This document shows, one piece after another, positions 1-64,000 of a stretch of 64,000 nucleotides of DNA (positions are counted from its first letter, which is position 1; every line of letters starts with the position of its first letter). The stretch is from a virus. Where the stretch lies: IMG/VR virus record IMGVR_UViG_3300017971_000250, positions 20,920 to 84,919 of that record; one strand, 5' to 3'. A program made the translations under genes and the position numbers. Under the pieces are notes generated by a model. It made no database searches. It had not been told where the DNA came from and saw nothing but the letters and a program-made list of their open reading frames with translations.

Positions 1-3000
1 AGATAATCGCGCCCCGGCTCTCACGGCAGATCGATGCCACTATCGGATGCGTCCCCTTTGCCGCCCGGACGCCGATTCGTTTTCGCTTCCGATAGGTGTC
101 CGAAAGACCGCTGTGCGACACGCCGGGTCGCCCGAGCGCGTTCAGGATAGCGACCTCCTCGAAGCTCTCGAACTTGAGCCCCTCGCAGAGCCGGTGCGCG
201 AGCGGAGTGTCTAGCTGAAAAATCCCCGCGAGGTTGCGCCGCGTGAACCCCACCAGCACCTTCGGATCGTTCAGACTGATCGCAGTCAGGTCGGGCGCTC
301 GCTTGCCTCGCCGCTCGATCGCCTCCAGGGCGTCACGGATCACCTTCAGGTTGTGGAGCCCGAGGATGTCCAGCTTGACGAGCCCGAGCGCCTCGACGCC
401 GTGCATATCGAGCGCCGTGACCGGGACGCGCTCGCCGTTGCTCTCGCGCGACTCCAGGGGGCAAACGTCGACGATCGGCTCGGGGGAGATCACGACGCCC
501 GCAGGATGAACCGTGAGCGCCTTCGTCGAACCCTCCAGCTTCAGCGCCGTCTCGACGACGGGCGGATACTTCTGTGCGAACTTCCTGCAAGCCGCCTCAT
601 TCTCAAACGGCCCCTTGAGCCCGCCCTCGTCTATCTCGGTCTGCGTGATGTACTTCTCCGGGATGAGCGGGATCAATTCCTCGATCTCCCGAATCGGAAC
701 CTGGAAAACGCGCCCGACGTCTTTCAGGCACTGCCGCCCGCGCATCGTCGAGCGCGCCGAGATGCGAGCGAAGTGATCGGCCCCGTAGACCGCCTGCAGA
801 TGCGCCAGCACCTCGTCGCGCTGGTCGCTGGCAAAATCACAGTCGATGTCCGGCAGATCGCTGTTTGAAACAAGAATGCCACCAGCGAAGTATTCATGCT
901 GGCCCTCTACCGAGAGGTCATAGACGGGACCGGAGAGAACGATTCGTCTGATGCTCGTGATCGTCGCTCGCGCCAGCGAGCCCATCGCAGCTTGTTCGCG
1001 CAACTCAGCGAGCAACATTCCTGACTCCTGGTCACGGGGGCGCGGAACATCGCTCCACACCACACACATGCACGATCGATCATCTTGAACCCGGCATATT
1101 TGATGCGTCTGGACGTTTCCACAAGGACATCCGTCAATCCCGCCCCCCTGATACTCCTGACAAAATCGTCCTGATAGAGCACCCGTAGGCGATCGCCAAG
1201 AAGCCGCTTCGCCAAGATCAGCTTGCGTCCATCCTGACCACGCCATCCCTTCAATTCGTAGAAGAGATCCTCCTGTGGGAGATAGAAGTCGGGGCAATAC
1301 GTCGTCCCGTCTGCCAACCGAAACCGCTCCGCCTCGTATCGGTAGTCCATGCCCATCCGGCGCAACAAACGCGCGAAGTCCGCCTCCAGCCCTGAACGCA
1401 CGAAATGGCCCAGGTCGGGACGGTATCCGGCCCGCCCCCGCGAATGCGTTCTTGTTCCTTGCAAAGCCCGCCCACACTTCCGGGAGCACGCCTTCTGCCG
1501 CTTCCCGCCCTTGAATTCCATTCCACAAACACAACACTGTCGATGGTGACTCCGAACAACCGCAAGGTAACGACATCGCTCGCTGCAATAGATTTGATTC
1601 CCAGTCCTGCGACGAAATACTCGGTCGCACCAAGGACATTCCGTTTCGCTCCCCACCTTCACCCACACGGGAGGACGGCTGCGTTTCGCCGGAGGAATCA
1701 TCATCGAACGGGTATGGCATCTCCGACTGCAATACTTTCTCTTCTGCGACGGATAGGCCCTGATTGCCATCCCGCAAACAGGACAGTAGCTCGTCACCAA
1801 CTTCGAGCTTACAGGCCGCCGCCTTCTCGTACCCTTCTTTGCGCCTGCCTCGCCTGAAGATTCTGTGCCCATAAGTACAGCGTACTAGAAAAGGCTTTCC
1901 GTCGCTAGTCGTTCCTTCGATTTTCACCCCCGGCTCTTTGCCCCACCGCGCATGGCGTGCCAGAACCCGCCGCAAGCCCATCCGCGTCCAAACCATCATC
2001 CCCGGCCGGACGTCATGGATCGGAAGTGCCCCCACAGAAGTCGACACCAGCGTCTCCCCGGGAAAACACCGCCCGGGAGCGAGGAAGCGCTCGAACATGA
2101 GCCCGTGCCGGATCGGATCGATCTGCGTGATCCCGAGCAGGTAGGCGACCAGGCTGCCACCAACCGAACCGCGCCCCGGCCCGACCATGATCCCTTCCTG
2201 CTTCGCCCAGTCGTAAAGCTCTTTGACCGCGAGGAAGTAGTCGACGACGCCACGCTCTTCGATTGTCGCTAGCTCGTGATTGAGACGGGTCTCGTATTTG
2301 TCGTCCGCCCCATGAAGCAATCCACCGTTCGAGAGATACGCCAGCGCCAACAGGCAGCTTTCCTGTAGATAATCGGCGTGCGTATGGCCGACCAAGACCT
2401 TGATCGGCGGCACGACGGGATCCCGGCGCGGTAGCTCGCTCAGCGCCGCGCACCGTTCGGAGACCTCCCTCGTGCGCAGGACAGCCCCGTCCGTAAAGGT
2501 CGCCCGCAGCCGGGGATGATTCGCCCTGAACGCCCGGACCATTTCGTCCTGGCTTCGCAGATGATACTCGCGCGTCTTGAGCCGGAACCTGGTCGGGCTC
2601 AGTAGGACGCCATGGGTATGAATCGCAAGCAGCGCTTCCTGGTAACGCCAGTCGTCCGCGTCAGGATAATGCGCGTCCTGTGTGGCGACCGCAGGAATGC
2701 CGAGCGCCTCGCCGATCTCGTAGAGCGCCTCGTTGGCGACCCGTAACTCGTCCAGGTCGTGCGGCATGATTTCCAGATAGAAGCGGTCGCCGAGCCGCTC
2801 CTGGAATTCCTCCGCGAGCGCGATCGCGTCCGAAGTCCGTCCCTGGTTCACCGCCAGCGAAACCGGCCCGACCATGCAACCGCTCAGAACGATCAGGCCC
2901 TCGGAGTGTTTCCAGAACGTCGGCAGGTCCACGCACGGCCGCCAGTGAAATCCCTCCAGCCAGGCGATCGAAGTTAGCCGGTAGAGATTGCGGAGCCCGG

Positions 3001-3355
3001 TTTCGTTCATGGCCAGGAGCGTCAGGTGCTGTCTGGTGAGTCCGCGCCGCTCCTCTTCAGCCTTCAGGATTTCGCGCCGCCTCCGGTACGGGGTCCCTTT
3101 GGTGATCTCTTTGATCTCTTCCTTCGAGAACCCGCGCCACGCCATGTCCTCGATCACATAAAGCTCGACGCCGAAGATCGGCCGGATGCCGAGACGCTGC
3201 GCCGCCTTGTCGAAGTCGTGAATCCCGCGCAGCGTGCCGTGCTCCGTAGTCGCGATCGCGTCGTGACGCATTTCGAGCGCCCGCTTGATGAACGCGGCAG
3301 GCTTCCTGAAACCGTCGAATCCCGTGTGATCGGTGTGAACGTGAAGATGAATCAT
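1..3355 (-). CDS. dnaE: DNA polymerase III alpha subunit (phage DnaE), intein-containing, 3' end beyond window
   Basis: Manual translation from ATG 3355. PHP motifs MIHLHVHTDH, TTEHG, GVELY, HLTLLA, LSGC and TQDAHY, then GPGRGSVGGSLVAYLLGITQIDP, FERFL, DLPDIDCDF, HPAGVVI, GLVKLDILGL and GIFQL. Absent from the ORF track because the frame has no stop inside the window. Confidence 0.97.
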   Translation of the reverse strand, partial: MIHLHVHTDHTGFDGFRKPAAFIKRALEMRHDAIATTEHGTLRGIHDFDKAAQRLGIRPIFGVELYVIEDMAWRGFSKEEIKEITKGTPYRRRREILKAEEERRGLTRQHLTLLAMNETGLRNLYRLTSIAWLEGFHWRPCVDLPTFWKHSEGLIVLSGCMVGPVSLAVNQGRTSDAIALAEEFQERLGDRFYLEIMPHDLDELRVANEALYEIGEALGIPAVATQDAHYPDADDWRYQEALLAIHTHGVLLSPTRFRLKTREYHLRSQDEMVRAFRANHPRLRATFTDGAVLRTREVSERCAALSELPRRDPVVPPIKVLVGHTHADYLQESCLLALAYLSNGGLLHGADDKYETRLNHELATIEERGVVDYFLAVKELYDWAKQEGIMVGPGRGSVGGSLVAYLLGITQIDPIRHGLMFERFLAPGRCFPGETLVSTSVGALPIHDVRPGMMVWTRMGLRRVLARHARWGKEPGVKIEGTTSDGKPFLVRCTYGHRIFRRGRRKEGYEKAAACKLEVGDELLSCLRDGNQGLSVAEEKVLQSEMPYPFDDDSSGETQPSSRVGEGGERNGMSLVRPSISSQDWESNLLQRAMSLPCGCSESPSTVLCLWNGIQGREAAEGVLPEVWAGFARNKNAFAGAGRIPSRPGPFRAFRAGGGLRAFVAPDGHGLPIRGGAVSVGRRDDVLPRLLSPTGGSLLRIEGMAWSGWTQADLGEAASWRSPTGALSGRFCQEYQGGGIDGCPCGNVQTHQICRVQDDRSCMCVVWSDVPRPRDQESGMLLAELREQAAMGSLARATITSIRRIVLSGPVYDLSVEGQHEYFAGGILVSNSDLPDIDCDFASDQRDEVLAHLQAVYGADHFARISARSTMRGRQCLKDVGRVFQVPIREIEELIPLIPEKYITQTEIDEGGLKGPFENEAACRKFAQKYPPVVETALKLEGSTKALTVHPAGVVISPEPIVDVCPLESRESNGERVPVTALDMHGVEALGLVKLDILGLHNLKVIRDALEAIERRGKRAPDLTAISLNDPKVLVGFTRRNLAGIFQLDTPLAHRLCEGLKFESFEEVAILNALGRPGVSHSGLSDTYRKRKRIGVRAAKGTHPIVASICRESRGAII
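863..2068 (-). mobile_element. Intein in DnaE (402 codons), lacking an in-frame endonuclease
   Basis: Junctions FLAPGR|CFPGETLVST and GGILVSN|SDLPDID. Block B TYGH, KLEVGDELL, block F VYDLSVEGQHEYFAGG. Removal restores FERFLAPGR-SDLPDID, next to the catalytic aspartates. Confidence 0.93.
907..1872 (-). CDS. Zn-finger plus PD-(D/E)xK endonuclease, putative homing endonuclease nested in the +1 frame of the intein
   Basis: Four CxxC...CSxxC repeats plus the core FVRSGLEADFARLL...YRYE...YCPDFYLP...FYELKGW. The exact start codon is uncertain. Confidence 0.85.
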   Translation of the reverse strand: MGTESSGEAGAKKGTRRRRPVSSKLVTSYCPVCGMAIRAYPSQKRKYCSRRCHTRSMMIPPAKRSRPPVWVKVGSETECPWCDRVFRRRTGNQIYCSERCRYLAVVRSHHRQCCVCGMEFKGGKRQKACSRKCGRALQGTRTHSRGRAGYRPDLGHFVRSGLEADFARLLRRMGMDYRYEAERFRLADGTTYCPDFYLPQEDLFYELKGWRGQDGRKLILAKRLLGDRLRVLYQDDFVRSIRGAGLTDVLVETSRRIKYAGFKMIDRACVWCGAMFRAPVTRSQECCSLSCANKLRWARWRERRSRASDESFSPVPSMTSR

Positions 3356-3879
3356 GGCGTCTGTGTTCCTATGTGACCGAGAGGCACCACGCGCATCTTG
3401 AGCTTGCCGCTCGGAGATCGCGGGGCGGTGTGGTTCAACCACGCCTCGACGATATCGCGTAGCTCGGCGGGAAAGGTCTCGGTCAGCATCCACTCCAGAT
3501 AGCCGCGCCCTTCCTGTGGATCACTCGCTAGCTCTGAAACGCTGTGCCCCGCATGGCGACCGAATTGGAGAATCGCATCAGTCGGCACACCCCCGAGCGT
3601 CGACGGCACAATCGCATAGTTTGCCCGGGGACGCTGCTTCCCGCGCGATCCGGGAACCTTACTCTCTCTCATCGCTGAAAGGTCCACGGCGCGATTCGGT
3701 GTCTTCACAACCCGGTCACCTTCCTGCCCGCCCATCCCCTCGATCAGATCCTTGAGTTGGGCTTCCGAATCCTTCTCGTCCGCCGTTGCTCCTGGAACCG
3801 CGTCGTCGCCGCCTTCGTCCTTCTTCTTGGGGAGGAACTTGCGGCGCATCTCGTCGAGTGATTTGCCTTCAGCGCTCAT
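3352..3879 (-). CDS. Hypothetical protein with C-terminal ExoX-C/DUF3820-like motif
   Basis: Start reassigned to ATG 3879 (MSAEGKSLDEMRRKFLPK), just after the upstream stop. Motif LQFGRHAGHSVSEL...GYLEWM. Stop overlaps the dnaE ATG. Confidence 0.65.
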   Translation of the reverse strand: MSAEGKSLDEMRRKFLPKKKDEGGDDAVPGATADEKDSEAQLKDLIEGMGGQEGDRVVKTPNRAVDLSAMRESKVPGSRGKQRPRANYAIVPSTLGGVPTDAILQFGRHAGHSVSELASDPQEGRGYLEWMLTETFPAELRDIVEAWLNHTAPRSPSGKLKMRVVPLGHIGTQTP

Positions 3880-3880
3880 C

Positions 3881-4705
3881 TCACCAAGCCCTCCTGATTG
3901 CTTTCCCGACGCCCGCGAGCCACTTCCACTGCTTGACCGTTGCGACGTCCAATTCCGATGCCGGGGGCGGGGCCTCGGATGGGAGTCCTTTGATCTTGGC
4001 GGCATCGACCTTGAGCGGGGGGAGGTTATTGAAGGCACCAGCGTGCAGCGCGCCCTGAAGTGCGCGGGCGGCCTTTCCCCGTAAATGCTTCTCAAAACTA
4101 TCCTTCTCTCCCTGCGCGACCCATCGGTCCTCGATCGCCTTCTCCGCCAGCATCGCAGACGCGACGCCGATCAGGTATTCGAAGAGGCCCTCCAACGTAC
4201 CGGCCGCCGCCCCCACGAGCGAAGACTCGTCGATCTTGATGAAGCCCGCGAGGTCCGGCTTGCCGCGTCCGCTGAGCCCAAACCGAAACGAATAACAATC
4301 CTCCATCGGGATCCGCTCGACCTGGACCGTCATGTTCATCGCGTGGCCGGGACCGCCGTCCCATTGATTCCTCGTCTTCGGGAACATCCCCTCGACTGAC
4401 GTGCCGATCTGGCCCGCCGCACTGGCGACCGCCTTGATCGCTTCGGCAGCCTGCTGGACCGTCGCTCCCGACTGAGCAGCCAACTGTGCCGCTTGCCGCA
4501 CACGCTCTTCTAGCTTCTGCCGCTTCCTCTCCTCCGCGCGCGCCGAACGTAGCTCTCTCGCCTTCGCGCGTTCCTCGCGCAGCTTGCGGCCCTGCTCCTC
4601 GCGCACCTTGCGCGCGGCTTCCTCGGCGACCTTCTCGGCAGCGATCTCCTCCTCCGTCTTCGGGAGGAACTGTCGCCGCATTTCCTCGATCGTCTTTCCC
4701 ATCAC
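3881..4705 (-). CDS. Hypothetical protein, N-terminal coiled coil
   Basis: 274-aa ORF coupled to both neighbours; charged helical N-terminus. Confidence 0.7.
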   Translation of the reverse strand: MMGKTIEEMRRQFLPKTEEEIAAEKVAEEAARKVREEQGRKLREERAKARELRSARAEERKRQKLEERVRQAAQLAAQSGATVQQAAEAIKAVASAAGQIGTSVEGMFPKTRNQWDGGPGHAMNMTVQVERIPMEDCYSFRFGLSGRGKPDLAGFIKIDESSLVGAAAGTLEGLFEYLIGVASAMLAEKAIEDRWVAQGEKDSFEKHLRGKAARALQGALHAGAFNNLPPLKVDAAKIKGLPSEAPPPASELDVATVKQWKWLAGVGKAIRRAW

Positions 4706-6120
4706 TCCTCGGGGAGACCGATATGCAAGTCGAGCGCCGCGCCCGCGATCCGCTCCGTGACAAACTTGACCGCGTCGCGGTCGACCATCTGGAGGATGCT
4801 TCTGAACGCGCCGTGCTTGCGGGGCTTCACGAACTGCTCCAGCTTGCCCTTGTAGACCACGTGGTCAGGACCGAAGGGCAACTGGACGTGTATCGCTCCC
4901 AGGTTCCGCTTCGGCCAGAGCCGGATGAACGAGACCTCTTTCCCGTCGACGACGCGGTAGCCGGTCAAGAACCCGCCCTTCTCCGCTACCGTCAGGAAGC
5001 ACTCGCCCTCGTTCGGCTGATCGGGATCGTCGGCGGGGAGAATCCCTAGCTCCTCCAGCAGCGCGACCCAAAAGTCCTCGGCTAGCGTCTGGACCTCCTC
5101 GGCCGTGATCTGCGTCTTCGGCGGGGGAGGAGGCTCGCGCTTGGCCTTGAGAGCCGTTTTCGCGGGCTCTCCCGGCCCCGGGACCGCCTTCCGGTCCAAC
5201 CGGCCGCCCGGCTTCCCCTTCACCGGCCTCGGGGGCTCCTGCGGCTTCGCCGGTTCCCCGGCCCCCGGAGGCCCCTCCACCATGCCCGCAGGCGCGTGCG
5301 CCTCGGCCCCCTTCCCGGCCGACGCCTTCAGGCTCGGCGGGGGCTCGTAGGGACCGAACCGATCCAGTAGCTCCCCGGTCAGCTTCACGATCGCCGCGTG
5401 GTCGAGCGGGGTGCCGTCGGGCTTGCTCGTCGCCTCCTCGATCGGCTTCCCCTGCGTCCGGCAGAAATCCTGGAGCGCCATGCAGCGCTCGCGCCAGGTG
5501 CAAGGCGGATCCAGCTTCCCGCGCTTCGGATCATAGGAGCCGTCACAGACCCGCTCCTCGACGTGATACCCGACGCACCCAGGATGCGCAGGCTGCGCCT
5601 TTACCTTCGGCTTCGGAGCCGTAACCGACTTCGCACCCGGGGTGCCCGGCCCGGGGACGCCTTCCTCTTCGACCGGCTCCTCCTCGACGATGTCGTCGTC
5701 ATAGTCGTCGGCTTCGATTTCCTCCAGGTCGTCCTCCTCCATCGCCTCGACCGCCTCTTCGAATTTCATCAGGTCGGGATCGTCGTGCTCGCCGCGTTCG
5801 GCAGCCGCCGTCGCCGCGAGCTTCCTGTACCACGCGACCGCGTCGCTGAGGCTGCCAGAATCGGCACCACTGATTTCGCCCGTATCGATGTCGAGATCCC
5901 CGACCGCAACGACCGTCGCGTGCTGCCCGGCCTTCTTGTTCGACAGAAACAGGACGTGCCCCCACGGATACATTTCGATCTTGCGCGTCCAATCTTCGGT
6001 CTCAAAGCTCGCCATGGGCTCCTGCGCGAAGCCGTCAACCGGACGCGGATCCAGCTTGTGCTGCCGCATCACCTTCGAGACGAATGCCGTGTCCCAAAAC
6101 TTCCCACTGACTTCAATCAT
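4702..6120 (-). CDS. Hypothetical protein (acidic tract, Cys cluster, Pro/Lys-rich linker)
   Basis: 472-aa ORF with RBS GGAGGAACCG-ATG. Confidence 0.75.
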   Translation of the reverse strand: MIEVSGKFWDTAFVSKVMRQHKLDPRPVDGFAQEPMASFETEDWTRKIEMYPWGHVLFLSNKKAGQHATVVAVGDLDIDTGEISGADSGSLSDAVAWYRKLAATAAAERGEHDDPDLMKFEEAVEAMEEDDLEEIEADDYDDDIVEEEPVEEEGVPGPGTPGAKSVTAPKPKVKAQPAHPGCVGYHVEERVCDGSYDPKRGKLDPPCTWRERCMALQDFCRTQGKPIEEATSKPDGTPLDHAAIVKLTGELLDRFGPYEPPPSLKASAGKGAEAHAPAGMVEGPPGAGEPAKPQEPPRPVKGKPGGRLDRKAVPGPGEPAKTALKAKREPPPPPKTQITAEEVQTLAEDFWVALLEELGILPADDPDQPNEGECFLTVAEKGGFLTGYRVVDGKEVSFIRLWPKRNLGAIHVQLPFGPDHVVYKGKLEQFVKPRKHGAFRSILQMVDRDAVKFVTERIAGAALDLHIGLPEE

Positions 6121-6745
6121 CGGTTCCTCCTGACGTCCTGACGTCCAACGTCACCGCCGCGAGCCCTCGACTACGCGATAAACTGCGGCGGACCTGATCG
6201 ATCGTGAGCCCGGTGAAGAGCGCGATTGCCTCCCTGCTCACCCGCCTGCGGACCCGCGCGAGTAGGTTCCGATCCAAGACTACCAGCTCGGGCGGCGGGG
6301 CGATGCGTAGATACAACACGCCACGGTCGCATGGCGATAGCTCCTTCCAGAAGCCCCGCTGCCGCTCGCGCCACTGAATGAAGTCACTCCATGCCCACGC
6401 ACGCGGTTGGCGCGGGGCCGCTATCGGTAGCTGCAGCCCGTTCAGGCTGACCAGTCGTCTGCGCTCGTTGCGCACCGCGACCACACGATCCCGGAGGTAG
6501 CAACGAACCATCGCCGCTATCAGACCATCGATGGTTTTGACGTTCGGCCTGTTGCGGTATTCCTGGATCGCGTAGAGCGCCAGCATAGCTCCCTCGCTCT
6601 CCATGTCGCTCCGCTCCAGATACGGGTCGTCACCGTAGCGCCGCACCTGGCTCCGAACGATCCGCAACCATCGCTCCGGTGCCTCTTCAAAGATCCGCAC
6701 CGCGTCGGGTTTCGGGGTCCAGCCCTCCGGGATCGCGCGTCGCAT
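6113..6745 (-). CDS. Sigma-70-like phage transcription factor
   Basis: Region-2-like DMESEGAMLALYAIQEY and region-4-like ELSPCDRGVLYLR...SREAIALFTGLTIDQVRRSLSR helix-turn-helix. Confidence 0.6.
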   Translation of the reverse strand: MRRAIPEGWTPKPDAVRIFEEAPERWLRIVRSQVRRYGDDPYLERSDMESEGAMLALYAIQEYRNRPNVKTIDGLIAAMVRCYLRDRVVAVRNERRRLVSLNGLQLPIAAPRQPRAWAWSDFIQWRERQRGFWKELSPCDRGVLYLRIAPPPELVVLDRNLLARVRRRVSREAIALFTGLTIDQVRRSLSRSRGLAAVTLDVRTSGGTDD

Positions 6746-6747
6746 TT

Positions 6748-7236
6748 CTATCCCTCCTGCTCGTCGTCCAGGACCTCGTCCTCACCGACAGGCTTCAGGA
6801 CCCGCGCCGACACTTCGACGTCCGGGGAGTCGTCGCCGCTCTCGATGAGCACCTTCGCCCATCCGTTCGCCGCTCGCTCGCCGCTGGACCAGGTGATGAA
6901 CTTCGCGGGGATGTCCTCGCCTTGGTAACGGACCGTCACCGTGTCGCCGAGGCTGAACTCGTCCTCGTTGCAGGAGGCCCACTTCGAGGTTCGCTCGGCA
7001 TCCTCGAAAAGGCCGCCCGCGTTCAGGCCCGCGCGCGCCAGCTTGACCGCCGCCTGAAAGACAATCCGCGTCCGGGGCGGGATGCCCTCACCGTCGGTGC
7101 CCTTCACGAAGACATCGCCGATCCGCTTGCCGAGCGCGATCACCGCGTCGTTCTTCTTGAGCACGTCCAACTCCTGCTTCCGCTCGGCCGCCCGCTTGCG
7201 GTCCGCCAGCTTCTGCTCGTCGGTTCTCGTTGCCAT
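6748..7236 (-). CDS. Hypothetical protein
   Basis: 162-aa ORF with GGAG RBS, in operon context. Confidence 0.7.
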   Translation of the reverse strand: MATRTDEQKLADRKRAAERKQELDVLKKNDAVIALGKRIGDVFVKGTDGEGIPPRTRIVFQAAVKLARAGLNAGGLFEDAERTSKWASCNEDEFSLGDTVTVRYQGEDIPAKFITWSSGERAANGWAKVLIESGDDSPDVEVSARVLKPVGEDEVLDDEQEG

Positions 7237-7273
7237 CTCTCACTCCTCCATCGGGCTCTCGCCCGTTCAGGGT

Positions 7274-9331
7274 TTAGGTCGTCCGCCGTTCGGGCTTGCG
7301 CCCGTCCCTGCGGTCGACCAGCAACCGGCTCAGCACCCTCATTAGTGCGGCCGGAAACGTCGCCAGGTTATCGACCTGGAACCAGGTCGGGTAGTAGTGG
7401 CGCGGCGCGTCCGTCTGGATCCCCGCGCCGATGCACTCGATGCCCGCCTTGCCCGCGCGCTTGACGATCTCGCGTAGGTGGTCGCCGAGAATCTGCTGCG
7501 AGTCCCAACCCGATGGCTCGTAGGGCTGGCCGTCGCAGAAGGTGATCAGGATCTTACGTTCCTCGGGGCGGGTCGCTAGCTGGCGTGCCGCGAAAAGCAC
7601 CGCCTCGTCCTCCGGGGTGCAGCCGTCCGCCGTGATCCCCATCATCTTCAGGCGGGTCTCTTTGCCGTAGCGCTCCTCCCAGTCCTTGTAGATCCGGATG
7701 CGGACCCGGTTGAACCGGGTGTAAGGCCCCTCGACGCGGATCCCGCTGCACTCCGAGTCGTAGCCGCAAACCATGAAGCTCGCGCCGTTGACCTTCGAAA
7801 GGCACTCGCTCATCGCCAGCGCCGCCGCCCGCGCGTAGGTGGTTCTGTTGTTGCTCTGCATACTGTCCGACTCGTCGATCACGATCGCGACCGCCGCGCC
7901 GAGCTTCTCACCGGGCTCGCGCTCGGCGAAAACCCTGCGGTTGCCGAGCCGCACGCTGTAGAGGGTCGAGGCGTCAACCGAACCGCGCTCCTTGCCGCCG
8001 CGCCAGGTCGCCGCCGCGCGCGTCCGCAGGACCGCGAGGATCTTCTGCTTCAGTGTCGTGGCTGGTCCGTGGACCTCCTTGGCCACGCTGTTCAGGATCT
8101 TCTGGCGCTGGTCACGGTCGCTATCCTTGACCCGCTCGCGGATCACCCGGTCCATCGCCTGCGCCTGGGGATGCGGCAGGTAGCGGCGGTTCCCCTGCGC
8201 GTCCAGCGCCGCCGCCGCTTCGATCTGCTTGCGGACCTCGTCCTTCACGTCCAGCGTCTCGGGGAGGCCCTCGTTCAGCTTCCGGGCGAAATCGTCGCGC
8301 TCTGGATTCGGCTGGCTCTGCTGGCCGCCCTCGTTGCCCTCACCGCCGCCCGGCTTGTTTTCGTCACCGCTGCTCGGCTTGCGTCCCTTCCCGGGCTTGC
8401 CTCCGCCCGGGGTGCCCGGCTCGCTGCTCTCTTCGCCGCTGCCCTCGCCGCCGTCACCGTCGCCGCTCTCATCACCCTGGTCGTCGCCGTCCGTCCCGTC
8501 GCCCTCGCCCGCATCGCCATCCTCATCACCCTCGTCGCCGCCCTTGCTCTTTCCGCCCTGGCCGCTGCCCGGGGTGCCCGCGCCCTGGTCGTCGCCCTCT
8601 TCACCGCCGTCGCCCTGGTCCATCGGCTGCGGCGGCGGGGGGATCAGGTTCTTGATCCGCTCAACGGTCTCGCGCGCCAGCTTCAGCGCGTCGTCGACGC
8701 TGGTCTGGTGCTTCGCCCGCTCGATCAGGTCGGTCAGCATATCGGCTACCGCCCGCGCGCCCGGGGAAAGGTAGCTGTCGTCCGCACCCTGCGCCCGGTC
8801 GATAATCGCGCAGCCGATCTCCCACCAGGGGTCGGGGGTTTCACCGGCCGCGATCTTCTGGCCGTTGCGCTTGCGCATGAAGGAACCGAGGCGGGAAAGG
8901 TTCTCCGCGACCCCAGGGTAGTCAGCGCGACCGCCCGCCTCGATCCGAATGTCCTCGTAGGCGTTCAGCAGCATCGTCTCTTTGGCGATGGTCAGGATCA
9001 GGTTCTGGTCCGGCTTCGGGCTCCGAAGCTCCCGCTCCATCCGTCCCTGCTGCGCCTTCATAACGCTCATCGGCGAGGTGTAGCGCAGGCCCGCCCGCGT
9101 CGCCTCCTTCGCCCGGGCCTCCTCACGAACGTGCAGCCACTCGTGATCGATCATCCCCTCCAGCAGCCGCTGGTCGGCGTCCCGAAGGTAGTCGGCGTTT
9201 GCCGGGATCGCGATCACGTTGCCGTCCGTCGCGCAACCCGCGCCCGTCAGGACAACCCTCACGTCGCGCTGCTGTGAGAACACCCTGGCAATTTTCTCAA
9301 AATACGATTCCAACCGTGCCGCCGTCTTCAT
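7274..9331 (-). CDS. CobT-like vWA protein with N-terminal HExxH metallopeptidase-like domain
   Basis: IDHEWLH and NAYEDIRIE, a long Gly/Asp/Glu linker, then MIDAS motifs IDESDSM, GCTP and ITFCDGQP. Confidence 0.88.
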   Translation of the reverse strand: MKTAARLESYFEKIARVFSQQRDVRVVLTGAGCATDGNVIAIPANADYLRDADQRLLEGMIDHEWLHVREEARAKEATRAGLRYTSPMSVMKAQQGRMERELRSPKPDQNLILTIAKETMLLNAYEDIRIEAGGRADYPGVAENLSRLGSFMRKRNGQKIAAGETPDPWWEIGCAIIDRAQGADDSYLSPGARAVADMLTDLIERAKHQTSVDDALKLARETVERIKNLIPPPPQPMDQGDGGEEGDDQGAGTPGSGQGGKSKGGDEGDEDGDAGEGDGTDGDDQGDESGDGDGGEGSGEESSEPGTPGGGKPGKGRKPSSGDENKPGGGEGNEGGQQSQPNPERDDFARKLNEGLPETLDVKDEVRKQIEAAAALDAQGNRRYLPHPQAQAMDRVIRERVKDSDRDQRQKILNSVAKEVHGPATTLKQKILAVLRTRAAATWRGGKERGSVDASTLYSVRLGNRRVFAEREPGEKLGAAVAIVIDESDSMQSNNRTTYARAAALAMSECLSKVNGASFMVCGYDSECSGIRVEGPYTRFNRVRIRIYKDWEERYGKETRLKMMGITADGCTPEDEAVLFAARQLATRPEERKILITFCDGQPYEPSGWDSQQILGDHLREIVKRAGKAGIECIGAGIQTDAPRHYYPTWFQVDNLATFPAALMRVLSRLLVDRRDGRKPERRTT

Positions 9332-9990
9332 GACCGCGCCCCCTTGGCGGCATTGCAGCTCCGATGCGCCGCCTGCAGATTCTCGGGTGTCGTCTTCCCT
9401 CCCACCGCGATCGGAGTAACGTGATCAACCTCCGCCGAAAGCGGATGCGGGAACGAGAGCGTCGGATCAATCGCCCCACCACAAAGCCCACAAATCCAAC
9501 CGTCTCGTTCAAGAATTCTCGTCCGCGCAACAGCCGCGCCCTTTCCGGCACGGGCTCTGCGATTCCTGTTCCTCATTACCTTGACCGCCCGGGGGTTTCG
9601 CTTCCGCCACCGCTCATTCCGCTCCCGCGCCCATTCGGGATCCGCCTTCTGCCGTGCATTCGCTGCAGCAATCACTCGCTCGCGGTTCTTCTCGTACCAC
9701 CGCCTCTGCGCTCTACGAACCCTGTCAGGGTTCGCCAGACGCCAGGCTTCGCTTCCCGCCCGAATGCGCCCGGGGTTCGCCACTCGGTAGCACCGCGCCC
9801 GTTCGTTGTCCTTCGCCGCATTCGCCGCGTGTCTAGCACGCCGCCTAGCACGAATCGAATCGCCCTCCCTCTCCCGATAGCGACGATCACAAATCGCCTT
9901 CCCGCACCGTCTCGAACACCCACGCTGATCGCGCCGCCAAGGAACAAACGCCACCCCACAAGATCCACACACACGCTCCTGGAGGTTCAT
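9328..9990 (-). CDS. Free-standing HNH homing endonuclease
   Basis: ERDGWICGLCG...EVDHVTPIAVGG...NLQAAHRSCNAAKG and an N-terminal Zn finger. ATGA overlaps at both ends. Confidence 0.92.
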   Translation of the reverse strand: MNLQERVCGSCGVAFVPWRRDQRGCSRRCGKAICDRRYREREGDSIRARRRARHAANAAKDNERARCYRVANPGRIRAGSEAWRLANPDRVRRAQRRWYEKNRERVIAAANARQKADPEWARERNERWRKRNPRAVKVMRNRNRRARAGKGAAVARTRILERDGWICGLCGGAIDPTLSFPHPLSAEVDHVTPIAVGGKTTPENLQAAHRSCNAAKGARS

Positions 9991-11219
9991 GGCTCGCTCC
10001 TCCCGAAGTGACGCTGCAGGACCCCCGCGACGAACTTGCGGTCGTCGGGTCCGAGCTTGTTGAGCACCGCGATCTCCGAGGCGCGCCGCGTCCCTAGCTG
10101 CCCGCTCTTCTCCGCCCAGGAAAGTAGGCGGCGCAGGCTGAAGGTGCAGCCGCAGTCCTCGTTGGCGTAGCCGAGGCGAACCGTCGTGGCTACCTCCACC
10201 ATCTTCTCGGCCTTGCTACGCTCGATCCCGGTCTTGGCCACCAGGATCCCGATCTCCTTGCTGCCTACCGGGTAGCCTTGCTGGATCACGATTCCGAAGC
10301 GGTCCAGGAAGGCTTCGTTCAGGACGTTGGTCCCGGTATAGAGCCCGGTGTCGTCGCCGCGCCCGAGCGTGTTGGCGGTAGCGATGATCCGGAAGGTCGG
10401 CGCGATCCTCACGACCCGGCCACCGTCGCCCGTCAGGACCAGGCGGCGGTTCTGCTCTAGCAGCGCCTGTAGCGCGAAAAGAATCTCGGGCGGAGCCGCG
10501 TCGATCTCGTCAAGCAGGAGCGCGTATCCCCGGGTCGCCGCCGTAGGCGCGATGCCGTCCTTCCAGGTCACGATGCTCTGCCCGGTCTCGGGATCGACGT
10601 CCAGGACCTTCTCACCGAGAAAGTCGGCCGCCCTGAAGTCGCCGTTCAGGTTCACCCGGATCGTCGGCCAGTTGAGGATGCTCAGTAGCTCCAGCGCCCC
10701 GCTGCTCTTGCCGCAGCCGGTCGGCCCTACGATCAGGACGTTGTCGTCATTGGCCAGCCCGAGCGCGAGCGCCTGCAGGCTCTCGTCGTCGAATTCATAG
10801 TGGGGGTCGTGCTCGGGTACGAAAGCCCGGTCCCGCTCGCTCAGGTCCGCGCGGATCCGAATCTTCACCGGCCCGAACTCTAACTCGGTGCCGAACAGGT
10901 CCTCGGCCTCGTCCTTCGGTAGCGAGGGATCGGCGGCTTGCGCCGTCTGCGCATCCGTCTTTGCCGCCATCACCTTCGCAACCCGCTCCTTCTCCTTCTG
11001 CCTGCGTGCCCGGCTCCAGCGACCCTTCTGGCCGACGCTGCCCTTCTTGCTCGCAGCCACGCCGATGGTCTCCGCACCCGGGTGCTTCTCCCGATACTGC
11101 TCGGTGCTCATCCCGTGGACGAGCCCGAGGTGGGTCGATAGCTGCTCGAAGCGCTTACCGCACTCCAGGCACTCGACCTTGCCGTCGCCTTTCATGGTTC
11201 CCTGGTTCATCGGTTCCAT
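9987..11219 (-). CDS. MoxR/CbbQ/CobS-type AAA+ ATPase with N-terminal C2H2 finger
   Basis: Walker A GPTGCGKS, Walker B LLLDEID, FRIIATANT, NEAFLDRF and FSLRRL; finger CLECGKRFEQLSTHLGLVH. Confidence 0.92.
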   Translation of the reverse strand: MEPMNQGTMKGDGKVECLECGKRFEQLSTHLGLVHGMSTEQYREKHPGAETIGVAASKKGSVGQKGRWSRARRQKEKERVAKVMAAKTDAQTAQAADPSLPKDEAEDLFGTELEFGPVKIRIRADLSERDRAFVPEHDPHYEFDDESLQALALGLANDDNVLIVGPTGCGKSSGALELLSILNWPTIRVNLNGDFRAADFLGEKVLDVDPETGQSIVTWKDGIAPTAATRGYALLLDEIDAAPPEILFALQALLEQNRRLVLTGDGGRVVRIAPTFRIIATANTLGRGDDTGLYTGTNVLNEAFLDRFGIVIQQGYPVGSKEIGILVAKTGIERSKAEKMVEVATTVRLGYANEDCGCTFSLRRLLSWAEKSGQLGTRRASEIAVLNKLGPDDRKFVAGVLQRHFGRSEP

Positions 11220-11232
11220 CTCCCCTCGGCCC

Positions 11233-11472
11233 CTAGCTCAGCACCTTGACTTCGCGCTCGCCGTGGTCGGCCGCGTAGCGGATCGCCATCCTCTTCGCCT
11301 CGGCGAAGGAGCCGACCTGCCAGAAACGCTCGCTACCAATCTCGAAGGCCCAGTGGCCGTAGCCGCGCGGCTTGCGTCTATGCGCCCACTCGAACTCGGT
11401 CGTCACGACCCTCACGCTGCTCTGCGCTACCCGCGCCTCGCTTCCCGTTCCCGTCTGGCTTCCCTGGTTCAT
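11233..11472 (-). CDS. Small hypothetical early protein
   Basis: Start reassigned to ATG 11472 behind GAGGAGGAACCG; AHRRKPRGYGHWAF motif. Confidence 0.7.
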   Translation of the reverse strand: MNQGSQTGTGSEARVAQSSVRVVTTEFEWAHRRKPRGYGHWAFEIGSERFWQVGSFAEAKRMAIRYAADHGEREVKVLS

Positions 11473-11600
11473 CGGTTCCTCCTCGGTTCCGGCCGGGGCC
11501 CCTTCCCCAACCACCATCATTATCGTCTCGGCCGCCCAGGAAGTCCAGAGAAATCTTCGCCGATCCCCCAACTTTCTGCTATCGCCTACGGCCGCCGCCA
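11467..11600 (-). promoter_or_regulatory. Repeated early promoter-leader module, copy 1
   Basis: TGGACT-N17-GATAAT (11547-11519), upstream GATAGCAGAAAGTTG...CGAAGATTTCTCT, leader hairpin and RBS; matches copies at 62.1 and 63.8 kb. Confidence 0.8.
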
Positions 11601-11609
11601 CTTACGGGG

Positions 11610-12680
11610 TCACAGCAGCCCCCTCAATCGCCTGGTCACGGCCGCCCGCAGCGCCGATTCCAACGGCCGCGCGCCCTGGACCGCGCGCCTCAGCACATCG
11701 GGCGGGGCCTCCCCGGGGTCGCCGTAGCCTTCGAGGTCGTCCGTGATGCACGCGTCGATTCCGGCCCGGATGATTTGCTCGATCGCTTCGTCGTGCGCCT
11801 CGGGGTCGAGGCTCAGCACCAGCCGCGTTCCGCCTAGCATTCGAATCGTGCGCAGCGGTCCGAGCCCCTTACCGAGCAGCGCGACCGAAGCGAAGCCCGC
11901 GCGATCGTAGGCGAGCACATCGAAGACGCCCTCGGCGATCACGAGCGCCCGCTTGCCCGCCGCGATACGGGACGCCGCCTGAAACCATCCGAAGACCAGC
12001 TTGCCCGTCCCCGGCCCCGAGAGGTATCGGATCTCGGCCGCCTTCGAAACCGCACGCGCCGTGAAGCTCAATCCCTCGGGACAAACGACCGGGAAGATGA
12101 TCCTGCCGGAGTAGCGACCCGAATTGCAAAAGCCGATCTCGTAGCGCCGCGCCTGCTCGCGCGTCACCCCACGCTCCTGGAGATACTTCGGGAAGCGCCA
12201 CACCGGATCACGACTGCTGTCGTAGATAGGCTCCAGCCCGGGGATGCGCTCCTTCGCCAAAATCGCAAGCGCCCCGAGATGCGTGTTCGCCCGCCACTCG
12301 ATAGGTCCCTGCGGAGCGGACACGGGCCGGTGCGGTGTCCGGTTTTTGTCCCTTGTCCGGACTGCTGACCCGAAGCCAGCACCTCCCCGCACTTCGATCA
12401 CCAGTGCTGCCTTGGCCTCGTGGGGTTCGAGCCCTTCGTGCTCTGCGTAGAGCGGAGCGAACCCGGATCCCTTGCGCCCGCATCGAAAACAGATCCAAGC
12501 CCCGCGCTCATGGGTGCCGTGCTCGTCTTCCCACTCTTCGAGATTGACGTAGCAGCGGTCGGCGCTCTTGCAATCTTCGAACGGACACGGCCCGACCATC
12601 TGAGGAACCTTCCCGGTCGACGGCCGGTAGCCTGCCGCTTCGAGGTATCCCTCTAGGTCGAACTCGTCCAGGAAGCCCAT
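11610..12680 (-). CDS. DNA primase (Zn finger plus TOPRIM)
   Basis: CPF...C...CFRC, YLQERG, GRIIFPV, IAEGVFDVLA, LSLDPEA. Confidence 0.9.
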   Translation of the reverse strand: MGFLDEFDLEGYLEAAGYRPSTGKVPQMVGPCPFEDCKSADRCYVNLEEWEDEHGTHERGAWICFRCGRKGSGFAPLYAEHEGLEPHEAKAALVIEVRGGAGFGSAVRTRDKNRTPHRPVSAPQGPIEWRANTHLGALAILAKERIPGLEPIYDSSRDPVWRFPKYLQERGVTREQARRYEIGFCNSGRYSGRIIFPVVCPEGLSFTARAVSKAAEIRYLSGPGTGKLVFGWFQAASRIAAGKRALVIAEGVFDVLAYDRAGFASVALLGKGLGPLRTIRMLGGTRLVLSLDPEAHDEAIEQIIRAGIDACITDDLEGYGDPGEAPPDVLRRAVQGARPLESALRAAVTRRLRGLL

Positions 12681-13972
12681 CAGGTATCACTCACTGGCGG
12701 GGCCTTGATCAGCATCCGGGAGAAGTCGCAGACCGCCTGCACCCTGAATCGCGCGCGCCGCGTTCGGCCCTTGCTGATCCAGATATCCCGATGCGTCTCG
12801 CGGTCGAGGTTCGGGTCCTCCGGCATATTCACGCTCAGCACGATCGACGCGATCTCGCCCTTGCTCTGCGCGCCCCGGAGGTGCCGCGTTCCCGCCATCT
12901 TTCCCTCGGCCGATTTGTCCGCCTGCGTCATAACCCAAAGGCCCGCGTCGTGGCGTTGCGCCAGGCCCGCGAGCCTTCGGTAAACCGTCGTCAGATAGGC
13001 CCATCCATACTTCGGATCGAACGTGCCGCCCTCGCCCATCTTGAGGTGGTCAGGCGAGTCGAAGACGACGAGGTCCGGGATGAAGCCCCGGGCCTCTAGC
13101 TCCGTCCACGCCGCCTCGACGTCGGCCACGGTCGCCTGCTCGACGCCGATGTAGAGGACCTGTAGCTGCTCGGCCAGCCGCTTGTGATTGCGCTTCAACC
13201 AGGTCGTCAATAGCTGCTTGTGCGCGCCGCTGTAGCTCCCGCTTTCGATCAGCGCGTGCGGGATCCGCGTGAACCGCGAGATCACCCGCGAGGTCGTCAC
13301 CCGCTCCCCGTTCTCCGAATCGACATGGAGGACCCGGAAGCCCTGCCGGATAGCCGCGAAGTCGAGCGAGACGCCGAGCGAGGATTTGCCGTGCCCGGTG
13401 ACGCCGAAGACGATGCCTAGCTCGCCGCGCCCGATCCCGTCGATGACTTCGTCCAGCGCGTAGAGCCCAGTCGGGATCCGCTCGGCCCCGGGGATGTGGA
13501 GGAGATTCTTGGGGACGAGGGGACGCGCGCTCGGCCGCGACGACGACACGACGCCGCCAGCGAAGGTGCGGTCCAGGAGCGCGAGTGCCGCCTCGTCCTG
13601 TCCCTTCTCAAACCGTTTCGTCGCGCGGTCTATCGTGGTCAGCACCCGCCGCTTCGTCTGCCGCTTGGCGAGCATCCGCGCGACCACGCGCGGCCGCGCC
13701 TCGGGGACCGCCGTGGCAATCCCGTCGAGCGCATCATTGAGCGGATCGTGGAGGTCCGGGGGCAGCGCGAGCACCGCCGCCCGGAGCGCCGTCATGGACG
13801 GGGACTCGCCCGTTGCCTCGTAGGTTTCAACGACCTGTTTCCAGAGCCATCCGTGCTCGGGCTCGGCCCACTCGTAGCCGCCTAGCTCGGCGATCGTGGA
13901 GGCGCAGGACCCGCTGTCAACGATACAACGATGCAACAAGCAGGCTTCCAACTCGCCCCACTTCGCCTCCAT
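12680..13972 (-). CDS. dnaB: DnaB-like replicative helicase
   Basis: IPTGLYALDEVIDGIGRGELGIVFGVTGHGKS, LVVFDSPDHL, WVMTQA, ISKGR. Confidence 0.88.
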   Translation of the reverse strand: MEAKWGELEACLLHRCIVDSGSCASTIAELGGYEWAEPEHGWLWKQVVETYEATGESPSMTALRAAVLALPPDLHDPLNDALDGIATAVPEARPRVVARMLAKRQTKRRVLTTIDRATKRFEKGQDEAALALLDRTFAGGVVSSSRPSARPLVPKNLLHIPGAERIPTGLYALDEVIDGIGRGELGIVFGVTGHGKSSLGVSLDFAAIRQGFRVLHVDSENGERVTTSRVISRFTRIPHALIESGSYSGAHKQLLTTWLKRNHKRLAEQLQVLYIGVEQATVADVEAAWTELEARGFIPDLVVFDSPDHLKMGEGGTFDPKYGWAYLTTVYRRLAGLAQRHDAGLWVMTQADKSAEGKMAGTRHLRGAQSKGEIASIVLSVNMPEDPNLDRETHRDIWISKGRTRRARFRVQAVCDFSRMLIKAPPVSDT

Positions 13973-13987
13973 GCGAACCCCCCGATC

Positions 13988-14743
13988 CTAAAGCGTATCG
14001 CCATCACTCTCGTCCACCTCCCGTCGTTTGCACCCGCGTGCAAGATACTCGCGTCGCGCACGCCCCATCGATGGCCACGGGAGACGAAGCCAGATGTGCG
14101 TTTGCCCGCGACGCGATTCCAATAACTTCCTCGTATTCTCGTCGGCCTCCTTGACCGCCGCGCGATCCTCGCGCTCCCCGGGAGGGATCCACTCGGGCAC
14201 CATGCTAAGCACTGCGGGACCGACAACATTGCGCAGCGGCGGATACCGAAGATGTCCAGGTCTGCGATAGTAGTCCTCCGCGACGTCGAAGAGGCGCTCG
14301 ACCGTGAAGCCGTACTCCAGCAACCACGTCGCACCCTTCTTACAGAGAGCGTCCGCGTTGCCGCCGTAATCCCGCCAGGCAACAACGGGACGGTTATGGG
14401 CGGAAGCCCATCGGGCAGCGTAGGTGCGACGGATCGTCTCGGCGAGACCGTCGACGGCCGCATACCAAAGCGCGCGACGCGCACTAGATCGGGAGCGCTT
14501 CCATTCAAGAAGCACCAATCGATCCTCCTCGCTGAGCGCTTGCCTTCCCGCGATGAGGCTCACCTGATAGGGTTTCTTCTTCCCAAGCACCGGAAGCGCG
14601 ATCTCCCGGGGACGGCCCACTCCCTTCCGTCCCTCCCGCCGCTTCTTACACATGGACGGTTCCGATTGGCGCTTTTCCTGATCACGATATGGCATGATCC
14701 CTTCCGGAGATGGGGTAGACAGGTTTGAATTTTGCGATTTCAT
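13988..14743 (-). CDS. Hypothetical replication-module protein (start may be ATG near 14695)
   Basis: Lies between the candidate origin and dnaB; no recognisable motif. Confidence 0.5.
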   Translation of the reverse strand: MKSQNSNLSTPSPEGIMPYRDQEKRQSEPSMCKKRREGRKGVGRPREIALPVLGKKKPYQVSLIAGRQALSEEDRLVLLEWKRSRSSARRALWYAAVDGLAETIRRTYAARWASAHNRPVVAWRDYGGNADALCKKGATWLLEYGFTVERLFDVAEDYYRRPGHLRYPPLRNVVGPAVLSMVPEWIPPGEREDRAAVKEADENTRKLLESRRGQTHIWLRLPWPSMGRARREYLARGCKRREVDESDGDTL

Positions 14744-14746
14744 ACC

Positions 14747-14902
14747 TAACCCTTTGCAGCAAGCGAAGATCAGATTTTAGGCAAAACCCGGACCTCCCTA
14801 AGAATTAAGAATTAAGAATTAAGAATTAAATCTCTCTCTTATATATATAAGAGAGGTGGCCTTTTTGCCTGAAATCTGATCTTGCGATCCCGCATAGCGT
14901 TA
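14747..14902. other. Candidate replication origin
   Basis: AT-rich island: (TAAGAAT)x4 at 14799-14826 and a perfect 22-bp palindrome at 14834-14855, flanked by a 21-bp inverted repeat with one mismatch (14766-14786 / 14863-14883). Confidence 0.7.
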
Positions 14903-15009
14903 ACCCTGATCAGCCCCATAATCCAATTTGTCGCTCCAGCATTCCGAGGAGCCGCTCGGTATCGCGGAGGGTAGGGGCGCAACCCCGAGCGGTCTCCCCG
15001 TGGGACTGA

Positions 15010-16530
15010 TCACAGTCCCGAACTCCCCGGGAGCAGGTCGTCCGGTATCCGTGCCGGACGCGTCATTCCCTCGATCACCCTTATCCTGAACCCCCGCGTC
15101 TCGTCGTAGAGGTCAAGCCGCGCAAGTGAATGCTCTTGCATGTGCCTTTGCCCCAAGTCGGCGAAGTCGATCACAATAGCGCGCGTCTTGCCTTCCGAGA
15201 CCGTCAGGTTCCGAAGGCGCTGCATGACCGCGATCCGGCTCTTTCCTCCCTCGGCATTGATCACCACTTCAAGCTCCGGGATATCGACGCCCTCTCCCAG
15301 GATGGTCCCGATCACGACCGCGACCTTGCGCTTCTGGAACCGCTCGACGACGCGCCGCCGCCGCGCGGGAGGCGTCGAGCCGTGGAGCGTCTCGACCTCG
15401 ACGCCGCGCGCGCTCAGCATCTCCTCCAGCCGCCGCATCTGATCAAGCCGCCCGGTGTCGATGAGTGTCAGCAGGCCCGCCTTCGCAGCCTGCTCGGCCA
15501 GGTCCGCAATCGTCGCGTTACGCTCCTCATTGTTGGCGATGAACTCCGAGTAAGTCCGCCCGTAGCGCCAGCGCTGCGGAGCGCCGTGCAGCGGCATCCG
15601 GTAGAGCAGGACGGTCGGCTGTAGCAGATGCCCCTCCTGAATCAGCCGCTCGATCGGGACCTCGTAGCGGATCGGCCCGGTGCAGGCCCGCACCCAAATC
15701 GCCGAGCGCTCCTGTGGGATGTCGGGATCCTCGAAGAGCGTCGCGCTGAGTCCTATCTTCCCAAAGGCATCGGTGCGCATGATCGGTTTGCGCCATTCAT
15801 CGGCACGCATGTGGTGGACCTCGTCGATCAGGAGTAGATCCGTCTTCGCCTCCAGAGCCCGCGCCTCGCGTGGTCGCGCAAGCAGCGTCTGGACCGTTGC
15901 TACCGTGACCCACCTCGGATCCCATTCCCCGGAGCCGCAGACGCCGATCCATTCGTCCCTGAACGAACGCGGATGCAGATAGCTGCGGAGTGCCCGCGCG
16001 GTTTGCCCGAGGAGCATTTCCGATTCGACGACGAAAAGCGTGCTCCAGCCTAGCTCCGCGAGGATGCGCCCGGCGATGAGCGTCTTGCCCCCACGGATCG
16101 GGACCTTGATGATACCACGCGGGGCGAGTCCGCGCACGCGACATCGGTCGAGGATTGCGCGCACGGCTTCGCCCTGGTAGCCGCGCGGATCGGGACCAAC
16201 CCACTCGAAATCCATGCGCCCCTTCGGCCGCCGCCGCTTATCAGCGAATCGGTATCCCTTCAGGTGGCGCTGCGCGACGGCGAGGAGTCCGGTAGGAATG
16301 AGGAGGGGCTTCGGCTCACCGCGCTTCCCGCGCCGGGAGCGCCGCACTAGCTGGATCCGGCCGTCCCACACGCCGCTCTGGAACTTATCGGTGTGCTCGT
16401 GTCCGGCTACTAGATAGGCGGTCTCCTTGCGGAGCGCTTCGAGTGCGGTCCTGCCTCGCCTAGTAGCCTCCAGCCCTAGAACCCGAATGTAGTCGTTGTG
16501 GACGATGATCACGAGTTGCGCCCCCTCCAC
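15010..16530 (-). CDS. Superfamily 2 DEAD/H helicase (UvsW-like)
   Basis: PRGYQ, PIRGGKT, IDEVHH, GLSAT, GEGVDIP, QRLR. Confidence 0.92.
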   Translation of the reverse strand: MEGAQLVIIVHNDYIRVLGLEATRRGRTALEALRKETAYLVAGHEHTDKFQSGVWDGRIQLVRRSRRGKRGEPKPLLIPTGLLAVAQRHLKGYRFADKRRRPKGRMDFEWVGPDPRGYQGEAVRAILDRCRVRGLAPRGIIKVPIRGGKTLIAGRILAELGWSTLFVVESEMLLGQTARALRSYLHPRSFRDEWIGVCGSGEWDPRWVTVATVQTLLARPREARALEAKTDLLLIDEVHHMRADEWRKPIMRTDAFGKIGLSATLFEDPDIPQERSAIWVRACTGPIRYEVPIERLIQEGHLLQPTVLLYRMPLHGAPQRWRYGRTYSEFIANNEERNATIADLAEQAAKAGLLTLIDTGRLDQMRRLEEMLSARGVEVETLHGSTPPARRRRVVERFQKRKVAVVIGTILGEGVDIPELEVVINAEGGKSRIAVMQRLRNLTVSEGKTRAIVIDFADLGQRHMQEHSLARLDLYDETRGFRIRVIEGMTRPARIPDDLLPGSSGL

Positions 16531-16570
16531 CTCTACTGTGCGGGGGAGGCGCTGACCGGCGCAGGAATTT

Positions 16571-16906
16571 CTAGCGGGAGAGGAAGTAGATCAGGAGCGT
16601 TATCCCGCAAGGCAACAACGCCCCGAGCAGGCCCCACATGGCACTCATTCCCTTGAGCTTCAGCGCCAGCGGGGAGATCCGTTCCTCGACGCACTTCTGC
16701 TCAGCCCTCTGCCGTTCGAGCCGAACGGACGCGATCTCTCTCGTCCACTTGAGATCGAGCGTATAGATCGCCTCCAGAAGCTCCTGCTTTGCCTTAACCA
16801 ACTCCTTGCCGCCATCGCTGATGGCGTCGCGTAAATCTTTGAGGTCTTCGGTGACGTTCTGCGCCCACTCACGCAGTGGGTCGTCCCTCGGGATTCCGTT
16901 CGGCAT
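16571..16906 (-). CDS. Membrane-anchored coiled-coil protein (lysis cassette)
   Basis: C-terminal hydrophobic segment AMWGLLGALLPCGITLLIYFL. Confidence 0.65.
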   Translation of the reverse strand: MPNGIPRDDPLREWAQNVTEDLKDLRDAISDGGKELVKAKQELLEAIYTLDLKWTREIASVRLERQRAEQKCVEERISPLALKLKGMSAMWGLLGALLPCGITLLIYFLSR

Positions 16907-17360
16907 CGGGCGGCTCCTTCACAAGGTCGAGTAGCTCCTCCATCGGTCCCGGCCAGCGCGGATCTCCCGGGAGGGTCATGGCGAGGAACCAGGTGTCTAC
17001 GGGGAACTCGGCGCGGTGCGCCGTGTTCGGTTCCAGAGTTATCGCTTCATGTTGCGCGACTCGCGTTTCGGTCCAATCTTCAATCGGGGTGTCGGCACGC
17101 CCCGAGCGAACAATCATCTCTCCCCTGATCACCGCGAGCACCTCGCGGCACGAATGCGTGTGGCTCGGAAAGACTGAACCGGCGCTGCAGAATGTGCGAG
17201 CGACTGCGCAGTCGTGATTCTTGAAGAGCCCAACGGAAAGCCCGGTCCCCTCCTCCATCTTGATCTGCTGAGCGAAGAGGTTGTTGCACCCAAGAAGCTC
17301 CGCGTAGTTTGGGATCTGTTTTGCCAGCCGCTCCAGCTTATCGATGCGCTCCGGGTTCAT
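16869..17360 (-). CDS. Cupin-domain protein
   Basis: Start reassigned to ATG 17360 (RBS GAGGAG). Cupin motifs FPSHTHSCREVLAVIRGEM and LEPNTAH. Confidence 0.75.
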   Translation of the reverse strand: MNPERIDKLERLAKQIPNYAELLGCNNLFAQQIKMEEGTGLSVGLFKNHDCAVARTFCSAGSVFPSHTHSCREVLAVIRGEMIVRSGRADTPIEDWTETRVAQHEAITLEPNTAHRAEFPVDTWFLAMTLPGDPRWPGPMEELLDLVKEPPDAERNPEGRPTA

Positions 17361-17370
17361 CACTCTCCTC

Positions 17371-17688
17371 CTACAACAGCCCGTCCCAAAACCCGCGCCC
17401 GATCGACTTTCGGACCCGTCCCCTCGGGATGCCCCATACGACCGAGACACCCTTCGGGCCGCCCTGACGGAACGACGTGCGATACTCGAAGCGGGTCTTG
17501 TCGGGGTCGTACTGCCGGAAGCGCAGGAAGTTGGCGGCGCGATCTAGACCGTCGATCCGGTAGTCGTGCTCGTTCAACCACCTGCGCGCCCGGCTCTCAT
17601 CCCAAAGGTCCCTGTCAAATAGGACGCTCTGAGCGTGCGTCTTGTTCGGAGCCGATCGTCCGACCCTCGGCTTCCCGATATGGATCAC
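17371..17688 (-). CDS. Hypothetical protein
   Basis: 105-aa ORF packed within the operon. Confidence 0.6.
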   Translation of the reverse strand: MIHIGKPRVGRSAPNKTHAQSVLFDRDLWDESRARRWLNEHDYRIDGLDRAANFLRFRQYDPDKTRFEYRTSFRQGGPKGVSVVWGIPRGRVRKSIGRGFWDGLL

Positions 17689-17691
17689 CGA

Positions 17692-17964
17692 CTACGACCT
17701 CCGCGTGACCTCGTTCTTGATGGTCAGCAACAGATTGTCCGACTTCGCCTGCGCCCACCGTGCGCGGATCGTGTTCCAGCCGACGAGCAGGATTCCCGCA
17801 TCGGCCAGCAGCATATCGAGGAACGAGAACCGCCCCTCCATCATCAGCACCAGCGACAGCAGACCGAACGCGACCATTCCAAGGATCGCCGTCCAGCCGC
17901 TGCCCGTCTTGAACATCGCCGCGAACGCGGACCAGATTTCCCTTGGGCTCGGTATCGATGGCAT
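17692..17964 (-). CDS. Putative holin
   Basis: 90 aa, two hydrophobic segments, basic C-terminus, adjacent to the endolysin. Confidence 0.65.
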   Translation of the reverse strand: MPSIPSPREIWSAFAAMFKTGSGWTAILGMVAFGLLSLVLMMEGRFSFLDMLLADAGILLVGWNTIRARWAQAKSDNLLLTIKNEVTRRS

Positions 17965-17979
17965 TCCAGACCTCCCTCT

Positions 17980-18546
17980 CTAGACCCCGGTGTTCGAGGC
18001 GTTCGGGGTTCCGATTTCAATTCCCGGGCTCCACAGTCGTCGCGTGCCCAGGATGCGGTCGGTATCGTACTCTCCAACGCCGACCGCATTCTGCTGGTTG
18101 CCGCCTAGCAACAGCACCTTCCCGCCATCAAGCCCCGCGAAGAACCCGACGTGTCCCGTAGCATTGATCACCTCGGGACCCGGTTGGTTGCCGCCGCCCC
18201 GTTTCAGGACGACGACGTCGAAGCCGACGCGCGCGTCCGTGATCTTGATCACTGGCGTGCCGACCTGGAGCCAGGTCCGGGCGCGCAGCGACTTCGAGCG
18301 CGGGAGCCGTAGGAGCCACGCGACGTAGTTTACGAACGCGCTGCACCACGCGACCTCATCGTTCTCTGGCCAGTCAGCATCGAGCTTCAGCATCGCCAGC
18401 ACCTGCGGGTTGTCCTCGCGCCCCGGGATCTCCTGGACCCCGACGAACCGTTCTGCTAGCTGATAGGCCGTCAGCACCAGGCCCTGCGGCTGCGGGGACG
18501 GCGGCGGCAGGAACCAGAACGGCGACATGGACATCCGTCCCGCCAT
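17980..18546 (-). CDS. Endolysin, TIGR02594-like cysteine peptidase (NlpC/P60-CHAP fold)
   Basis: GVQEIPG..DNPQV, DEVAWCSAFV, ARTW, GHVGFF, LLGGNQ. Confidence 0.88.
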   Translation of the reverse strand: MAGRMSMSPFWFLPPPSPQPQGLVLTAYQLAERFVGVQEIPGREDNPQVLAMLKLDADWPENDEVAWCSAFVNYVAWLLRLPRSKSLRARTWLQVGTPVIKITDARVGFDVVVLKRGGGNQPGPEVINATGHVGFFAGLDGGKVLLLGGNQQNAVGVGEYDTDRILGTRRLWSPGIEIGTPNASNTGV

Positions 18547-18897
18547 CTAGTTTCCCCTTCCCGCCCCGGGAGGTGCGGGGGTCTTCCTGCCATCACCAGA
18601 CGGACCGTCCTTCTTGGCGGCTGCGTCAATGCGATTTAGCTCCTTGAGCACCATCGCTTCGCAGACCTCCCGACCGCCGAGGATCTTGAGGTGGCGTTCC
18701 TGGATCTGTGCCAGGCGCGCCTGGAGCGCGCGCACCTCATTCTCGATCGCTGGCTCCTTCTCGATTAGCTCGTACCATTGAGCAACGAGCGACTTCAGCG
18801 TTTCGTTCGGCTGGTTGTCCTGCCTTTGCAGAACGGCTAGCAGCCGGTCGTCGCGCAGGATCGTTCTTGCCATCTGCTGTGGCTGATTTCGGTCCAT
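18547..18897 (-). CDS. Hypothetical coiled-coil protein
   Basis: RBS GGAGAGGAG; follows the tailspike. Confidence 0.65.
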   Translation of the reverse strand: MDRNQPQQMARTILRDDRLLAVLQRQDNQPNETLKSLVAQWYELIEKEPAIENEVRALQARLAQIQERHLKILGGREVCEAMVLKELNRIDAAAKKDGPSGDGRKTPAPPGAGRGN

Positions 18898-18914
18898 GAC
18901 TTCTCCTCTCCTTG

Positions 18915-21900
18915 TTATGGGACGATCGCGTTCAGCGTAGCGTCGCCGATCGACCCGGTTCCAGAAACGCTCAACGACCCGTCGAGTATGTTACCAATGA
19001 CCGTGCAGTATGCGCCGGTCGAGGTGATATCGTTCATGTAGGCACCACCAATGCAGCAGTTGCCGGTGATCGAGCAGTAATTCCCGTCGTTGTAGATCGC
19101 GTCGGTACCGCTCGCCGTTCCGTGGTTTCCCGTGATCGTCGTATTCTGGCACGTGTTGTAGATAAACTTTCCGGCTGCGATGTAGCCGCTGTTTCCCGCA
19201 ATCGTCAGACCGTGATCCGTCGAGTAGTTGGTTTCGATTCCCCTTGTCAGGGTGCCGGTCCCGGTGATGTTGATATAGTTGTCACGAATGAACGCGTGGC
19301 CAGCGGTCAGTCGGATTCCGTATATCGTCTCCCCACTAGATGCGCTGCCGGTAAACTTGCAATCACTGATGTGCGTGTAGGTCGCGCCCGTCACGATGAC
19401 CCCGCCTTGGGTTCCGCCCACACCGGTGACCGACGACTCGCACTTGCTAATATGCACAGTCTCGGCATTTGCGATTTGTGCAAAGATGCGGGCCGTGTTC
19501 GATTCACAATCGCGGATCGTGATAGTAGACGTGCCCCCTTCGATATTGAAGATCGTCGGAGTGACCGAGCCCGTGTTCCAGTAGAAGCGACAGTCCTCAA
19601 CTAGGAGCCGGTGGAATTGGTAGGAAGCAGTGTCGGACCGGAAAACGGTCACGCCCGCAGGGTCCGTCATGCAATTAGAGAAGCGGCAATCGCTCACACG
19701 CAGGTTGTAGATCGATCCGCCGTAGGCTCCAACGAAGGTGCGCCACGGATAATCGTTGTAGCGATTCAGAATCCGACAGTGAAGAAACGCGATGTCCCAC
19801 GTTGCCGTTCCAACATAGAAGAGGTTGCTGTTCACATACGATCCCGTGTGCTCGTAGACAAACGTCAGGTCGCGGAAGGTGATGTTGGTGACGGACGGAG
19901 AGCCCTGCGTTCTGAAAAGCCAGCTCGGCGTGCCCGTCCCTTCCCAAATAATCGCGGCGGTGCCGAAGTCCGATTCGGTCCCGTATCCCCACCAGGCCGA
20001 CTCGTCGGCGTGGCCAACACCCCGGATCGTCAATCCCGAGTGCTCGGGCCGGAGGTCGTAGCCGCCGAGGCCGGTGAGGTCCGTCGTACCGACGATCACG
20101 ATTTCAATTTCCGGCCACTCCATTGACGTCAATTGCGCCCGGACGTCGCGCACCCAATTGAGCGCCTCGAATAGGTTAGCGAAGTCGCAAAGCGAATCTG
20201 GATCCGCCGAGGAGCCGACCGTGACGACGTGCCGCCGCCCGACGGTGCCGATGAACGGCCGCCCTGAACGAAGATCGGTCACCGCCGAACTGTCCGTAAC
20301 CGCCGCCCCCAGGACGAGCGTATCTCCGGCTGCCGGGTAGGCGGTCGCCTGCGTCGTCGTGGAGGTGATCGTCCCCGCGTTGGTGATGTAGATGTAGTTG
20401 GTCTGGTTCGTTGCGAGCGTAAGCTCCGTCGTGCCCGAATAGGTGTACCGTACCCCGTTCACAATCGCCGAGCCCGTGTTGACCGTGACCTTCGGGGGGC
20501 TGCTGCCAGTGATCGAAAGCGCGAGGTCGTTTAGATTTTCCTGGACGCCCGATACCCGAAGCCCCGCAGACGCGGTGCGGATTTCATCGATCGCCCCGAG
20601 CAACGACTGCGCGCCGGTATTGAGCTGCGTCCCTCCGGTTTCACTGTTGCTGCTTAGCGGGATCCCCGCGCTCGGAGTGATGTACTGATCGTCGAGATAG
20701 AGCGGACCGGCTCCAGTGTCACCACGGAGCTTTGCTGGAGAGCCGCGCATGAGGATTTCGCCGTCCTCGATGCGGAGACCGCCACGCCCCACTCCGGTGT
20801 TCCGAATCCAGAAGTAGCGTTCACTTGGGTCGGAAATCTGCGCGACCAGGTAACGCAACGTGTTGTCGTAGTACATCTCCCAATAGCCACTGTTCCCGTA
20901 GAAAAATAGTGGTGGCGAACTCCCCGAAGGATTGATTCCGAGGAAAATCGGTCCGTCGGTCTTGATCCCAAAGACGCCACCGCCGCCATCGTTGCGCACT
21001 TCGAGATAGCTCTCTCCGCCGACCGCGTCGTTGCGGCGGATCGTGATACCGCTGCTCTCCGCATAGATTTCACGGTCAATGCTACTTGCCGCAAAGATGA
21101 TTTTACCGCCCGGGTCGGCCTCGTCGTCGTCGCCGATGTAGAGGTTCGACCAGCGATCGTAGGGGGCCGAGTCGGTTTTCTCCCCCGCATGAAGCCGTAG
21201 CTGCGACCAAAGCTCCATCGTATCGGTGCTCGGGTCGTCGCCGACCTCCGTGCTCCCGAGCACGATTTCGACGTCGGTGATTGTCTCCGAGCCGCCAACG
21301 ACTAGGTCGCCGCTCATCGTGACGTCGCCGTCCTTGTCAACTTTGAAGACCGGCGTTCCCCCGGTATCGAGCACGCTGATCTGACGCTGGTCCGCCGCCT
21401 CCCCCGCGTAGACCTGGACCGCGACCTTGGCGTGTGCGTTGACCGGGTCGTACTCGATGAAGTCCTGCGCGAAGATGGCCAGGTCGCCGTGGAGGTTCTG
21501 GAGCGACAAATCGATCGAGGAGATTGTATTGCCGCTGGCCGCCGCCGTGACCTCGGCGAGGTACACGACTCCCGCGACCCCAGTAAGGTCCTGGACCGCC
21601 TTGCGTTTGATCTTCGGGCCGATCAGCAGCACCCGGTAGTCGGCAGCCGTCGTTGACGGGGAGTCCTGGCCTAGATGCGCCGTCGTGAGGATCGAGTTGT
21701 TCGGGTTGCTGTAAGTGACCGCAACCTCCTCGAAGGCCACGTCAGCGTCCTGGCTCTGCGGCCCCGGGCCGCCGTCCTGGACCGACTTCAACCAGACCCG
21801 CACCGTGCGTCCGGAGTGATCGTAGCCTGACTCCAGGAGCGAATTGACCGTCACCCGGAGGCCGCCGCCTTCGACCGCGACCGAATCCGGGGTGCCGAGC

Positions 21901-22310
21901 ACGCCGATCTCTTCCTCGAAGTAGTCGTACTCGTACTCGCCAGTGCGCGGGTTCGTGACGACGCCCTGATCAGTCAGGGCGAACTCGAAGCCGAGGTGGT
22001 AGAGGTCGGTTGCCCCGGGGTCGGGCGGGATCTTGATCCCCTGGAGATACGATTCCCCCGCGCTGCCCTCCAGGAGGTGCCCGTCGCCATCAGTGCTAGC
22101 GAAGGCCGCAGCCGCCGCGATGTCGACCTTGTTCGGCGAGGCGCTGGCCGCGACGGTGACCTGCGTGTCGAACGCGCCGTCGCTCCGAAAGATTCTGCTC
22201 AGGGCGCTCTCGACCGCCCCGGCCGTGTAGTCGAGAACGCGGTCGCGCCAATCCTCCAGCGAGAGGATTCGCTTATTGAACATGTGGACCTTTTTGCTAC
22301 CAGTCGCCAT
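18915..22310 (-). CDS. Tail fibre/tailspike with C-terminal beta-helix
   Basis: 1131 aa, follows the baseplate wedge genes; C-terminal ITGN/ISDC/IRDC repeats typical of parallel beta-helices. Confidence 0.75.
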   Translation of the reverse strand: MATGSKKVHMFNKRILSLEDWRDRVLDYTAGAVESALSRIFRSDGAFDTQVTVAASASPNKVDIAAAAAFASTDGDGHLLEGSAGESYLQGIKIPPDPGATDLYHLGFEFALTDQGVVTNPRTGEYEYDYFEEEIGVLGTPDSVAVEGGGLRVTVNSLLESGYDHSGRTVRVWLKSVQDGGPGPQSQDADVAFEEVAVTYSNPNNSILTTAHLGQDSPSTTAADYRVLLIGPKIKRKAVQDLTGVAGVVYLAEVTAAASGNTISSIDLSLQNLHGDLAIFAQDFIEYDPVNAHAKVAVQVYAGEAADQRQISVLDTGGTPVFKVDKDGDVTMSGDLVVGGSETITDVEIVLGSTEVGDDPSTDTMELWSQLRLHAGEKTDSAPYDRWSNLYIGDDDEADPGGKIIFAASSIDREIYAESSGITIRRNDAVGGESYLEVRNDGGGGVFGIKTDGPIFLGINPSGSSPPLFFYGNSGYWEMYYDNTLRYLVAQISDPSERYFWIRNTGVGRGGLRIEDGEILMRGSPAKLRGDTGAGPLYLDDQYITPSAGIPLSSNSETGGTQLNTGAQSLLGAIDEIRTASAGLRVSGVQENLNDLALSITGSSPPKVTVNTGSAIVNGVRYTYSGTTELTLATNQTNYIYITNAGTITSTTTQATAYPAAGDTLVLGAAVTDSSAVTDLRSGRPFIGTVGRRHVVTVGSSADPDSLCDFANLFEALNWVRDVRAQLTSMEWPEIEIVIVGTTDLTGLGGYDLRPEHSGLTIRGVGHADESAWWGYGTESDFGTAAIIWEGTGTPSWLFRTQGSPSVTNITFRDLTFVYEHTGSYVNSNLFYVGTATWDIAFLHCRILNRYNDYPWRTFVGAYGGSIYNLRVSDCRFSNCMTDPAGVTVFRSDTASYQFHRLLVEDCRFYWNTGSVTPTIFNIEGGTSTITIRDCESNTARIFAQIANAETVHISKCESSVTGVGGTQGGVIVTGATYTHISDCKFTGSASSGETIYGIRLTAGHAFIRDNYINITGTGTLTRGIETNYSTDHGLTIAGNSGYIAAGKFIYNTCQNTTITGNHGTASGTDAIYNDGNYCSITGNCCIGGAYMNDITSTGAYCTVIGNILDGSLSVSGTGSIGDATLNAIVP

Positions 22311-22322
22311 AGCTCCACCTCT

Positions 22323-23510
22323 CTACCCGCAGAAGCTGCTGGAGGTCGTGATCCCGTCTGGACCGTGGATCGCCCATCGTAGCGGCCGCCTCCAAACCTC
22401 CATGTTATCAATCTGATTGTTCTCCGTCGACCCCGCGCTGTTCCCGATGTAGATGGTTCCGTAGCGCAGGGACGTCGATTCGCCGCCCGACGGCGACTCG
22501 TACTGCAACACATCGTCAATGTAGACTTTCAGATACGGCGCGGGGTCGTTGATCGTCTCGATGCGTAGCTTGTAGAAAGCCCCCGGGACAATCGTGATTC
22601 CGCCAATCGCGTCTCCCGAGTAGATCGTTGTGGGGATGCCGGTTGCCCACCTTCGGATGATAATCTGCGGGGACGTGTCGGTGATCTGAATCGAGAGCAG
22701 CGAACTGCCCGAGAGCCTGTACCAGCAGACGAGATGGTCGTTTCCCGTCACCCCGAGCAGAAATTTGTGAACGATGGTGTAGTCCTGCAATTCGGTCACC
22801 GGGACGATCTCGATATTCGGTTCGTAGAAGCTCCCCGGGACGATATTGAAAACGCCGCCTTCAATGTAGGAGAGCGTCCCCGTTCGACGCGTCCATCGGT
22901 CCAACGACCCGCTGAAGGTATCGAGGAAGTCCATCAGGACCGCCTCGATGTACTCGTTCGTCGGGCGCATCAAGCCGATCAGATCCAGCAGCAGGATTTC
23001 GTCGATCGTGCCGTTGTCCATGATGCGTATCGTGGAGACGAACGGACTGCGTGGCGGGGTCTCGCTCGTGATAATCCAGGGATCCGTGCCGATCTGATCG
23101 AGCCCGATCTGCGTTTCCCCGACGACGAAGCGGTAGTCAAACCAGTCCTGGTACATCGGCGTGCGCCCGGTGAATTGGATCCCGAGTGAAACGACACCCT
23201 GCCCCGTCCCCTTCTGCCGCCAGAACGGGACGGCCGTGTCGACCAGCTTTCGAAGCGTGGCGACGCTGAGCCGGTCCGTGATCTCAGCCAGGTCGGCCGT
23301 GAATCCGACGTGCGGCAGCAGATACTTCACCAGCGCGTCCGGGCAGGCCCCGGGGCTGTCGGTATTCTCCAGCGACCGGATCCGCGTTTCGGTTTCGTCG
23401 AAGTGATATTGCGGTCGCTCCAGGAGCGCCTGCAGGAGCCCGCCTCCTAGCTGCTCGTCGAGCGTGCGGAGCGCCAGGATGAGGGAGTCGTATAGGGTCG
23501 GCTTTTCCAT
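22323..23510 (-). CDS. Baseplate wedge protein (P2 gpI-like)
   Basis: CPDALVKYLLPHVG...LRKLV..AVPFWRQKGT; follows baseplate J. Confidence 0.75.
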   Translation of the reverse strand: MEKPTLYDSLILALRTLDEQLGGGLLQALLERPQYHFDETETRIRSLENTDSPGACPDALVKYLLPHVGFTADLAEITDRLSVATLRKLVDTAVPFWRQKGTGQGVVSLGIQFTGRTPMYQDWFDYRFVVGETQIGLDQIGTDPWIITSETPPRSPFVSTIRIMDNGTIDEILLLDLIGLMRPTNEYIEAVLMDFLDTFSGSLDRWTRRTGTLSYIEGGVFNIVPGSFYEPNIEIVPVTELQDYTIVHKFLLGVTGNDHLVCWYRLSGSSLLSIQITDTSPQIIIRRWATGIPTTIYSGDAIGGITIVPGAFYKLRIETINDPAPYLKVYIDDVLQYESPSGGESTSLRYGTIYIGNSAGSTENNQIDNMEVWRRPLRWAIHGPDGITTSSSFCG

Positions 23511-25688
23511 CTAGGCCACCATCGTGAGGGTGATCGTCCCGATTGTCGGTAGCTCGCGCGCCGCCATCACCACGTCCGACGCGGGAGCCGTGAGCACGAC
23601 GTTTCGTGGATACGGGGCCGTGCCCATGATCGCCGCGATGATTCGGCTGCGTGGGATGTCCTCGCCGAAGTCCCACTCGTAGGTCACGCCATCGCTCCTA
23701 AGCGCCCCGGCCGAGAGGAAGGTAGCGAGTGCCGATTCGATCGCCTCCTGCTCGCCGCCGTAGACCGTAGCCGTGACGTCGATCGCGTGTGGGGTGTAGT
23801 TTGAAGCGGTCGCCTCGGTATTCAGGAGCAGCACGCCGCGCGTCGTCCGATCCGCCGTGCCATTGAAGTACTCCTCCAATTCGGTGAGGTAGTCGGTCGG
23901 CACCGTGGAACCGCCCGCGCCCACCACCACCACCTCGACCGTCTTGTCCCCGAAGCTCTCTTCGATCGCGAGCGCCCGCCCGAAGGGCTTGGTGCTGTCT
24001 GCGGCCTCGAAGTCCTTAGTCAACAGCTCGATGTCCTGCGGAGTGACGCCACGCCCCTGAACTCGTAGCTCGGCCGGGCCGGTGATCTTCGCTAGCTCCA
24101 GCCCCGCCTCCGTGGAGCCCTCCGCTACCGCGTAGCCGCTGGCCGCGCGCGGATTCGTGATCGCTCCGAGGTACGCATTACCCGCACGGTTGACCGTGAT
24201 CGTCCCCGCACCAACATTGCCATTCTGCTCTTCGAGCACACGATAGGCGGCGCTGATATTATCGGTCCCCGCATCGGGGGTCTTGCCGTTCGTCCCGTCG
24301 CCGAACTGGATCGTCGCTCGGCCGTCATTGTCAAATATCACCCGGAAGTGCTTGCTCTGATAGGTGGAGTTGATGAAGTTGTCGACCCGCGTCCACGCCT
24401 CGTCACCGCTACCCTCATCGACGTAGACGATCAACGTCACGTCGTCGATCACGGGATAGTTTGCAAACGTGAATTCCTGATTTGCCATCCCGTCCGAGGA
24501 GCCGAGCGGATCCTCAGAGTAGGCTTGTCCCTGCGTCGCGCTCGATAGCAGGTAGCGGTCTCCGGTTGATGGATCATAGGCAGCAAGCGAAGGGATCGAA
24601 CCGCCCGAGGCGCTGATCACCCGGAAGCGGATCCAGTAGGCTTCGACTTGCGCCCCCGTAGGACCAAGCAACAGCTTCTTCCAGTCCAACGTCGTCGTTT
24701 GCGGGAGCGTAAAGGAGAGCGATTTCGTCCCCGTGATCTTGAGCATCCCCGTCTCGTCGACGACGTCGGGGAATTCCTGCCAAAGCGAGCCGACGCTGTA
24801 GTCCTCGGTGTCGGTCGAGATCGTTGCCTGGCCTAGCTTGCCAGCCGTGTCGACCTTGTTGACCCCGCCCGAATAGTAGACCGCGAGGTCGTCCTCGTAG
24901 GCCCCGGTCAGATTGCACTTCACCCGGACGAGTGTGCCTGTGCGATCGCTCGTACCAAGCCAGTCGTTCAATTCGAGCGTGATGTAGGTCGTTTGATCCG
25001 TAACCGAATCGGGGGTTGTGTCTTCGAGGTCGCCGTCATAGTACTCCCAAACGCCCTGCGTGAGGCCGCTAGCGGCGGTGCTGACGTACATCGCCAGCGT
25101 GCTCCAGAGCATATCGGTGTGTCCGAAGTAGAGCAGGTCCCCGGCTTCAGGAGCCCCTGCCCATCCCGGAGTCACCGCCGCGCCGATGGTGTGCGTCGTC
25201 CATGTGCTCGTCGACTCATCATAGGAAAAGATGTCCGTAAGCTCGTCGGTCCGTGCTGTCGCAACATCTGTCAGCACCTCGAATTGGATCCCCTCCGTCT
25301 CGGCGGTCGCCTCAGTCGCAAAGGCGGAGTTGGCGGGGATCACCGTCGTCTGCGCGGTGAACTCGCGCGAAAGCTCGAAGAGTAGATCGGCGACGGCGGG
25401 GTTCGGCTGGTCGAGCGTGACGCCGATCAACGCCAGGTGCGCTGCGACCGAAGTCCGCAGACGCGCGGTCGTGATAAAGCGCTCGCGCGCAACGGCATCG
25501 AGCAGCACGTTGTTGAGGTGTGCCGCCAGTGCGACCGACCGCAGGATCTGGATGTAGGGTTCGGCGGGGTCCTCGTCGTCCAGGTCCGGGAGAGCCGTCC
25601 GGTTGTAGAGGATGAGGTCCTCTAGAATCTCGGGATAGTAGAAGCCCGAATACTCGAAGTCGGGAACTTCAATCGTGACCGATGGCAT
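23511..25688 (-). CDS. Baseplate J-like protein
   Basis: DPAEPYIQIL, ERFITTARLRTSV, LGSSDG..NQEF, IQFGDGTNGKTP, RGVTPQD. Confidence 0.88.
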   Translation of the reverse strand: MPSVTIEVPDFEYSGFYYPEILEDLILYNRTALPDLDDEDPAEPYIQILRSVALAAHLNNVLLDAVARERFITTARLRTSVAAHLALIGVTLDQPNPAVADLLFELSREFTAQTTVIPANSAFATEATAETEGIQFEVLTDVATARTDELTDIFSYDESTSTWTTHTIGAAVTPGWAGAPEAGDLLYFGHTDMLWSTLAMYVSTAASGLTQGVWEYYDGDLEDTTPDSVTDQTTYITLELNDWLGTSDRTGTLVRVKCNLTGAYEDDLAVYYSGGVNKVDTAGKLGQATISTDTEDYSVGSLWQEFPDVVDETGMLKITGTKSLSFTLPQTTTLDWKKLLLGPTGAQVEAYWIRFRVISASGGSIPSLAAYDPSTGDRYLLSSATQGQAYSEDPLGSSDGMANQEFTFANYPVIDDVTLIVYVDEGSGDEAWTRVDNFINSTYQSKHFRVIFDNDGRATIQFGDGTNGKTPDAGTDNISAAYRVLEEQNGNVGAGTITVNRAGNAYLGAITNPRAASGYAVAEGSTEAGLELAKITGPAELRVQGRGVTPQDIELLTKDFEAADSTKPFGRALAIEESFGDKTVEVVVVGAGGSTVPTDYLTELEEYFNGTADRTTRGVLLLNTEATASNYTPHAIDVTATVYGGEQEAIESALATFLSAGALRSDGVTYEWDFGEDIPRSRIIAAIMGTAPYPRNVVLTAPASDVVMAARELPTIGTITLTMVA

Positions 25689-25689
25689 C

Positions 25690-26085
25690 CTACACCTCCA
25701 CCTGCGCGACGCCGCTCAGCGCAGTCGCGTAGAGGATGCTGATTTCCTCCTCGCGCGTCGTTTCGAGATTGACGTAGCGCACCTCGCAGTGAAGCTCCTG
25801 GCTCACCTGATCAGCGGTGAAGATCGGATATCCCTGCGAGAGCCGGGCGCGGCCCTCGCGCTCCAGCCGCTTGAAGAGCGTGGCGATGTTGCGCGAGATT
25901 CGGGCGCGCGTCGTTGGATCGTCGACGTCGAAAACCATCGCCGACCCGATCCCGATATCTTGGAACGGATTGGAGCTTTCGCAATCGGAGAGGTTGAGCA
26001 CGATGACCTTGCGAAGCTGGTCCTCACCCCGGACCGTTTCGAGTCGCCCCGCACTCGCCTGTATTGGTATCCTTAGTCCCTTCAT
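25690..26085 (-). CDS. Baseplate gp25/gpW-like protein
   Basis: Start reassigned to ATG 26085 (TAATG overlap). MKGLRIP...GIGSAMVFD...VRYVNLET; precedes J. Confidence 0.7.
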   Translation of the reverse strand: MKGLRIPIQASAGRLETVRGEDQLRKVIVLNLSDCESSNPFQDIGIGSAMVFDVDDPTTRARISRNIATLFKRLEREGRARLSQGYPIFTADQVSQELHCEVRYVNLETTREEEISILYATALSGVAQVEV

Positions 26086-26411
26086 TATGTCGTCACCGGG
26101 TCGAGGTTCTCGTAGACCTGAAAGGTCTCCCGGCTCGACCACCACTTCCCCGTGGGGAATTCGAGATAGGCTTGCATCTCCCAAGGCCCCGCTTCGTCGA
26201 TATCACCGAGGACCGTCTCGTACTTCAGAATGCCGTCGGTGCCGTCCGTGTCGAACTCGGCCGTCTTCTCGATGATCGTTCCGCCCGGCTTCTTGAACCG
26301 AAACTTCTTGACCGTCGCCGCGCTGATGTTCTGAACGGCACCCTCCTCCATGATCCGGGCCTTGAGAGCGGTCCCGATATCTCCAACGTGGACTTCTTCG
26401 GTTGCGCTCAT
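26085..26411 (-). CDS. BppU-N-like small baseplate/fibre-attachment protein
   Basis: GDIGT...FKKPGG...DGTDGILKY...GDIDEAGPWEMQ. Confidence 0.65.
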   Translation of the reverse strand: MSATEEVHVGDIGTALKARIMEEGAVQNISAATVKKFRFKKPGGTIIEKTAEFDTDGTDGILKYETVLGDIDEAGPWEMQAYLEFPTGKWWSSRETFQVYENLDPVTT

Positions 26412-29347
26412 AGCTCCACCAGCTCCTTGTAGATTTCGCGGTCGATCGATAGGTCCATCTGCTGCACGCGGTTCAAGACCTGATCGACCTGCTGGTTCCG
26501 ATTCAAAACTAGGTCCGGCTGTGCCGAACGATTGATGCGGATCTCGACTAGCTCCGCCCGGTTCAGTTTCAGGTCCGCCACGAGGATATCACGAACGGCG
26601 GCTCCGAAGTAGACCGTAGCCGAGCCGAACGCGACTGTGGAGGCGATGCCGTTGCCCGAGCAATTGATGACCTGCATCAATTGCTGCACCAGCACCGTTC
26701 CGAAAACGACGCCCGACGCGATCCCGTTCGCCGTGATGTTGAGGTCTAGCTGCGGGCTGCCGAAGGCGGCGGTCGACGCGATCCCGGTCGGGGCAATGGT
26801 GAACCCGACCGAGGCCGTTCCGAAGGCGGCGGTCGACGCGATCCCACTCGGGGCGATATCGAGGGTCAGCTTTGCCGTGCCGAAGGTAGCCGTGGAGGCG
26901 ATGCCGCTCGGGGCGATGCTGAGATTTAGCTGCGGGCTGCCGAGCGTAGCCGTGGAGGCGATGCCGCTCGGGGCGATGCTCAGCTTGACGTGGGCCGTGC
27001 CGAAGGTAGCCGTGGAGGCGATCCCCGTACAGGTGATCGTTTGCGGTCCCGCTTCCGGCTGGACCGTAGCGGTCCCGAACGCGACCGTGGGGGCGATACC
27101 GTTCGCCGTGATGTTGAGGTCTAGCTGCGGGCTGCCGAAGGCGGCGGTAGGGGTGATGCCCGTGGGGGCGATGCTCAGCTTGACGTGGGCGGTGCCGAAG
27201 ACGGCGGTAGGGGCGATGCCGCTCGGTGCGACATCCTGATCCGGAGAGACCGTAGCGGCCCCGAACGCCGCCGTGGGGGCAATGCCCGTCGTAGTGATAT
27301 TGAGGTCTAGCTGCGGAGTCCCGAAGGCGGTCGTGGAGGCGATCCCGTTGCCGGAGCAGTCGATTGTTTGCCCCGTCGTGACCGAGGCCGCTCCGAACGC
27401 GACCGTGGAGGCGATCCCGCTTGCCGTGATGTTGAGGTCTAGCTGCGGGGCCCCGAACGCAGCCGTGGAGGCAATACCACTCGGGGCGATGCTCAACTTG
27501 ACGTGGGCGGTTCCGAAGGCGGCGGTAGGAGCAATGCCGCTCGGGGCGACATCCTGCTCGGGCGCTACTGTTGCCGTTCCGAAGGCGGCGGTAGGAGCGA
27601 TGCCTGTGGGAGTGATGTTGAGGTCTAGCTTCGCGGTTCCGAAGGCGACCGTGGGAGCAATGCCCGAGCAGATGATTGTTTGTCCCGCTGCTACCGTCGC
27701 GGTTCCGAACGCGACCGTGGAGGCGATGCCGCTCGGGGCGATGCTCAGCTTGACGTGGGCCGTGCCGAAAGCGGTCGTGGAGGCGATGCCGTTTGCCGTG
27801 ATGTTGAGGTCCAGCTTCGCGGTGCCGAAGGCGGCGGCTGGAGGAATCCCGCTTGGGGCGACGTTGAGGTCTAGCTGCGCCGTTCCGAACGCGACCGTGG
27901 AGGCGATTCCGGACGGAGCGACTTCCTGATCAGGTGCTACCGTCGCGGTTCCGAACGCGACCGTGGAGGCGATGCCGTTCGCCGTGATGTTGAGGTCTAG
28001 CTTCGCGGTTCCGAAGGCTGCTGTTGGCGCAACACCACTCGCCGTGATGTTGAGGTCTAGCTTCGCGGTTCCGAACGCGACCGTGGAGGCGATGCCGTGG
28101 TCGGTGCAGTCGATCTCCTGCGCTACTTGCGTCTCGACCGTGGCGGTTCCGAAGGCGACGCCCGACGCGATACCGTTCGCCGTGATGTTGAGGTCTAGCT
28201 TCGCGGTTCCGAACGCGACCGTGGAGGCGATGCCGTTACCCGAGCAACTGATCGCTTGCTCGGGCTTGACTAGGATCTCGCAATAGATCGCCGTGCAGCG
28301 CCCCGTGCCAAGGGAGAAGACGTTGAGATGAACGCCGCCCTGGTAGTCGTTGAAATAGGTCGGCGTCCAGGGATCGTTCGTGTGCCCGAAGTCGACGAGG
28401 TCCATCTTCGTGCGGAAGACATAAGAGCTTCCAGGATTGTTATTCGTGGTCGTCGTATCGTCGACGCTGTTCGACCGCGAAATGTAGCGCAGATTGATCG
28501 TCCCACCAGCCGTTTTCACAACATAATAGAGACGCAGGCAGGCGATCACGTCGCCATCGTTCATCCCGACCGTCGAGTAGTTTTCGAAGGTGACTAGCTC
28601 TTTCTGCCCATTCGTGAGAGAAGAAATGTAGTCGGAGTCGCTGGTGTGGGGCAATTCGTCGACGTCGGTGTAGTCACCACTCCATGCTGTATAGTAGCCA
28701 TTCCCGTCAGGCAGCGCGATCGGGACCTCGAACTCCGAGTCCATCCGGCTCGTGTCGACAACAAAATCGTCAATGTAGATCGTGAAGGCGCTAGAGCTTC
28801 GACGGATGTAGTCGCCAAAGTAAATCCGGTCGGCCGACTCGCTCGAAAAGTCCGCAGTCCCGGAGTACTCAAGATCGCCATTGATGTGAAGCTCATAGTT
28901 ACCAGACGCCCCGCCGTCGCACCGCACCTCGATCCGATACCAGGTATCGGTTGCGAGGACCGTCGTCCCGGTGCCCTGCTCGTTGCTGTTCTTGTCGTAG
29001 AGATTGAGCTTCCCGTCGCTGGTGAGCCCGATGTAGCACATCTGCTTATTCGTCTGCGTGCGATACTGGAGGATCTCTTCGTGGCCAGACGAAGGGCGCG
29101 ACGCCGCGCGGAGATAGAAGCAGACCCACGCCGGGCTGATACCGAGAAACGTCGCCAGCGTGCCTTCAGCATTGCCGGAGGCGTCGCCAATCGAGGCGTA
29201 GTTTGTCGTCGCGCCGTCACCAGTGATCTTCATAGACCGATCACCAGTGCGGACAATCGAAGACTCTAGTGCGACCGATCCGCTCGTGACCAGGAAGTAG
29301 GCTGTTAGGTCACGAACCTCCAGGCCGCCGAAGGCGCGCAACGCCAC
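26408..29347 (-). CDS. Fibre-like virion protein: lectin-like N-terminal domain plus 26 tandem ~20-aa repeats
   Basis: DTWYRIEV...INGD...IYIDDF beta-sandwich signature, followed by GIASTxAFGxxxLxLxIxxx repeats. Confidence 0.75.
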   Translation of the reverse strand: MALRAFGGLEVRDLTAYFLVTSGSVALESSIVRTGDRSMKITGDGATTNYASIGDASGNAEGTLATFLGISPAWVCFYLRAASRPSSGHEEILQYRTQTNKQMCYIGLTSDGKLNLYDKNSNEQGTGTTVLATDTWYRIEVRCDGGASGNYELHINGDLEYSGTADFSSESADRIYFGDYIRRSSSAFTIYIDDFVVDTSRMDSEFEVPIALPDGNGYYTAWSGDYTDVDELPHTSDSDYISSLTNGQKELVTFENYSTVGMNDGDVIACLRLYYVVKTAGGTINLRYISRSNSVDDTTTTNNNPGSSYVFRTKMDLVDFGHTNDPWTPTYFNDYQGGVHLNVFSLGTGRCTAIYCEILVKPEQAISCSGNGIASTVAFGTAKLDLNITANGIASGVAFGTATVETQVAQEIDCTDHGIASTVAFGTAKLDLNITASGVAPTAAFGTAKLDLNITANGIASTVAFGTATVAPDQEVAPSGIASTVAFGTAQLDLNVAPSGIPPAAAFGTAKLDLNITANGIASTTAFGTAHVKLSIAPSGIASTVAFGTATVAAGQTIICSGIAPTVAFGTAKLDLNITPTGIAPTAAFGTATVAPEQDVAPSGIAPTAAFGTAHVKLSIAPSGIASTAAFGAPQLDLNITASGIASTVAFGAASVTTGQTIDCSGNGIASTTAFGTPQLDLNITTTGIAPTAAFGAATVSPDQDVAPSGIAPTAVFGTAHVKLSIAPTGITPTAAFGSPQLDLNITANGIAPTVAFGTATVQPEAGPQTITCTGIASTATFGTAHVKLSIAPSGIASTATLGSPQLNLSIAPSGIASTATFGTAKLTLDIAPSGIASTAAFGTASVGFTIAPTGIASTAAFGSPQLDLNITANGIASGVVFGTVLVQQLMQVINCSGNGIASTVAFGSATVYFGAAVRDILVADLKLNRAELVEIRINRSAQPDLVLNRNQQVDQVLNRVQQMDLSIDREIYKELVEL
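26610..28235 (-). repeat. Coding tandem repeat, units of about 60-78 bp
   Basis: Recurrent CCGAACGCGACCGTGGAGGCGAT and GTGATGTTGAGGTCTAGCT blocks on the plus strand. Confidence 0.9.
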
Positions 29348-29353
29348 GGAACT

Positions 29354-29788
29354 CTACTCTTTCTCAAAACACCGGCCCCCCGGACAGTGATAGTCCGAAG
29401 ACCGAATTCCTGGAGGATCTTTCATTTTCCAAAGCTCCAGATTCTCGGGACGGTTATCATCTCGCTTCCCATTCTTGTGATGGACCCGTTCTCCCGAAAG
29501 AAGGGGGCGGCCAAGGATTCGAGACATGACAAAACGGTGTTCGAGCACATAGACCCCCCGTTTCCCCCAGGTGCTTCCCGAAGCATTGGGATGTCCTGGC
29601 GCATACCGCCAGATGTAGCCATTTGGTCCCCGAATTTTCTGTCGTGGCTTTCGCTCTCCCTGCCGCCATTCCCTCTTCCGCGCACAGGAACGCGAACAGG
29701 TCCTCACCCTACCATCGGGCCGTTGTTTGAATTCGCCACCACAAATGGGACAGATCGCGGCAACCCATCGCCTTTGTTCCAGTTGCAT
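29354..29788 (-). CDS. Free-standing HNH homing endonuclease
   Basis: ATG 29788 behind AAAGGAGG. CPICGGEF..CSRSC, then YVLEHRFVM..LGRPL..GERVHHKNGKRDDNRPENLELW. Confidence 0.92.
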   Translation of the reverse strand: MQLEQRRWVAAICPICGGEFKQRPDGRVRTCSRSCARKREWRQGERKPRQKIRGPNGYIWRYAPGHPNASGSTWGKRGVYVLEHRFVMSRILGRPLLSGERVHHKNGKRDDNRPENLELWKMKDPPGIRSSDYHCPGGRCFEKE

Positions 29789-29793
29789 TGATC

Positions 29794-29818
29794 GGTTCCT
29801 CCTTTCCAAAGGAGAACC
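29794..29818 (-). promoter_or_regulatory. Hairpin sequestering the HNH Shine-Dalgarno
   Basis: mRNA GGUUCUCCUUU-GG-AAAGGAGGAACC; the 3' arm is the RBS. Confidence 0.7.
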
Positions 29819-29838
29819 TACCAATGGGACTATAGTGC

Positions 29839-30273
29839 CTACAAGGCAAAGATCTTATTCGCGCCCGAGTCCCAGGTGACATTGATGTCGCCGTCGTTCG
29901 GGGTCACCGGGAGCCCCGTCGCCGTGTCGATGAAGGCGATCAGCGGGCTCGTCGAGGCGGTCCCCGTGTCCTTGTAGATCACGAGCGACTCGCACGGGTC
30001 TCCGGACGCGACCGCAGAGAAGACCGTATCAGCCGCGTCGAAGACGCCACCCGTGATCGCCTTCGAGCTAAGGTTCGCCGTCGTCGCCACGATCCCCGCC
30101 GAGATGTCGTCGAGGTACTCATCGGTCGCCGGGACCGGAGTATCGAGCGCGTGGTCGACAAGGCAGACCTTGATGTTGTCGTCGATCAGGTCGACCGCCG
30201 TACCGCTCGTGGTTCCGAGCGTGCCGGGGTCCATGATCTTCTCCTTGTACTTCGTGAAGAGCGCGTTTGCCAT
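29839..30273 (-). CDS. Conserved minor tail/virion protein
   Basis: Start reassigned to ATG 30273 (GGAGGAGG). MANALF...GVFDAAD...LIAFIDTATGLPVTPNDGDINVTWD.GANKIF. Confidence 0.8.
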   Translation of the reverse strand: MANALFTKYKEKIMDPGTLGTTSGTAVDLIDDNIKVCLVDHALDTPVPATDEYLDDISAGIVATTANLSSKAITGGVFDAADTVFSAVASGDPCESLVIYKDTGTASTSPLIAFIDTATGLPVTPNDGDINVTWDSGANKIFAL

Positions 30274-30284
30274 TGTTCCTCCTC

Positions 30285-30878
30285 CTAGAACACCGTGCAG
30301 GTGTTCGTCACAGGCAACGGCCCCGTTGGCGGCGGGGTCGTATCGAGACCACTGATCAGGACCGTCACGTCCGCCGTGGTCGCGTTGTGAAAGCACTGCG
30401 CGATCGCGAGCGCTTTCGCTGCTCCATCCGTGGAGAGATTATTGAACTCGGAAAGCAGCGCCGCCTGAAGCGACGTCCCGACGGCCGCTATCACCGCGCT
30501 CGTGTTCTCCACTGCGAAAATCTTAGTGCCCGATCCCTGGTTTGCACAGGGCGGACTTCCCGTCCCCGAAATCAGCGAGCCGACCGCGAAGCTCCCCCCG
30601 GTCCAGTAGGCGACGAATGCGGCCGCCATCGCCGCCGCCGCATCGGCCGCCGTCCAGGTGCTCAGCATCGCATTGAGCGCCGAGCGGAATCCGGACGGGG
30701 ACTTCGAGGCGACCGAATCGCCGGAGTAGTCCTCCGCATCGCTCGCGTAGGTGTCATAAGCGTCACGGATCCGGTCCAGCGCCTCCGAGCGCGTGCTCGA
30801 CCAGTAGAACCCCCCGGCCCCGGGATCGAACATCGGCAGGAACTCGTCCCGCAGTTTCGTGACGCTGAGGCTCATCAC
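30285..30878 (-). CDS. Hypothetical baseplate-region protein
   Basis: Coupled to the spike gene. Confidence 0.7.
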   Translation of the reverse strand: MMSLSVTKLRDEFLPMFDPGAGGFYWSSTRSEALDRIRDAYDTYASDAEDYSGDSVASKSPSGFRSALNAMLSTWTAADAAAAMAAAFVAYWTGGSFAVGSLISGTGSPPCANQGSGTKIFAVENTSAVIAAVGTSLQAALLSEFNNLSTDGAAKALAIAQCFHNATTADVTVLISGLDTTPPPTGPLPVTNTCTVF

Positions 30879-31678
30879 TTCACCTTGTGGTTTGATGAGA
30901 GCGCGCTCGACGGCAGGTTCGTCTCCGATACCGTCGGCGGTCCGCTCGGCCCCGTACCCGTAGGATGGATGTGCGCATTGTACTTCGAGACGTGACCGTC
31001 GAGCCAGGTCTTGACGTCGTCGCCCCGGAGAATCGCCTGGGTTGCTCCCTTGTCAAGTTTGATATTCGTCGCGTGAACCGTGGTCGTTCCGTCCGCCGCC
31101 ATCACGATAAACGAATCGCTCGCCTTGGATTGGATCGTTACCGTCCCATCGGGCTCCATCTTCAGAAGCGTCTCGTCCTCGGTAGACTGCAGCGTGATCA
31201 CGCCGTCTTGATCCATCTCAAAAAACGTGATCCGGTTCTTGTGCTTGACCGTGATCACCTCGGCGTCCTTGGTATCGTCGAAGATCACGACGTGCCCGCT
31301 CGGTGACATAAAACCCCGGCGCTTCGGGTAGTTGGCCTCCGTGAAATGCGCCGGGGGCTTGAGCGCCATCGAGAACGGCCCCGTCAGGTAGCGAGTCGTC
31401 TTGGGATTGGAAACGAAGCTCTCCCAGGGTGCCGAGTCCCCACTTGCCTCGATCAGCACCTCCAGGATCACGCGCGTCTCTAGCTCCGGGATGAAGAACC
31501 AGCCTGCCCCACCTGTGGCGTCCATCGTCGGCTTCGATGCGCAGCCGCCCGCAGGCGGGATCCAAAACGGAAGCGCGATGCCCTTGGCAACCAGGTCCTG
31601 GCACTCGACCTTGATGCGTCCGAGCTTCTCGGGATCGTCGTTATCCGTAACGATTGCGTTATAGCGTTCCCACTTCAT
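30875..31678 (-). CDS. Baseplate central spike (gpV/gp5 OB-fold)
   Basis: VTDNDDPEKLGRIKV, GWFFIPE, SGHVVIFDD, YNAHIHPTGTGPSGPP. Confidence 0.88.
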   Translation of the reverse strand: MKWERYNAIVTDNDDPEKLGRIKVECQDLVAKGIALPFWIPPAGGCASKPTMDATGGAGWFFIPELETRVILEVLIEASGDSAPWESFVSNPKTTRYLTGPFSMALKPPAHFTEANYPKRRGFMSPSGHVVIFDDTKDAEVITVKHKNRITFFEMDQDGVITLQSTEDETLLKMEPDGTVTIQSKASDSFIVMAADGTTTVHATNIKLDKGATQAILRGDDVKTWLDGHVSKYNAHIHPTGTGPSGPPTVSETNLPSSALSSNHKVK

Positions 31679-33003
31679 ACCAGCACCTTGTTTGCGATGA
31701 ACTCGGTCTCGTAGGCGAGCCCGCCGCCGAGGTCCATCTTGTGACGCACTGCGTGGAAATAGTACGCGCCGGAGAGCCGTGGCCCGAGCCCCTGTAGCTC
31801 ATGGACCTGTCGCTTCTGAAGTAGCTCGCAGCCGACGGTCTTCCCGCGCGCCATGACGAAGTGATCCTTCCGCTGCCGGAACCACTCGGTCGCCCAGTTT
31901 GCTGCCTCGGCCAGGCCCCCGAAAGGCCGCCCCGCAATGACGTCGATCGAGACGCCGCCCGCCGCCATTCGGAATTTCGTGCTGCTGGTGATCGCGTCCA
32001 TCAGCACCTCCTCCGAAGCGCCCGCGCCCTCCTCGGGATCCTCGGTGCCCTCCGCCTGGGTCCGCCGACTCGCGCGCCCGGTCCCCTTGCGCCATTTCGG
32101 ATCCGGCCCCATTGCGTTCTCGACCAGGACGGTGCTGACCCAGGAATGGTAGTCCTCGCTCCAAGCTAGAACGTGGACGTCCGTGATCGTATCGCGGATC
32201 CCATAGTCAAGCTCGATTTCCAGGAGCGTACTCTCGTCGCCTTCGTTGTACTTGAAGACCAGCTCAGGCTTGATGTTGTAGCGCTCCGGGATGCGCTTCC
32301 AATTGCAAACCCAACGCCGCAGGTCGCGGTCCCAATCGATCCAGAACTCGAAGTTGTTGAGCGTGGCCAGGATGCGAAGGAACTCGTAGTCGGACATTCC
32401 TTTCGGCTGGACGAGCCCCTCGCCCGGCTCAAAGGTCTTCGCGCTCGTGATCGGATCGATGTTCGGATGCAGGCCCCACTTCTTTGCGATCTCGCGCACG
32501 ATTTCGTGGTGCTGCTTCTCGACATAGACCTGCCCGGAGTCCTCCTTCTTTTCGTTCGTGGGGTCCTCGACGGCCGCGCGCACGCGCGTCTCTGCACCGC
32601 CCGTGATCTCGCCTTCCATGTTCATCAGGAAGAACGCCTTGTCGTGACCGAGAATCTCCAGCATGGGAACGCCGTCGGCAGGGAACTGCGGAAGGTGACG
32701 CGCAAGGATCGCGCGCCCGATAAACTTAAGGCTCGCCTCGCCTCCGTATCCCATGAAGACATCGACCTCGTTGCCGGGCTGAAAAACCTTGTGGGACACC
32801 AGGTCGGGAGGCAGGTCGCCGGAGGTGAAACCGAAGCCCTGGTTGATAACCGAGATGCGAAGCTCGTCGGATAGGTCAACCGCCGACTCGAATTCGACGG
32901 TGCTGATCAGGCGCGAAATGTCCCCCGTGACATCGTTGCCCTCAACGACGAGAGCGACGCGCGGGACGAGGTCCTCTCCGTATGCTCGCTCGACCAATGC
33001 CAT
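31675..33003 (-). CDS. Baseplate hub (late control D-like)
   Basis: VFQPGNEVDVFMGY, GMSDYEFL, LGPRLSGAYYFHAVRH. Confidence 0.85.
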   Translation of the reverse strand: MALVERAYGEDLVPRVALVVEGNDVTGDISRLISTVEFESAVDLSDELRISVINQGFGFTSGDLPPDLVSHKVFQPGNEVDVFMGYGGEASLKFIGRAILARHLPQFPADGVPMLEILGHDKAFFLMNMEGEITGGAETRVRAAVEDPTNEKKEDSGQVYVEKQHHEIVREIAKKWGLHPNIDPITSAKTFEPGEGLVQPKGMSDYEFLRILATLNNFEFWIDWDRDLRRWVCNWKRIPERYNIKPELVFKYNEGDESTLLEIELDYGIRDTITDVHVLAWSEDYHSWVSTVLVENAMGPDPKWRKGTGRASRRTQAEGTEDPEEGAGASEEVLMDAITSSTKFRMAAGGVSIDVIAGRPFGGLAEAANWATEWFRQRKDHFVMARGKTVGCELLQKRQVHELQGLGPRLSGAYYFHAVRHKMDLGGGLAYETEFIANKVLV

Positions 33004-33005
33004 CG

Positions 33006-33824
33006 CTACAACACATGGGACACGCGCGACTTGCGGCGGTCCTCAAAAAGCTCCCTTCGCATCGTGCTCGCCGCAGTCGTCCGCACCAGCGGGATCGAGT
33101 ATGGGGTCGGTGTGAGGCCCCGGAATCGACTCGGCTTCAGGACGTCGACGGTCTGCCCTCCCACCAGGAATTCCTTTGACGGATTGCGCCTCCGTAGGAG
33201 GTCGCCCTTGAGCGCCTCCTTGTAGTGCAGCCGGGCAAGCTCCTCCCAGGTATCCCCGGTCCGGACGATGTGATGAAACGTATCACGGTCCAGATCGGCG
33301 AGGCTCGGAATCTCGATCCCGAACGGCTCGTAGTGCTTCAGGCGCATCCGGAACTGGACGGTGCGTAGCTGCTGTCCCGGGCCGGTCCCGAGCAGCGCCC
33401 CGTAGAGCCGATCAGCAATGACCCCGGTGATCGTATCGTTTGCCCGGGGCTCGCCGTACTCAATGCCGCCGACCGATTCGATAATGACGCTGGTGTCGAT
33501 GATGAAGTCGCCCCAGGAGAAGGTCCAGAGGGGCGGCCGCTTGAGCGTCGCGTTCGCGCGCACCGCCGCGATGAGCGCCTCGACCTTGTCCGAAATCGTG
33601 TCGGTCGTCCGCTCCGCGAAGAGCAGCGCCCGGAAGGAGTAGGTTTCCGATTCCTGCGTGACGTATTGGAGCACGGGATGATCGCGTCCGAAGGCGGACT
33701 TCTCCGCCCAATTGGACGCCACGTTTCGAATGAAACGATCCGGGACGAACTGGAACTCGATCGCCCGGTATCCTTCGTCGTTCGGATCCAACCTCGGCTT
33801 CGGTGCTCGTTTCAGAATACCCAT
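33006..33824 (-). CDS. Tube-initiator protein with LysM-like domain
   Basis: FQFVP...PVLQY...RPPLWTFSWG; HIVRTGDTWEELARLHY. Confidence 0.78.
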   Translation of the reverse strand: MGILKRAPKPRLDPNDEGYRAIEFQFVPDRFIRNVASNWAEKSAFGRDHPVLQYVTQESETYSFRALLFAERTTDTISDKVEALIAAVRANATLKRPPLWTFSWGDFIIDTSVIIESVGGIEYGEPRANDTITGVIADRLYGALLGTGPGQQLRTVQFRMRLKHYEPFGIEIPSLADLDRDTFHHIVRTGDTWEELARLHYKEALKGDLLRRRNPSKEFLVGGQTVDVLKPSRFRGLTPTPYSIPLVRTTAASTMRRELFEDRRKSRVSHVL

Positions 33825-33834
33825 CGCTCTGCTC

Positions 33835-36800
33835 CTAGACCCTGACCGGGGTCATGTCGACGGCGCGCACGATCAGCGACCGCCGCTGCCACGGTTTCGT
33901 CTTCGCGCCCGCCCGGTCCCGGATGCCGACGCGATACTTCTCTGTGGCGACTGCGACTTTCTGACCGTCGATCTCGACGTTGGTGACATGAGTCATGTCA
34001 ATTGGTGGGATCTCTTCTCCTTCCTCCTCTCCACGCTTCTCTCTGATCGTCTCCGCTAGCTGCTCCTCAAGTGATTTAGGTTTTCCCCCATACAGCTCCT
34101 CCATCATCTTCTCATAAGGCGTTACCGGATGCGTGGGGGCGAGCGAAATTTCCGATTCGCTAAGCTCGCGGAGTCCCTGGACCGCACCCGACAGGTCGAT
34201 TCCGATCTTCTTCGCAATTCCAGAAATCGAATCCAGGATAGTCGCCAAGATTCCCGCTGCCGTCCGCATTGGGGTGAGGAGCCAATTCACAAGCTGGACG
34301 CCGAATTCTCCGACCTTCCGTGCCGCCTCCGCGAACAGTTTGATCATCGCCGGAAGCACCATCGCAACGTATTTACCCGCTTGAATGAAGAGCCAGACGA
34401 GGGGACGGAACGCGGCCCATAGGATCTTCCCGACGACCACTAGTCCTTTAATCGCCACTCCGATGAGTTTGAAGATGATCACGAGCACGTCAGCAATCGG
34501 GCGCATCGCGGACATCCAGGTGCCGCCAACCTCACCCGCCGCCTGTCCGAACATACCCAATACATCCCCCATGACCGTCCGGAACAGATCACCGATCGGG
34601 GCGACGGCTTCCATGAACGCATCGATCACGGGCCCGAATATCAGGCTGAGTTTGTGCCAGGTTGTTCTCACGAATTCGATCGACTTTCCAAAGCCCGATG
34701 CAATAGCGCCGCCAATACGCCCAAACATCTCACCCGTGCTCTCGCCACGTTTCTGAAGTAGAAGCAGCAGCACACCCACGATCGCCCCGACAATCCCGAG
34801 CGCCTTGAGTGATCCCGCCGCCGCCCCGGCACCTCGGGCAATCCAGGATCCCGCCCGGCCGAAGCGCCCGGCCGCGACGGCCGCCCCGATCAAAGCGCCC
34901 TCGGTCTTCGCCGTCGCCGGAGTCGTCCGCGCTGCCGCTGCCCCGATAGCCTGAAGCCCGGCCGCCGCCGCCGCCGTTCCGCCCGCCGCCTGGGTCCCCG
35001 CCGCCCCAAGGCCCCGAAGCGCACCGGCAGCCCCCGTGATGGGGCCTGTGGCTGTCGTAGCGGCCGTCCCTGCCTCTCCAAGCGCCGTGGCGGTAGCTTG
35101 GACCGGACCGGGAGCCGTTAGGGCCGCTGTGCGCAGCGCTCGCATTGCCGATGCCGCGCTGAGGGTTCCGCCCGCCGCCATCTCGGCTTTGATGGCTTCG
35201 TCGCTCAGCGCCGTCGAGGTCCGGTAGATCGGCGTCGCCGCCTGGGAGGCCGCCGTACCAACCGCCGAGGTCCCGACCGCCGCCGCCTCGGTCGTAGCCG
35301 CTGCCGCTCCAGCCGCCGCGCCCAGGGTCCCGACGCCAGTAGCCGCCGCTGCTGACTCAGCACCGGCAGCAGCCGCTGATGTCCCCATCCCCAGTAGGCC
35401 GCCGCCGAGCCCAGTGACCACGCCGATTGCGCCCCGGACGATGTTGACCCCTCCGGTCAGGATTCCGAAGAGCCCGCCGAAGGCGAACTTCAAACCAACG
35501 ACCGACAGCAACACCGGCCCGGCCACCGCGCCCACGAGCGCGATGGTCGTTGCGAAACGTGCCGCCGCGCGGATCCCTTCCTCACTCATTGACGTTAGTC
35601 CGAGCGCCTCGGCTCCACGCTTGACCGTATCGAAGAGCCCCGTGACCGCGTCGGCAATTCCCTGGACCGCCTCGAAGATCCCCCGAGCGATCGCAACCGC
35701 CGTCTCTGGATTGAGGAAGCTATCCTTCTCCGCCCCCATCATCACCGCAATCGAACCGACCGACTCCATCTGGTCCCGGACATTCTGGAGCGGGTCGGCA
35801 ACGCCCGCCTGGACCGCGCGCATCCCGAAGACGATGCTGTTGAGCCCATCGATCACGCGCCCGATGGCGATAGCAAACGGCTCCTCGAATTTCTCCTCCA
35901 GGGTGATCCAGAATGCCTCGACGGACGCGCCCACCATCTTGAGCGCCCCCGAGACGTTCTTGAGCCGCGTATCGGCCATCCGCTTCGCGGCCCCGTCCGC
36001 ACCCTCGAATTGCTTGGTCAACTCCTGGAGCCGTCCCGCCTCCGTCTTCAGGAGCGCATTCCCGGCACGCATCCCCCGGATCCCGAATAGCGTCTGCAGC
36101 GCGCTCTCCTTCTGGACCGGGGTGAGCTTTTCGAGCCCTGTGCGAAGACGATCAACAACCGTTCCGAGACCGTAGGTTGTCACGCTAACCTGGTGTGCCT
36201 GCAGCCCCATATCCATGAGCAGCTTCTTCGCCTGCTTCGATGGGCTCGCCAGGTGGATCAGCATTTGCGAGAAGTTTGTCCCCGCCATCGACGCGCGGAC
36301 ACCACGGTCGGCCATGACCGCAAAGGCGGCCGTCGTCTCTTCGAGGCTGATATTCATCATCGACGCCTGCGCCGCGCCGTAGACGAACGACTCCCCGAGC
36401 ATTCGGATGTTCGTATTGGCGCTGGCCGCCGCGTTCGCAAGGACATCGGCAACGTGCCCCGCGTCGCTGGCGTCGAGGTTCATCCCCCGGACCGCGATGG
36501 AGATGATATCGGCGGCCTCGGCCATCTCCAGCCCTTCGGCTGCGGCTGCGGCAAGAACACCCGGGGTCGCCCCCAGGACTTCGTTGACGTTGAAGCCCGC
36601 GCGGGAGAGAATCTCCATCGCGTTAGCGACCTGGGTTCCGGTGTAGACGGTCTGTAGAGATAGATCGACGGCGTTCTGACGCAGCCGACTCATGTCCTCG
36701 CTGGTTGCATTCGTGATCGCCTGGACGCCGGACATTCCCTCGTTGAACTTCGTCGCGGAGCGGACGCCCATAGCGACCGGGACGGTGAGCGCAAGAAGGG

Positions 36801-36966
36801 AGCCGCCAAGAGCACCGGCTCCCATCGTGACCTGGCTCATGCCCTGCTTCATCCGGCCGACCGATGCGTGCAGTGACTGGAACTGCCGCTGCGTTTGTCG
36901 CATCGCCCCAACGGCCCGACTATTGTCGAAGCTGAGGACTGCGCCTATGCCGACATTTTCAAACAG
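33835..36966 (-). CDS. Tail tape measure protein (true start uncertain)
   Basis: TP901-type core (FNEGMSGVQAIT, LSRAGF, VADVLANAAASANT, MAGTNF, TLFG). The first ATG is 36903, but the frame stays open to 36975 and encodes NLFENVGIGAVLSFD. Confidence 0.9.
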   Translation of the reverse strand: MFENVGIGAVLSFDNSRAVGAMRQTQRQFQSLHASVGRMKQGMSQVTMGAGALGGSLLALTVPVAMGVRSATKFNEGMSGVQAITNATSEDMSRLRQNAVDLSLQTVYTGTQVANAMEILSRAGFNVNEVLGATPGVLAAAAAEGLEMAEAADIISIAVRGMNLDASDAGHVADVLANAAASANTNIRMLGESFVYGAAQASMMNISLEETTAAFAVMADRGVRASMAGTNFSQMLIHLASPSKQAKKLLMDMGLQAHQVSVTTYGLGTVVDRLRTGLEKLTPVQKESALQTLFGIRGMRAGNALLKTEAGRLQELTKQFEGADGAAKRMADTRLKNVSGALKMVGASVEAFWITLEEKFEEPFAIAIGRVIDGLNSIVFGMRAVQAGVADPLQNVRDQMESVGSIAVMMGAEKDSFLNPETAVAIARGIFEAVQGIADAVTGLFDTVKRGAEALGLTSMSEEGIRAAARFATTIALVGAVAGPVLLSVVGLKFAFGGLFGILTGGVNIVRGAIGVVTGLGGGLLGMGTSAAAAGAESAAAATGVGTLGAAAGAAAATTEAAAVGTSAVGTAASQAATPIYRTSTALSDEAIKAEMAAGGTLSAASAMRALRTAALTAPGPVQATATALGEAGTAATTATGPITGAAGALRGLGAAGTQAAGGTAAAAAGLQAIGAAAARTTPATAKTEGALIGAAVAAGRFGRAGSWIARGAGAAAGSLKALGIVGAIVGVLLLLLQKRGESTGEMFGRIGGAIASGFGKSIEFVRTTWHKLSLIFGPVIDAFMEAVAPIGDLFRTVMGDVLGMFGQAAGEVGGTWMSAMRPIADVLVIIFKLIGVAIKGLVVVGKILWAAFRPLVWLFIQAGKYVAMVLPAMIKLFAEAARKVGEFGVQLVNWLLTPMRTAAGILATILDSISGIAKKIGIDLSGAVQGLRELSESEISLAPTHPVTPYEKMMEELYGGKPKSLEEQLAETIREKRGEEEGEEIPPIDMTHVTNVEIDGQKVAVATEKYRVGIRDRAGAKTKPWQRRSLIVRAVDMTPVRV

Positions 36967-36980
36967 GTTGGGCTCTCAAT

Positions 36981-37508
36981 CTACGGCCCCACATGACTCC
37001 AATTTGTCCTGTCAAGAACAAAACGGATCGTGCTGCGCGTGACGCCGTATTCACGCGCTAGAGCACCGATATTCAATTCGGGAAACCGGAATCGCCGTTG
37101 TCGGATCTCACGCACCTGTGCTTCGGTAAGTTTTGCCCGCGAATGCGTTTCACCACGCGTCCCTGGACCACGCATGTGACCCTTCGTCGCTGCGTCCTGA
37201 ATGTTGTCTTTCTGCGTTCCTAGAAATAGGTGATCAGGATTCACACAAAGGGGGTTATCGCAATGGTGACAAACCTGCAGACCGCGTGGAATCGCTCCGC
37301 GATGAAGGATCCAGGAGGCACGATAAGCCGTTGTCCGCTTCCCGTTGTCTAGAACGGTTTGTCCCCTGGACTGATCGACTCCGCACCGCGCTCCGGTCCA
37401 GAGCCAGCAACCGGACCGATTCCGTTGGATGTACTGATAGAATCGCTCCCGTAGAGGAATCCGTGCGAACGTCCCATCATCGCAACGCACTGCGTTCAGA
37501 TTTGCCAT
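36981..37508 (-). CDS. HNH homing endonuclease with C-terminal HTH
   Basis: SGCWLWTG, AYRASW, VCHHCDNPLCVNPDHLFLGTQKDN, AKLTEAQVREIR. Confidence 0.93.
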   Translation of the reverse strand: MANLNAVRCDDGTFARIPLRERFYQYIQRNRSGCWLWTGARCGVDQSRGQTVLDNGKRTTAYRASWILHRGAIPRGLQVCHHCDNPLCVNPDHLFLGTQKDNIQDAATKGHMRGPGTRGETHSRAKLTEAQVREIRQRRFRFPELNIGALAREYGVTRSTIRFVLDRTNWSHVGP

Positions 37509-37535
37509 CGTCGCCCACCTTGTAGGTGTCGCCGT

Positions 37536-37783
37536 CTATCGTTTGCGGCCGCGCGTCTTCGGAACCAGTAACCGAGCTAGTTGTCGGACAGCTCCACCAA
37601 ACGCGCCGACCTCTTGCTGCCTTCTTTTAAGCTCCTTCCCCACGAACTCCGCGTGAGCCTCGCGCTCTCGACTCGTCATGTGGTGGACCTCCGTCCAGGT
37701 CAGTCCACCGTGATACACCAAGAAGAAAATCTCCTCGGCTATTTCTCTCCACTCTCGGAGGGGGAAGAGAGCCCGAAAAAAAC
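37536..37783 (-). CDS. Tail assembly chaperone, -1 frameshift extension (gpGT-like)
   Basis: The -1 frame ORF opens across the slippery site and encodes EEIFFLVYHGGLTWTEVHHMT..ER. Confidence 0.8.
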
Positions 37784-38674
37784 GTCGTAACTCCACTCGA
37801 TCGTCTGCATCAGCGACCGCGCGCACTTCTCGCAGTCCGCCTCGATGAATAGCTGCGGTCCCGCCATCGACTCCTGGACGGCAGCCATCAACTCATTCTT
37901 GGTCTTGACCCTCATCCGCGCCCGCTCCAGATCCTGCAGCGTCACGATGATCGGTTTGCCGTCTAGCTCCTTGATCGCGCCTTTGAGCATCACCATGTCC
38001 CGGATCGCGGGGTTGAAGGCATGAATCCCCTCCAGCGCCGGGGTATCCATCGCTGCCCACTCGATCGGTCCAATCGTGAGCGCCGTCCCCGTTTCCTTTC
38101 CGAAAGTGATCGGCTCGTCGAGGATATGCTCGAAGGTCTGATCGACGAGCGTGTCCTCCTCGCCGTCCCCGTAGTCGATCACCTTGACGTCGAGGTCGTT
38201 CAAGTCGGTGCTGAAGCGGAAGGTTGACCGGCAACCGGGGCAAGTGATCCCGATCGGGAACTCGGTGCCGAGCGATTCGACGCGGACCCAAAAGTAGGTG
38301 TAGAGAACGTCCATCATTTGCATCTTGGCCAGCGCGACGAGCCGCTCCGACTTCTTCATCTTCTCGAAGTCGTGCGGCCCTAGCTGCGTGCAGGTGACGG
38401 ACAGCACCTCGGAGACCAGGCGGCCAGCCGTGAGGCCCTTCGCCTTCGCCCGGAAGCCACCGATCTCCTTTTCCTCGGCAAGCGTGAATTCACGAACGCC
38501 GATCGTGCGCTCGAACTTCTGACCGGAAGGAATGCCGACAGGAAGGCGCGCCCCTAGATCGCCGAGGGTCGTCGTTCGATACCGCGCGATCTTGAGGGGC
38601 GCATCAGCCGTTGCCGTTTCGGATTCTGCCTTCTTCATGCCAGGCGACACGCGCCTGATCTTCTTCTCGTCCAT
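37739..38674 (-). CDS. Tail assembly chaperone (T4 gp26/gp51-like, CxxC motifs)
   Basis: RVESLG.....ITCPGC...DLNDL; position after the tail tube gene. Confidence 0.75.
   Translation of the reverse strand: MDEKKIRRVSPGMKKAESETATADAPLKIARYRTTTLGDLGARLPVGIPSGQKFERTIGVREFTLAEEKEIGGFRAKAKGLTAGRLVSEVLSVTCTQLGPHDFEKMKKSERLVALAKMQMMDVLYTYFWVRVESLGTEFPIGITCPGCRSTFRFSTDLNDLDVKVIDYGDGEEDTLVDQTFEHILDEPITFGKETGTALTIGPIEWAAMDTPALEGIHAFNPAIRDMVMLKGAIKELDGKPIIVTLQDLERARMRVKTKNELMAAVQESMAGPQLFIEADCEKCARSLMQTIEWSYDVFFGLSSPSESGEK
37775..37783 (-). other. Programmed -1 ribosomal frameshift site GTT TTT TTC
   Basis: T-TTT-TTC heptamer in frame, near the chaperone stop, between tube and tape measure genes. Confidence 0.8.
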
Positions 38675-38832
38675 CGATCCTCCAATCGCCCCGTGGGGCT
38701 TGTGAGGTTAGAGCCTGCACTGACTGGAGCGGGTCCCGTCACTGCGGCCGTGAATGATCGGTTTGCGCACTCGTAGCATCGACGCTCGCGCCTACCGCCT
38801 CATCCCTCTAAGACCCGACCAGCCAGGACCCG

Positions 38833-39273
38833 CTAGACCGGGATCACTTCGTCGACCGAGAGCGCCCAGGAGATATTCACGATGTCGCCATCGTTCGCCA
38901 TATCGAGGTCAGGCGAACTCCGGCTCGTCGGGAATACTCCGATCAGCGAGTAGGATCGGAACCCGGTGCCGTCCACGGTCTGCATGATGAGCGTCGCAGC
39001 CTTCTTGTAGGTCGGGCTGCCCGCCTTCGCCTCACCGAACCACAACTCCATCGCTGCGATTTCGGTATCGTGATGCGCGGGGAGCGCGATGGTGACTTCG
39101 GTCGGGTTGGTATCCCCGCCCGTCGCCCGCGTCCGATCCGGAAGATCGGTCGTTAGCAGCTCCTCGCTGATTCCACTGACCGTCACTGGCGTCAGTGGCG
39201 GAAGCCCAATCACATGAAGCTCGTAACGATTCGTTGCGATGTGATTGGGCTGGAGTGTTCCTTTCAGACCCAT
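38833..39273 (-). CDS. Tail tube protein
   Basis: 146 aa after the sheath; WF...YKKAATL...YSLIGVFP...DLD. Confidence 0.8.
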   Translation of the reverse strand: MGLKGTLQPNHIATNRYELHVIGLPPLTPVTVSGISEELLTTDLPDRTRATGGDTNPTEVTIALPAHHDTEIAAMELWFGEAKAGSPTYKKAATLIMQTVDGTGFRSYSLIGVFPTSRSSPDLDMANDGDIVNISWALSVDEVIPV

Positions 39274-39325
39274 CTTTCTACCTCCAGGCTTGCACCGCTA
39301 GCGCGTGCGGCCAGTGGCCTCGTTT

Positions 39326-39592
39326 CTAAGTCTCGTAGTCGACATACTGCGTGCCCGCGCTCGCCGCACTCGGCGTCAGCGAATTCTCGGGCGCGCCAGT
39401 ATCAGGCAGCGAGCACCTCGATGCTGCGTAGGAGCTACCCGGGCACTCGTGGGTGTGTGCGTTGTACTTCGTGCGCAGGTCTTTCAACTCCTGCACGATG
39501 GCGAAGAGCACGTCCTTGACATTCGAGTCGGTGAACCGATCCGTGCCGATCCCGCCCTCGCCGATTGACTTCCTGACTGTTACGACCGCCAT
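39326..39592 (-). CDS. Small virion protein with YNAHTH motif
   Basis: Purine-rich RBS; coiled coil followed by HxH. Confidence 0.6.
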   Translation of the reverse strand: MAVVTVRKSIGEGGIGTDRFTDSNVKDVLFAIVQELKDLRTKYNAHTHECPGSSYAASRCSLPDTGAPENSLTPSAASAGTQYVDYET

Positions 39593-39705
39593 CGTCCTTT
39601 TCCCTCCTCCTATGAGTGGGTTGTTGCGGGAGCGGAAATCGAATCCGCTTCTTCGTGGTTATGAGCCACGCGAGATGCCTTACCTCCCCCCCCCGCGTCA
39701 ATCCC

Positions 39706-41997
39706 CTATGCCGTCTGCTCGAACACTCCGTCCTTGCTGATCGTGATCACGAACCGCTCGATGGTGTCCGCAAGCTGGAGCGCGATCTCCGCGTAAAGCT
39801 CTCCAGCCGCCCGCGTCGCAGCGGTGTTGATATCATCGTCCACCTTCAGCGAGCAGGCTTCGTCGAACGTCGCGCCGCGCAGCGCCCGCTTCCGCCACTC
39901 CGGCAGGAAGTAGTCCCTCAGCGTCGAAAGGATCTTCTGCTGCATGACCGCATCATTGATTTCGAAGATCGTCCAGTCGAAGGTCTCGCGCAGCGTGTTC
40001 TCGTAGTGGCTCATCATGGCGCGGTGATGCAGGAAGCGCCAGGCCGAGTCGATTGCGATTGTGCGAGCGCCCCAAAGGATGCAATTGCCCTTCTGGATCT
40101 TGACGACGTTGATGCCCTGCGGAGTCAGCACCTCCTCACTGAGCCGCGTCGCGTCCAGACTGACGACCCGCGACAGAACCACGCTGGTCCCGGCCGGGGC
40201 CTTGTGATATCCGTCGTAGTCCTTCGCAATCTTGGCAACGCGTCCGAGGATCGCTCCGGTGAGCGGGACCGACTTCAGCATTCCAGACTTGTCGGGGTCG
40301 TCGACGTTCCCGTAGCTCGGGAAGTAGGTCCGAGCGAAGTCGTTACGCCCAATGGTGCTGTTGATGAATTCGATCGCGTCGTTCTCCGTGAGCTTCGACG
40401 GATCGATTTCCACCTGGAACACCCAGTTTTTCCCCTCGGCGAAGTTAATCCCGGCCTTCTGAACCGTCGCGGAGTAGGCTCCGGGGGTCGCAACGTGAAC
40501 GAGCCCTTTGTTCTCTCCGACCAGCTCGTTCAGATAGCTCAGGTCGGTATCGAAGTGCGTGGCGGTGTAGTCGGCGTCGGCAACGCCCGCGATCCCGTCG
40601 TACCCGTTGAAGAGACCCTGCGGATACTGGACCATAAACGAGTCATTGATCGCGCCGCTGGTCGTCAGGTCGCCAACCGAGACGGTGAGCGTGTTGACCG
40701 TGTTGTCGATGATGCGATAGCGCTCGTTCGGTGCGTTGATCTTGTCGGGATAGATGTACCCGCCGATCAGCGCGTCCGGCTCCCAGGGGAAGTAGTTGAT
40801 CACGATCTCGTCGTCCTCGGTCGCGCCGGTCGGCGTGATCGTGAACGGAGGAACGTCCGGGCAGCCCGCGTACTGTGCCGCGAGCGTTTCGGCCGCACCG
40901 ATCTTGACCTCGTAGCCGTCGGCGAAGGTCGCATAGACGTCCATCGTCGTCACCGTCGCCAGAACGACGCACCGGATCTTGACCGGGTACTTCATCGTCT
41001 GCGTCAGCGTACCGAGCGCGACGGTGTAGGTGCCCGTCCCGGTGTAGGAGTACTGGTAGGCTTTCGAAGTCAGCACCGTCGCGGTGACCGCGCTGATCAG
41101 CCCGTAGTCGTTCGCCGGGCGGCGCTTCGGATCGGTGTTGCCGCCGTTGTTATCGGTGACCACGATTTCGTGGTTGTTCGAGTCGTCGTTGATCAGATTG
41201 AGGAAGTAGTACTCGGACGCGGGGTCCATCGAGAGGTTCGGATAGTAGAGCGTCGGGTCCCCGTCGACGTAGACGCGCAGGCTCCACAGCGTAGTGGAAT
41301 CCGCCTCGCCGTCGCCGATTTCCAGGGTGATCTGCTTCGTCGCCGTCCGCTCAAGCTCCAGGGTGTACCCTTCGTCCGCATCGCTGTTCCAGTCGGTCTC
41401 CATCGTCGAGTCGGCGGTGACCGTGATCACGCCCGCCGTGGTGTTGGAGACGATCGTGTAGGTCTTCGTGGTGACGGCATCCAACTTCACCTTGCCGCCC
41501 GCCCACTCATTGAGCTTCATCGTGATGCCGGTCGTCAGCGTGGTCTCGGTGATGTTCCCGGCCCCACCGAACTCCCCGGCCATAACTCGGGTGCGGCCTC
41601 CCCAACGGCCGCCGTTCTTCGCCTCGACCTTGATCACCGCCAGCTTATTCGTGGCGGGGCTGTTGAGGCTCTCGCGCGACCATAGGTTGATGAACGCCTT
41701 GACCTCCGTGCCGTCCGTCACGCGGCAGAGATGAAGCTCACCCGCGCCGCCGCTGTGATTGAAGAAGTCCTGGCAGGCATCGGGCAGCGTGCTGTAGTCT
41801 ACCCGGCCCCCGCAGAGCCGCTTGAAATCACGAGCGCTGTAACACGAGATCAGCTTCGTGGTGTCTCCCTTCTCCAGCATCCCGACAAAGGCCGTGACGC
41901 CGAGGGGAGCCCTCTGGAGTGACTTTCCGGCATCCGCCTCAATGACCGCCACGCCAGGCCCGCGCGTCGGACCGTATCTCCTCTGTGCCATCGGCAA
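39706..41997 (-). CDS. Contractile tail sheath protein
   Basis: PGVAVIE, TAFVG, GYHKAPAG, LTPQGINV, ILWGARTI, WTIFEIND. Confidence 0.95.
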   Translation of the reverse strand: MPMAQRRYGPTRGPGVAVIEADAGKSLQRAPLGVTAFVGMLEKGDTTKLISCYSARDFKRLCGGRVDYSTLPDACQDFFNHSGGAGELHLCRVTDGTEVKAFINLWSRESLNSPATNKLAVIKVEAKNGGRWGGRTRVMAGEFGGAGNITETTLTTGITMKLNEWAGGKVKLDAVTTKTYTIVSNTTAGVITVTADSTMETDWNSDADEGYTLELERTATKQITLEIGDGEADSTTLWSLRVYVDGDPTLYYPNLSMDPASEYYFLNLINDDSNNHEIVVTDNNGGNTDPKRRPANDYGLISAVTATVLTSKAYQYSYTGTGTYTVALGTLTQTMKYPVKIRCVVLATVTTMDVYATFADGYEVKIGAAETLAAQYAGCPDVPPFTITPTGATEDDEIVINYFPWEPDALIGGYIYPDKINAPNERYRIIDNTVNTLTVSVGDLTTSGAINDSFMVQYPQGLFNGYDGIAGVADADYTATHFDTDLSYLNELVGENKGLVHVATPGAYSATVQKAGINFAEGKNWVFQVEIDPSKLTENDAIEFINSTIGRNDFARTYFPSYGNVDDPDKSGMLKSVPLTGAILGRVAKIAKDYDGYHKAPAGTSVVLSRVVSLDATRLSEEVLTPQGINVVKIQKGNCILWGARTIAIDSAWRFLHHRAMMSHYENTLRETFDWTIFEINDAVMQQKILSTLRDYFLPEWRKRALRGATFDEACSLKVDDDINTAATRAAGELYAEIALQLADTIERFVITISKDGVFEQTA

Positions 41998-42004
41998 TCC
42001 CTCC

Positions 42005-43285
42005 TTAGCTAATCGTCACGGCGGCATCGCCCGTCAGCTTCACCGACTGGATCGGGTAGACGCCGTCCTGATCAGTCAACACTCCGCGAGTGTGGAAGTA
42101 CAAATCTGCGATCTCAAACCGTGCTTGGCTGGAATGGAGCCCCTCGGCTGTCGGAACCGTCGTCGAGCGAAACTCGTCAACGAGCCGGAGCCCGAAAGGT
42201 TCGTCTGTTCCGTTCGTCCGCATGATCCGATTGGCCTCGAAGAACTTAGTTGTCTCCTCCACCAGGCGCTGCAGGTCAACACCTCTCGCCGCCGTCGCTA
42301 TGATATCACAGAGAAAGGTCATGCGATAGGGCGGGGGAAAGACCAGGATCGTTGGATCGACCGCGTCTTTGTCCGTAACCGAATCACGCAGCGCCGTCGG
42401 GTGCGTCCCCGTCGGCGTCAGGCCCGTCAGCACCAGGGCCGGGACCTTTTCTAGCTCGATGAAGTCCGGGCTCGTCGCTTCGAAGACAAGCTCGGGCTCG
42501 ATGGTCGCCTCGATGAAGGCGACCTTGGACGATGCCAGCGACCCGGAGAGCGTGATAATCTGCGTCGTCGAATTGTAGCTGCTGAGTAGATCGCTCAGGT
42601 GACCGGAGTCGTCGGTGTGGTTGTAGACCGCATCCACGCCGACGATCTGGTAGGTCATTTTTGTCGCCGTCAGCACCGCGCCGAGGTCGATAGAAGACGA
42701 ACCAGCCCCATTCGTAACAAACCTGGCGACCGGCCGCACCGCCGCAGACATCGCAGGTAGCAGCGTCCGGTAGACCAGGTCCTCCTGCTCGCTCCGAAGG
42801 TTTGCCTCGTAGGCGAGGCGGAGCCCTCTCAGGATCGGCGTGTAGCTCTTGTTCGTCGTTTTGAGATTGACCACGATCCGGAGGGTCCGCGTCGCGGTCG
42901 CAATGTAACTGCTTATATTCGTTGCGATTTCCGCTTCGGCGTTCCAGGTGCTCGTCCCCTGCTCCCAGGCCGCACCGTTCCAGAACCACTGGTTCGTGCC
43001 GTCGTGGAGCCGGTATTTGGTCGAGGTGACGACGGTCTCGCCGCGCGTCATTCCCTGCTCGACCTCCGCCTGGAACGCGACCCAGGAGCGCACCGCCTGC
43101 GGGCTCATCGCCGCCGAGACGATGTAGATATCGTCGTCGGTCGGGTAGCTCCCGGGGGTGCCTCGCAGGGTGACCTGGTGGAGCTTCGGATCGAGACGGA
43201 TCTTCGTCCGGTCGGAGAAGGCGACCGAGGCGCGGTCCTGCTCCGTGAAGGTGAGCCGCTTCATCAGGGTCAGCAGTGTCGCCAT
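42005..43285 (-). CDS. Tail terminator/neck protein with N-terminal extension
   Basis: Immediately upstream of the sheath gene. Confidence 0.55.
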   Translation of the reverse strand: MATLLTLMKRLTFTEQDRASVAFSDRTKIRLDPKLHQVTLRGTPGSYPTDDDIYIVSAAMSPQAVRSWVAFQAEVEQGMTRGETVVTSTKYRLHDGTNQWFWNGAAWEQGTSTWNAEAEIATNISSYIATATRTLRIVVNLKTTNKSYTPILRGLRLAYEANLRSEQEDLVYRTLLPAMSAAVRPVARFVTNGAGSSSIDLGAVLTATKMTYQIVGVDAVYNHTDDSGHLSDLLSSYNSTTQIITLSGSLASSKVAFIEATIEPELVFEATSPDFIELEKVPALVLTGLTPTGTHPTALRDSVTDKDAVDPTILVFPPPYRMTFLCDIIATAARGVDLQRLVEETTKFFEANRIMRTNGTDEPFGLRLVDEFRSTTVPTAEGLHSSQARFEIADLYFHTRGVLTDQDGVYPIQSVKLTGDAAVTIS

Positions 43286-43287
43286 CG

Positions 43288-43923
43288 CTACTTACCATGC
43301 AGCGCCTTACCCATCGCCGCCTGCCAATTCTTCCTCGCCTTCTCCCGGAGAGCGTCGTCCTCGATCACCTCTCGCAGGAAAGGCCGCGCCGGAACCGTGA
43401 TCGCCGTGGTCGTGGGCTTCAGCGGATAGATCGTCGTCCCCTTCTTGAGCCGCTCCGCTATCTCGCGAGCGCGGCCGGTCAGGCTATCGATCGATGCGGT
43501 CCCCTGCGTGTAGCGCGCCAGCGCATAGAAGAGCCCACGCGTCCCTGGAGTGACCTTGACTGTGAACCCCTCGTGCAGCGCGATCGCCAGGTTCAGCATT
43601 TCACCGCCCGCCTTCGTCTTCTGCTGTCGCATGATTCCTGCGAGCGCCGTGCGGGGGTTGACCATCTGATAGGTGACCGCTCGCCAGAGGTCTCCCTGGT
43701 CGATGAGCGGGGTGCTGGAGCGCTTGATCGCCGTCGTCAGGTCCGCGTTCGGTGCATACTGTTTGCTCCGGATCCGTTGTCGGACCTCCCGGACCACCAG
43801 CATCGCATTGACCTTCGTCGCCTGCGCCAGATTGACGTCGAGAGCCTTTGCTACCCGGTCCGCATCCCATAGCCAGCGGAGATGCTTCCACTTCCCGGTT
43901 AGCTGGACGTCGGTCTTGAACAC
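43288..43923 (-). CDS. Tail completion/virion morphogenesis protein
   Basis: PNADLT..IK.SSTPLIDQGDL, VPARPFL. Confidence 0.75.
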   Translation of the reverse strand: MFKTDVQLTGKWKHLRWLWDADRVAKALDVNLAQATKVNAMLVVREVRQRIRSKQYAPNADLTTAIKRSSTPLIDQGDLWRAVTYQMVNPRTALAGIMRQQKTKAGGEMLNLAIALHEGFTVKVTPGTRGLFYALARYTQGTASIDSLTGRAREIAERLKKGTTIYPLKPTTTAITVPARPFLREVIEDDALREKARKNWQAAMGKALHGK

Positions 43924-44340
43924 CTATGCTACCCTCGCCGGGGCGCGGTCCGTGAAGTAGAACCGCACGAGCGTCGCGCCCTGCTGATCGGGATAATGCC
44001 CGCAGTCCTCTTTGCCGTCGATGTGGAGGTCGTAGCCGCTACGCTTTCCGATTGTCGTGATCACATCGCCCCTCTGAATCGTGACGCCGAGCCTGTCCAT
44101 GTCGAGATATCGAACCAGGATGTAGCCTGACGACTCCTCCCGAATTCCTGCCTGCATTGCCCGGGGGTCGTCTTCGCGCCCCCACTGGACCTGCGCAGGG
44201 ATCGTGAATGGCTGCCCCGCCGCGCCCGCCGAGACGTTGCCGGGGATATCCTCCCGCGCGTCGTCGTCGTAGACCTGCGCCGCCTCGACGAACGGCTGGA
44301 TCGTGACCCTGATCGGATGGAGCAGCTTCGGTTGCGCCAC
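43924..44340 (-). CDS. Head closure protein
   Basis: Size and position after the adaptor. Confidence 0.6.
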   Translation of the reverse strand: MAQPKLLHPIRVTIQPFVEAAQVYDDDAREDIPGNVSAGAAGQPFTIPAQVQWGREDDPRAMQAGIREESSGYILVRYLDMDRLGVTIQRGDVITTIGKRSGYDLHIDGKEDCGHYPDQQGATLVRFYFTDRAPARVA

Positions 44341-44348
44341 TGCCCCTC

Positions 44349-45089
44349 CTAGCTCGCGTGCAACCAGAGCACGTCGCTGGACGCCTCGATCGCCAGCGGC
44401 CGCCGATAGGTTGCGATTATCTCCTCGACCTCGGCGCTACCCGTCAGCGCCAGCGTCCCCGTCCGCTGTGCCCGGTAGGACGGCGCGGCATAGGTGATGC
44501 TGTGGCGGTCGGTCGTTTCTTTCTGCTTCGGCCCGGAGACACCACTCGACGCCTCATTCTCCGGGGTCGTGCTGCCCTCCCCCACGAAGAGCGGATTCGT
44601 GAGGTCGCGGATCGTAAGTATCATCGCCGCCCGCTGAATCGGCAGCGGCGTCGTATCGTCGGCTTCGAGGTAGCCGAACGCGCCGACGATGCGCTGGTTC
44701 TGCCGCCCCGCTGAGAACACCGGAGTCTGCGGGTCTTCAAACGGCGCGAAGATATCCGTGCTCTTGACGAGCTTGATCATGGGATTGGAGCGGTGATCGC
44801 TCGGCTCCTGGCGGCCGTTGTAAACCGCATACGATTCGGAGTCGAGCGCGTTCGTGAAGTCGCCGTTCACATAGAGGGAGGTCACGGAGATCACCGGCAC
44901 CGGAAGGAAGAGCGTGTCGGTGCCGTTGCCATCTAGGGTAGCCGTGACGGCACGGCTCTCGAACCACTGTCCGGTTAGACGGTCGAGAAGCGCGCAGGAG
45001 CGCGCGATTGCCGCATTGACTTTCCCGTCGGGGAAGTCGGCGGCTTTCAGTCCCTCACTGCGGACTTGAGCAAGAGTGATGTACGCCAT
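44349..45089 (-). CDS. Head-tail adaptor
   Basis: MAYITLAQVR, LDRLTGQWF, DGNG..TLFL, FGY...TPLPIQRA. Confidence 0.78.
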   Translation of the reverse strand: MAYITLAQVRSEGLKAADFPDGKVNAAIARSCALLDRLTGQWFESRAVTATLDGNGTDTLFLPVPVISVTSLYVNGDFTNALDSESYAVYNGRQEPSDHRSNPMIKLVKSTDIFAPFEDPQTPVFSAGRQNQRIVGAFGYLEADDTTPLPIQRAAMILTIRDLTNPLFVGEGSTTPENEASSGVSGPKQKETTDRHSITYAAPSYRAQRTGTLALTGSAEVEEIIATYRRPLAIEASSDVLWLHAS

Positions 45090-45516
45090 CCCGACGCCCC
45101 TTCCTACGAGGCCGCCCGCCGTCGTAGCGGTCGGTCGTATCCTGTGGCCAGGGCCGGTCGGGAGGCAGGTGGCGTGGCTTGCCGAGATTCGTAACGTCGA
45201 CCCGGACGTGCTTCGGTCGAATCCCCCGAGCGTTGTAGACGCTCAACATGATTCGGACGCCGTCCGCGTGGCATCCCGCGCACTCTCCTATGACCGCCCC
45301 GCCCCGATTCCTGATCGCTTCGCCCATGAAGCTCACCCGCGAAAACCGCGAAGGGATCGGGACGACGTGGAGCGCGCCTCCGCTATGAACCCCGATGCCT
45401 GTGATCTGTCGCTGAAACGCGACGTCCCGCTGCTTCGAGATCCAACGACTACGATCCTCCGGGTTCTCTAGGTCGTAGCTCAGCGTCCGTCCGTTCTGAA
45501 GATTGACCTTCAGCAC
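45055..45516 (-). CDS. Hypothetical protein
   Basis: Operon packing. Confidence 0.6.
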   Translation of the reverse strand: MLKVNLQNGRTLSYDLENPEDRSRWISKQRDVAFQRQITGIGVHSGGALHVVPIPSRFSRVSFMGEAIRNRGGAVIGECAGCHADGVRIMLSVYNARGIRPKHVRVDVTNLGKPRHLPPDRPWPQDTTDRYDGGRPRRKGRRDGVHHSCSSPQ

Positions 45517-45523
45517 GGAGCAT

Positions 45524-45856
45524 CTACTCGCTCCCGGATCGACGCCCCTTCCGCGTCCGCACTCGCGGCCTTGTTGGGGGTTCCGCTTCCGGTGCGTGTT
45601 CCTTCGCCTCGTCTACCGCAACGGGCTCCTCCTTCTTGGATTCCTCCGCGACGGGTTTCACCTTCGGCGTCGGCTTCGGCCGCACCAGCAACAGCGCGAA
45701 AACGTCAGGGCGATGCGCCTCGATCCAGCGATATTCGTCCTCGGTGATCGACTTCATGCTTCGGGGCAGAAGATGAAGCGCTCCAGGAGCGCCGCGCTCG
45801 CCCGTGATGCCGTCGACCATCGTGTGGCTCGTACCGCGAAACTCGACGTCGATCAT
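45524..45856 (-). CDS. Hypothetical protein
   Basis: ATGA coupling to the upstream gene. Confidence 0.6.
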   Translation of the reverse strand: MIDVEFRGTSHTMVDGITGERGAPGALHLLPRSMKSITEDEYRWIEAHRPDVFALLLVRPKPTPKVKPVAEESKKEEPVAVDEAKEHAPEAEPPTRPRVRTRKGRRSGSE

Positions 45857-46305
45857 CGCTTGCCGCCCTTCTTCCCGCTACGAGATGAGGATTTCTTGGA
45901 GGCCCGTCCAGTCTCCTTCTCCGCCTTCGGGGGAGCCGAAGGTGCTGGCGGGGCTGTAGGCTCTGCTGACTCGGGCTCAGCAGCCGGGTCTGCAGGATCC
46001 TCCTCCTCGACGATGTCGCCGTCCTCTTCCTCGTCAAGGCCCGCTCCAGCCGGAGGAACTGCACCGGCCTTTGCGACCTCTTCTTCAGGCTTCGATTCCT
46101 TCGACGCTTTCGGAGCCGTGGGTGCCGCCGCCGCGCTCTCGTTCTCGTCAAGGTACTCGATACGGATCAGGCTCTTGGGGCTGCTCTCAAAAAGAGCTAG
46201 CTCATCGCCCCTCATAATGACGGGCCGTCCCTTGACCAGTTGTCGCATCGAACCGTGAACCGAGAACGTCGCGCTTCCAATCAGCGTCACTCGTGCTCGC
46301 TTCAT
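45853..46305 (-). CDS. Hypothetical protein (acidic then basic tail)
   Basis: RBS GAGGGAG; follows the capsid gene. Confidence 0.65.
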   Translation of the reverse strand: MKRARVTLIGSATFSVHGSMRQLVKGRPVIMRGDELALFESSPKSLIRIEYLDENESAAAAPTAPKASKESKPEEEVAKAGAVPPAGAGLDEEEDGDIVEEEDPADPAAEPESAEPTAPPAPSAPPKAEKETGRASKKSSSRSGKKGGKR

Positions 46306-46374
46306 GTTATCTCCCTCGGTAGAGGCGCGCGGTCAAGCCGCGCGCCTACCACTCATCGACCTCGACGCGCTCGC

Positions 46375-47592
46375 CTAGACGGCGGTCTCGCCGAAGTTTT
46401 TGCCGAAGACCAGCGCGGTCAATTCCTCGAAGTCGCAAGCGATCTTCGTGGTGATCGCATACTGGTTGACGCCCTTGAAAATGTCCCTGTCCTTCTCGAT
46501 ACGGATCTCGCGACCGATACCGACGATCAGGTTCATAAAGTGCGTCAGCACGACCTGCGGCTGCGCGGAGTAGGTGATCTTGACGGTGTCACCATCACCG
46601 AGCGAGCCGCCAGCGTTTCGAGCAATCGTTCCGTTCGTGTAGTCCATGTCGTAGTCGGTGCCCTCGACCAGCGGCGTGCGCGGGGTATCCCCGGTCAGCG
46701 TATCGCCGGTCATGTCGAACACGACCTCGGACGCGGAAACGATCGGAGCGAAGAGGCACGAAACCGCCGTGGTCGTAGGCAGCACGAGGTGCTCCGTGAT
46801 CTTCGGGTTGAAAGGCCAGAGCGGGAACGGAGCCATCTCAAGTCCGTAAGGGGTCAGCGGCGAGCGGGAACTCAGAGCCGCATCACCAGCCGCCGTCGCA
46901 CGAGAGGCGGTCCGCTCGCGGAAGAGTTGCTCCAGATCAGGAGCCAGCAGCATCCGCAGCTTCGAGTAGTCACGACGGAACTTCTGCGGCATCGCACGAA
47001 TCATTCCGGAGACCGTGGAGGGTCCGATATTCGCGCCAGCCGCGTTGTAGACGTTCCCGGAACGTGCCTTCTTGAGCCAGCCGTCGAAAAGCTGCAGGTA
47101 GGTGTCGAGGACGTACTGTGTAGCCGATCCGCCGTCGATGATATCGCCCTGCAGAGAAGCCCGACCGAGCGTATCGCCGTTGACGTACAACTCCTCCATG
47201 TCGTTCGCAAGCTGAGCCGCCATCATGCGGATGATCGTGTCCTCGACGTCGTCGCCTTCGATGTTCTCTTCGCGGAACTCGTCTCCGATCTCGAAGGGCA
47301 CCACGATCGTCTTCGGGGTCAGCGTCACCTTGGAGGTCGTGACGCCGCGCCGACCGGACGGAGCGACCGCCTCGGTCTTGGGCATCGCCACACGCTTCCC
47401 GACGCCGATCTTGTCAATCTCCCAGTCCGTCTTGATACGCACGATGCGCGCGTTGTTCTTGAGGCCCGAGAGATCGACGACGTAGTCGATGAACTTTTCC
47501 GCCTGCTGCGGATTGAGCCGACCGGCCAATGCGATCGCATCGGCCGTCACGACCGCTTTGCGGACCAGCTCCTCATTTGAGACCTTTGCCAT
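46375..47592 (-). CDS. Major capsid protein (HK97 fold)
   Basis: GRLNPQQAEKFID, EENIEG, ANDMEELYVNGD, DGWLK, NLIVGIGREIRIE. Confidence 0.92.
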   Translation of the reverse strand: MAKVSNEELVRKAVVTADAIALAGRLNPQQAEKFIDYVVDLSGLKNNARIVRIKTDWEIDKIGVGKRVAMPKTEAVAPSGRRGVTTSKVTLTPKTIVVPFEIGDEFREENIEGDDVEDTIIRMMAAQLANDMEELYVNGDTLGRASLQGDIIDGGSATQYVLDTYLQLFDGWLKKARSGNVYNAAGANIGPSTVSGMIRAMPQKFRRDYSKLRMLLAPDLEQLFRERTASRATAAGDAALSSRSPLTPYGLEMAPFPLWPFNPKITEHLVLPTTTAVSCLFAPIVSASEVVFDMTGDTLTGDTPRTPLVEGTDYDMDYTNGTIARNAGGSLGDGDTVKITYSAQPQVVLTHFMNLIVGIGREIRIEKDRDIFKGVNQYAITTKIACDFEELTALVFGKNFGETAV

Positions 47593-47666
47593 CGTCGCCT
47601 TCCTCCTGTTTGGTCGATTCCCAACGCCACCGGGGAAGTTACAGAACAGCGTCCCCTAGCAGGACG

Positions 47667-48566
47667 CTAGAGAACGCCTCCCCAAAACTTCCCTTCGTCG
47701 GGCGAACCGTCGGTGCCGTCGGTCTTCTTGACCTTGCTGACGCCGGTCGCGCCCTCTACATCTTCCATCCGCTTCTGCAGACCCGCGAGCGCCTCTTTCA
47801 AGTCGCTCAACAGCTTGCCGTCGCCTGCATCGCCGTTCGATCCCGTAAGCTCCGCGAACCCGTCCGGGTCGAGGTCCTTGTAGAGACCGAGGAACGCTTC
47901 GGCCGCCTTGCGCATCTGATCACGACGGGTGTTGGTAAAGCCCTTGACGCCCTTCGTGGTCTTCTTGCCCTTGCCCTTCGCGCCCTTCTCGTCCTCGTCC
48001 TCTTCCTCGTCTTCCTCGTCCTCGTCCTGCTTGCGGCCGCGCGCCTTGTCCTTCTCTTCCTCGGCCTCGTCGTCCTTCGGCTTTTTGGCCTTCGCCTTCT
48101 TGTCGTCCTCGTCCTCGTCGTCCTCGTCGGCCTTCGCACCACGTGCCTTCTCCGCGCCACCTTCGCCGTCGGCGTTCAGGAGCGCACTCAGCATCTGTGC
48201 GAGCTTTGACATTGGACCACGCAGCGAGGCGGGGAGCCCGGCCGATTTCTTCTCATCGTCCTTCGACTTCCCCGCCTTCTCCGCATCCCGCTGATCGCCA
48301 TCGTCGCCTTCGTTCCCGAGTCCGTAGACGGACAGCGCATCGGTCAAACTCTTGATCGCCTCGACGACCTCTGCGGAGTCCGTAACCGGAGCCCCGGCAG
48401 CCTCGGGATTGTCCACAACTGTGGTCTTCCCCATCTCTTCGCCCTCCTTGTCTTGCCGCTTCACAACGGCAAACGGTCTCCTGTTTGCGGGATTATCCAC
48501 GAGGCTCACCTCATCGACCCGCAGCGTCGTCAGTCTCTGCTTTGCACCCTGATCAGTTTTGGCCAT
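47667..48566 (-). CDS. Scaffolding protein
   Basis: N-terminal VDEVSLVDNPAN, highly charged body, C-terminal FWGGVL; between protease and capsid genes. Confidence 0.75.
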   Translation of the reverse strand: MAKTDQGAKQRLTTLRVDEVSLVDNPANRRPFAVVKRQDKEGEEMGKTTVVDNPEAAGAPVTDSAEVVEAIKSLTDALSVYGLGNEGDDGDQRDAEKAGKSKDDEKKSAGLPASLRGPMSKLAQMLSALLNADGEGGAEKARGAKADEDDEDEDDKKAKAKKPKDDEAEEEKDKARGRKQDEDEEDEEEDEDEKGAKGKGKKTTKGVKGFTNTRRDQMRKAAEAFLGLYKDLDPDGFAELTGSNGDAGDGKLLSDLKEALAGLQKRMEDVEGATGVSKVKKTDGTDGSPDEGKFWGGVL

Positions 48567-48590
48567 AGCAGTGATCTCCGTCTCGCCAAA

Positions 48591-48620
48591 AGGCTATCGC
48601 CTGATCAGAACCCGTGTCAA
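48591..48620 (-). promoter_or_regulatory. Candidate promoter for scaffold/capsid
   Basis: TTGACA-N18-TAGCCT, followed by TTTG. Confidence 0.5.
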
Positions 48621-51517
48621 TCACGCAATCGTTGAGCGCGCGCGACACCGCCAATACTGAACCCGTTGATTTCTCCGGCCTTGACCTTTTCCCAGGCCGC
48701 GTCGTCGTTCACGCGCTGCGACATCATCCAGGAGCCCTTCTTCACTTGCTGACTCCCGAACTTTGCTTCCTCGCGCGTCACCCACGACTCGACCAGGTCC
48801 AGATCACGACCGAACTCCTTGTGCATATAGCCGGTGCGCGTCCGGTGATTGTAGTCTGCGAGATACCTGTAGGCCGCCTCTTTCACGACCTCCGCCGAGT
48901 AGATATCGCCTTGTGCATCAACCGTTTCCGGCTGGAGCACAACGCCCGTCACGACCCGCTCCGGGGGTTTGCCGTTCCCCGGGCTGCGGACCTCCGCCTT
49001 CACGATCGGACAGTAGAACGTCTTGATGACCTCGACCGTTTCGGCGACCTCCGCGAGCGCCTTCGAAGCAAGCTCCTGGTCCTCGGGGCGCTCGATCGTC
49101 CAGCCATCCGCCGCGCGCTTGACGAGGTAGCGCCCACGGATCCCGTCGCCCTCGAACCAGAACTCCCGCTCGTCCTCGGTCTGGACGCCCGCCCACCATT
49201 TGAACGACTTACGCACCCGGAACCGGGACCAGGAATCCTCGGTCGACCCCGGCCGTCCGGGCGGGAACGCCTGCGCCGTGCGCTTGCCGACGTCCAGCCA
49301 GGCCAGGTGCCCGCGCGTGACGTCGGCGCTCTTCGAAAGCTCCGCAGGCTCCTGATCGGCGTCTTTCAGGTGCGCCGCGACGTGGCTCCAGACGCCCTGC
49401 CGCTCTGCAGCCGGGATGGTCGTGCCTCCCCGGCCGCCATTCAGGATGGCGATCGACGATGAGCACGCCTTCAGGTTCGCCGCGCCCACCTTGCCATCAG
49501 GACCGACCTCGTGGTGGATGAACTTGTAGGCGGCCTTTTTCTCGGGGTCTCCATCCGGATCGACCCAGGCAAACGCGCCGCGATAGTAGTCAGCGGTGCC
49601 GTCGTTCTTGAGACGTGCCTTCGCTCCCGGCCCGTCCCACGGCTTGTCGGACGTCGCCGTGTGGTGTATCGGCAACGCACGCTTGGTGATCACGGCGGGC
49701 GGCTGCAGATTCATCGGAACCGGATCCGTCATGGGACCGGAAAATGCGTTCTCCTGATACTGGTCGCCAGGGGTCAGCACCTCGCCGCCCTGCCAGTGAT
49801 CGTCCCCCTTGCGGACTAGCCGCAGGTCGGTATGGATATCGAGCGCGTCCAGGCCCCCGCCGTCTTCCGCTTTCTGAACGGGCTCCCATCCGAGCGCGTT
49901 CGCCTCCTTCGCCTGGTCCTCGACGAGGCCCCGCTCGTGCGTCTGCAGGATCCCGTAGCCGTGCTCGCCCTCCTGGAAATCGAATCCCCCGAGCCGCTTA
50001 GCCGCCGCCGCTTCGAGCGCCTCGTCCTGCTTATCGAAGACCGCGACCAGAACGTCCTCGCCCCGGCCACCCGGGGAGGTGGTGAGGTGGAACCGCTTGG
50101 TGAAGCAGCCGTCGACGCCCGCCTTGCCGAGCCAGTCGACGAACTCCTCCATGCTAGACCACGCCTTGACCTGCGTCGTATCGCGGCCGGGCGCGCTGCC
50201 ATTGCTGAGGTGGACGAGGTGGACCGCGCGCTGCTTCGCTACCCGGAGCGATTCGGCGATCGCCTTCTCCGCCCGGGGGACGTGGCCGAGCAGGTCGATC
50301 GAGAACGCGGTGTCGAACGCGCCGTCGGCGAATGATAGGTCGGTCGCATCCTCGCGCACGACCTGGAGTCCCTTGGCGACCGCCTTCTCAACCGCATAGC
50401 TGGACAGGTCCACGCCCTGCACCTTCGCCCCCGAGGCCGTCAGGAGCCCGAGCCCGCGTCCGGGACCGCAGCCGACTTCCAGTATCTCCTGCCCTTCGAG
50501 GTGCTTGGCGACCTCCGTGAAGAGCGCCGCGTAGTCGACGTCCGCTTCCTCCCGGCCCTCGAAGTAGTGCTCGTCGAAGACGTCGCCCGCAGGCTCGATC
50601 GATTTCACCCGCTGGATCGCGCCGCCGCTGAACGTGACGAGCGTCGGCGCGTCGTCCATCTCGATAATTTCCCAGTCCGAATCCTCGATCGCCTCTGCTG
50701 ACTTCCTGGAGAGCTTGTAGTTTGTCAAGATGAGCGTGGTCAGCGCCTTAGAGCCGCCGACCCGCGCGGCCGGATGCCGACGCGGCCGGATGATCATCTT
50801 GTGCGTCCCCGAGGTGTCGAGCGCTCCCTTCGCGCCGTAGGTCACCAGCCAGTGTCCCTTGAGCCCCTGGAGAACCTTTCGGAACCGCGCGACGTCGAAG
50901 TCGCTCTCACCGACGCGATGGTTGTAGTTGTCATAAGGCGGGTCCAGGTAATGAAATGCGTGGGAGCCGTCGTACTTCTGGAGCGTCTTTGCATAGTCCT
51001 GGTGGTAGATGTTGACGCCCTTCAGGCGGGGCCGCGCGCGCGCAACGTGCTGGCCGATGCCGACCGCCTCGTTGTCCTCGCCCTCTAGATAGGTCCCCTT
51101 CCCGCGAGCGATCGAGAGGCGGCGGAGGTAAAGCTCCTTGTAGAGCCGCTGCAGCTTGTCCTTGGGATCCGAGCCCTTCAGCTTCAGGAACGTCGACCGG
51201 CGCGCGCGCCAGTCGAAGGCCATGAACTTTTCCAGATCCGCGTCGGTCATATCCCGGACCGTGATGTAGCACTCGGGCACGTCGGGATTGAGGTCGCTGA
51301 GCGCCTCGGTCTTGACCTTCGGCTTCATAAAGAAACAGGCCGCCCCGCCCATGAACGCCTCGGTGTAGGTGCTGTGGTTGGCATCGAACATGGGGATCAG
51401 CACCTTGGTCAGTCTGATCTTGCCAGCCGGAGACGGATAGAAGGGGCTCGGCTTTCCGAACTTGCTCTCTTCGACGCGGGTTTCCTCGCCCTTTTCAGGC
51501 GCGGCTGTCTTTCCCAT
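48617..51517 (-). CDS. Polyprotein: Dam-like adenine MTase, class I SAM MTase, LigD-phosphoesterase-like domain, XkdF-type prohead protease
   Basis: AGKIRL/EAFMGG/DLN/YLDPPY; LEVGCGPG/GVDLS/DATDLSFADGAFD; LQTH...HTDLRL; VTGVVLQPE.VDAQGD...MH...ESW...GSW...WEKVKAGEINGFSIGG. Confidence 0.85.
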   Translation of the reverse strand: MGKTAAPEKGEETRVEESKFGKPSPFYPSPAGKIRLTKVLIPMFDANHSTYTEAFMGGAACFFMKPKVKTEALSDLNPDVPECYITVRDMTDADLEKFMAFDWRARRSTFLKLKGSDPKDKLQRLYKELYLRRLSIARGKGTYLEGEDNEAVGIGQHVARARPRLKGVNIYHQDYAKTLQKYDGSHAFHYLDPPYDNYNHRVGESDFDVARFRKVLQGLKGHWLVTYGAKGALDTSGTHKMIIRPRRHPAARVGGSKALTTLILTNYKLSRKSAEAIEDSDWEIIEMDDAPTLVTFSGGAIQRVKSIEPAGDVFDEHYFEGREEADVDYAALFTEVAKHLEGQEILEVGCGPGRGLGLLTASGAKVQGVDLSSYAVEKAVAKGLQVVREDATDLSFADGAFDTAFSIDLLGHVPRAEKAIAESLRVAKQRAVHLVHLSNGSAPGRDTTQVKAWSSMEEFVDWLGKAGVDGCFTKRFHLTTSPGGRGEDVLVAVFDKQDEALEAAAAKRLGGFDFQEGEHGYGILQTHERGLVEDQAKEANALGWEPVQKAEDGGGLDALDIHTDLRLVRKGDDHWQGGEVLTPGDQYQENAFSGPMTDPVPMNLQPPAVITKRALPIHHTATSDKPWDGPGAKARLKNDGTADYYRGAFAWVDPDGDPEKKAAYKFIHHEVGPDGKVGAANLKACSSSIAILNGGRGGTTIPAAERQGVWSHVAAHLKDADQEPAELSKSADVTRGHLAWLDVGKRTAQAFPPGRPGSTEDSWSRFRVRKSFKWWAGVQTEDEREFWFEGDGIRGRYLVKRAADGWTIERPEDQELASKALAEVAETVEVIKTFYCPIVKAEVRSPGNGKPPERVVTGVVLQPETVDAQGDIYSAEVVKEAAYRYLADYNHRTRTGYMHKEFGRDLDLVESWVTREEAKFGSQQVKKGSWMMSQRVNDDAAWEKVKAGEINGFSIGGVARAQRLRD

Positions 51518-51556
51518 TTCTGCCTCCTGATCGCGACGGACGCCCTACCCGACAAA

Positions 51557-51586
51557 ATCGTATCAGGCGGACAGCACCCGGCGCAA
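51557..51586 (-). promoter_or_regulatory. Candidate promoter for the polyprotein gene
   Basis: TTGCGC-N18-TACGAT, followed by TTTG. Confidence 0.45.
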
Positions 51587-52357
51587 TTACTCCTCTTCGT
51601 GCAGCGCCGCGCTCTTCACCGCCAGCCCCAGGGCGACGGTCGCTGCGTGCTCTAGCGTGCGCGCTCGTACCAACTCCGGCCGCGAGCACGAGATCGTGTA
51701 GCCATTCGATCCTTCGTCCCACAGATACTCCATGATTGAATTCGCCGTCTGGCCGCCGCTATCGAGCGACTCGCCGAGACCGGCGTTCTCGTCGTCCTCC
51801 ATATACTCGAAACCAAGCGCGGCGGAAAACAGGATCTCCCTGCCGTCGGTAACGTAGACGCCTGTCAACGTCCAGGACTGATCGCTACGCTCGCGCGTGT
51901 ATCTTCGAGAGAACCGGAACTCGCGCTTCGGCTGCGCCTTCGGAGCTTTCGCCCTCGGCTGCCTGACCAACACCTCTGCGGTGCGCTCTAGCGCCACTTT
52001 CGTCATGCCACGCTCCTCGGCGGTGAGCCACTCGCCGAGACCGCGCCGCTCGGAAGAGGCGATTCGGCGCACCCGGATGCGCATTGCCGCGACGCCATCC
52101 GCCTCGGGTCCCTGTAGCTCCAAGGCTCCGTCCTTGACGCGTTCCACGTCGTGCGCCTCGAAGGTGTGGACGCCATCCTGAAAGGGTGCGGCCCATGCTA
52201 CCCGGCCACCCGAAACGAAGACCGCATCCGCGATCACCGTCCAGACCACGTCGCCGACGGGCTCGCCGTCTTCGTCGATGTCGATCGGCGAGATAGCGAC
52301 GCCCTTATCGGCCGCCAGCCAGGTTTTGATTTCCGAGAACGCGTCCGAGAGCTTCAT
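51587..52357 (-). CDS. Hypothetical protein (candidate MuF immunity partner)
   Basis: Starts 7 bp after the MuF stop. Confidence 0.6.
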   Translation of the reverse strand: MKLSDAFSEIKTWLAADKGVAISPIDIDEDGEPVGDVVWTVIADAVFVSGGRVAWAAPFQDGVHTFEAHDVERVKDGALELQGPEADGVAAMRIRVRRIASSERRGLGEWLTAEERGMTKVALERTAEVLVRQPRAKAPKAQPKREFRFSRRYTRERSDQSWTLTGVYVTDGREILFSAALGFEYMEDDENAGLGESLDSGGQTANSIMEYLWDEGSNGYTISCSRPELVRARTLEHAATVALGLAVKSAALHEEE

Positions 52358-52364
52358 CCTAGCC

Positions 52365-55300
52365 TCACTCGAAAAGCGGTCGACCGACGATCGTGATCGC
52401 TTGCTCGATCTTGCGGTCGCCGAGCTTCTTGATTCCGTGCTTGCGCAGGACTGCTAGAACTTCCTGCTTCTCCTGTAGATTCGGAACAACGACCGATTCC
52501 AACGCATCGCTAAAGTCGACGAAGTTGCGGACCGTCGTTTCGTTGCCATAATTGTCCGCGCTAGCCGCCCAATCCCGCGCGTTGAAAAGACGGGTGTTGC
52601 GCGCCCGCGTTTTCATTGAGCCATACCGATCACCCTCATAACTGAAGGTCGTGGTCTTGCGCATCGTTTTCCGGGGATTGAGAACGTAGCTGTTCCCCAT
52701 GTCGCCGACACTATTGGCCCCGTAACCCGTCCCCTTTTTGATCTTTCTGATGCGGGTGAAGACGTTGACGGCTCCACCTGACGCGCGGTCAGCAGTCGGA
52801 GACATACCGGCGATTCCGATCCCCGCGCGGATCTTCTCTTCGGTGGCGATCAGGCCCTCGGTGCCGCTGAGGATCTTATCGAGCGACTCCGAGATCCTCT
52901 TACTCGTCCCGGTGATCGTGTGGACGAGCTTATGGCTTTGATAGAACTCCTCTTCTGCCTGCGTGACGGGAGCCTCCCAATAGGCGCGGCCAAACTTCGT
53001 CCCATGATCGAACTTCGGCACCGAACTAAACCCGCGCTCCTTGGTGAGCGGGACATTGTTCTCGCTCAGCAGGTCGCGTAGCTTCTTCTTCTGCGTGGCG
53101 GGTGTGAGCGTCTCTCTGACCTTTGCAGCCCGCTTGCCGAGACCCTTGTTCTCCGCTACCAGCCGCAAGTAGAGCAGGTCGATGTCGTCCGCCGTCGCGA
53201 TCTGTGAATTGAGCCCGAGCGACTTTAGCTCGCCGAGCATCGCTTTGACCTCGGTGATCGTGACGTCGGCCGCTCCCTTCGCCTTCGGTAGCCGCATCAC
53301 AAACTGCCCGGAGGCGGAGAAGTGGTTCTTCGTATTCTCGGCGATGAATGGGGTGTACTCGATCTCGATTCCGCTCGGCGTCTTGATCTCCCAGGTCATT
53401 GCCGCGCGGCGCAGCGATGAGCTTGTCTCCCCCGTCCATTCGATCTCGCGCGTGGTGAAATTGAACTCTCGCCTGCGAACGGGCATCTCCCGAAACCGAC
53501 GCACGGAGTATCCTCGCGGCGGGTCCTGCATGACCTTTTCGAGCTTCCGCATCGACCCCTGGCGGAGCTTGCCCTCCATGAGGAAGCCCTCGCCCTTCAC
53601 CTGATAGGCGAGAAGCTGCATCTCCTCGAAGTCGCTACCGCCGACCATGACCGCCTTGCCCGCCCACTTCGACTCGATGATCTCCCTCACAAGCACGTCG
53701 TCTAGCTGCTGGACGGCTCCCGGAGGCATGGACACCTCGGGGGCAGCAATCGAAACGGTTGGTGCCTTGGGGACGGGCGGATGAAGCTTCTTTTCGAGCA
53801 CCTTGTAGAACTTCTCGGCTTCCTTCCGAAGGGCTCGCTTGCGCGCGGCCGCCTGCGCGATGAACTCGTCGGCGCTCAAGTCCTTCATCCAGAACTGCCC
53901 CGAGAAGCCCATCCGAACCGCGCCCTCCTTGTAGGCTTTCTCGGCAGCGAGAGCATAGGGCCGGATGATGTTGGCGAATGCCTCGTCGGACATATCATCG
54001 ACGGCTTTGAGGAACCCCTGAATTCGTCTGTGATTGATTTCTGCTAGCTGGACAGCGTCACCTTTGATCGCCGATTGAAACATCGTGTGATAGTAGGTCG
54101 ACGACGGGTTCGGAGTGCCGGACGCTCCGTAGCCGAGCGTCAGCTTGTCCTTCCCGAAGAATCGGAACGTCTGCCCCTTATCGATAAAGACCGTGTGGCC
54201 GTTGGTGAGTTTGATGAGGTTGCCCGAATGTGTGTCGTGCTGACTGATCAGCCAGTCGAAGAGGTGCTGCCGCTGAATGATTGAGCATTCGGTTGCCGAG
54301 AGCGAGCTAGGAGCGATGCTCCCGTAGTCGCTGACGACGTTGGTGTACATCTTTTGAATCGAGCCGACCTTGCCGCCGAGCCGCGTCATGTAGACGTCCG
54401 GAGTCTCCAGCCCGAGCGCCTTCGCCATATCAGCAGCCAGCACATCGCCGCGCGCCCTGAACTCCGACTGCGGTTTGAAGAGCCAGCGCGTCCCGTCGGG
54501 GGCTTCATAGACCGACTTCGAATGCATCCCGTCGAGTCCCTGGCGGCCGAGGTCCTTCATCTGGCTCTCTTCGAAGGGGAACGCGTCAGGCGGCCGGTCA
54601 GGCGGGGGCTTGATCGGTTGCGGCTTCGGAGGGGGCGGCGGCTTCTTGGGGAGCGGAGCGGATAGCGGCTGCCCCGCGACCGGAGGCTTCGGCGGAATCG
54701 TTACCGGGGGCTCGGCGGGCTTCGCGGGTTCCGGCGCGTCCGGGATTTCCTCGTAAGGCTTGAACGTCGCGTCCTCGGCGATATCGATGTCGCACCGGCA
54801 GCGGAAGTGATAGGTCGGCAGGCAGTGACCCGTTTTGGCGAGCGCCTGCGCCTTGTGAGGTGCGACGCGGCCGGTGTCCTTCGACGTCGTGAGTGAGTCC
54901 TTGTTGATTTGTTTCAGGCGGGACCACGGCTGGATCAGCTTGACACTGTTCGGTTCGCTCGCCCCCTGTAGCTCGGTGACCTGCGTGTCGGCCTGCTGGA
55001 GCGTGAAGACCTTTTTGTCCATGAACCCGCAGACCTCGCAGGTCCGCTCGTCCTGCGCCGCGATCACTTCGATCAGGCTCGCCCCGACCTCTTTGTACTC
55101 CTGGACCTTTCCCGCGATCCGCGCGGTCGTCGTCGCGTTCGCGGCAACGCCCTCGAAGTATTGAATCGGCGAGCCGTTCCACTTCCCGGGGATCCCGAAG
55201 GTCCCCGCCGTCCCGAACGGCTGCTTTGGGTCGTACCCGAACTCCGCCTTCAGTGATGCCTCTAGAGCCTTCGCCGCCTCCCGACGACTGAGGCCCTGCT

Positions 55301-55934
55301 TGAGCATCGTATCCTCGGCAATCGTGGCGATCTTGTTGGAGACGTTCTTGGCGTGGTGCTGCCCGATCCAGTAGGTCTGGTGGGTCTTCATCGATTCGAC
55401 GGCCGCGTCGTCGACGACGCTGAATCGCGGTTTGATTTCGAAGGTGGTGCGCGGCTTCCCCTTCGCCTTGCGCACGTCGTCGAACGTCAGGTGTGGGGAG
55501 ACTGGACGGACCACGCGGTTGTTGGGATGCGCGTTCGCTCGGGCGGCCGCCTGGACCTTCGCTTCCCGATACGACGCGCGGAGCACCGCCTCGACGATGT
55601 GCTCCGTTCCCGCATCCCAGTTTTGGAAGGCGCGGTCGACTCGCTGCTTGACCGCTTCGACGTCGGCACGAGTAGGCCGCCCGTCCGGGTCCCCTTGGCC
55701 TGCGCGGTCGGTAGCATCACGCACCGCAACGCGAGCGGCCTTGGTGTAGGCCCGGACGAGCGTCTTGAATAGCCGCGCCTCCAGCGCGACGAACGGAGCC
55801 GTCGGATCCTTCGTCGCCGCCTTGACGAGGATCACGTCAGTGGCGACCAGCGCCTCCGCTAGCTGCTGCGGGGTGCTGTGCTCCAGGTCAGCACCCGGGG
55901 GTGCGGTGACCTGGTCAGTCGGCGAGCCGCCCAC
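52365..55934 (-). CDS. MuF/SPP1 gp7 minor head protein with HipA/PI3K-like kinase and ART-like C-terminal domains
   Basis: DERTCEVC...LPTYHFRCRC; WLFKP, FDWLISQHDTHSGN, FIDKG; LVH.....IL...GLIA, GGAVNVF, NET. Confidence 0.8.
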   Translation of the reverse strand: MGGSPTDQVTAPPGADLEHSTPQQLAEALVATDVILVKAATKDPTAPFVALEARLFKTLVRAYTKAARVAVRDATDRAGQGDPDGRPTRADVEAVKQRVDRAFQNWDAGTEHIVEAVLRASYREAKVQAAARANAHPNNRVVRPVSPHLTFDDVRKAKGKPRTTFEIKPRFSVVDDAAVESMKTHQTYWIGQHHAKNVSNKIATIAEDTMLKQGLSRREAAKALEASLKAEFGYDPKQPFGTAGTFGIPGKWNGSPIQYFEGVAANATTTARIAGKVQEYKEVGASLIEVIAAQDERTCEVCGFMDKKVFTLQQADTQVTELQGASEPNSVKLIQPWSRLKQINKDSLTTSKDTGRVAPHKAQALAKTGHCLPTYHFRCRCDIDIAEDATFKPYEEIPDAPEPAKPAEPPVTIPPKPPVAGQPLSAPLPKKPPPPPKPQPIKPPPDRPPDAFPFEESQMKDLGRQGLDGMHSKSVYEAPDGTRWLFKPQSEFRARGDVLAADMAKALGLETPDVYMTRLGGKVGSIQKMYTNVVSDYGSIAPSSLSATECSIIQRQHLFDWLISQHDTHSGNLIKLTNGHTVFIDKGQTFRFFGKDKLTLGYGASGTPNPSSTYYHTMFQSAIKGDAVQLAEINHRRIQGFLKAVDDMSDEAFANIIRPYALAAEKAYKEGAVRMGFSGQFWMKDLSADEFIAQAAARKRALRKEAEKFYKVLEKKLHPPVPKAPTVSIAAPEVSMPPGAVQQLDDVLVREIIESKWAGKAVMVGGSDFEEMQLLAYQVKGEGFLMEGKLRQGSMRKLEKVMQDPPRGYSVRRFREMPVRRREFNFTTREIEWTGETSSSLRRAAMTWEIKTPSGIEIEYTPFIAENTKNHFSASGQFVMRLPKAKGAADVTITEVKAMLGELKSLGLNSQIATADDIDLLYLRLVAENKGLGKRAAKVRETLTPATQKKKLRDLLSENNVPLTKERGFSSVPKFDHGTKFGRAYWEAPVTQAEEEFYQSHKLVHTITGTSKRISESLDKILSGTEGLIATEEKIRAGIGIAGMSPTADRASGGAVNVFTRIRKIKKGTGYGANSVGDMGNSYVLNPRKTMRKTTTFSYEGDRYGSMKTRARNTRLFNARDWAASADNYGNETTVRNFVDFSDALESVVVPNLQEKQEVLAVLRKHGIKKLGDRKIEQAITIVGRPLFE

Positions 55935-58800
55935 CTACCGGCTCCTTCTTCTTGCGCCCGGATCCGTTATCCCGCCCCTCCTCCATCTCGACAAAGAGAC
56001 GGCGTTCGAACTCCTCCTCTAGCGCATCCCGGACAGCGAGGATCGCCTGCAGCGGTCCGACCTCCAGCCGCTTCATCATTCCGTCTCCAGGATTCATGTC
56101 CTGGTTCTTCGCCGCCTCGGCGACCTGGAGCGTGAATGGGACATTCACGTCGATGCCGGTCACCGGGGGAAGCTCGCGGCCGACGATGTCGCCGATGATC
56201 TCGCGCGCCAGCCACGGGCTCATTCCGCCCGTGCGCTCCGCCGCCATCAGCACCCGGATCAGGTCCTGGTCGTCGGTGACGTTCGGCCCCTGCGAGACGA
56301 ACTTGTGGTAGACGATCCCCATTGCGGGAAAGAGGAACTTGTTGATCCAGTTATCGAAGGCAAGCCGCTCGGGAGCGAAGATTTGCTCGTCGGCCAGCTT
56401 CCGGCTCGCGTCGGCGGTCGCGCGGGTGTAGTCGTCTGAATTGCCCGAAATCAAGACGCGTCCATTGCGACGCGTAACGAGCGTTCCGTTCGGAACTGTG
56501 AAGCATGTCACTTTGCCAGAGTACGGGACAGTCCGGATCTGTTTTCGTGCCTGAAGAAGATGCCTGCTGTCACGATGCCCGTAGGAAATCCATCGAATGC
56601 TCCGATTCTCGCCCCGATCTTCTTCGCGTGTCGTGAGTGCGTACCCAAGCCGGAGTGCGATCTCATGTAATTGATCGCTTAGCACTCTTGATGTCGTCGA
56701 GTAGACGAAAGCGTCTTCCGTCCCAAGCGGAGGACGGTTTCCGTCGCCCTCGATCATTGCGTTGAGAAGACTCTCGATCTGTTCCTGTTCCAGGTCTAAC
56801 ACCCACCGAGGAAGGCGCTTATTAGAGCAGCCTACACCGCAATTCTCACGCAACCACTCCCACAACCCACTATGACAGATTGTCAGACTGTATTGCCCTG
56901 GACGGCCTTCGGTTCGACTAGGATCGAAGCCGAGTCGTTTGAGAACATCCACCATCCTCTCCAAAACCTCACCCTCGTTCTGTGAGAGCATGATCGGTCC
57001 ACGCCGTTCTGTCGTAGACCCCTCGGAGATAAAATAACCTAGGAATTGCAAAAACGCGTCCATGGACACGTCACGATTCGCATACTTCACTACCGCACGC
57101 TCTGCACGCTCGGTATCCCGATGCGGATTCTTGGACGGAGGCGATGCCCCGTCACGGCCGTTAATACGACCGCCTGGGGGAATCGCAAACCGTTCTATCT
57201 TTCTCCCTCTCCAAGACGCGGAGACTGGAATCTCCATGCAGCCACCATTTCCTCGCAAGCATTCGGTCGCAAGAGTGTCGGCGGCGAGAAATTCCCATGG
57301 CTTCGGCGTCCGCGACATAGCAGCGGTCGGACGCGTCCAAAAACGGTGATTCGGCGTAACCATCGCATCGATTCCACGATTCTGTAGATGGAGCAACTCC
57401 CCTTCAAAACTATAGCTGTGCCGTTCTGTAGGCACTTGATATTCTAATGCCCCCGATGCCGTGTTCATGGTCGCTACCGCCACACCATCCGCAACATCCT
57501 CGAATCGCTTCCAACCCACCTCGGTGAGGTATTCCGTGTCCTCCGAATGACATCCTCCGATGAAGATAGGCGGCAGCCGGAACGCCTCGCGGATCTTGTC
57601 GCGGTTCGCAGCGCCGTACTCCTGGAACATCATGTCGCGCATTTGCTCGTTGGTGAGCGGTTTGATTTCGAGCTTGATCTGACCCGTGTCCGTCCCGTCC
57701 TGAAGCTGCGACGGCTCGCCTTCGAGGATCAGGAACCGGCTCCAGTTTGCGGAGCCCTGAATCTGCGTCTGGACGAACTCACGGATCCGCTTCACCGAGC
57801 CGGAGGTGAGACGGCCGTTCGAGACGGTGATCGCCATCGACGGGATGTTGTTATTGCGCAGGGTCGTGAAGTTGACCTCCTCGGCGGAGCGGTCCCCCAT
57901 GATAGTGATCAGATTCCCGAGCCAGCGCGGCAGCCCGTAAGGGGTACGCGGAGAATGGTTGCAGAAGTAGATCAACTCATTGGCGCGCTTCTCGGGCTCC
58001 AGCTTCTCCCCATCAGGAGCGAACTTTCCGGTCTCCGCGTCCAGATCGCGCGGGTCCCCAAATTGCTTGAACCAGACCGGCTTGTCATTCGTCCCGACGG
58101 GCGGGACGACGACGTAGCGGCGGAAGTAGCGCTTCACCTTGACGTTTCTGATCTCGCGTGAGCCGTTATCTGTCAGCATCGCCATCGCCTGCTCCGTTTC
58201 GACCAGCTCGCGCCCCATGTGCGCCAGCCGGATACGGTAGCCGGGGACGTAGTTGAGGAATTGGATTTCGCCACTGACCGGACCCCGGATGACTTCCCAT
58301 CCTCCAAAACCGATCGACTCACGATCACGGCGCGTCTTCGAGCGTAGCTCGACGAATGTATCCTCGGCACTGCAATTGGCAAAGAAGTTAGTCAGTCGGG
58401 TGCGCTCGGCCTTGACTGCGATCTTGAGCCGATCGGGGCATTCGGGATCGTCGGTGTTGACGAGGCGCTGGAAAGCATGCCCGAAGCCCTCGATGTTGAC
58501 GACCATGACGTCGATGCACTTCCCAAGGTGAGCGGACTGCTCTGGTAGCATCGCCAAGACCAGTGGCTCGAATGGCGGGGAGATGACCTCGTTGCGGGAC
58601 ATCGATCCGAATCCCTCAGAGGGAAACGTACGTGGCCGCCCACTCGTCGCGGTTCCTTTCTCGATACCGACCGGCCCAATGATGAAGGCTCGCGCGGCAC
58701 CGCTCGCCCGCTTCTGCATTTCGGCCGCTTCGGTTCCCGGCTGCGGATTGCCTTCGCCCGGAACTGCGCGCCGCCTTGCTTTCGTCTCTTTGCTGGACAC
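55915..58800 (-). CDS. Portal protein, intein-containing
   Basis: SPPFEP, DRESIGFGGWEVIR, ANELIYF, PYGLPRW, AFRLPPIFIG, DYTRATA; follows TerL. Confidence 0.92.
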   Translation of the reverse strand: MSSKETKARRRAVPGEGNPQPGTEAAEMQKRASGAARAFIIGPVGIEKGTATSGRPRTFPSEGFGSMSRNEVISPPFEPLVLAMLPEQSAHLGKCIDVMVVNIEGFGHAFQRLVNTDDPECPDRLKIAVKAERTRLTNFFANCSAEDTFVELRSKTRRDRESIGFGGWEVIRGPVSGEIQFLNYVPGYRIRLAHMGRELVETEQAMAMLTDNGSREIRNVKVKRYFRRYVVVPPVGTNDKPVWFKQFGDPRDLDAETGKFAPDGEKLEPEKRANELIYFCNHSPRTPYGLPRWLGNLITIMGDRSAEEVNFTTLRNNNIPSMAITVSNGRLTSGSVKRIREFVQTQIQGSANWSRFLILEGEPSQLQDGTDTGQIKLEIKPLTNEQMRDMMFQEYGAANRDKIREAFRLPPIFIGGCHSEDTEYLTEVGWKRFEDVADGVAVATMNTASGALEYQVPTERHSYSFEGELLHLQNRGIDAMVTPNHRFWTRPTAAMSRTPKPWEFLAADTLATECLRGNGGCMEIPVSASWRGRKIERFAIPPGGRINGRDGASPPSKNPHRDTERAERAVVKYANRDVSMDAFLQFLGYFISEGSTTERRGPIMLSQNEGEVLERMVDVLKRLGFDPSRTEGRPGQYSLTICHSGLWEWLRENCGVGCSNKRLPRWVLDLEQEQIESLLNAMIEGDGNRPPLGTEDAFVYSTTSRVLSDQLHEIALRLGYALTTREEDRGENRSIRWISYGHRDSRHLLQARKQIRTVPYSGKVTCFTVPNGTLVTRRNGRVLISGNSDDYTRATADASRKLADEQIFAPERLAFDNWINKFLFPAMGIVYHKFVSQGPNVTDDQDLIRVLMAAERTGGMSPWLAREIIGDIVGRELPPVTGIDVNVPFTLQVAEAAKNQDMNPGDGMMKRLEVGPLQAILAVRDALEEEFERRLFVEMEEGRDNGSGRKKKEPVGGRLAD
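56440..57552 (-). mobile_element. Intein in portal (371 codons) with in-frame LAGLIDADG endonuclease
   Basis: IFIGG|CHSEDTEYLT...VTPNH...FLGYFISEGS...LLNAMIEGDG...VTCFTVPNG...ISGN|SDDY. Confidence 0.93.
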
Positions 58801-58810
58801 GGCTTCCCTC

Positions 58811-60331
58811 CTAGATCAGCCCCGGCTCCTCGCGGGGCTCCATCGCGCGCCCGGTGCGCGCCTCGGATGCGTGAATCGCCAGGTCGGTCGCGTCGAACAA
58901 GTCGTCGGGCGAGGTATCATCGCCTCGGAAGAGCACCAGGTGATCGATGAGATCGGTGTGCGCGCCCCGAACGAAGTGGACGTTTCCCGCTTCGGTGCGC
59001 GCGGAGAGCTTCGCTGCCCTGATCGGCTTGTTCTTGTTCGTGATCTGTGGGTAGGCATTGAGCCAGGGTGCCTGGCGACGCACCTCCTGGAACTGCGCCT
59101 TCTGATACGCATTCGATTCGATCGCGGTTCGATTCGGCCGGTAGCGCTTCCCGAACTCGATAATCTTCTCGGTCTGCTTGTGGAACGGCAGCCCCTGCTT
59201 CTCGTAGAACGTCCACACCCAAATATCGTCCCATCGTTGCGGGACACGGCCGATCACAACAATCGCAAACTTGTCGGCCCGCTTCGAATCGCCGATCGCC
59301 AGGTCGACGCCCATGAAGATTTCGACGTCGTGAGGCGAGGGGAAGTCAGCAGCGTCGACCTGGTGCAGGTCTCCGAGCGGGAAGTAGGAGCCCTTCATCG
59401 GGTCATAGTTGCAGAGCCATTGCGAAGCAAAGATCACAGTGCCGACTTTGCGTCGCTTGCGCTCGATCCAGTCGCGCGGATAGCGATCCGGCCAAACGGG
59501 GGTCCCATTCGGCTTCACGATTGGGATCACGAGCGTGCGCTCTTTCATATCGGTCTGCAGGAAGTGCCACCAGAGGTCGTCGATCTGATACGGGGTGCCG
59601 TTGTAGTGTTTCTGTCCGCACTCCGGATCGTCAGGGTAGGCGGCCGGAGGGAGCCCGCAGGGATCCAGCACGCGGTCGTGCCATTCCTGGAGCCGCTTGC
59701 GTTGGTAGGCGGTCGCTGAGTTTTCCTCCTCGACCAGGTCGTCGCCGAAGATGATGCGGTAGTGCTTCGAGGCGACCGCGCCCTCAACGCCGACGGTATT
59801 GATGGTCGGCGTGACGCGCTTCCGGGCAACGCCCGCGACGTCGATTGCCTCCTCGGTCCAGCGATACTCACCAACGAAGTCGCCAAAGATCTCGCGTAGC
59901 TTCTCGTTCGATTCGAAATGCCCTTTGATCTCGCCGAGCATATCCATCGAGTTGCCGTGCTTCTTGGAGCCGATCAGGATGGTGGTTTCGCGGTTGCGAA
60001 TGACCGCGCCGATCGATTTGACGACCGTGCGCATCGTCGTCTTGCCGGAGCCCCGGAAGGCCAGCACCAGGTCCTCGCGGTGCCGGGCGGTGTGGGCAAG
60101 CATCCGATCGTGAAGGCCGCGACGGATCTTGTAACCGAGGACCTCGGTCGCCAAGACGTCGTCGCGGCCAGCAAGAACCGCACGACGAATCAGGGAGTTT
60201 TTCGTCTCCCTGATCCCTTCGTGAACCCGGACTAGCTCATCGCGGCCCGCCTTCTTGAATCGCTCCGACTCGAGGGTGCGGACGAAATCCAAACCGGGAT
60301 GCGCAACGAGTGATGGCTTGCCTGCTGGCAT
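58811..60331 (-). CDS. Terminase large subunit
   Basis: AFRGSGKTT, IFGDDL, NGTPY..DDL, MGVDLA, IESNAYQ, DDLFDA. Confidence 0.94.
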   Translation of the reverse strand: MPAGKPSLVAHPGLDFVRTLESERFKKAGRDELVRVHEGIRETKNSLIRRAVLAGRDDVLATEVLGYKIRRGLHDRMLAHTARHREDLVLAFRGSGKTTMRTVVKSIGAVIRNRETTILIGSKKHGNSMDMLGEIKGHFESNEKLREIFGDFVGEYRWTEEAIDVAGVARKRVTPTINTVGVEGAVASKHYRIIFGDDLVEEENSATAYQRKRLQEWHDRVLDPCGLPPAAYPDDPECGQKHYNGTPYQIDDLWWHFLQTDMKERTLVIPIVKPNGTPVWPDRYPRDWIERKRRKVGTVIFASQWLCNYDPMKGSYFPLGDLHQVDAADFPSPHDVEIFMGVDLAIGDSKRADKFAIVVIGRVPQRWDDIWVWTFYEKQGLPFHKQTEKIIEFGKRYRPNRTAIESNAYQKAQFQEVRRQAPWLNAYPQITNKNKPIRAAKLSARTEAGNVHFVRGAHTDLIDHLVLFRGDDTSPDDLFDATDLAIHASEARTGRAMEPREEPGLI

Positions 60332-60357
60332 GGAGCCTCACCTCCCGTCGGCCCGGT

Positions 60358-60735
60358 CTAGAAAACGGCCACGTCGATGTCGATCTTCGGATTCGTCCCC
60401 GTCAGCGTATGCACGGCAATGAAAAAGATCCGACCACGATTCTCGAACGTGATCACACCAGCCGCCGTCCCGAGGTCCTTCTCTGCGATGTCGGGATCGG
60501 CAACCCAGTCTGCAAGCACGTCGTCCCAAAAGAGCGGTCGGAGCTTCAGACTCGTCAGAGAGCCGCTGGCCAGGCGCGCACGCGCGTGACCGTACATATA
60601 CTCCGACGCCTGCACTCCGGCCGAGAGGGTCGAGGTCGTGATCGGGATCGTGTCAGCCGCTGCGACGGCGCGCCGATGAATCGCCCAGTCCGGCAGCTTC
60701 GCCGGGACGTTGTGTGATGTCGAGAGTCCAGGCAC
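60358..60735 (-). CDS. Hypothetical protein
   Basis: Operon packing; beta-rich sequence. Confidence 0.6.
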   Translation of the reverse strand: MPGLSTSHNVPAKLPDWAIHRRAVAAADTIPITTSTLSAGVQASEYMYGHARARLASGSLTSLKLRPLFWDDVLADWVADPDIAEKDLGTAAGVITFENRGRIFFIAVHTLTGTNPKIDIDVAVF

Positions 60736-60743
60736 GGGTCAGC

Positions 60744-61049
60744 CTATCCCCACGCCATCCACTTGATGTGCTCGGCGCTGGCGTTGATATCGGCATCGAC
60801 GCCAATGTCGAAGCCATCCGCCTGCGGCGCGATGCCGTTGGCGACGGTCGTCACGAGCGCGCCGGTTCCGGCCGCCAGCTCCTTGTAGACCTCGCCGTCA
60901 ATGAACGAGTCGATCCACGTCCCCTTGTCTCCGCTGGTGATATTGTAGACCTCAACGCGCTTCGGCGTGAACCCGAGTCCGCGCACTTCGATCTTCGCGC
61001 CGGTCCCGACAACGCCACCAGAGGCCATCTGTACACTCGGGCTTCCCAT
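60744..61049 (-). CDS. Hypothetical (virion-like) protein
   Basis: RBS GAGGA; GTG....V.GLGFTPKRV motif. Confidence 0.65.
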   Translation of the reverse strand: MGSPSVQMASGGVVGTGAKIEVRGLGFTPKRVEVYNITSGDKGTWIDSFIDGEVYKELAAGTGALVTTVANGIAPQADGFDIGVDADINASAEHIKWMAWG

Positions 61050-61109
61050 TTCCTCGATCCTCCTCTTAGGTCAATCTGCGAATCTGAGCACGGCTGCTCA
61101 CCGCTCAAA

Positions 61110-61138
61110 ACGCTACACCCGAACAACCTCTGCGTCAA
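61110..61138 (-). promoter_or_regulatory. Candidate promoter
   Basis: TTGACG-N17-TAGCGT, followed by TTTG. Confidence 0.45.
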
Positions 61139-61888
61139 TCATTCGGGAGGGGCCGTAGCTTTGCTCCGACGCACCAGGTTCCTGCGGAGCTTCACGCGCG
61201 CGCCCTTCGCGCGGTCGGCTCCGCGTCCAGCTATCCGCCTGCGGCGCTCGGTCTGATCGATGCGGTCGCCGTTGCCGCCGTCCGTCTCGATCGAAATCAC
61301 CCGACCGCTATCTTTATTTTCGGTCCCCGCATCGCCGACCAGGCGCTGGAGGCGGTTGAGTGCTCCCAATTCCTGCCGGACTAGCTCGCGCATCTTGTGA
61401 GGAGGAAGCTCGGCGATGAACTCGCCTTTGAGGATTTCGCGCCGTTGGGGAGCCTTCTGGAGGACGCCGAACTCCTGACCCCGCATCATCACCCGGTCCA
61501 GGATTTCACTCTTCGCCTTGACCGCACCGACGACGACGTGGGCAGTCTTGGGCTCCTTGCCAAAGCGCTCGATCGCGTCGTTCAGATCGCGGATGCAGCC
61601 TTCCTGGCGCAGGACGTAGTCGGCGAAGACCTCATTGGTCGGCCGTCCCATCGAAACGATCTCGGCATCCCGGACCGCCTTGCGCAAGACCTCGACGGCT
61701 TCGATCGGCCAGCTTTGCTCCTCGGCAATCGTCTCGTCGCTTTCCCCGTTGGCGATGGAGGCCCGTATCGTGGCGAGGTGCTGACGCAAGGTGGTGTCGC
61801 CTAGCTCGGTCCGTAGCCGCTCCAGGGTGAGCGGAACCGTGACGGCTCCCGGGGGACTGCCCGCTGGCGGGACGGATGCTGACGCCAT
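61139..61888 (-). CDS. Putative terminase small subunit
   Basis: First gene of the late operon; HTH-like ESDETIAEEQSW, helical oligomerisation segment, basic tail; RBS AGGAGG. Confidence 0.55.
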   Translation of the reverse strand: MASASVPPAGSPPGAVTVPLTLERLRTELGDTTLRQHLATIRASIANGESDETIAEEQSWPIEAVEVLRKAVRDAEIVSMGRPTNEVFADYVLRQEGCIRDLNDAIERFGKEPKTAHVVVGAVKAKSEILDRVMMRGQEFGVLQKAPQRREILKGEFIAELPPHKMRELVRQELGALNRLQRLVGDAGTENKDSGRVISIETDGGNGDRIDQTERRRRIAGRGADRAKGARVKLRRNLVRRSKATAPPE

Positions 61889-62104
61889 CGATACCTCCTG
61901 GACGGCAGCCTACCCTAGCGGCGGCACGCGGCACAAGCCCCGAGGCGACCCGGGGCCGCCGAGCACGGCCCCGGGCATGGGAGTGAGTGATGGCGGCCGC
62001 CTTGACCGCCCTGGCTACCTTCGAGGTTCGCTACGCCCTGATCATACCGCGCCCCCGGCCCCGGACACAATCCGCCAAATTTCGCCCGGCCGCGAGCCCG
62101 TAAC

Positions 62105-62237
62105 TGGCGGGGTCCGTAGGCGATAGCAGAAAGTTGCGGGAGGGACGAAGATTTCTCTTTACCTCCTGGGGGTTCGAGGCGATAATGATGGTGGTTGAGG
62201 GAAGGGACCCCGACCGGAAGGAGGAGCCGAGATGAAG
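62105..62237 (+). promoter_or_regulatory. Repeated early promoter-leader module, copy 2
   Basis: TTTACC-N17-GATAAT (62158-62186) with the shared upstream boxes and leader. Confidence 0.8.
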
Positions 62238-62314
62238 GCAACGAGGCAGGCGAAGGGGAACCGGGACGAGACGACGCCGACGGGGCGAAGCGGCAACGCA
62301 CCTGGGTGCGCGAG

Positions 62315-62644
62315 GTGACCGCCCTGATCAAAGAGCCGGTCGCCAAGGTCCTCAACCAGGACCCCAAGGACATGAAGCTGCGCTGGAGCCAGACGGCCGG
62401 TTGCGCCTGCGGCTGCTCGCCTGGCTGGATCGTTTCGGATTCCTGGACGATGGACACGGTTTGGGTCGACGTTCTCGACCCCGAGGAGCAAGCCCGGAAG
62501 GCCCGCACGAAGGTTCGCAACGAAATCATGGAGGCCGCGCACAAGGCCGCCGATGAAGCTGGAGAGGCCGCCGCCGCCGAGGCCCGCACGAAGACCCAGG
62601 CCGCCGAGGCCGCCCTGACCGAGATCGAATTCGTCAACTGCTAG
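62315..62644 (+). CDS. Hypothetical early protein with WSQxAGCxCGCSPG motif (start uncertain)
   Basis: Cys motif; GTG 62315 overlaps the stop of a 28-codon ORF starting at 62232. Confidence 0.6.
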   Translation: MTALIKEPVAKVLNQDPKDMKLRWSQTAGCACGCSPGWIVSDSWTMDTVWVDVLDPEEQARKARTKVRNEIMEAAHKAADEAGEAAAAEARTKTQAAEAALTEIEFVNC

Positions 62645-62673
62645 CCGCGCGGGAGCGCGGGGAGGGAAACGAG

Positions 62674-63135
62674 ATGGCCAGTGAATTTGAACGCCTGCAG
62701 ATAAAATACGAGAGCGTCGATGCCCTCGTCGGAGTCCTCCAGGATGCCGCCACGCGGCTGCGCGACCTGAATGCCGCCGAGCCGGACGACCCGGACACCT
62801 TCACTCCAATGCTGCGCAAGATCGAGGAACTTCTGGACGGCTCCCCGGACGGATTGGTTGAGCTAGCCAGGGACTTGGAGGCCGCGCGCGACGATGCGCG
62901 CGAGCGCCTTCACGACGAGGTCACCCTCGCCTGGCTACCCGGCCCGAACGCCGAGACGCCCGAGGAGCACCCGTTCGAGGCGCGCGCCGACTCGCTCCAC
63001 GAAGGCAAGCGCTGCGCGCGCAACCTGGTCTTCAGTGGGGCGGCCCGGGAGGTCCTGGTGACGCGCGGGGGAGTGACCCTGCACCGCGTCCAGCGCCAAG
63101 GCGACGACGTGATCGAGATACCGACGAAGGGTTGA
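62674..63135 (+). CDS. Hypothetical early protein, paralog A
   Basis: RBS GGAGG; similar to the next gene. Confidence 0.8.
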   Translation: MASEFERLQIKYESVDALVGVLQDAATRLRDLNAAEPDDPDTFTPMLRKIEELLDGSPDGLVELARDLEAARDDARERLHDEVTLAWLPGPNAETPEEHPFEARADSLHEGKRCARNLVFSGAAREVLVTRGGVTLHRVQRQGDDVIEIPTKG

Positions 63136-63201
63136 CGTCGGCTACAATGCAAGAATCCGCGTGGCCGCTAGGGGTCGCGCGCTACCGAGGAGGGAAGGAA
63201 G

Positions 63202-63663
63202 ATGTCGCGGAACGAGTTTGAGAGGAAGATGTCGATTTGCGACCACCTCAATATGCTGATCGGCGCGTTCAATACGGCGCGGGAGCACTGCGTCACGATC
63301 AACGGGCTGCTACCCGAGAACCCCGATTATCTGGATCCCGTGATCGCCCGAATCGATCAGGTCCTCCACACCGAGCCCTACAACCTCATGCAGCGACTCC
63401 AGGACATCCAGCAAGAGCGGCAGGACCTTTGGGATGAGCTTCAGGCGCAGGTCGATCTGGAATGGCTCCCGGGACCCGACTCCGAATTCCCGGGCGGGAT
63501 GGATCCCTTCTACGCCGTCGCCGCCGACCTGGACGCTGGACGACGCGACGCGCGCGATATGGTCTACGCCGACGCCGCGCGCGAGGTGAAGATATCGCGG
63601 AACGGAAACCTGATCGGGACCGTGACGAAGATCGACGGCAAGGTGGTCGAGATTCCTGCTTAG
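63202..63663 (+). CDS. Hypothetical early protein, paralog B
   Basis: Shares EFER, WLPGP, AAREV and EIP with paralog A. Confidence 0.8.
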   Translation: MSRNEFERKMSICDHLNMLIGAFNTAREHCVTINGLLPENPDYLDPVIARIDQVLHTEPYNLMQRLQDIQQERQDLWDELQAQVDLEWLPGPDSEFPGGMDPFYAVAADLDAGRRDARDMVYADAAREVKISRNGNLIGTVTKIDGKVVEIPA

Positions 63664-63684
63664 CGTCGGACCTAACCCCCCGAC

Positions 63685-63743
63685 GCCGCCACCCGCCCTG
63701 AACCCTGGTGGTTCCTCCGGGGAAGGGGCGGGCGGCATTATTT
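63685..63743 (+). terminator. Possible intrinsic terminator
   Basis: GC-rich stem with a large loop followed by ATTATTT, just before promoter copy 3. Confidence 0.4.
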
Positions 63744-63756
63744 CTAGGCCGCTATC

Positions 63757-63890
63757 TGGCGGCGTCCCTACGAGATAGGAGAAAGTTGCGGGGAGGGCGA
63801 AGACTTCTCTTTACTTTCGACCGCCCCGGTCCGATAATGATGGTGGTTGGGGAAGGGACCCCGGCCGGAACCGAGGAGGAACCGATGAAG
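63757..63890 (+). promoter_or_regulatory. Repeated early promoter-leader module, copy 3
   Basis: TTTACT-N17-GATAAT (63810-63838); leader nearly identical to copy 1. Confidence 0.8.
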
Positions 63891-64000
63891 ACCAGAAGCC
63901 AGAGCCAGACGAAGGGAACGGGGATCCCCCGCACGCAGAACCGCGAGTGGGGTTTCTTCGGAACCTGCAGCAGCGCGAACCGCGCAAACCCCGAGGCCGA
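63885..64000 (+). CDS. Hypothetical early protein, truncated by the window edge
   Basis: GAGGAGGAACCG-ATG; MKTRSQSQTKGTGIPRTQNREWGFFGT. Confidence 0.65.
   Translation, partial: MKTRSQSQTKGTGIPRTQNREWGFFGTCSSANRANPEA

Follow-up and report, generated by a model that had tools for sequence, protein, structure and literature searches.

A predicted T7 endonuclease I-like nuclease in the +1 frame of a DnaE intein from an uncultivated phage

We report an intein (intein 1) in the DnaE (Pol III alpha) gene of an uncultivated phage that probably encodes two proteins in the same DNA: in the DnaE frame its middle would be a linker that is spliced out, and in the +1 frame it would give a separately made homing nuclease, P0002. 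The DNA analysed (the window) comprises 64,000 nucleotides of IMG/VR virus record IMGVR_UViG_3300017971_000250. A preliminary description of it had proposed such an intein with a separate +1-frame nuclease of the homing type, and this core reading is now supported by the homology of the nuclease, the avoidance of stops in the intein frame, a conserved layout and the lack of any domain signal in the intein-frame middle. The coordinates, frames and splicing blocks described at that time were recovered here, the nested ORF being offset by +1 (Table 1).

Table 1. Positions of the DnaE exteins, intein 1 and the nested nuclease in the window
Feature	Coordinates	Strand	Remarks
DnaE (Pol III alpha) N-extein	2069..3355	minus	PHP domain and first NTPase/palm part, ending FERFLAPGR; ATG at 3355
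Intein 1, 402 codons, DnaE frame	2068..863	minus	Cys1, TYGH, blocks F and G, Asn402 followed by Ser+1
Intein 1 N-terminal splicing region, residues 1-96	1780..2068	minus	block B (T64-H67) at 1868-1879
Intein-frame linker, residues 97-365	974..1779	minus	stop-free; no recognisable domain in the intein frame
Intein 1 C-terminal splicing region, residues 366-402	863..973	minus	blocks F and G
DnaE C-extein	2..862	minus	starts SDLPDIDCDF (catalytic aspartates); continues past the window edge
Nested +1-frame ORF, 321-aa putative nuclease P0002 and TAG	1872..907	minus	PHROG 1271 match, relatives, AF2 model
Three N-terminal CxxC...CxxC Zn ribbons, nuclease residues 30-133	1474..1785	minus	Cys columns conserved
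T7-endonuclease-I-like PD-(D/E)xK core, nuclease residues 146-250	1123..1437	minus	E163, D195, E206, K208; E-L-K at 1257..1249
Fourth, C-terminal Zn ribbon, nuclease residues 269-291	1000..1068	minus	C269, C272, C287, C291

The host gene was readily recognised. Its N-extein matched the Pfam families PHP (1.2e-37) and DNA_pol3_alpha (1e-68), its C-extein matched DNA_pol3_alpha and the finger domain, and the complete DnaE protein has 1732 aa. Intein 1 lies 4 residues upstream of the catalytic PDxDxDF motif of phage DnaE, and in-silico excision joined FERFLAPGR to SDLPDIDCDF without a gap relative to the intein-less phage DnaE of L003-L007, L163 and L166. The class 1 nucleophile Cys1 is found at 2068..2066, block B reads T64-Y-G-H67 and so contains TxxH, and the C-terminal blocks run in the order VYDLSVEGQHEYFAGGILVSN, then Ser+1, with the terminus GGILVSN/S supplying Asn and then Ser. 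TIGR01443 scored 24 bits on intein 1, above its cut-off of 15.6. Residues 1-75 share 43% identity with the intein of terminase P0155, and the C-terminal region shares 82% over 22 residues with the same intein. The penultimate residue is Ser401 rather than His, and it is Gly in the intein of the relative L090. Inteins without a penultimate His are known to splice, so that Ser401 is read as a variation and not as an exclusion from class 1. Pfam Intein_splicing gave 18.2 bits, below its gathering cut-off of 35.8, and this low score is weak evidence because a 270-residue linker interrupts the profile; the intein N-terminus profile TIGR01445 detected none of the inteins of this record. Judged by these motifs, intein 1 is predicted to be a contiguous class 1 intein in the essential DnaE of a high-GC phage.

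An in-frame endonuclease is present in the portal intein of the same genome, where the LAGLIDADG domain reported earlier was found. The intein-frame middle of intein 1, in which no endonuclease motif had been recognised, indeed gave no match in Pfam, PHROG or NCBIfam, and it had no database relatives except the window's own DnaE. A single-sequence AlphaFold model of the intein frame reached a pLDDT of 35 throughout, the true splicing ends included, and is uninformative on the linker since these genuine ends score equally low.

In contrast to the empty middle of the intein frame, the +1 frame of the same nucleotides matched PHROG 1271 (2.8e-21) and also PHROG 9019. Its ATG was located within the block B codons TAT GGG and its TAG within block F, exactly where they had been placed. 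The profile of this nuclease family (A1) matched T7 endonuclease I (PDB 1m0d) at 4.7e-8 with SGLE, PDF and ExKG aligned, tblastn linked P0002 to annotated phage endonuclease I/resolvase genes at 2e-6, and 3585 relatives were found at E<=1e-3. Pfam Phage_endo_I (PF05367) scored 21.6 bits, below its gathering cut-off of 29.1. E163, D195, E206 and K208 fall in invariant or near-invariant columns, opposite SGLE, PDF and ETKG in the alignment with 1m0d; we take their catalytic roles to be those of T7 endonuclease I. At least 90% of family members keep the Cys columns of the N-terminal Zn ribbons (pLDDT 80-92), and the four Cys of the C-terminal ribbon are invariant across P0002, P0004 and P0006. 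These conserved columns, together with the 1m0d match, bear out the earlier assignment of four Zn-finger repeats and a PD-(D/E)xK core. The AF2 model of P0002 had a mean pLDDT of 81. Foldseek returned no match at E<=0.001 for the whole four-domain model, and its weak sub-threshold list was led by the PD-(D/E)xK nucleases 1wdj, 3r3p, 1m0d and 4par. P0002 appears to be a member of a distant subfamily of T7 endonuclease I-like nucleases, and nuclease activity is predicted for it.

The 321-aa protein was absent from a collection of 5.8 billion proteins, in which a word-based search gave one partial match; this agrees with the earlier expectation that gene callers would miss one of the two frames. 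A viral scan with the P0002 sequence alone found no match, and relatives were recovered by profile-based scans. The family occurs in three forms, namely free-standing, in frame and out of frame. With a GC3 of 0.64, the nested ORF looks foreign next to the phage's genes, whose values are 0.73-0.87.

As had been claimed, the intein frame contains no stop across 907-1872, whereas the third frame of the same strand contains 12 within the nested ORF and 16 when the whole intein and 60-nt flanks are counted. A stop arises in the intein frame where an NNT codon of the nuclease frame precedes AAN, AGN or GAN. At these risk junctions T was found in the third codon position in none of 69 cases, compared with 68 of 252 elsewhere, T-ending codons making up 21% of the nuclease frame overall; the anticipated NNT depletion is therefore present. 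Synonymous shuffling (10,000 shuffles) gave a mean of 13.4 intein-frame stops and a minimum of 4, against zero observed, and the analytic probability of zero stops was 2.6e-7. As controls, each of the 28 remaining long ORFs in the window shows 3-26 stops of this kind, and non-nested family members (80 viral, 71 metagenomic) mostly have several to 45 (range 1-45). The codon pattern is beyond chance and shows selection for an open intein frame, so that the two frames are both maintained.

The same layout was observed in the closest relative, the one independent lineage found for intein 1. It is represented by L090 and L091 (GC 0.63), which come from two metagenomes and carry an intein at the identical DnaE site, with the nuclease again in the +1 frame and 49% identical to P0002. 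The +1 arrangement thus appears conserved in this lineage, and the intactness of a nuclease at this distance indicates long-term purifying selection on the nuclease frame. In an alignment of intein 1 with its L090 counterpart, the score was 383 in the nuclease frame and 2 in the intein-frame linker (26% identity). The L090 intein shares 36% identity with the N-part of intein 1 and 62% over the last 40 residues. Shuffling of the L090/L091 nuclease gave an expectation of 8.3 stops, and we observed none in L091 and one in L090. The two contigs differ by 1 base in 1941, a T/G difference at L090 position 3217 in which the T of L090 creates this stop, a TAA in the intein-frame linker followed directly by GTG and ATG codons. 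An intein frame free of stops in homologues, on which the preliminary description had relied, is accordingly found in L091 and not in its near-identical counterpart, and the TAA means that the open intein frame is not maintained in all sequenced copies.

Taken together, these observations are best explained by a dual-coding intein. Where inteins normally hold an in-frame endonuclease domain, this one has a complete nuclease gene of the free-standing type in the +1 frame. Ribosomes translating DnaE would read its DNA as a linker of about 270 residues, to be removed by protein splicing. As this product is discarded, the linker frame would need only the absence of stops, which synonymous choices in the nuclease frame provide. 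The nuclease, made separately, would cut intein-less DnaE alleles, by analogy with other intein endonucleases, and the element would be copied in. Such an element may have arisen when a free-standing nuclease gene invaded a mini-intein. Against the dual-coding reading stand the absence of a Shine-Dalgarno motif and a promoter, Ser401, the sub-cut-off Pfam scores and the TAA of L090. In addition, the arrival of the nuclease gene, whose GC3 looks foreign, would have required about 13 stops to be escaped or removed.

The start signals bear on whether the nuclease is made at all. No Shine-Dalgarno motif was found at ATG1872 or at the next in-frame starts, in a phage most of whose genes carry a strong one; a scan inside the gene gave no promoter-like site, and the region around the overlap start, examined for +1 frameshifting, has several rare Arg codons in a row (AGA, AGG, CGA, AGG) but no known slippery motif. 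The missing start signals would be expected if the nested nuclease were a silent, recently trapped relic, no longer translated and bound to decay, with the intein frame open only for the sake of DnaE. We consider this unlikely, given that its 321 codons are intact next to a third frame with 12 stops, and that P0002 retains every family-invariant catalytic and Zn residue. Moreover, the L090/L091 homologue is equally intact at 49% identity and has GAGGGGGG 8 nt upstream of its ATG. Translation of the nuclease as a separate protein is plausible.

The TAA of L090, with GTG and ATG behind it, could also be taken as the mark of a split intein, in which DnaE-N/IntN and IntC/DnaE-C are made apart and undergo trans-splicing. 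The open frame would then be incidental or a transitional state. An intein-frame ATG in the window (M351, position 1018), preceded at 6 nt by AGGAG and lying just ahead of the C-terminal splicing region, would suit this arrangement, and Dassa et al. 2009 (PMC2677866) described precedent genes. Nevertheless, neither the window nor L091 shows a break in the frame, and stop avoidance (P about 3e-7) would not have been selected for had read-through been dispensable. The L090 stop itself is a single base in a single contig, possibly an error or a defective genome. A split intein is thus highly improbable here. Related to it is the idea that a contiguous dual-coding intein and a split "fractured" gene can change into each other by one point mutation, and that natural phage populations contain both; we offer this speculatively and think it rather unlikely as it stands. 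If both the L090 and the L091 allele give working DnaE, in trans and in cis respectively, the locus would be a present-day example of an intermediate stage through which split inteins arise.

Other DnaE inteins hold this nuclease family in frame, so two compensating indels might conceal a standard endonuclease domain that is really in frame. Window bases 1-3600, however, were reproduced with no differences and no indels by Logan contigs from runs of two studies, in a comparison made at contig level; the window itself may derive from one or the other of these runs. The identical 1732-aa DnaE is recorded from JGI, Logan and ENA. The indels on which the preliminary description would have foundered are absent from these contigs, and an artefact would leave the roughly 13 missing stops and the equal frame offset in L090/L091 unaccounted for; we give it very little credence. 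GC-rich genomes do carry long spurious ORFs, and when the intein frame is taken as the starting point, a +1 frame without stops is mildly unlikely at most (P 0.016-0.28), yet a chance origin is negligible, because homology makes the nuclease frame true coding sequence, the open intein frame then has P 2.6e-7, and the pattern recurs in relatives.

The window's DnaE contains a second intein just beyond the window edge, with a Vsr-like nuclease in the +1 frame on the sense strand. None of the 62 risk junctions in this ORF carries T. Among its viral relatives, 11 of 14 are nested in the +1 frame within long host ORFs, and all four hosts tested with Pfam are phage DnaE. A PDB profile search with the ORF gave a best value of 0.53, to AbaSI, which is not significant. 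A protein atlas returned a lead at 0.81 for the same ORF.

Overlapping-frame intein endonucleases have been described before (Gorbalenya 1998; Gosselin 2025; Phillips 2026), and for this reason the novelty implied in the preliminary description was overstated. Gosselin, Arsenault & Gogarten (bioRxiv 10.1101/2025.01.02.630785) reported non-canonical actinobacteriophage inteins whose homing endonuclease occupies another frame or the other strand, and proposed that a free-standing endonuclease gene invades an intein. Like intein 1, these have intact extein-frame blocks, a middle in which no fold is recognised and an overlapping ORF of free-standing endonuclease type, and their host genes include Pol III alpha. 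Their same-strand case is endonuclease VII-like in frame 3, and the Vsr-like and LAGLIDADG cases are antisense, unlike the sense-strand Vsr-like nuclease of our second intein. Intein 1 differs in its +1 T7-endonuclease-I-like enzyme with a Zn-ribbon array, in coming from an uncultivated marine/sediment phage and in sharing its gene with a second such intein; the stop-avoidance statistic given here is absent from that study. Phillips, DeSimone & Gogarten (bioRxiv 10.64898/2026.09.14.751524) described a dnaX intein of cyanobacteria whose LAGLIDADG endonuclease lies out of frame, which they cite as first proposed by Gorbalenya 1998. They found the endonuclease frame under purifying selection and the intein frame relaxed, and argued for secondary invasion of a mini-intein. 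This too is an overlapping-frame endonuclease within a contiguous intein of a replication gene, although the host is cellular, the enzyme LAGLIDADG and the ORF +2.

In the fractured genes of Dassa et al. 2009, split inteins are parted by a free-standing Vsr-like/EDxHD endonuclease gene. Intein 1 likewise has a free-standing PD-(D/E)xK-type gene at the endonuclease insertion point, within a phage-like replication gene, but its nuclease is of another family and the host frame of the window is uninterrupted, so that one polypeptide and cis-splicing are expected; only the L090 allele, with its one linker stop, divides the host gene and resembles the fractured state. The ShiLan insertion (Arsenault et al. 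2025, PMC11855218), in which a phage methylase conceals an HNH endonuclease gene out of frame, similarly keeps the host frame free of stops over that gene. In contrast to intein 1, it lacks splicing domains and is thought to remain as a protein loop. T7 endonuclease I (gp3; PDB 1m0d, 1fzr, 2pfj) has a core homologous to that of P0002, with E...PD...ExK aligned. It is a small enzyme that resolves junctions structure-specifically and has no Zn ribbons, whereas the P0002 core is flanked by four, as expected of a sequence-reading homing enzyme. The canonical DnaE inteins P0028, P0037, P0042, P0052, P0071, P0059 and P0100 share the host protein family and the nuclease core family with intein 1, but they carry an in-frame Endo-I-like domain with NUMOD3 instead of the Zn-ribbon array, lie at a finger-domain site, and have nucleases more distant from P0002 than its free-standing relatives are.

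In summary, what is new is a T7-Endo-I-like nuclease family in this layout, distinct from the published Endo VII-like, LAGLIDADG and Vsr-like cases, together with two such inteins in one gene. Intein 1 would place two proteins of different fate on about 1 kb of common DNA, with strong statistics, and its enzyme would add a third nuclease superfamily member to the overlapping-frame intein endonucleases. One phage gene, DnaE, thus hosts two overlapping-frame inteins with unrelated nucleases. Alternative frames should be scanned whenever inteins are surveyed or phages annotated. Linkers of this sort would show how large an unstructured insert can be before an intein is harmed by it. The two unrelated nested nucleases, with the three forms in which the P0002 family occurs, support the view that inteins capture free-standing homing genes.

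The virus record (84.9 kb, 63% GC; the window comprises its bases 20920-84919) contains four inteins in all: two in DnaE, one in the portal protein, and one in an SbcC-like ATPase. Intein 1, the DnaE intein in the window, begins with Cys, carries T64-Y-G-H67, ends in VYDLSVEGQHEYFAGGILVSN followed by Ser, and scores above the TIGR01443 cut-off. Its flanks, joined in silico, aligned without gaps over the junction to intein-less phage DnaE (L003-L007, L163, and L166), and the boundaries are therefore exact. The intein lies four residues upstream of the catalytic PDxDxDF motif. In agreement with the preliminary description, which had recognised no endonuclease in the middle of this frame, residues 97-365 matched no Pfam, PHROG, or NCBIfam family. 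In a 5.8-billion-protein collection, the sole full match to the intein frame was the window's own DnaE, and the next, a terminase intein (P0155), was confined to residues 1-75 and 381-402. Single-sequence AlphaFold of this frame was uninformative. P0155 (985 aa, Logan) is a terminase large subunit with two inteins, the second of which is the closest relative of the intein 1 splicing ends; the middles of both look like low-complexity, frame-shifted sequence, which may conceal additional ORFs, out of frame or antisense. Within the intein frame of the window, Met351 (ATG at 1018, minus strand) has AGGAG 6 nt upstream, with the C-terminal splicing region 15 codons further on, and a second ATG, Met144 (position 1639), is preceded by AAGGTGGGGAG; the chance level of such motifs at internal start codons of this phage is about 5%.

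Features of the DnaE locus and the other inteins of the virus record (L088 and L089, stretches of that record)
Feature	Position	Strand	Remarks
Pol III alpha (DnaE) gene	start 3355, continues past window edge	-	whole protein 1732 aa
Intein 1	2068..863	-	402 codons, between FERFLAPGR and SDLPDIDCDF
Nested nuclease ORF	1872..907	-	321 codons, one base downstream of intein frame
Second DnaE intein, FNK/SH site	L088 1899..847 = genome 19646-20698, just outside window	-	351 codons
Vsr-like nuclease ORF in second DnaE intein	L088 1895..858	-	+1 frame, 346 codons
Portal protein with canonical intein	window 55921-58815	-	in-frame LAGLIDADG domain
SbcC/Rad50-like ATPase with canonical intein	L089:221-2881, genome about 10220-12880	-	intein in P-loop, in-frame HNH motif

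The same nucleotides in the +1 frame had been proposed to encode a coherent 321-aa protein with four Zn-finger repeats and a PD-(D/E)xK core, starting at an ATG within the codons of block B and ending at a TAG within block F, and our analysis upheld each of these points. The product matched PHROG 1271 (2.8e-21), PHROG 9019 (resolvase, 3.8e-12), phage genes annotated as T7-like endonuclease I, and, below the cut-off, Pfam Phage_endo_I; in a 1.8-billion-protein library, 3585 proteins matched it at E<=1e-3, most of them 200-350 aa long. In a 16-sequence alignment it kept all invariant columns (G146, G149, R151, D153, S160, E163, A164, R168, E180, Y192, P194, and D195), as well as the nearly invariant E206 and G209 and the Cys pairs. 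Comparison of the family profile with T7 endonuclease I (1m0d) gave 4.7e-8 and aligned SGLE, PDF, and ExKG. AlphaFold with the 16-sequence alignment gave a pLDDT of 81; confidence was high for the core and all four Zn ribbons and low for the ~18 N-terminal and ~11 C-terminal residues. It is therefore the intein linker that the structured part overlies, and only the floppy tails of the nuclease extend over the true splicing blocks, by ~30 codons N-terminally and ~25 codons C-terminally. The core also matches Haloarcula virus HVTV-1 (KC117377.1 17596-17832), in a region annotated as replication factor C small subunit in one record and as endonuclease in another; a further intein-borne copy may be present there.

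The intein frame is stopped only where T is the last base of a nuclease codon and the next codon is AAN, AGN, or GAN. T is the third base in 21% of the ORF's codons, yet it was found at 0 of the 69 junctions at risk, versus 68 of the 252 others; this is the depletion for which the preliminary description had suggested a test. Synonymous codon shuffling within the ORF (10,000 trials) left a mean of 13.4 stops and a minimum of 4, and the analytic probability of zero stops is 2.6e-7. The third frame across the ORF has 12 stops, the equivalent frame has 3-26 in each of the window's other long ORFs (28 of 28), and each free-standing family member in viral contigs (n=80) has 12-45. The nested ORF (GC3 0.64, T3 21%) looks foreign beside the phage genes (GC3 0.73-0.87), and a fresh insertion should therefore have burdened the DnaE frame with some 13 stops. 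Because the test is one-directional, an open +1 frame being no more than mildly unlikely when viewed from the intein frame, the argument depends on the nuclease frame truly coding for protein, as its homology shows that it does.

An assembly artefact of two compensating indels was rejected, since it would leave the missing stops unaccounted for. The identical 1732-aa DnaE is recorded in JGI, Logan, and ENA, and no such indel appears over bases 1-3600 (0 differences, 0 gaps) in Logan contigs of two runs, each from a different study (sediment and seawater metagenome), a comparison of contigs, not raw reads, in which either run may be the window's source sample. Both runs also contain a divergent second contig that matches short conserved DnaE stretches only (window 395-422 and 2162-2191). 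These lie 530 nt apart on that contig versus 1739 in the window; because the difference of 1209 nt equals the length of intein 1 (1206 nt) plus one codon, the contig looks like the intein-less DnaE of a co-occurring relative.

A metagenome scan for nuclease relatives returned 73 loci. The closest two, L090 and L091 (DnaE of one phage in two samples, GC 0.63-0.64), have an intein at the same DnaE site (FERFMSPGR/C...GILVGN/SDLPDIDVDF) with a 286-aa nuclease, also in the +1 frame and 49% identical to that of the window, whose ATG has GAGGGGGG 8 nt upstream. In the other 71, the nuclease is free-standing or in frame, and the alternative frames contain stops. Between the window and L090, the nuclease frame aligned with a score of 383 and the intein-frame middle with a score of 2 (26% identity); the splicing ends share 36% (N) and 62% (C) identity. 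Shuffling gave 8.3 expected host-frame stops for the L090/L091 ORF. The preliminary description had named stops in the intein frame of homologues as evidence against overprinting; L091 has 0 over the part of the ORF present on its contig, and L090 has 1. The two differ by one base in 1941 nt (T instead of G at L090 position 3217, L091:479), which turns a linker GAA into TAA, followed by GTG and ATG codons, and W into C in the nuclease frame. This stop may be an error, or it may mark a split-intein allele or a dead or defective genome. DnaE inteins located elsewhere, in the finger domain, carry an Endo-I-like core and NUMOD3 domains in frame (P0028, P0037, P0042, P0052, P0071, P0059, and P0100); we found no name for this endonuclease type in the intein literature searched.

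The ORF in the second DnaE intein has T at 0 of 62 risk junctions (shuffle mean, 10.4 stops). Its homologues reach 1.4e-34, two being named very-short-patch-repair endonuclease by JGI, and it retains the invariant D...E-V-D-G..H-F...R-D columns. For 11 of its 14 viral relatives, the gene lies inside a 1000-1700-aa ORF, in the +1 frame, and the host frame has 0 stops (GC 0.37-0.59); the host was phage DnaE in all four cases tested. A strong Shine-Dalgarno motif accompanies the first ATG in several of the nested genes; in the ORF on L088, the ATG at 1733 has GGAGG 9 nt upstream. The portal intein carries its LAGLIDADG domain in frame, as previously described.

The proposal of overlapping-frame intein endonucleases goes back to Gorbalenya (1998, as cited in later papers). 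Such enzymes were described in actinobacteriophages in 2025 (Endo VII-like, frame 3), together with antisense LAGLIDADG and Vsr-like intein enzymes (bioRxiv 10.1101/2025.01.02.630785), and in cyanobacterial dnaX in 2026 (bioRxiv 10.64898/2026.09.14.751524). The layout itself is already known; new are the nuclease family, T7 Endo I-like with Zn ribbons, the presence of two unrelated overlapped nucleases within one gene, and the natural one-base stop variant.

Probably, DnaE would be translated straight through intein 1, the linker would leave together with the intein by splicing, and the nuclease would be produced separately and target empty DnaE alleles. The weak point of this mechanism is translation of the nuclease. 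Most genes of this phage have GGAGG-type sites; no Shine-Dalgarno motif precedes ATG1872 or the in-frame starts that follow it, and a promoter scan found no promoter-like site inside the gene. Leaky initiation at a low level would fit a homing enzyme.
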